Source: a virus (Duplodnaviria > Caudoviricetes). Taken from it: 24,794 nucleotides of DNA. The notes beneath the pieces were generated by a model that saw nothing but the letters and a program-made list of their open reading frames with translations, did not search any database and was not told the DNA's origin. The stretch covers positions 1-24,794 of IMG/VR virus record IMGVR_UViG_3300021560_000734. One strand, 5' to 3'. The position numbers and the translations under genes were made by a program. Of this stretch, positions 1 through 24,794 are shown in pieces (the stretch's first letter is position 1; each line of letters opens with the position of its first letter).

Positions 1-1
1 C

Positions 2-1042
2 GGGCTCGCGGGTCCGCTCGGCTACACCGGGCCGACCGGGGATTTCGGGCCGCCGGGGCCGACGGGCTGGATGGGGCCGACCGGCGACTTCGGTCCGACC
101 GGTGCGGGAGCGCCAGGGCCGACCGGACCCACGGGACCGCTCGGCGGTCCGACCGGTGCGCAGGGGCCGACCGGGCCGTCAGGTCTCGGGCCAACCGGCG
201 CGCAGGGACCGGCCGGCGTCGCGGGCGTGACCGGCTCGCAGGGACCGACCGGTCAAGGTGTTGCGGGTCCGCCGGGGCCGACCGGCGTGACGGGCCCGAC
301 GGGTCCACTCGGCGGACCGACCGGTGCGACCGGGGCAACCGGACTTGGAGGAACCGGAGGCACAGGGCCGACGGGGCCAGCGGGCGGGCCGACAGGTCCG
401 GCCGGCGCCACCGGGGCAACCGGAGCTGGCGGTGGCGGCGCGTCGGTGGGGATACCGCTCCTTCCAGCGGCAACACGTCCGCTGGTAGCCATGTTCCCGA
501 CCATCGTCGGGGCCACCAACACCAACACCGACGTGGCCGGTTACGGAATTCAGATGTCGGGAAACACCAATACGGGGCCTGGAGATGACATACGGGCACG
601 ACTGAGGGCCGTACCAGCAACGCCGTCTTGGACCTGCACATTTGGATTTCAACGGGGGTTCCCGGATTATAATTTCCTCTTGGGAGGCGCCGTCCTGCGG
701 GAAAGCTCGACCGGGAAGATGATCACTCTCTCGATGCAGCACGGTCCGCAAATCTCCATCGACAACTGGAATAGTCCGGTTTCGTTCAATTCCACAACAG
801 CGACCGAAGCTACTGATAATCCGACCATGTTTTTCCGCATCGCCGACGACGGCGCCGGGCACTACGTGTTCTCCATGAGCGATAACGGCGTCATCTACGC
901 CTTCCTGGGTTCGTACAGTAAAAATGCTTTTTTCACCGCGGCAGCAGACCAGATTGGATACTGTTTCAACCCCAATGCTGGCACCAGCAGCTTCCAAAAC
1001 AAACCCTTCGTGCTTGGCTTCTTCCACTACCTTGAGACCTGA
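2..1042 (+). CDS. Collagen-like tail fibre / virion appendage with C-terminal beta-rich (lectin-like) domain; 5'-truncated by the window
   Basis: Frame is open from position 2 ([22 protein letters not shown]...). Gly-X-Y (GPT-rich) repeats run to about nt 430, then about 200 aa of globular, aromatic-rich sequence. Stop TGA at 1040-1042. Confidence 0.8.
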
Positions 1043-1102
1043 CCCGAATGGTTACCGAATAGTAAACCTTGCCGCCTACCCTCGGGGCAAAGGAGGCGCC
1101 AC

Positions 1103-1645
1103 ATGCCCAAGCAGCCGACCGAGCCGAATGTACCGAGTGCACCAAGCGCGCGGAGCGCCCCGAGCCCGACGATTACCATCGCGGAGGCCGAGGCACCGCG
1201 GGGTCGGCCCTACAAGTCGCCGGCGCTGATCGCGGAAGAGAAGTTACCGCCGCCCGCGCCCCGCATGCAGTCCCCGCAGGTGATTACCGACGGACAGGTG
1301 ATCATCAAGGCCGAGGGTGACCGGATCATCGCGCAGCGGATCGGCGACGCGCAGCCCGCCAACACCGAGCCGGGGCCGCCGGCGCCGCTCTCCGCGCGGG
1401 CCTTGTCGAAGCGCGCGATCGAGCAGGAGGCCGGTCGGCGCGCAGTCGCGCGTGCGGCGGAGGATCTCGCACATCGGCCGCCGCTGGTGCGCACGCCGCA
1501 GGAGATCGCGGCCGAGGGGACCAACACGCCGGTTTTCCGGCCAGGCGATTTCAGCGAGTACCGCGACATGCGCCGCAACGCCGTGTCGAAGGACAGCGGT
1601 TCGTCGGTGCTGCAACGGGTGAAGCAGACGCTGCCCGAGGGGTGA
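1103..1645 (+). CDS. Hypothetical Pro/Ala-rich phage protein (180 aa)
   Basis: AAGGAGG RBS just upstream of ATG 1103; fills the gap between two structural genes. Confidence 0.75.
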   Translation: MPKQPTEPNVPSAPSARSAPSPTITIAEAEAPRGRPYKSPALIAEEKLPPPAPRMQSPQVITDGQVIIKAEGDRIIAQRIGDAQPANTEPGPPAPLSARALSKRAIEQEAGRRAVARAAEDLAHRPPLVRTPQEIAAEGTNTPVFRPGDFSEYRDMRRNAVSKDSGSSVLQRVKQTLPEG

Positions 1646-1648
1646 TCG

Positions 1649-4600
1649 ATGCCGCCGATCAAAATCTCGCAGTTCGGCGGCATGCTTCCGGCGTGGGACG
1701 ACACCCTGCTGCCGGAGGACCAGGCGTCGTTTGCCAAGAACGCTTACCTCTATTCTGGCGCGCTGCGCGGCTGGCGCCAGCCGAAGCCGCTCTACCGCAT
1801 GCAGAAGCCGACGACCGGCTTCGTCTACCGTATCCCGACGCAGTCGCAGGCGACCGCGCAGGCGCATCTCGTCTTTCAGGACAACCCGGTCGAGGGCGAC
1901 ACCATCACGGTGGGCGAGGAGACCTACACGTTCACCGCCAATGTCAACACCGCCTACGAGGTGCTGCTCGGGCCGAACAGCACGGTGTCGGCGCAGAACC
2001 TCATCGGCGCGCTCACCCTCAACGGCGTGTTCGACCAGCAGTTCGGCCAGGGCACCTGCGTCAATCCGGCGATCACCGGCAACTCGCCGTGGGTCGGGCT
2101 GCCGTTCACGATCACCAATGCCATCGACACGCCGGGCGCGAACACGCTGATCCTGATCCCGGTCGAGCCGAGCGGGACCACCAAGGCGCTCGACGTCGCG
2201 ATCATGCCGGTGACGACCAACCCGTTCGCGAAGTTTCGCGGGGTGATTTACGCGAATTCGCTCGGCATCCCGGGCAGCCTGATCGCGGTCGGCTCCGAGG
2301 TGGTCGGGTGCGAGGCATACCGGCCGGTTACGAGCACCTTGGTGACGGAGCCCTATCTGCAAAAGGGCGACACCTATTGGATCGGGATGATGCTCGACAG
2401 TGCGGTCGCGGTCGCGCTCGCCGATGGCGGGGCGAACGGATCGAAGGCGGCCGTGACCTATTCGGGCGGGCCGTTGCCGGTGGCGCCGACGATGTCGCCG
2501 CTGCTCGTCGACTGGCAGATATGGACCGACATGGCGGTGATCTCGTCGCGCGATCCGATGAACACGCTCGGCACGGTGGACATGGGCGGCGGGCCGTGGC
2601 CCGACCTGATCGTGCAGGCGCCGGATTTCGGGGCCGCCTACAACACGACGCGGCTCGGGTCGAGCACCAACAGGATGGTGTGGCTCTACGACACCGTGTC
2701 GCTTGCGCACACCACGGCGACGCTCGCGGGCGGCGCCAACCAGACCCAGGACGACAGCATCACCGGCCCGGCGGCGTGGATGGAGTTCGACGACCCCGAC
2801 ACCAACGTGGTGCGCTCGCCGGTCGTGGACGACAGCTTCCAGCGTTACTACATCGCGAGCCCGTCGCTGCCGCCGATGTACAACACCTACGACCGCATCC
2901 AGGCCGGCGAGCCGCCGTTCCTGCTCGGCGTGCCGGCGCCGGGCTGCACCCCGAACCTTGCGGTGAGCGGCGGCGGCAATGCCTCGACCATCGGGCTTGC
3001 GGCGGCGAACTCGACGGCGACCGCGGCCGTCACCGGCGACTGGATGGTTCTCGTGCCAGTCACGCCGACCGGGGCGATGTCGCTCAACGACGTGTCGTGC
3101 ATCCCGGTGCAGGACCTGCCGTCGGCGCGCTACACCGCCGTGGTCTACTCGGACGACATCGGCAACCCGGCGACGTTTTTGGCGCAGGGCGCGCAGATGC
3201 AGGGCGTCACGGCCTTCCAGACACTGTCGAGCCCGTTTGCGATCCCGTTCGCGCTCAACTCCGGGATCACCTACTGGATCGGCTTCATGTTCGACACGTC
3301 GCAGTTTCTGCAACTGTCCGATGATCTGAACAATGCCAACGTGCGCACCGGGCCGGCGACCTACAACAACGGGCCGCCGGTGCACGCCCCGAGCATGGGG
3401 GCGGCGGGGGCCGACTTCCAGATCTGGGGCGACGTCGTCACGCAGGCGGTGCTGGAGACGCGCTCCTACGTCTATACCTGGGTGACCGCGTACGGCGAGG
3501 AGGGACCGCCCTCGCCCCCGGCGACGGTGACCGGGTGGTCGAACTCGACCTGGGTGATCGGCCTGTTCACGCCGCCACACGACGAGATGGGGGTGACGCG
3601 CAACATCACCCGCACACGCATCTACCGCACCGTGTCGGGGGCGAGCGGCCAGACGACGTTCTTTTTCGTCGCCGAGGTCGACGTCAACACGGCGCAGTAT
3701 GTGGACGTGTCGGACGATGCCATCATCTCGCAGAACCGGCAACTCCCTTCGACGGCGTGGGGCGAGCCGCCGGACGGTCTGATGGGGATTGCCCGCATGC
3801 CGAACGGCATGATGGTCGGTTTCAAGGGCAACGAGCTGTGGTTCTCCGAAGCCTATGCGCCGCACGCCTGGCCGGCGGGCTACGTGATCACCTGCGACTT
3901 CCCGATCGTCGGGATCGGCGTCACCGGGCAGGCAGTGGTTGCGTGCACGACCAGCCAGCCGACGGTGTGCTACGGGGTGAGCCCGGCGTCGATCACCCAG
4001 GTGAAGGTACCGATCACCGAGCCGTGCATTTCGCGCGGATCGATCGTCTCGATGGACAACGGCGTGTTCTATGCTTCGCCGAACGGGATGGTGCAGCTCA
4101 ACAGCAGCGGCCAGGGCGGCAACATCACCGAGACGTGGATCAGGCGCGAACGCTGGCAGACGCTCACCCCGCAGAAATTCGTGCGCGCGGTCCGGCATAT
4201 GTCGGCGTACTTCGCCTTCGGTTCGATCGACGGCACCGATCACAGTTTGGCGCAGACCGGCTTCACGGTCGAAATATCGAACGACAGCCAGAGTTTTTCG
4301 ATCTGGCCGCAAGCGGGCGGCCACCGGCTCGGGTTTTCGGCACTCTCGGCGCCGAACGGGATCGACATCCGCAATGTCGAGATCGACCCGTGGAGCGGCG
4401 TCTGCCTTCTGGTCGAGGATGACGGCAACGTCTACTACTACGACTTCGCCGATCCGGCGCCGACGCCGGTGCGCTATCGCTGGCGCTCGAAGCAGTTCCA
4501 GCTCGGGGCGAAGAAGAACATGTCGGCGTTCCGCGTGTACTTCCAGGTGCTGCCGGGTACGCCGCCGCAGACCCCGGTGCGCGCGACGGCGGCGAACATC

Positions 4601-4834
4601 GGCGACGACATTCCCTTCGTTCCCGGCATGTACGGGGTGGTGCGGGTGTTCGCCGACAGCAACAACGACGGTCTGATGAACCTCGTCACGGCGCGCGAAT
4701 TGCGCTCGCCGGGCGAGCTGATGCGCATCTGCACCGGGTTCAAGAACGAGTTCTGGCAGGTCGAGGTCGAGGGCGTGATCTCGGTGCAGAACATCCAGGC
4801 GGCGACGAGCGTGAAGGAACTTGCGAGGGTTTAG
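1649..4834 (+). CDS. Virion structural protein, probable tail nozzle / tail tubular protein B-like (1061 aa) with two inserted beta-sandwich domains
   Basis: N-terminus IKISQFGGMLP..DDTLLP..A..A.N and motifs RSYVYTWVTAYGEEGPPSP, RIYRT, GNELWFSE..PHAWP, YRWRSKQF resemble podophage nozzle/stabilisation proteins. It lies just before the putative ejection genes. Family call is from recognition, not a search. Confidence 0.7.
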   Translation: MPPIKISQFGGMLPAWDDTLLPEDQASFAKNAYLYSGALRGWRQPKPLYRMQKPTTGFVYRIPTQSQATAQAHLVFQDNPVEGDTITVGEETYTFTANVNTAYEVLLGPNSTVSAQNLIGALTLNGVFDQQFGQGTCVNPAITGNSPWVGLPFTITNAIDTPGANTLILIPVEPSGTTKALDVAIMPVTTNPFAKFRGVIYANSLGIPGSLIAVGSEVVGCEAYRPVTSTLVTEPYLQKGDTYWIGMMLDSAVAVALADGGANGSKAAVTYSGGPLPVAPTMSPLLVDWQIWTDMAVISSRDPMNTLGTVDMGGGPWPDLIVQAPDFGAAYNTTRLGSSTNRMVWLYDTVSLAHTTATLAGGANQTQDDSITGPAAWMEFDDPDTNVVRSPVVDDSFQRYYIASPSLPPMYNTYDRIQAGEPPFLLGVPAPGCTPNLAVSGGGNASTIGLAAANSTATAAVTGDWMVLVPVTPTGAMSLNDVSCIPVQDLPSARYTAVVYSDDIGNPATFLAQGAQMQGVTAFQTLSSPFAIPFALNSGITYWIGFMFDTSQFLQLSDDLNNANVRTGPATYNNGPPVHAPSMGAAGADFQIWGDVVTQAVLETRSYVYTWVTAYGEEGPPSPPATVTGWSNSTWVIGLFTPPHDEMGVTRNITRTRIYRTVSGASGQTTFFFVAEVDVNTAQYVDVSDDAIISQNRQLPSTAWGEPPDGLMGIARMPNGMMVGFKGNELWFSEAYAPHAWPAGYVITCDFPIVGIGVTGQAVVACTTSQPTVCYGVSPASITQVKVPITEPCISRGSIVSMDNGVFYASPNGMVQLNSSGQGGNITETWIRRERWQTLTPQKFVRAVRHMSAYFAFGSIDGTDHSLAQTGFTVEISNDSQSFSIWPQAGGHRLGFSALSAPNGIDIRNVEIDPWSGVCLLVEDDGNVYYYDFADPAPTPVRYRWRSKQFQLGAKKNMSAFRVYFQVLPGTPPQTPVRATAANIGDDIPFVPGMYGVVRVFADSNNDGLMNLVTARELRSPGELMRICTGFKNEFWQVEVEGVISVQNIQAATSVKELARV

Positions 4835-4836
4835 CG

Positions 4837-5304
4837 ATGGCGACACATGCGATTGGCTTGGCGCGGAAGGCGAAGGAAGAGGTTGCGCTGCGGGACAATG
4901 GTGATGGCAGTGACCTCCAGGCCCCGGTGTGCCATCTGCCGCCTACGTCAGACATCCCGGAAGGCGCGGGGCTGAACCTACCGGCGATCCCCGCCCCGGA
5001 CGGGACGATCGAGGGGATGATGAACTCGCTCAATTCGCTGATCCAGGGGTACAACGGGCTGGCCGGGTTTGGCCCGTTCGGAGGCGCTTCCGCTTCCGCA
5101 AGCGCAAGCGGCGGTGCAGCGGGCGGCTTCAAGACCAAGGATCAGAAAGGCGGACGTTTCATCGAGCGCAGCCGTCAGACCAAGAAGGTGCGCGTGACCA
5201 ATCCAGACGACGAGAACCAGTGGGTCGACGTGATGGTCATCACCGCGCTGACGATGGTCGACACCAAGACCGGTGAGACGTGGGACTGGACGCGCGGCTC
5301 GTGA
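4837..5304 (+). CDS. Hypothetical phage protein (155 aa), probably virion-associated
   Basis: Starts 2 nt after the previous stop; its TGA overlaps the next GTG (GTGA at 5301-5304). Confidence 0.75.
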   Translation: MATHAIGLARKAKEEVALRDNGDGSDLQAPVCHLPPTSDIPEGAGLNLPAIPAPDGTIEGMMNSLNSLIQGYNGLAGFGPFGGASASASASGGAAGGFKTKDQKGGRFIERSRQTKKVRVTNPDDENQWVDVMVITALTMVDTKTGETWDWTRGS

Positions 5305-6167
5305 ACGATATCGCGCAATTCGGTTGGCTGGAGTGGCCGGTTGCGGTCGGGTGGGGTGATAATGTTCTCAATATTTGTTTTACTGTGGGCACCGATATTA
5401 ATAGCTTGCCTCCGCCTCTGACAGTTGTTGGTCTGCCGTTCGGAGGCTCGACGTTCATGACGAGCAGTAATCCGCATGTCGTCACCAAGGACGTCGAGTA
5501 TCTGTCCACGACTGCGCCCTATATGGCTGGCACAGGAATGTCCAGCGCCTGCTGGTCCGCCAACCTGTCGCACATCGCCTTGAGCAATAATCGTGGGGGT
5601 AGCGTGTCGTTCACGGTCACATGTCCGGCGCCGCCGAACACACATACAATTCAGACATGGTACGAGGTCTGGAGAGGGTTTCGGGTCGGCAATGATGTTT
5701 ATAACACCTATGACGCCGTCAAGTCGGATCAGGGACAGCATGAGTGGTTGACGAACGACAATCTTTTCTGGTGGCAGACCGGTCCAGGTGAATTCGTTTA
5801 TGGCCCAAATCCGGTATTGCCCCCCACAAAGTCGGCCGCAGATGATTGGCTAGCTCAGTATTTCTTTCACAATCCTATTGACGCCCACACGTACAACTCG
5901 GGGATTGTTGGCCCGCTCCACCAGGAGTTTGACAGTCATCCGCCTTACGGGATGACGGTTTCGGCCGGGACGTTCAAAGGTGTCACCAAGAAAAATGCCG
6001 GCACCGCGGTGGACGGTCTCGATATCGGGTGCCGGACCGATCAAACCAGGGGCGTATTTCCAGGCCCCGGCATCATATCGATGAGCGTCGACCTCAAGAC
6101 CCTGAAGCTCACTGGCTCGTTCTCGGGGAACGGCTGGCTCGACGGTGCGGTCGGGCCGCCGGAGTAG
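5301..6167 (+). CDS. Hypothetical beta-rich protein (about 288 aa), visibly lower GC than its neighbours
   Basis: GTG 5301 is coupled to the upstream stop; long open frame with many A/T-ending codons. Confidence 0.75.
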   Translation: MNDIAQFGWLEWPVAVGWGDNVLNICFTVGTDINSLPPPLTVVGLPFGGSTFMTSSNPHVVTKDVEYLSTTAPYMAGTGMSSACWSANLSHIALSNNRGGSVSFTVTCPAPPNTHTIQTWYEVWRGFRVGNDVYNTYDAVKSDQGQHEWLTNDNLFWWQTGPGEFVYGPNPVLPPTKSAADDWLAQYFFHNPIDAHTYNSGIVGPLHQEFDSHPPYGMTVSAGTFKGVTKKNAGTAVDGLDIGCRTDQTRGVFPGPGIISMSVDLKTLKLTGSFSGNGWLDGAVGPPE

Positions 6168-6251
6168 CGGTTCAGTCATTATTCACCACGCCATCCTACC
6201 GTGACCGCGCTCCGCGGCCGGGAGCGGCAGCGGCAATCCGCGAGCCCGCCC

Positions 6252-7739
6252 ATGGCCTACACCGACATCTATGACTACAGCCGATCGCCAGGCGCTTCCG
6301 TCCCGGTCACGGCGCCCGGCATCGAGGCGCTCGGCAATCTCTGGCAATACTACCAGCAGATCGCGCAGAAGCAGTACGACTGGGCGCAGGGCGAGTACGC
6401 CAAGAACAGCCAGCTCACCGACAACCTCGTCAACGACTACCTCGGCAAGTCGCAGATGCTTACCGGCATGGGGGCATCGGATCTCTCGCGCTATCAGGGC
6501 ATCTTCCAGCCGATCGAGAACCAGCTCGTTGCCGATGCGGCGAGCTATGCGGGTGCCCCGCGCATTGCGGCCGAGATGGGGCGCGCCGGCGCGACCGCGG
6601 CGCAGGCGGGCGAGGCGGGGCGGCAGAATGCACTCGCCGATCTGCGCGCCTACGGCATCGACCCGTCGGCGGGACGCTATGCGGACCTCGACCGCGCGAG
6701 CCGGATGCAGGAAGCCGCATCGGTCGCGGGCGCGCAGAACCAGGCGCGGCTCGCCGCCGAGGCGACCGGGCGCGGGATACGCTCCGAGGCGATCCAGGTC
6801 GGTCAGCGATACCCCGGGCAGATCGCCAACGAACTCTCGTCCGCGCTCGCGGCCGACACTGGCGCGATCAATGCGCGGCTCGCCAACGCGAACACTGGCG
6901 CGAACCTTTTCCGCAATGCGGTGCCGTGGGCGCAACTGGCGCAGCAGGGTGCCGAAGGGCAGGTGACGGCGGCGCAACGCGCGCTCGGCACCGGCGGCGG
7001 GACGGCTGGCTTCCAGGTCAGGCCGGGTTCTGGCGGTGGCAGCGGCGGTGGCGGTGGTGGCACCGCAGTGCCTGGTTCCAGTTCTAGTTTTCGTGATCCT
7101 GGCTGGAACAGGCTGCCTTCAGCCCCCAGCACCGGCGGCGGTGGTGGTTACGGCGGTGGTGGCGGGGGCGGCGGTGGTGGCAGCGCCGCGGGCATCATTA
7201 ATACCGGCTGGCAGGAAGGCGAACAGTACGGCCCGCCATCGTCAGCAGCAGAACCTGGCGGTGGCGATGACTGGAGCGGGTGGATGGATAACGCTCCTGA
7301 CGATGCGGGCTGGGGGAATTGGCAAAACACGGGACCGGACGACTACGGCATGGGAGGCTCATCCGACGACTGGAGCGGGTGGATGGACTCCGGCGACGAG
7401 GGGGCTGCGGCCGGCGGCGCGATCAATCCGCGGATCATGCCCCCGCAGGCCCTTCCGGTGCCGCAGGCACCCCCGATGGGTCCGACGTCCGGCGGGTTTG
7501 TCAATCAGAGTGCGAGCCCGAGCGCCGGGATCGAGACCGACGACGTGCCGGCGCGGCTCAATGCGCACGAGTACGTCATTCCGCGCGACGTCGCGCTGTG
7601 GCACGGGCGCAAGTTCTACCAGAGCCACATCGACAAGGCGCGCGAGGAGATGGGCGGCGCCACCGCCAAGCCGAAGATGAAGCCGGCGCTCAACGCCCCG
7701 CCGACGTTCCGCTCGCAGGCAATCCCGGGAGCAATGTGA
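6252..7739 (+). CDS. Putative internal virion / DNA ejection protein 1 (about 495 aa)
   Basis: Ala/Gln-rich helical N-half, poly-Gly linker, and C-terminal GGFV...TDDVPARLNAHEYVIPRDV motif of the kind seen in phage DNA-transfer/tape-measure proteins. ATG 6252 preferred over GTG 6201. Confidence 0.65.
   Translation: MAYTDIYDYSRSPGASVPVTAPGIEALGNLWQYYQQIAQKQYDWAQGEYAKNSQLTDNLVNDYLGKSQMLTGMGASDLSRYQGIFQPIENQLVADAASYAGAPRIAAEMGRAGATAAQAGEAGRQNALADLRAYGIDPSAGRYADLDRASRMQEAASVAGAQNQARLAAEATGRGIRSEAIQVGQRYPGQIANELSSALAADTGAINARLANANTGANLFRNAVPWAQLAQQGAEGQVTAAQRALGTGGGTAGFQVRPGSGGGSGGGGGGTAVPGSSSSFRDPGWNRLPSAPSTGGGGGYGGGGGGGGGGSAAGIINTGWQEGEQYGPPSSAAEPGGGDDWSGWMDNAPDDAGWGNWQNTGPDDYGMGGSSDDWSGWMDSGDEGAAAGGAINPRIMPPQALPVPQAPPMGPTSGGFVNQSASPSAGIETDDVPARLNAHEYVIPRDVALWHGRKFYQSHIDKAREEMGGATAKPKMKPALNAPPTFRSQAIPGAM
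7266..7388 (+). repeat. Duplicated DDWSGWMD peptide repeat
   Basis: gatgactggagcgggtggatggat (7266-7289) and gacgactggagcgggtggatggac (7365-7388). Confidence 0.85.
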
Positions 7740-9934
7740 TGGTCACCAACGCGACCGACCCCGGCGGCTTTTATCGCAGCAGCATCCCGGGCACCGGGCA
7801 GAAAGACCCCTACGCGACCGGGGTGATCTCCTCGGTGCTCGGCCAGGCGACGCCGGGCGCGAGCGTATCGGCGCCGACCAACTCCACCGACACGTCGGGC
7901 ACTGGCGGCTTCGACTGGGGCTCGTCCGGCGGCGGCATCTTCAGCGGCGGCGCCGGTCCGACCTCGCCGGGGTCGGGGGTGTTTTCGTTCCAGGGCGGCG
8001 GCGCGATCGACGATATGGCGAATGCGCCGGTTGATGGTGATCCGCCGAACACGCCGCGCAGCATGAGGGGAATGCCCCGGTGGCTACAGCAGACGTCGCG
8101 CGTTATCGAAGGCACCGTCAATGGCGTGCGCGGCGCACTCGGATATCCGCCGATGGTGGAGCCGGAGATCGGCGCCGATCCGGTGTTCAAGTCGATGTTC
8201 GATCCGCGTGAATGGGGTAAAAATCCCCAGGATCAGAACCAGCAGCCCGGCTACGCTGGCGGGGGTGCGATCGATACGGAGATCCAGCCGCGCCGGCGCG
8301 GGCCGCGTCCGCACGATCCGGCGGGTCGGCGGGCGGTGCATGCCCATGTGCAGCGGGCGCTCGATTTCGGTCGGCAGAAATACGGCGTGATGGGCGGTGG
8401 TCCGCGGCCGGCCGGCAGCTATCTCACCGGCGGCGTGGTGCGCGCGTTCGACGACGGCGGGTCGGCTGACGACGACATGGCGCCGGCGCCCGACGATCAG
8501 GGTGCGATCCCGACTGACCAGCCCCCGCAGCCGATGCAGGGGATCATGCGCTATCTGACCGGCGCCGATGCGGCCCATCCGCAAGAGGTGCAGCAGATCG
8601 AGAACATGATCGATCCGCACAACGAGATGACCAAGCCGGATCGTGCCGCCGCAGCGGTTGCGGCAGCGTCGGCGGACGATCCCGCGAGCGGCTTTCCGAT
8701 CTTGCAGCACTATCGGAACTCGTACGAGCACGGGAAGCAGTTTGCGGCACACGCGGCGGACCAGGGCGACATGTCGGCGGCGGCGAATGCCGCCAACATC
8801 GCGTTCGCGAACGTGCCGAACACCAAGCACTACAGGTTCATGGCGAACGGCCCTGACGCGAGTTCCGGCGTCACCATGACGGTGACGGACCAGAACGGGC
8901 GCAGCACCAGCACCAACCTGAGCCAGCCGCAACTCGCCGCGCTGATGAAGGACCGTGCCACGATGTTCGACAGTATGGCCGACATGGCGTCGGGCGACGT
9001 GACGGGCGCAACGCCGGAGCAGCAACAGCCGCAGCCGCAGGACGCGCGGGGCAATCGGACCGCGGTCGGGCGGGCGCTCGATATCTATGGCCTCCTCCAC
9101 GGTCGTGCGGCCGAGCCGCCAGCGGTGTCGGCGCCACAGACCACGGCGGCAGCAGGAACCGCGCCTGCACCCGCCGCCGCGCAGGCGCTCACGGCCGGTG
9201 CAGAGGGCGATGTCGGTGGTGCCATGACGGCGCCCGCGGCTGCGCCTGCCGCTCCGGCCAAAGAGACAAAACCTCGCGGTCGCTGGGCGGATGAGGCCGA
9301 GAAATACGGTATCGACGAAAAGACCGTGAACCTGTCCCACGACAGATTTCCATGGGCCAGCCAGGAGGGCCAGCGTCTCGACTGGCTCGCGAAGCAGCAG
9401 GAAGCCGGGACGAAATATTCTGCCGAACAGACGAAAGCCGAGACCGCTGCGGGCTCGCGCGAGAACGTCCAGAGGATGAGGAATGAAGGCGCAATCGCAG
9501 TAAAGAAGGTGGCCGGGGAGAACTATCTCGCCGGGCTCGACAAGAAAGGGAAGGACGCAGTGGCGCGTCAAATCGCGGACAACATCGCGAAGGACCGGCG
9601 CCTCGCCAATACTCTGGGCGGACGTTTGGTGACCACGATGGTGGGTAATGGCAAATCGATGGACGATGTCGATCAGGCCCTGAAGGAGCAAAAGTTGCCG
9701 AGCATGGGTCAGATTTACGGGCACTATGCGATGCCGAACACGCCCGGCGATCTGGATCTCAGCGCGCCGCAGACGATCGGCGCCGCACCGACGACGGTGT
9801 CGACGCAGGTGCCGGGGACAGCGTCAGGACAGGGTCGGACCTATCCGGTGGCCGGGACCAACCGGACCGTCTACGTCGGGGCCGACGGCAAGATGCGCTA
9901 CACGGACACCGGCGACATCTACAGGCAGCAATAG
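7739..9934 (+). CDS. Putative internal virion / DNA ejection protein 2 (731 aa)
   Basis: ATG overlaps the upstream stop (TGATG 7737-7741). Low-complexity Gly/Ala/Gln-rich sequence without Cys. The ORF-track extension to 7319 overlaps the previous gene and looks spurious. Confidence 0.65.
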   Translation: MVTNATDPGGFYRSSIPGTGQKDPYATGVISSVLGQATPGASVSAPTNSTDTSGTGGFDWGSSGGGIFSGGAGPTSPGSGVFSFQGGGAIDDMANAPVDGDPPNTPRSMRGMPRWLQQTSRVIEGTVNGVRGALGYPPMVEPEIGADPVFKSMFDPREWGKNPQDQNQQPGYAGGGAIDTEIQPRRRGPRPHDPAGRRAVHAHVQRALDFGRQKYGVMGGGPRPAGSYLTGGVVRAFDDGGSADDDMAPAPDDQGAIPTDQPPQPMQGIMRYLTGADAAHPQEVQQIENMIDPHNEMTKPDRAAAAVAAASADDPASGFPILQHYRNSYEHGKQFAAHAADQGDMSAAANAANIAFANVPNTKHYRFMANGPDASSGVTMTVTDQNGRSTSTNLSQPQLAALMKDRATMFDSMADMASGDVTGATPEQQQPQPQDARGNRTAVGRALDIYGLLHGRAAEPPAVSAPQTTAAAGTAPAPAAAQALTAGAEGDVGGAMTAPAAAPAAPAKETKPRGRWADEAEKYGIDEKTVNLSHDRFPWASQEGQRLDWLAKQQEAGTKYSAEQTKAETAAGSRENVQRMRNEGAIAVKKVAGENYLAGLDKKGKDAVARQIADNIAKDRRLANTLGGRLVTTMVGNGKSMDDVDQALKEQKLPSMGQIYGHYAMPNTPGDLDLSAPQTIGAAPTTVSTQVPGTASGQGRTYPVAGTNRTVYVGADGKMRYTDTGDIYRQQ

Positions 9935-12900
9935 TGCGCGCAGCTCTCAACCCGCCGCCCAAGTGGAAGGCGTATCTCGACGCGCACCAGCAGCGCGTGC
10001 GGTCGTTTGCGGATGGCGGTCCGAACGACCCCGAGGAGGCTGAGGACGACGAGGCCGAACCCGAAGGGATGACGCTCGACGAGTTCCTGAAATCACAGCA
10101 GCAGCGACCACCTCCAGCCCAGGCGACCGAGGATGTGACCGGAGCGGCGGAGCCGCAGGGCATGTCGCTCGATCAGTTTCTGAAATCGCAGCAGCAGGAG
10201 CAGGAGGAACCGCGTCTCGACAAGGGCCTCACCGGCGGGCTGGAGGCGGCCGGCATTTCGGCGGGTCGGCGCGTGCTGCCGGCGGCGGGCGCAATTACGG
10301 CTGGTCTTGCTGGAGCTGGATATGGGACCGCGGCGGGCGCGTGGTTGGCGCCGTTTACCGGCGGCCTATCGATCCCGGCGGGTGCGTTGATTGGCGGTGT
10401 GGGTGCAGGGCTCGCTGCCGGGTTTGGTGGCGGCTATCTCGCCAACTTGCTCCAGGACAAGGTGCTGGACGCGCTTGGGTACAAGGAGAAGGTCGAACAG
10501 TACGGTGCTGCGGCTGAAAAGCAGTTTCCCAAGACCTCCTTCGTCGCCGGGCTCGCGCCCGATTTGGCAGCATTCGCCGCTGGCAATGTGAGCCGGGGGG
10601 CGCGGCTTGCGTCTGCCGCGCTACAAGGGGCTGGCGAGGCGGCGTCGGAATATTACGGTACGGGCGAGATCAGTCCCGGCAAGGTTCTGACTGCGACCGG
10701 CCTCGGTGCCGTGTTCGCCAAGCCGCGCGCCGGTGTCGAGCGCACCGTGGGGGTGATCCCCGGCGTGAGGGCGGCGCAGGCGTATGCCGAAAGAGCAGTG
10801 GCAGGAGCAGAACAAGCGGCAGCGCGCCGTGCTCGCATCATGGGCGAAGCACCGGAGGAAGTGCCGGGCGAAACGCCGGTCGAGGCATCGGATGAAGCTG
10901 CCGCACCTGAAGCACCAACTGAAATACAAAGGATGATGGTGCCTGAGGGTGCCGATCTCACGGGAGGCAAGATTCTGTCCCTGAAGGGCGTGCCCGAGGG
11001 CATGAACCTTTCCGAAGCCGGGGTGCCGGTAGAGGGCACGGCGGCAGGTGTGGAGGCGCAGCGGGATGCGGAGGGGGTCAACCGTGTTCCGACCGCACCG
11101 GGGACTGCGGCGCAGGAGGCAAAGCCGGCTGCCGCGGGACCAACCGAATTCGGCGGCAAAGGCTCGCCGATCAGTTATCCGAAAGCGCCGAAATTCGGCA
11201 AGCGCACGACACCGCCGGGGGAGACGAATTTCACGACAGGCGATGTCAAGCCCGATGAAGCGGTGGCGATTGCTGGGCAGAAGGAGACGCCGCCCGACTA
11301 TTTCACCAAGCCGGCTGCCGGTGCGGAGTATGCGCACGGCGACGAGGACATGAGCCACGTCACGCTCAATCGCGAGAGCGATGTCCCCGGCAATGTCGCG
11401 TCCGACCCGAACGATCCGAACAGGATTTTGATCCACCGCGATCTCCCGCCGGTCGTCGATGTGAACGGCAGGCCGATCGATCCGGCCTATCCGCTCGGTG
11501 TGCGCGAGAATACGCGGCGGCAGATCAGCGACGTGCTGCGCAAGATCCGCGAACAGAACCCGGAGCACGCGGGCGCGGCCGAGCAGCACGAGGCGGTGGC
11601 GAAGGCCGCCGGCCACGAGGCACAACGCGCATGGCTCCACGACAAGGGGTACGACAATGAAGCGTTCAAAGCCGCAATCGGCGAAGGCGAGACGCAAGCG
11701 CCGCCGCGCGAAGCAGTCGCAGAGCCAGGACAACCAGCAGAAGCGCCCGCTGCCCCGCCCGTTCCGGCACCAGAGCCGGTAGCCGAGGCGCCGCCGCCGG
11801 CCCCGGAAGCGACCGCGTCGATCTCACGGACGGCACCTGCTCCCGCACCCGAAGTGCCGCCGTCCGAAGGCATCCCCGATTTCCTGCGGGTCGGTTCCAC
11901 GGCGCGTCCGCCGGAGGCATCGGTTCCGCAGTCTCAGAAGGTCCAGGACCCAGCCTTCGCAAAATATCTCGCGCAGCGGGAAGAGGGTCTGGCCAAGGAC
12001 GCCGCGGCGCGGGCGGAGATCGAGGCGCAGCAGCAGGCAGGCCGGGAGGCCAAGACCGCTGCGCGGCTCGGCCGGATGCGGGCCGAACGGTCCGGGGCGA
12101 CGACGAGCATGCCGCTCACCGGCCGGGCAGCACTTGAAGCGATCCGGCAGGGCGAGGTGCGCCGCGCATCACCCGAGATGTCGATGGCCAATCTGCGCAA
12201 GATGGCCGCCGACCTCGACGTGCCGACTGACACGAAGGAAAAGGCGACGCTGGTTCAGCGCATCAACAAGGCGCTCGACGCCTTCGCCAAGGACGAGGGC
12301 GGCGGTGGCCCGCCGATGTTCGGTCCGACGGCGCTGCAACGCGGCCTCGGCGCGGTCAGGCGGTTCATCGCGGACGAGAGCGGCAACATCGGCGCGGGCG
12401 AGGAGGTCGGCGCGCGGCCGAAATCGGAGACGCCCGCGGCTGCCGCGCTCGAAGGCCGCAAGATCGAGCAGCGGCGCCAGCGCGACTTCATGGGCACGGT
12501 CAAAAGTTTTGCCAAGGATGAGGGCGGCGGCGGCCCGCCGGCGTCCATCCCGCAGACGCTGAAAATGCTCACGTCGCAGGGTGGCGCCTATGCGAGCGAT
12601 CCGGTCAAGACGTTCGGCAAGCTCAAGTCGCGCTATGCGCCGCCGAAGGAAGGCTGGCGCACCCGGCAGGCCGGGTCCGAGCAGGAGGCGATGAGCCAGG
12701 GCATCTCCGACAACTTCTTCAGGATGAACCAGCAGAGCGTCGACCACGACGTCGGCCTGATGCAGAACGTCGCCAACCTCAAGGGCAACGACAAGAAGCT
12801 GATGGCGGACGCGGACGTGCAGCAGCAGATGTACCGCGCACGCGAGGCAGGCAAGACCGGCAATCTGACTGGGCCCGTCAAGGCGCTCTACGACAAGCAC

Positions 12901-14850
12901 ATCAAGCCGCTGTTCGAGGACAGCGCGGAGAAGTACGCGAAGATCAAGGCGCTGACCAAGGACTGGTCGCCGGAGCAGTTCGAGGAGTTTTTCGGCAACC
13001 TCGACCCGACCCACGTTCACCGGATGGCGAAGGGCTACAACCGCGCCTGGGACGAACTGGTATCGGGCCAGAGTTCCGATCCGGTCGAGGGCATCGTGCG
13101 CGGGCTCAAGACCAATCCGAGTTCGCTGCAAAGCCGCCGCTTCTTCGCAATCGAGGACGCCAACGGCAAGCGCACCGTGGTGACGCCGACCGACGAGGGC
13201 CTCACGCTGTGGGACAAGGGCAACGCCACCCACGTGGAGCATGAGGGACCGTTCGAGGTCGGCAACAAGATCACCGTCAACGGCAAGGAGTACACGGCGC
13301 GGCAGGCGCTCACGCCCGAGATCAAGGAGAACGCGCGGTTTTCGGACGGCCGCATGGCCGACTACCACGAGAACGCGATGGCGAGCGCGATGCAGGAAAA
13401 TCGCGCGGTGAATACGGCGCTGCGCCACCTCGAATATCTCGAAAGCCTCAAGTCCGATCCGAAATTCAAGGCGTACACGGTCGACCTCAACAAGCCGGGC
13501 GGGCGGGCGGAGGCGCAGCGGCGCGGCTATGCGGAGTCGGCGATGCCACAGATGAAGGGCATCGCGATGGACCCCTTCCTCAAGGCCGCCTTCGACGACT
13601 TCTCGCGGCCCGGCCTCCAGTCGCCGGCGCTCGACGGCCTGCGCAAGATGAGCCAGGCGGTGACCAAGACGCTGTTCTTTACGCCGGTGCCGCACTCGCT
13701 CAACGCGTTCTGGCACTGGTGGGTCGGGCGCGGCTGGGACTGGCTCAAGCCGTCCGAGTACGGGCGGCTGATCCCGGACCTGATGACGGCGTACCGCTCG
13801 GTGATGACGCAGGATGCGTTCCAGCGCCAACTCCTCAAGGCCGGTGCCGGGCTCGTCGAGCCGGGCGTGAGCACGACCGGGTTCGAGCGCAAGATGGCCG
13901 ACGCCATCGGCCTCGACGTCAAACGCAACCCGCTCAAGTGGGAGCAGCTTGCCGGGACGATGGGGCTCGGCAAGGGCGCGGAGGCGACGAGCCGGCTGGT
14001 CGAGGGGCTCTACAACTGGTCAAAGAACACGATGTGGTCGGTCAACGACATCCTGCTCACGCACCAGATCATGGTGAACCAGCGCCGCGGCATGTCGCTC
14101 GAACAGGCGATCGGCCACGCCGAGCAGCACATCCCGAACTACCGGCTGCCGGCGACGATCCTCGGCAGCCGCACGCTCGCACAGGTGATCGGCGACCCAT
14201 CGACGGTGGCGTTCGGGCGCTATCACTACGGCGTCTACAACTCACTCGCCCGCATGGTGAAGGGGCTCACCTTCGGCGATGCGCAGCAACGCACCGAGGC
14301 GGCCGGCAACCTGTTCGCGCTCGGGCTCTTTGCCGCCGTGATGAAGCCGCTGGTGCTCGACCCGATGGTGCAGGCGATCACCGGCGACAAGGAAGCCGAG
14401 ACCGCGCCGCGCGGGCCGCTTTCGCCGATCACCGCGGGGCTAGAATTTGCCGAAGGCAAGAAGGGGCCGGAAGGGCTCGCCGGCGGTGCGCTCACGCTGC
14501 CGCCGCTCCTCGGTGCGGCGCTCCAGTTGTACAAGAACCGCGACTTCGCCGGTCGCCCGATCATCAACCCGGGTGCATCGTTGCCGGTGCAGGGCGGCGA
14601 ACTCAGCGATCAGCTCGCGAGCGGGCTGCTCGCGCCGTTCGGCACGATCCGCAATGCGCAGAACCGCTACCCGGGCGCCGATCCATTCACGATTGCCGCG
14701 AAGGCGTTGGGCGAGCAGTTCGTCGACATCAAGACGAAGAAGCCGGGCTCCGAGGCCAAGGCCGCAAAGGCGATCCGGCAGGAAGAACACCGGCGCATGA
14801 AGCAGCCGCTGGGGCCGTTCGAGAAGCTCGCACGCAACCTGACGCAGTGA
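9934..14850 (+). CDS. Large putative internal virion / DNA ejection protein 3 (1638 aa)
   Basis: GTG overlaps the upstream TAG. N-terminal glycine-zipper hydrophobic stretch (AGAITAGLAGAGYGTAAGAWLAPFTGGLSIPAGALIGGVGAG), Pro/Ala/Glu linker and helical C-terminal region. Largest and last big gene of the virion operon, as for podophage core proteins. Confidence 0.7.
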   Translation: MRAALNPPPKWKAYLDAHQQRVRSFADGGPNDPEEAEDDEAEPEGMTLDEFLKSQQQRPPPAQATEDVTGAAEPQGMSLDQFLKSQQQEQEEPRLDKGLTGGLEAAGISAGRRVLPAAGAITAGLAGAGYGTAAGAWLAPFTGGLSIPAGALIGGVGAGLAAGFGGGYLANLLQDKVLDALGYKEKVEQYGAAAEKQFPKTSFVAGLAPDLAAFAAGNVSRGARLASAALQGAGEAASEYYGTGEISPGKVLTATGLGAVFAKPRAGVERTVGVIPGVRAAQAYAERAVAGAEQAAARRARIMGEAPEEVPGETPVEASDEAAAPEAPTEIQRMMVPEGADLTGGKILSLKGVPEGMNLSEAGVPVEGTAAGVEAQRDAEGVNRVPTAPGTAAQEAKPAAAGPTEFGGKGSPISYPKAPKFGKRTTPPGETNFTTGDVKPDEAVAIAGQKETPPDYFTKPAAGAEYAHGDEDMSHVTLNRESDVPGNVASDPNDPNRILIHRDLPPVVDVNGRPIDPAYPLGVRENTRRQISDVLRKIREQNPEHAGAAEQHEAVAKAAGHEAQRAWLHDKGYDNEAFKAAIGEGETQAPPREAVAEPGQPAEAPAAPPVPAPEPVAEAPPPAPEATASISRTAPAPAPEVPPSEGIPDFLRVGSTARPPEASVPQSQKVQDPAFAKYLAQREEGLAKDAAARAEIEAQQQAGREAKTAARLGRMRAERSGATTSMPLTGRAALEAIRQGEVRRASPEMSMANLRKMAADLDVPTDTKEKATLVQRINKALDAFAKDEGGGGPPMFGPTALQRGLGAVRRFIADESGNIGAGEEVGARPKSETPAAAALEGRKIEQRRQRDFMGTVKSFAKDEGGGGPPASIPQTLKMLTSQGGAYASDPVKTFGKLKSRYAPPKEGWRTRQAGSEQEAMSQGISDNFFRMNQQSVDHDVGLMQNVANLKGNDKKLMADADVQQQMYRAREAGKTGNLTGPVKALYDKHIKPLFEDSAEKYAKIKALTKDWSPEQFEEFFGNLDPTHVHRMAKGYNRAWDELVSGQSSDPVEGIVRGLKTNPSSLQSRRFFAIEDANGKRTVVTPTDEGLTLWDKGNATHVEHEGPFEVGNKITVNGKEYTARQALTPEIKENARFSDGRMADYHENAMASAMQENRAVNTALRHLEYLESLKSDPKFKAYTVDLNKPGGRAEAQRRGYAESAMPQMKGIAMDPFLKAAFDDFSRPGLQSPALDGLRKMSQAVTKTLFFTPVPHSLNAFWHWWVGRGWDWLKPSEYGRLIPDLMTAYRSVMTQDAFQRQLLKAGAGLVEPGVSTTGFERKMADAIGLDVKRNPLKWEQLAGTMGLGKGAEATSRLVEGLYNWSKNTMWSVNDILLTHQIMVNQRRGMSLEQAIGHAEQHIPNYRLPATILGSRTLAQVIGDPSTVAFGRYHYGVYNSLARMVKGLTFGDAQQRTEAAGNLFALGLFAAVMKPLVLDPMVQAITGDKEAETAPRGPLSPITAGLEFAEGKKGPEGLAGGALTLPPLLGAALQLYKNRDFAGRPIINPGASLPVQGGELSDQLASGLLAPFGTIRNAQNRYPGADPFTIAAKALGEQFVDIKTKKPGSEAKAAKAIRQEEHRRMKQPLGPFEKLARNLTQ
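10057..10197 (+). repeat. Duplicated EP.GM[TS]LD[EQ]FLKSQQQ peptide repeat
   Basis: Copies at 10057-10104 and 10150-10197. Confidence 0.85.
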
Positions 14851-14857
14851 GGACGCG

Positions 14858-15238
14858 ATGCCGTTCAAGAAGGTTGGCACGAACGACTACACGGGACCGA
14901 GCGGCAGACACTTCAACAAGGCGCAGGTGCGGCTCTACTATGCGCACGGCGGAAGATTTCCCGGTCAGCAGGGCGCGGCCCAAGGAGGAGCCATGGAAGG
15001 CGTGAAGATGACCAAAGGCGAGAAGCCGCGCGTGGCGAGCTACGCGCAAGGCGGCCCGGTGCTCGGGCGCGAGAAGGACTTCATGAAGATGAAGGACGAA
15101 TTCCGCGACCCCGATCATTTCAACCCGGCGGCCGACGAGGATCAGAAGTACGGCAAGTCGGGGATCGGCAAGGGCGACGGCGCCGGCGAGGGCGAGGTCA
15201 AGCCGCCGAAGGCGCCGGCGGACAAGAAGATCAAGTGA
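14858..15238 (+). CDS. Small Lys/Gly-rich hypothetical protein (126 aa), last gene of the virion operon
   Basis: GAGGA RBS before ATG 14858; codon usage like its neighbours. Confidence 0.75.
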   Translation: MPFKKVGTNDYTGPSGRHFNKAQVRLYYAHGGRFPGQQGAAQGGAMEGVKMTKGEKPRVASYAQGGPVLGREKDFMKMKDEFRDPDHFNPAADEDQKYGKSGIGKGDGAGEGEVKPPKAPADKKIK

Positions 15239-15313
15239 TCAGCCGCGCTGCATGCAGATGACGTAGGCCCCGACGAGCCACATCAAAATCTCTATGGTCT
15301 CCACGGCTGTTTC

Positions 15314-16090
15314 TCAGGGCTTGTCTGCCATCGCCACGTTCAAATTGCGGTCTGGGTCAAACCCAAACATCCAGACGAGGTGCTGGTAATATTCGGGTTG
15401 CTGCTTCTGCAACTCCGATCGCTGGCGTGGGCCATCTTCGCCGTAGAGGAATACGCTGGCGGTGACAGCAAAAAATTCCCTCTCGTTGGTCATCAGATAG
15501 GCGTCCGCAGGGTAGAGGGCGCGATCCTTGGCCTCCTTGTAGTAGACCAAGATGGAGGGGTTCTTGAACCCGGCGGGCAGTACCTTGGCGTGATATGCGT
15601 GCAGCATTTCATGAAGCATGACCGGCCTTCGCGACGATCGACTGAGGTCGACACGAACTGACACAATACCGGATAGGGGCGCCGTCGTGCGGGTGAGCCG
15701 TTCCTGCGCAGATGCCGTCCATTGAGATTTCTGTGAATCCCAAACGGCGAACACGGAATCCCCCGACGAGCGCGGACCACTCGTCTCCTCATAGCAGGCT
15801 GCGTTGCGTGACGGCCTCTTGCCGCCCGCGATCTGATTGTCGCCCATGCACGCGAATTGATCGACCTCAATTGGAATGGTCCGGAAAAACTTGAGGACAC
15901 GCGGGCTCAGCCCGACGTTCTCGACGATGTCCAATTGGTGTCGCAACGCGGATTCGATTTCGTTGAACGCTTTATGCCCCGCGATCTCGGACAGGTCGAT
16001 GCGATATCCTCGATACTCATTTTCGAGCGGTGCGGCCTGTGCACCTGCGACGATCAGCAGGGACACCAGCGCGACAGTCGGGGATTTCAT
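15314..16090 (-). CDS. Secreted zinc metallopeptidase (HEXXH; anthrax lethal factor / MtfA-like zincin), moron-like
   Basis: Signal peptide MKSPTVALVSLLIVAGAQA|A, VMLHEMLHAYH zinc motif and downstream YLMTNEREFFAV third-ligand motif. GGAGAG RBS before ATG 16090. Confidence 0.8.
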   Translation of the reverse strand: MKSPTVALVSLLIVAGAQAAPLENEYRGYRIDLSEIAGHKAFNEIESALRHQLDIVENVGLSPRVLKFFRTIPIEVDQFACMGDNQIAGGKRPSRNAACYEETSGPRSSGDSVFAVWDSQKSQWTASAQERLTRTTAPLSGIVSVRVDLSRSSRRPVMLHEMLHAYHAKVLPAGFKNPSILVYYKEAKDRALYPADAYLMTNEREFFAVTASVFLYGEDGPRQRSELQKQQPEYYQHLVWMFGFDPDRNLNVAMADKP

Positions 16091-16176
16091 CTGGCTCTCC
16101 TTTGTGGTGGAGAGAGCCTTACACACAATGCGGAAACGAAGGGTTACGGGGATCGTTAAAATTTGAGGGAAAGCCG

Positions 16177-16215
16177 CGCCCCCGGAGGAGCGCGCTGGGG
16201 GTGGGCCTATTTTTT
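16177..16215. terminator. Possible intrinsic (perhaps bidirectional) terminator
   Basis: cgcccccgg (16177-16185) pairs with ctgggggtg (16195-16203), with two G-U pairs if read on +. T6 follows at 16210-16215. On - it lies right after the stop of the 16207 gene. Confidence 0.4.
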
Positions 16216-16461
16216 GCGTGGCAGTCGATTGCCCTGCATGTCGATACCAAGCGTCTCGTTGCCGATCACGTTACTCAGCGCGACACATACAGGCGCGGCT
16301 TCGCGCCGCTCGCGCTCGCACCACAGCACGACGTGCGTCTCGTTCGGCCCGCCAATCACGACGCCGGTCCATTCCTTATCAGGATTAGGATTGCTGAGGT
16401 GAGCGATCTCGTAGCCGGTCGTCCGGAACCGAATGATATCGCCGTTTTCCATTTCGATCAT
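16207..16461 (-). CDS. Hypothetical protein (84 aa)
   Basis: GAGGAG RBS before ATG 16461 (MIEMENGDIIRF...); the upstream extension in the track looks spurious. Confidence 0.6.
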   Translation of the reverse strand: MIEMENGDIIRFRTTGYEIAHLSNPNPDKEWTGVVIGGPNETHVVLWCERERREAAPVCVALSNVIGNETLGIDMQGNRLPRKK

Positions 16462-16633
16462 TGCATTCTCCTCGCAGTGGTGATCGACCATCGACCACCT
16501 GAGGCGCAGTATACCACAGTCGGTTTTTGTGTTTTCGTTTGTGCGCGGCAACATCAATGACTTAGCTTTTTGCCGACGTTGAAATACCTAATGAATATTT
16601 TTTTGCAAACTGTCACAATTCAATTTTTGCCAC

Positions 16634-16831
16634 TCATGCCTTCATATCCTGTCGTATCTGTTTTGCGACGTGCTCCAGCATGTCAGGCAGCATCTTCATT
16701 GTTTCGAGGTCGGCCTGACAGGAAAAGCCTGGGCCGCGCTCACCGCCAACCACGATCAGCAACACACTGCCGCCAGTCTTTTCGCGCACGGAGGTGCACA
16801 GATCATCGTATTTGCCGGGGCCGATGGGCAT
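16634..16831 (-). CDS. Small phage hypothetical protein (65 aa)
   Basis: MPIGPGKYDDLCT...; GAGGGA RBS; in line with the leftward operon. Confidence 0.75.
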   Translation of the reverse strand: MPIGPGKYDDLCTSVREKTGGSVLLIVVGGERGPGFSCQADLETMKMLPDMLEHVAKQIRQDMKA

Positions 16832-16843
16832 TCAGGCCATCCC

Positions 16844-17101
16844 TCACTGCCGTGACTTTGGTCGCTGCGAGCTGTCGTGGATCACGGTCTTCTCGGGATC
16901 GATCATCCCGTGCTTGCGGAATTCGTCCGCCATCGTCTGCTCGGTCTCGCCGTAGAAGATCATCACGTCGAACGGGATGTCGATCTCCCTGCCCCAGACG
17001 CTGATCGGGCGGCCGAGCTTGAGTTGCTCGACGTTCTTCGCCGAGAGGCCGAGCCCGAGCACCTCGCGCCCGTTGCTCTGTGTCGCCTTGAACTTGATCA
17101 T
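16844..17101 (-). CDS. Small phage hypothetical protein (85 aa)
   Basis: MIKFKATQSNGREVLGLGLS...; ATGA overlap with the helicase stop. It is the real 3' part of the 290-aa track ORF. Confidence 0.75.
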   Translation of the reverse strand: MIKFKATQSNGREVLGLGLSAKNVEQLKLGRPISVWGREIDIPFDVMIFYGETEQTMADEFRKHGMIDPEKTVIHDSSQRPKSRQ

Positions 17102-18588
17102 GCAACCTGCTCCGCTTGCTGCGAGGCGGCGAACAGGTGGCGCTCGAACTGCGAGCCGGTCGGCACTGGGAGAACCATCAACTGGTTTTTCTTGGTTGCA
17201 AACTCCGTCGACTTGGCGAGGGTTTTCATATGCGCGGTCGTGGCCCCGAAATTGGTCTTGAGGCCGGTCTTGATCAACTGGTGGTTCTCGACCTTGTGGT
17301 CCTCCATGTAGGTGCGGAACGTCTGCTGGCAGATCATGATCAGGCGATCCTTCAAAGCGTAGTGCACGTACACGGGGTTGCCCAGCGGTGGCGACCTGAC
17401 GATGCCGAGTTGGGCGCGCGGGTTTCCCTGCCGGGCGAGCGGGACCATTTTCTGCGTCCACAGCGAGCGCGAGCGCATCTCGTCGAGGAAGGCGTGCAGA
17501 ATTTCGGCGCTGGCACCGGGCGAGGCGCCGTTGACCGGCAGGCCCTTGACGCGCTCGCGCAGCGTCTCGACGTGGTGCAGGAGGTAGTTGCGCAGCCGTT
17601 CGAGGTCGAACGCACAGCCGAGTTCGTTGGCGAAGGTGGCGCCAGCGGCGAGCACCGCGGCGGTCGAAATCCAGTAGCGTTCGTGCCGCGTCGGTTGCAG
17701 CCGGATCTCGAACCATTCCATGGCGGCGAGCGCGTCGGCCTTGGCTCTCGCGGGGTTGCGGCCGAGCAGGCGCGCATACTCGCGTCCGATGACGCCGTGG
17801 TTTGAGGTCATCGTGGCCTTGATCGCCTGTGCCTGGCTGATGGGGAGTTGCCCGTTGGACGAGAGCAGCACCCGGCCGAGCGTGATCTCGAACAGGCGAT
17901 AGAGCCCGCCTTCGTTGGTGTCCTTCCTGATCGCGCGCTTATGCACAACCCAGTTCCAGAAACTGTTTGTCGCCGCCGCCGCGATGATGGTCTGGTTGTT
18001 GCGCACTTCGCTGATGTGGTGGCGCACTCCATGCTTCGCCCCGCTGGTGCTGTGGCTGAGCGCCAGCATCAGGTCCCAGATGATGTCGCGCGCCACCGGC
18101 GTGTGGGTCTCGTCCCAATAGACCGGCAGGTGGCGCAGGCGGGCAATCTTGGTCATGCTGCCCTGGCCGGTCGCCCGCACGTCGAGCGCAAGCCGCGGGT
18201 TGCCCCACACCGAGGCGGCGACTTCCAGCCCTGTCGTCTTGCCGCAACCGGTGGGGCCGGTGACCGGCACGCAGATGCCGGTCGCGCCGATCAGGGAGAG
18301 GAGCGGGGCCGCAAATGCGGTCGCGAACACGGCGTCCAGTTCGGGGCGTTCTTGGTCGGTGATGAGGCGGGCGGCGCGCAGCCACGGATTGAGTTCGCCC
18401 CGCGGCGCGTAGATTTTCGCCAGCATGGCGTCGTCGCAATCGGCTTTGCGGGTGGATGATCCGTTGGCGCAGAACATCTGGCCGCCGTAGGCGAAGCCCG
18501 CCGGCTCGCCGTTCTCCTCGTACCAGCCGTAGGGAACGGTCGGGGCGGCGGGGGCCTGCTCCTCGCGCAGCTTGGACATGAAGGACAT
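17098..18588 (-). CDS. DUF927-family P-loop NTPase / putative replicative helicase (496 aa)
   Basis: YGW...GFAYG N-terminal motif, FAAPLL, Walker A GPTGCGKTT followed by AASVWGNP, Walker B LPVYWDE, G.L.RLFEI and NHGVIG; all typical of DUF927/Cch-like helicases. Confidence 0.8.
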   Translation of the reverse strand: MSFMSKLREEQAPAAPTVPYGWYEENGEPAGFAYGGQMFCANGSSTRKADCDDAMLAKIYAPRGELNPWLRAARLITDQERPELDAVFATAFAAPLLSLIGATGICVPVTGPTGCGKTTGLEVAASVWGNPRLALDVRATGQGSMTKIARLRHLPVYWDETHTPVARDIIWDLMLALSHSTSGAKHGVRHHISEVRNNQTIIAAAATNSFWNWVVHKRAIRKDTNEGGLYRLFEITLGRVLLSSNGQLPISQAQAIKATMTSNHGVIGREYARLLGRNPARAKADALAAMEWFEIRLQPTRHERYWISTAAVLAAGATFANELGCAFDLERLRNYLLHHVETLRERVKGLPVNGASPGASAEILHAFLDEMRSRSLWTQKMVPLARQGNPRAQLGIVRSPPLGNPVYVHYALKDRLIMICQQTFRTYMEDHKVENHQLIKTGLKTNFGATTAHMKTLAKSTEFATKKNQLMVLPVPTGSQFERHLFAASQQAEQVA

Positions 18589-18591
18589 GGC

Positions 18592-19002
18592 TCACCCCTT
18601 TCGCGGATAGGCGCAGCGCCAGTACAGGTGCCCGGCTTTGCGGTAGTCGACCCGATGGCCGCCGGAGCGTTGGCAGATGTCGCGCGGTCGGTGCGGCGCA
18701 GGTTCGGATTGAATCCGACTTTCCGACTTTTGGGTTGATTTGTTCCTGATGATCGGCTGATCAAGGTTTGCGGGCGGTGGCGGCGGCTTGATCTGCTCGA
18801 CCGGTTCCCAGCGATGGACAAACGACACGACCTTCACGGTGGCGACGAGGCGCGGTCCCTTGGCCAAGCCGTTCGGCAGCGGCTCGATCAGCGGCGGCGC
18901 CGGCCTGACGTGCGCCTGGTGGTGTGCCGTTTCTGCCAGCGACAGGATCGCCAGAAACAGGGCCGGGCCGGCAGCGATCGACAGCAGGGTGGTGCGGGTC
19001 AT
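18592..19002 (-). CDS. Membrane-anchored / exported hypothetical protein with Pro-rich linker and C-terminal two-Cys motif (136 aa)
   Basis: ATG 19002 overlaps the upstream stop. Hydrophobic N-terminus LLSIAAGPALFLAILSLA; C-terminus DICQRSGGHRV...YWRC. Confidence 0.7.
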   Translation of the reverse strand: MTRTTLLSIAAGPALFLAILSLAETAHHQAHVRPAPPLIEPLPNGLAKGPRLVATVKVVSFVHRWEPVEQIKPPPPPANLDQPIIRNKSTQKSESRIQSEPAPHRPRDICQRSGGHRVDYRKAGHLYWRCAYPRKG

Positions 19003-19259
19003 CGCGGATATTTGTCGCGCCAGAATGCGGTGAATTTCTGCGTCAGCAGATACTCCGGGTCGCCGGCGAGGTCCTTGATCTCGGCATCGGTCGGGGCGCG
19101 CAGCCGCATGTCGTCGTCGAATACCATCAGGTGGCCACACAGGCAGACGGTGGCGTCGCCGGGCTTGGGCCGCGCGGTCTCGTTCTCGACATGGCTCACG
19201 GCGTCGAGTTCGTACCCGCAGTTGAGACAGCGGGAGGCGGCGACGCGCTGGGCAGGCAT
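18999..19259 (-). CDS. Small Zn-ribbon-like protein (86 aa)
   Basis: CLNCG ... PKPGDATVCLCGH; GGAG RBS. Confidence 0.7.
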   Translation of the reverse strand: MPAQRVAASRCLNCGYELDAVSHVENETARPKPGDATVCLCGHLMVFDDDMRLRAPTDAEIKDLAGDPEYLLTQKFTAFWRDKYPR

Positions 19260-19283
19260 TGCGGCTTCACTCCAGATAGCGGC

Positions 19284-19640
19284 TCAGTTCAACTTCGACT
19301 TCGGCCTGTTCTCGTCCTCCTCGGCCACCCTGATCTCCACCTCGGGCGGGATCACGCCGCGGTCCTTCATGTGATCGAGGATCATTTGCACCACGCCCGG
19401 TGCGGCGTGTGCCATCTCGTCCAGTGCCTCGCTGAACTTGCGTTTCATGTGCTCGGTCATGGCCTGGAACACGACGCACCAGAAACTTGTCGTCAAGGCG
19501 AAGGTGCTAAACGCAAACGAGAGGGCCGATGACGTCGTCCAGCCGTCGCTCACGCCGCGGATGAACGCAGCCACGGTGTTCACGGTCAGAAAAACCAGGG
19601 CGACCCCGGTCGAGATACGCAGCCAGAAGGCAGAGGCCAT
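19284..19640 (-). CDS. Two-TM membrane protein (118 aa)
   Basis: Two hydrophobic segments then a charged tail; GGAGGA RBS. Confidence 0.7.
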   Translation of the reverse strand: MASAFWLRISTGVALVFLTVNTVAAFIRGVSDGWTTSSALSFAFSTFALTTSFWCVVFQAMTEHMKRKFSEALDEMAHAAPGVVQMILDHMKDRGVIPPEVEIRVAEEDENRPKSKLN

Positions 19641-19650
19641 ACGGGTCCTC

Positions 19651-20067
19651 CTATGGGCGCGGCGTCCCCTGTTCGTCGATGGCGGTGATGAGCCGCATGA
19701 TGGCGGTGCGTATGGACGGACTCATATCATAGAGCGCACCTGCCATCTTCTGTCCCTCGCGGCGACCGAGGAAGTGGTCGACGGCGGCGTGGTTTGTCTT
19801 TCCCTGCGGATCGTCCGGCGCAGGCTGGCGGGCGAGCCCGCCGTAGAAGTAGGAGATCGGGACGTCGAGGATGCCGGCGAGCTGCCACAGCCGGCCGGCG
19901 CCGACCCGGTTCTTGCCGCTCTCCATCTTCTGCACTTGCTGGAAGGTGAGGCCGAGGCTCTGGCCGAGCACCTGCTGCGCCATCCCGAGCGCAACACGGC
20001 GCTGGCGGATCTTCTGCCCTACGGCATAGTCGATGCGTCCCTCGTCGTTGAGGTCGCCCTTCATCAT
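19651..20067 (-). CDS. XRE/Cro-CI family HTH regulator (alphaproteobacterial PraR/PhrR-like type)
   Basis: D..VG.KIR.RR..LGM.Q..LG..LGLTFQQVQK.E.G.NRVGAGRL..LA..LDVP.SYFY signature. Confidence 0.9.
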   Translation of the reverse strand: MMKGDLNDEGRIDYAVGQKIRQRRVALGMAQQVLGQSLGLTFQQVQKMESGKNRVGAGRLWQLAGILDVPISYFYGGLARQPAPDDPQGKTNHAAVDHFLGRREGQKMAGALYDMSPSIRTAIMRLITAIDEQGTPRP

Positions 20068-20261
20068 CAGACTCTCCGCGCCCCCGCGGACGGCTTGGTC
20101 TTATTGTGGGAACTCCAACCTTCTCTCGTCCCCTCCAACCACGCGCGTTTCAAAACACACGTTTATACTGTTTGTCGCAACATCGTCTCGCACACATGAC
20201 GTGTCAATAATTGATTTATTCGTCGTTGAAAAAACATCGGAGGTGTCGGATTTCGACATTG

Positions 20262-20651
20262 TCATTTATACGTATCTACACGCGACAGCGCGGCGGCGTA
20301 CTCGAAGATGATCTGGCGCAGACGCCGGATGCTTTCATCGCGTATCGGTGCCTCGAACATCTGCGGATTGATGTGCAGGCCGATGTCGTCCCGGCGCACG
20401 ATTTCTTTCGTCGTGAGGTACGCGAGCCGAGGCAGCAACGTCGTGCGTGGCATTCCCAGATGGACGGAGAGGCTCGACGCGGTGAGCGGCCCGGCCTCTC
20501 TCTCTGCGATGTAGATCGTCGTCAGGATCACAAGGATCTCGACGCATTCCATGAAGGCCAAATCGGGAAAGGTGTTCGCGCCCAGACGCAGAATGGCATG
20601 CAGCATTCTTCCGATGATCAATCGTGTCTCGGCAAACGGAACGTCGTCCAT
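20262..20651 (-). CDS. Winged-helix DNA-binding protein (MarR/IclR-like fold)
   Basis: PLTASSLSVHLGMPRTTLLPRLAYL...IVRR helix-turn-helix-wing. Start uncertain (ATG 20651 has a GGAAGGGG RBS; the track gives 20696). Confidence 0.7.
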   Translation of the reverse strand: MDDVPFAETRLIIGRMLHAILRLGANTFPDLAFMECVEILVILTTIYIAEREAGPLTASSLSVHLGMPRTTLLPRLAYLTTKEIVRRDDIGLHINPQMFEAPIRDESIRRLRQIIFEYAAALSRVDTYK

Positions 20652-20758
20652 GGGATCGCCCCTTCCCATCCGGTTCCAGAGTCTGATACGCGACACAGAA
20701 CAGGCAGCGCAGCGCCGTTGGCGGCGCAGCCTGACGCAAAAGTCGAAAAGGCTTGGTT

Positions 20759-21160
20759 TCAGGTATGGCCGTTCGGCTTGCGCCGGACCTTGCGTTTCTT
20801 CCGGCCGCGGCCTTGCTTGAGCAGCCAGTCGGCCTGCTTCTCGATCTCTTTGTCATAGTCGAGTTCGCGGGCGCGCACGTAGCCGACGACAACGTGCCCG
20901 TCCCGGGTCAATTCGTCGCGCCGCACGTATCCCAGCGCGGCGGCACATTGGGTCGATGACGCGTTCTGCGGACAGCGCGTTTTTCCGTTGAACCAGTTGG
21001 CAAAAGTCTGCGCCGCCAATCCCGTGATGGCAGCAGCGCGGCTGTTGTTGAGGTGGTTCTCGGCCTGGACGATGGTGCGCAGCGCGTCCACCATCGGATC
21101 TTGATCGCGTATCCACCTGATGTTGCGGTAGTCGCGAATGACGCGGACCTTCATCGCCAT
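20759..21160 (-). CDS. Cro/XRE-like HTH protein with basic C-terminal tail
   Basis: LNNSRAAAITGLAAQTFANWFNGKTRCPQ...AAALG HTH pattern; ATG overlaps the upstream TGA. Confidence 0.7.
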   Translation of the reverse strand: MAMKVRVIRDYRNIRWIRDQDPMVDALRTIVQAENHLNNSRAAAITGLAAQTFANWFNGKTRCPQNASSTQCAAALGYVRRDELTRDGHVVVGYVRARELDYDKEIEKQADWLLKQGRGRKKRKVRRKPNGHT

Positions 21161-21558
21161 CACACGTACCTCGCGCGATCACGTCCCTTTTTGGTGAGCG
21201 AGTAGCCGTTTTCGCCGCCCTGGATCAGTCCATCCTTCCTGACCATATGGAGAACGTAACTGATGGACTTGCCCGAGCGCCCGGCATTCTCGAATGCCTT
21301 TGCGATGTCGGTGCTTCTCATCGGCTTTTTCTTGAGCAACCTGAGGAGAAGGTCGGCCGCGACTTCCTCGCCGACGAACGGTGGCTTGCGCCCCGGCTTG
21401 TGCGCACCATTGGGGGCCGATTTGGCGGGAGCTGATTTGGATGCATCGCCGAGCAGCAAGTCGCACCGTGCGACGCCAGGCGTGCGGTGCAGCATATTCA
21501 TCACATGGCCCAGCGCCACCTCCTCGACCTCCAGCAATATCTTGAATGTCTTTGGCAT
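21160..21558 (-). CDS. Two-domain protein with C-terminal winged helix (132 aa)
   Basis: PMRSTDIAKAF...SGKSISYVLHMVRKDGLI...GYSLTKKG is a typical wHTH wing. ATG 21558 preferred over the track's 21645. Confidence 0.7.
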   Translation of the reverse strand: MPKTFKILLEVEEVALGHVMNMLHRTPGVARCDLLLGDASKSAPAKSAPNGAHKPGRKPPFVGEEVAADLLLRLLKKKPMRSTDIAKAFENAGRSGKSISYVLHMVRKDGLIQGGENGYSLTKKGRDRARYV

Positions 21559-21904
21559 CGATCCATCTCGCAGTTGGCCCCAGGGTTCCCCGAGAGGTTG
21601 TTTATATGTAAGCGTCACACTTTGCGCAAAAATGTTGGTAGTCAAGGTGTCAATTGTACATATGTTTAAAAATGATGGCGTGTCGGCGGTTGATATGGCA
21701 ATGTGTCAAAGTGAGCCAATAGCAAGGGAGAGCACCAGGTTAAAAGAGGCGAGCCGGACAACTTGAAACGCGCCAGACACCGGTAGCGAGCCATCTATGG
21801 CGATAGCGCCAAATCTCCATGAGCGAGCCACGGTTCAACTGAGAGTGCCAGAATGTGGGTGCGAGCCGTTCTTCGTGAGAGTACCAAAGGGAATGAGCGT
21901 ACGG

Positions 21905-21964
21905 GGGAGCGTCGCAGGGAGCCCGGGTTTGTTGGATCGGGCTCGGGTTTCCTGCGGCGATCCT
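21905..21964 (+). other. Long RNA hairpin inserted in the array
   Basis: 21906-21931 pairs with 21938-21963 over 26 positions, with seven G-U pairs and one G-A mismatch; 6-nt loop TTGGAT. It folds fully only on the + strand. Confidence 0.8.
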
Positions 21965-22010
21965 AAGCGAGCCTGATCAGGATGAGTGCACCATAGATGA
22001 CGAGCGTCTC

Positions 22011-22220
22011 ATGACTGCGACGATCTACGTCAAAGCGACTGTCCCCGACGAGCTTGCGCAGAACTGGCTCCAGCATCTGCGCGACTTCGATGCTACCAAT
22101 CCCAACTGTCATTTTGAAGTCGTGGTCGAGAGTGAAACGAAATCGGTCGGCGACGTCATGCGTACGATCGACATCAATCCGCCGCTCGACCTGCAACTGT
22201 TCGCGCGGCGGAAGACGTGA
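22011..22220 (+). CDS. Small hypothetical protein (69 aa) embedded in the array
   Basis: ATG lies 4 nt after a half edge repeat; the TGA stop is inside the next edge repeat (GTGAGCCA). Protein-like composition; fills the array gap exactly. Confidence 0.7.
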   Translation: MTATIYVKATVPDELAQNWLQHLRDFDATNPNCHFEVVVESETKSVGDVMRTIDINPPLDLQLFARRKT

Positions 22221-22366
22221 GCCAAGAGTAAACGAGAGCACCATAAGCAGGGAGCGAACCATCGAACCCTGAGAGCACCAGGAGATGTGAGTCGGGAGCC
22301 TGGTCAAGCGAACGCACCAAAGAGTCAGGAGCGAGCCAGCATGATCGAGTGCACCATGTCCCATGA

Positions 22367-22397
22367 GCGCCATCCTACGGGGTGGCGTACTTTCTTT
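22367..22397 (+). terminator. Intrinsic terminator closing the array transcript
   Basis: gcgccatcc-TACG-gggtggcgt 9-bp stem with a C(UACG)G tetraloop, followed by ac-TTTCTTT (22391-22397). Confidence 0.75.
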
Positions 22398-22406
22398 GGT
22401 CACGCT

Positions 22407-22600
22407 CTGCATCACAAACTGCATCACACAAAACTGAAAAACACTAGTAATATCAATAGCTGATGGCTAAAGTTGGCGCGCATCGCCCGCTCCACTGACA
22501 CACAAAATTTGCAAGCAGTCACAGCTAGTTAACTGTTCTCGCAGGAGGAATATTGACAATTGCGCCACAAATGGCCACACAAACCGTATCACAAACCAAA
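22407..22600 (+). other. Putative attP: tRNA-Gly 3'-end-like core (CATCGCCCGCTCCA, 22481-22494) flanked by arm-type repeats
   Basis: The core equals the typical 3' end of tRNA-Gly genes including CCA. CACA(CA)AA-type direct repeats lie on both sides (ctgcatcaca at 22407 and 22419; gccacaaa, gccacacaaac, gtatcacaaac in 22564-22595). IHF-like TATCAAtagcTGA at 22451. Directly upstream of the integrase. Confidence 0.7.
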
Positions 22601-22615
22601 CTGCGAGGAGTCACC

Positions 22616-24025
22616 ATGTCCACCTATCTCATGCAGCGCGGCGGAATGTGGCACTACCGTCGTCGCGTCCCGGGCGACTTCGCCCACCTTGATCCGCGCC
22701 CGTTCATTACACAGTCGACCAAAATCAAAGTCCGCCACGATCCGCGCGGTGTGAAGGCGGCGCTGATCGCTGAGCGCATCAATGTCGAAACCGAACGCTA
22801 CCTCGCCGGCGTTCTCCAGGGCGACCACGCGGCAGCCAAGGCGCGCTACGACGATGCCGTGCGCCGCGTCCGTGCACTCGGCCTCAACTGGGTTGGGCTT
22901 GGCGTGCTATCTGATGATAGCCAGATCGTTGAACTGCAACGACACGTCGCTGCACTCACCAAGGAGATTGCAATCGGGCGCGCCAATCCTAGCATGGCAG
23001 CAACATACGCCCCGCAAGTCGCTGCCGTGCTCGGCGCAGTCGCGCCCGCCACCATGCGCATCTCGGAGATGCCCGCCGCGTTCGAGGAACTCAAGGAAAT
23101 CGCGAGCAGCAACAAATCGCCAGCGCAAAAGAAAAAGTGGAAAGCATTTCGCGAACGCAGCGTGAAGTACTTCATCGAGGCGATCGGCGAGGATAAGGAC
23201 CTCTCCGCGGTTGGCCACGATGACGTGCGCACGTATGTCGACTGGTGGAAGGCCGGGATCAAGGCCGGGAAATGGACCGCCGGTTATGCCAACAAGGATT
23301 TTGGATCGCTCGGCGGTATGTACAAGAAACTGCGCAAGCACAATCGCTGGGACCACCTTGACCAACGTCTATTTGACGACATCATGATCGAGCAGCCGAA
23401 GGTGCAGAACAAGGAAGAAAAGCGTAAGTGGCCGGCGTTCAGCACCGAGTTCATCCAGACGAAGTTGCTTGCTGATGGCGCGTTCGACAAACTCAACGCC
23501 CAGGCGCGGCGCGCATTCTTCGTTATGATTGAAACCGGCATGCGGCCGGAGGAGGTGGTGAATCTGCGTCGCGGCCATATCTGCCGCGACCACAACATCC
23601 CGCATCTCGAAGTGAAGGCCGAGGATCGCGAGGTCAAGACCGCAAATTCCATCCGCGACATTCCGCTGGTCGGCGTCTCGCTTGCGGCCGTCGACGCAGC
23701 TCTCGCCGATCTGCGAGAGGACGAGGATCGGCTTTTCCCGAACTACTATGACAATGCGAGCGGTTGGTCTGCCACCGTAGGCAAGCACCTGCGTGTCAAC
23801 AAGCTCAAGGAGACAGGGCGCCACGTCCCGTATTCGATCCGCCATTCCTTCAAGACCAGACTGCGCAAATATATGCTCGACCGCAACGGCTATCGCGGTG
23901 ACGAATTGCTTGACCTTATGATGGGGCATGATCAAGGCAAGGAGGACTACGGCGAGATCGACCTGGAGCAAAAGTTGGAATGGACGCTCGACATGATGTT
24001 CAAGGAATGGCCACGCAATCTGTGA
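22616..24025 (+). CDS. int: Tyrosine recombinase / phage integrase with DUF6538-like N-terminal arm-binding domain (469 aa)
   Basis: YLMQRGGMWHYRRRVP N-terminus; catalytic motifs TGMRPEE (R), VKT (K), YSIRHSF (R), LMMGH (H) and EDYG (Y). GAGGAG RBS before ATG 22616. Confidence 0.93.
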   Translation: MSTYLMQRGGMWHYRRRVPGDFAHLDPRPFITQSTKIKVRHDPRGVKAALIAERINVETERYLAGVLQGDHAAAKARYDDAVRRVRALGLNWVGLGVLSDDSQIVELQRHVAALTKEIAIGRANPSMAATYAPQVAAVLGAVAPATMRISEMPAAFEELKEIASSNKSPAQKKKWKAFRERSVKYFIEAIGEDKDLSAVGHDDVRTYVDWWKAGIKAGKWTAGYANKDFGSLGGMYKKLRKHNRWDHLDQRLFDDIMIEQPKVQNKEEKRKWPAFSTEFIQTKLLADGAFDKLNAQARRAFFVMIETGMRPEEVVNLRRGHICRDHNIPHLEVKAEDREVKTANSIRDIPLVGVSLAAVDAALADLREDEDRLFPNYYDNASGWSATVGKHLRVNKLKETGRHVPYSIRHSFKTRLRKYMLDRNGYRGDELLDLMMGHDQGKEDYGEIDLEQKLEWTLDMMFKEWPRNL

Positions 24026-24028
24026 TGG

Positions 24029-24244
24029 TCAGGGGCCAGCCCCGGTGTGCCCGTTCGCGTGCAACAGATGACGAATGCGCTCGCGGGCGTCACCGCGGGC
24101 GCGCACTTTCGCGAGCCTCCGCTCCACGTTCTCGAACAGCGGAATGTATTGCGGCCCGTACACCTCGACGATGAACGCCAGCATCCACAGCGTTTCCTCC
24201 AGCACCGCCTCCGTCAGTTCGCTCTCGTCCTTGACCGGCTTCAT
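24029..24244 (-). CDS. Small helical hypothetical protein (71 aa)
   Basis: MKPVKDESELTEAVLEETLW...YGPQYIPLFENVERRL; ATGA overlap with the upstream gene; ends 3 nt from the int stop. Confidence 0.7.
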   Translation of the reverse strand: MKPVKDESELTEAVLEETLWMLAFIVEVYGPQYIPLFENVERRLAKVRARGDARERIRHLLHANGHTGAGP

Positions 24245-24564
24245 CGTGCTGCCTTCCCGGCCGCGTTGCGTTCGCGGGCTTCGCTGCGGCGGGTGTTCAG
24301 GGCGTCGAGGTCCATCCGCTCGGTCTGGTTCCAGAACGCCTCCACGTCGGCCCGGGTGAACGCCCGGTGACGGCTCGACGTGCCGACGCCGCGCTGGTGG
24401 AAGTTGAGGACGCCGCTCTCGCAGAACCGCACCAGCGTGCGCGGCGAATAGCCGAGCGCCGCCGCGAGCTGCGCCAGGTTGAGATAGATCTTGCCCTCGA
24501 ACGCCTTGCGCACATGGTCGGGCAGATCGTACTTGCTGCGCGTGATCTTCCTGCGCCGGGTCAA
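24241..24564 (-). CDS. Excisionase-like HTH (MerR/HTH_17-type) protein (107 aa)
   Basis: YLNLAQLAAALGYSPRTLVRFCESGVL...HRAFTRADVEAF; close to int; TTG start coupled to the upstream stop. Confidence 0.75.
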   Translation of the reverse strand: MTRRRKITRSKYDLPDHVRKAFEGKIYLNLAQLAAALGYSPRTLVRFCESGVLNFHQRGVGTSSRHRAFTRADVEAFWNQTERMDLDALNTRRSEARERNAAGKAAR

Positions 24565-24794
24565 TGTTTTGCTCCCTCGGTCGCCTCGTCCGCCTCGTCG
24601 ACCATCTCGTCCAGCAGGCTATGCAGATCGGCCCGGGTGAAATCTGCCGAGTGCGACACGCTGCGCGCAAAGTAGAGAAGCTCCGCCGTGAGAAACCGCG
24701 CCACGGTGTTCCGGTCGAGGTCGTTTTCCTTCGCGTAGGCCAGGATCTCCGTCACGGCACGCCCGATCCCGGCCGCGGCGACCATGCAGAAGAA
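24561..24794 (-). CDS. Hypothetical protein, probably 5'-truncated by the window edge
   Basis: Frame stays open past ATG 24785 to the window end; its stop overlaps the start of the excisionase-like gene. Confidence 0.65.
   Translation of the reverse strand, partial: FFCMVAAAGIGRAVTEILAYAKENDLDRNTVARFLTAELLYFARSVSHSADFTRADLHSLLDEMVDEADEATEGAKH

Follow-up and report, generated by a model that had tools for sequence, protein, structure and literature searches.

Ten dual-repeat TIGR guide units of the SpTIGR repeat type beside the likely attachment site of an uncultured temperate phage

What are the ten repeated units at positions 21709–22369 of a contig from an uncultured temperate phage, and which protein would use them? 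A first-pass annotation of this contig (the window, meaning the whole stretch of 24,794 nt that was analysed) had proposed a single array with TIGR architecture. All ten dual-spacer, TIGR-type guide units are present where that annotation had placed them, every one of them (10/10) parses as two alternating repeats, edge and loop, around two short spacers, and the spacer pairs originally listed are correct to within 1 nt. The unit pattern matches ten times within 21700–22380; in 2,000 first-order resamples it averaged 0.0125 matches and never exceeded one. Across both strands of the whole window there are 11 matches, the extra one, at 1121, being isolated within a coding region. The expectation that repeat finders would miss the array was borne out, with Tandem Repeats Finder and Rfam reporting nothing there.

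The units do not form one continuous run, as had been assumed, but three blocks of five, one and four units, interrupted by a hairpin and a 69-aa open reading frame (ORF; Table 1). Unit ends were predicted from those of the synthetic SpTasH tigRNA, AGCC...AGCG, listed in Table S3 of PMC12045711, and give lengths of 36 nt (2/10), 37 nt (5/10), 38 nt (2/10) and 40 nt (1/10); the period of 36–40 nt, mostly 36–38 nt, described earlier holds as a range, with the 36-nt length itself in the minority. A common frame for both repeats, annotated as GA-N5-CCA, is likewise present and is restated here in TIGR terms as box D (AG), a 4-nt gap and box C (CC(A/G)), with eight variable nucleotides and a conserved G per spacer. 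The AG...CC(A/G) arrangement occurs in edge and loop repeats alike, and the box-D G is kept in seven of the ten loops. Both interruptions begin right after a GAGCG half-edge, each block stops at a predicted processing point, and the array ends in truncated edge repeats followed by a terminator-like hairpin.

Table 1. Coordinates of the array blocks and neighbouring features in the window.
Feature	Position	Strand	Description
Candidate operator palindrome	21690..21709		TTGATA-N8-TGTCAA, directly upstream of the array
Block 1	21714..21899	+	five predicted tigRNA units (38, 37, 37, 38, 36 nt); 3'-truncated edge GAGCG at end
G-U-rich hairpin	21900..21965	+	22-bp stem; inserted at edge processing point
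Block 2	21970..22006	+	one predicted tigRNA unit (37 nt)
Small phage ORF	22011..22220	+	69 aa; inside the array
Block 3	22220..22369	+	four predicted tigRNA units (37, 40, 37, 36 nt); truncated edge at end
Terminator-like hairpin and T-run	22367..22398	+	right after the last unit
Likely attP	22409..22593		arm-type repeats, GCAYCACA-like (2+3), ~12-nt spacing, around a 20-bp segment
Tyrosine integrase	22616..24025	+	DUF6538 + Phage_integrase; 47% identical to that of the complete relative G020
Excisionase-like HTH gene	24241..24564	-	G020 counterpart near the downstream end of the tasA-containing gene run

The window edge consensus, GAGCGAGCCA, lies one base from the SpTIGR edge, AAGCGAGCCA, and has an identical box D and box C; in Salicola phage CGphi29, whose array is validated, this SpTIGR edge is combined with the loop AAGACAACCA. 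Because the window consensus so nearly matches a validated array, the comparison supports assigning the window array to dual-repeat TIGR of the SpTIGR repeat type. The earlier description of a phage-encoded, RNA-guided targeting array thus keeps its TIGR identity, while the divergent subtype that it had entertained is not supported. The available text of PMC12045711 describes dual-repeat TIGR as alternating 8–12-nt edge and loop repeats with two short spacers and a unit of ~36 nt, mentions an extra base pair inside the edge repeat, and lists longer spacers as exceptions. A C-G pair inside the edge repeat is present in five of the seven inner edges of the window array, and the corresponding pair is C-G, U-G or U-A in 516/541 family edges among the matches listed.

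The repeat pattern recurs at no fewer than 152 loci in viral contigs, at least as counted here, and 4,126 dual-repeat arrays are catalogued in the accessible part of bioRxiv 10.64898/2026.09.09.750476. Parsed 9+9 units (1,359/1,580 among the matches listed) give a family consensus with edge GAGCGAGCC(A/G), loop GAGAGCACC(A/G) and eight variable bases. Among the matches listed, a Nop-domain protein is the only non-repeat protein family common to the loci, and a full Tas match occurs in 60/82 array loci of at least 4 kb, loci that overlap one another and from which the Tas profile itself was built. The Nop-domain profile matches PDB TasH and 9mty with E values of 1e-10 to 1e-13, and Tas is found in 23/27 further whole records, including 13/15 that are at least 90% complete. 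No close relative of the window array was found in cultured phages.

Integrase and HTH genes lie close to the array, and the repeats could in principle be DNA-binding sites for one of these proteins instead of an RNA array. The repeats are not palindromic, however, and the arm-type repeats near the integrase are a different motif located outside the array. Repeats of the window type also adjoin tas in phages and prophages that are not related to one another, and they agree with those of a validated tigRNA array; we find the DNA-binding explanation scarcely credible. Two other repeat architectures were considered and set aside. The locus shares with CRISPR arrays and phage mini-arrays a repeat-spacer organisation carried by a phage, spacer turnover and a likely aim at other mobile DNA, but it has two alternating 9–10-nt repeats and split 8-nt spacers where CRISPR has one 25–36-nt repeat; a CRISPR array was rejected, there being no single near-identical repeat of that length with long spacers, and no cas genes were found in the window. 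A stem-loop TIGR array, in which palindromic stems flank spacer pairs, was also rejected: the units have conserved edge repeats, and the single hairpin within the array is paired along its whole length, with no spacer pair inside it.

Which protein would use these guides? Profile searches of all six frames of the window, which belongs to a virus record that is 38% complete, gave no match to Tas. A complete relative (G020; 65,384 bp with terminal repeats; also L154, L292 and the fragment L031) matches 22 of the 26 window genes at 27–83% identity. In the corresponding position, ahead of the att region, it carries an array of 31 edges whose spacers differ from those of the window. The only tasA of G020 is found on the other strand, 6.8 kb from this att-side array and ~3.8 kb beyond the gene that matches the last gene of the window contig. 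Since this position corresponds to the part missing from the window contig, the window phage probably has its cognate tasA there. A syntenic relative with both array and tasA, together with the same repeats beside Nop-domain Tas genes in many phages, upholds the TIGR architecture first suggested for the locus.

The TasA of G020 has 289 aa, with ~45 residues before the part aligned with TasR/TasH, and its only match is Transposase_20; leaving no room for a nuclease, it appears to be nuclease-free. Its YxxxxxxH motif aligns with Y289/H296 of SpTasH, the pair that processes guides in that protein according to the available text of PMC13421893. The TasA clade of G020 is also found in genomes of many phyla (L203–L264, with labels including Halomonas, Effusibacillus and Acidobacteriaceae KBS 96), and cultured hosts among these records could permit native tests. 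Elsewhere in G020, at ~9900–14250 (L154:15340–19700), the genes for YqaJ exonuclease, RecT and TasA have arrays lying between them, tasA coming after YqaJ/RecT; RecT-like genes occur near arrays in few other loci (L018/L019, L013/L136, L011), which shows no general link.

Set against SpTIGR-TasH of Salicola phage CGphi29, as presented in the accessible parts of PMC12045711 and PMC13421893, the window system has nearly the same edge, AG as box D and CCA as box C in edge and loop alike, eight variable nucleotides per spacer, a C-G pair in the edge and, in the G020 Tas, a retained Y/H processing pair. It differs in the loop (GAGAGCACCA in the window array), in a G020 Tas that lacks an HNH domain and is 26% identical over the Nop part, in an array that lies kilobases from tas, and in having eight of ten units longer than 36 nt. 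Compared with dual-repeat TIGR-TasA systems (FpTIGR; bioRxiv 10.64898/2026.09.09.750476, as far as its available text goes), the solo-Nop Tas of G020, arrays both upstream and downstream of tas, and truncated terminal edges followed by a terminator are shared features, whereas the additional array at the att site, in opposite orientation, is not.

The window itself opens, at its left end, with tail and internal virion genes and continues through DUF927 primase/helicase-like and HTH genes to the array, the likely attP, the integrase and the excisionase. Best matches among cultured phages are to 60-kb Rhizobium podoviruses for a virion protein and to Microcystis- and Dinoroseobacter-labelled phages for the integrase, and we infer an alphaproteobacterial host. 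The repeats at 22409–22593 we take, from what is generally known of tyrosine integrases, to be integrase arm-type sites, and the 20-bp att segment between them is conserved between the window phage and G020. A search of 401 genomes for a host attB returned one match to the 20-bp att motif and five control matches, and thus identified no attB. A separate ORF of 270 aa at 15314–16126 on the minus strand has lower GC, a HEXXH zinc-peptidase motif and weak, below-cutoff Pfam matches to ATLF and Peptidase_M90; it is absent from G020 and looks like an accessory gene.

Spacers differ thoroughly between the two phages. The window spacer pairs, compared with 55 parsed G020 units as the first-pass annotation had recommended for relatives, have at least six mismatches of 16 positions even in the best match; repeats stay and spacers turn over. 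The targets of these spacers were sought with the TIGR geometry of spacer A plus the reverse complement of spacer B. For the ten window units there were no matches with up to one mismatch and gaps of 0–4 in 1.73 Mb of fetched loci, none with up to two mismatches in the window and G020, and none with gaps of -1 to 3 in 0.85 Mb of loci from kin phages. The 1,483 family units matched the fetched loci in counts equal to those of control geometries, and self-targeting in seven other records was not above controls. The paired spacer sites that the earlier annotation had proposed to look for thus did not emerge above control geometries in the window, G020, kin or fetched loci.

A further scan of viral contigs, covering units 5 and 10 only (the 36-nt units, 2/10), returned 120 and 21 stretches, respectively. 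Those of unit 5 spread over gaps of 0/1/2 as 40/39/41 and include eight exact 18-nt matches, on contigs of 35–52% GC with differing flanks and with KGMHEE on the opposite strand; unit 10 has a single 18-nt match (L438), and within 3 kb of it no protein is shared with either the window or G020. Given the even gap spread, the differing flanks and the lack of shared proteins, these matches were rejected as chance.

The abutment of array, likely attP and integrase in both the window phage and G020 brings up another role, in which the guides would steer TasA to aid the neighbouring integrase in guided integration or excision; TasA-guided integration is raised in the discussion of PMC12045711, in the portion available. 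Yet matches of the units to the att region, or to the genome of either phage, do not exceed controls, and the two phages, which are related, have a conserved att core but no spacers in common. We consider guided integration very improbable, and treat the integrase as a neighbour of the array whose partnership with it is only putative.

The reading that we favour, and regard as fairly probable, is that of an SpTIGR-type satellite array in a temperate podovirus, apart from tas and next to the likely attP and the integrase gene. Its transcript would be cut in the edges into 36–40-nt guides by a nuclease-free TasA, whose gene probably lies in the portion of the genome that the contig lacks and which would bind DNA without cutting it. 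A plus-strand transcript would run from the AT-rich gap at ~21590–21710 to the terminator at 22367. By analogy with published dual-repeat systems, the TasA Y/H pair would cut each edge between GAGCG and AGCC, releasing the guides; a TasA dimer would then hold a guide, with spacer A and spacer B pairing with opposite strands of a 16–18-bp site. Guide-loaded TasA may block transcription while leaving the DNA intact, and TasA-mediated repression is reported in the accessible text of bioRxiv 10.64898/2026.09.09.750476. Such silencing would be aimed at competing phages or other mobile DNA, competing phages being, by analogy only, the most likely.

The window array is more irregular than those of G020 and its kin. 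Units of 36 nt account for 2/10 in the window compared with 19/30 in the G020 att-side array (Fisher p 0.03) and 822/999 family-wide among the matches listed; inner edges are intact in 3/7 compared with 30/30 in G020 (p 0.0005) and 455/541 in the family, again among the matches listed. The box-D G, lost in 3/10 window loops, stands at 96–97% in the family logo among the matches listed. Because of this roughness in lengths, edges and box-D G relative to kin, a decaying TIGR array is a fair rival: the array would once have been functional and would now be drifting, with tas lost or the satellite unselected, and be kept partly because its edge remnants act as leader and ribosome-binding sequence for the small ORF. 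Ten units where G020 has 31 edges at the same site, two insertions that interrupt the array, and length and edge defects in excess of both G020 and the family all fit such decay. Against it, no unit is broken by the insertions, both of which fall at the processing point, the array still has its terminal truncated edge and its terminator, and G020, with an intact tasA, also has 37-nt units (9/30 in its att-side array) and loop variants such as GATAGCGCC. We judge decay to be unlikely, and keep to a satellite array served by TasA.

The palindrome TTGATA-N8-TGTCAA has a single exact site in each of the two phages, the window phage and G020, and in both it immediately precedes the att-side array; the motif was defined post hoc, after both sites had been seen. 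It may be an operator that controls the att-side array separately. G020 has a second site, with one mismatch, in another intergenic gap. No sigma-70-like promoter was found for the array on the plus strand. The hairpin at 21900–21965 has a predicted stability of -48.3 kcal/mol (z -5.6), equalled by 0/200 shuffles, and its stem is the longest among 252 intra-array gaps examined; no look-alike was found in the fetched array loci, and it might serve RNase III cleavage or act as a stability signal. One terminator-like hairpin was found, compared with a shuffle mean of 1.7, and its position is what supports it.

The 69-aa ORF starts 4 nt past the truncated edge and shares the last A of its stop codon with unit 7. 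As a TIGR partner it was rejected: among its 47 relatives in viral contigs only one has a tas match and an array in the fetched flanks. In G020 the ORF has its counterpart elsewhere in the genome. The G020 att-side array (L154:9120–9776; L031:7030–7688) also ends in GAGCG, immediately followed by the start codon (ATG) of a small gene, though a different one, and since both arrays share this arrangement, the last half-edge may be a ribosome-binding site in both phages.

Arrays far from tas are not peculiar to these two phages. They lie 4.9–50 kb from tas in 6/6 tas-bearing records fetched whole; five of the six were chosen since a locus lacked tas, and the count thus establishes that such arrays exist, not how frequent they are. 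Records that are at least 90% complete and lack Tas are G432, which has no parsable array, and G446 (57 kb, complete, terminal repeats), which has six intact 36-nt units in two arrays (C1:46940–47085 and 19585–19657 on the minus strand) and gave no match to Tas even with HMM filters off. By its sequence, G446 is a candidate tas-less, or orphan, TIGR phage.

G446 makes it conceivable that the window array, too, is a working orphan, belonging to a phage without tas, with guides that would be loaded on, and redirect or soak up, a TasA supplied by a prophage in the same cell or by a co-infecting phage. But of the 14 near-complete records whose array could be parsed, only one lacks Tas, and in the closest complete relative tasA falls precisely within the stretch that the window contig does not cover, making an orphan array in the window phage a distinctly unlikely explanation. 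Among the papers accessible to us none deals with orphan or att-side TIGR arrays, although the TIGRFinder supplementary tables or other papers may already list these loci, and our literature search on tigRNA with prophage and integrase found only PMC12045711.

As one more dual-repeat TIGR array, the window array adds little: by its array features it is a further member of a known RNA-guided family, its cognate tas deduced from a complete relative. A broader and more speculative idea, which we put forward tentatively and think rather doubtful as a whole, is that TIGR phages run separately controlled satellite arrays, with the att-side array placed behind a conserved palindromic operator of its own, away from the gene run that includes tasA, so that guide supply could be switched independently of the effector, for instance in the lysis-lysogeny decision; at the extreme, in-trans arrays from tas-less phages such as G446 could hijack or jam a rival TasA. 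Spacer acquisition and natural targets are named as open questions in the accessible text of PMC12045711 and bioRxiv 10.64898/2026.09.09.750476, and the window phage and G020, with replaced spacers at one fixed site and, in one of them, arrays interleaved with YqaJ/RecT, offer a usable case for both. Published surveys, as described in the same available texts, start from tas and cover 5 kb (PMC12045711) or up to 10 kb (bioRxiv 10.64898/2026.09.09.750476) around it. Because they centre on tas with 5–10-kb flanks, distant and tas-less arrays are under-sampled; Tas-centred surveys miss arrays that lie far from tas or in tas-less phages, and the guide repertoire per phage is consequently under-counted.
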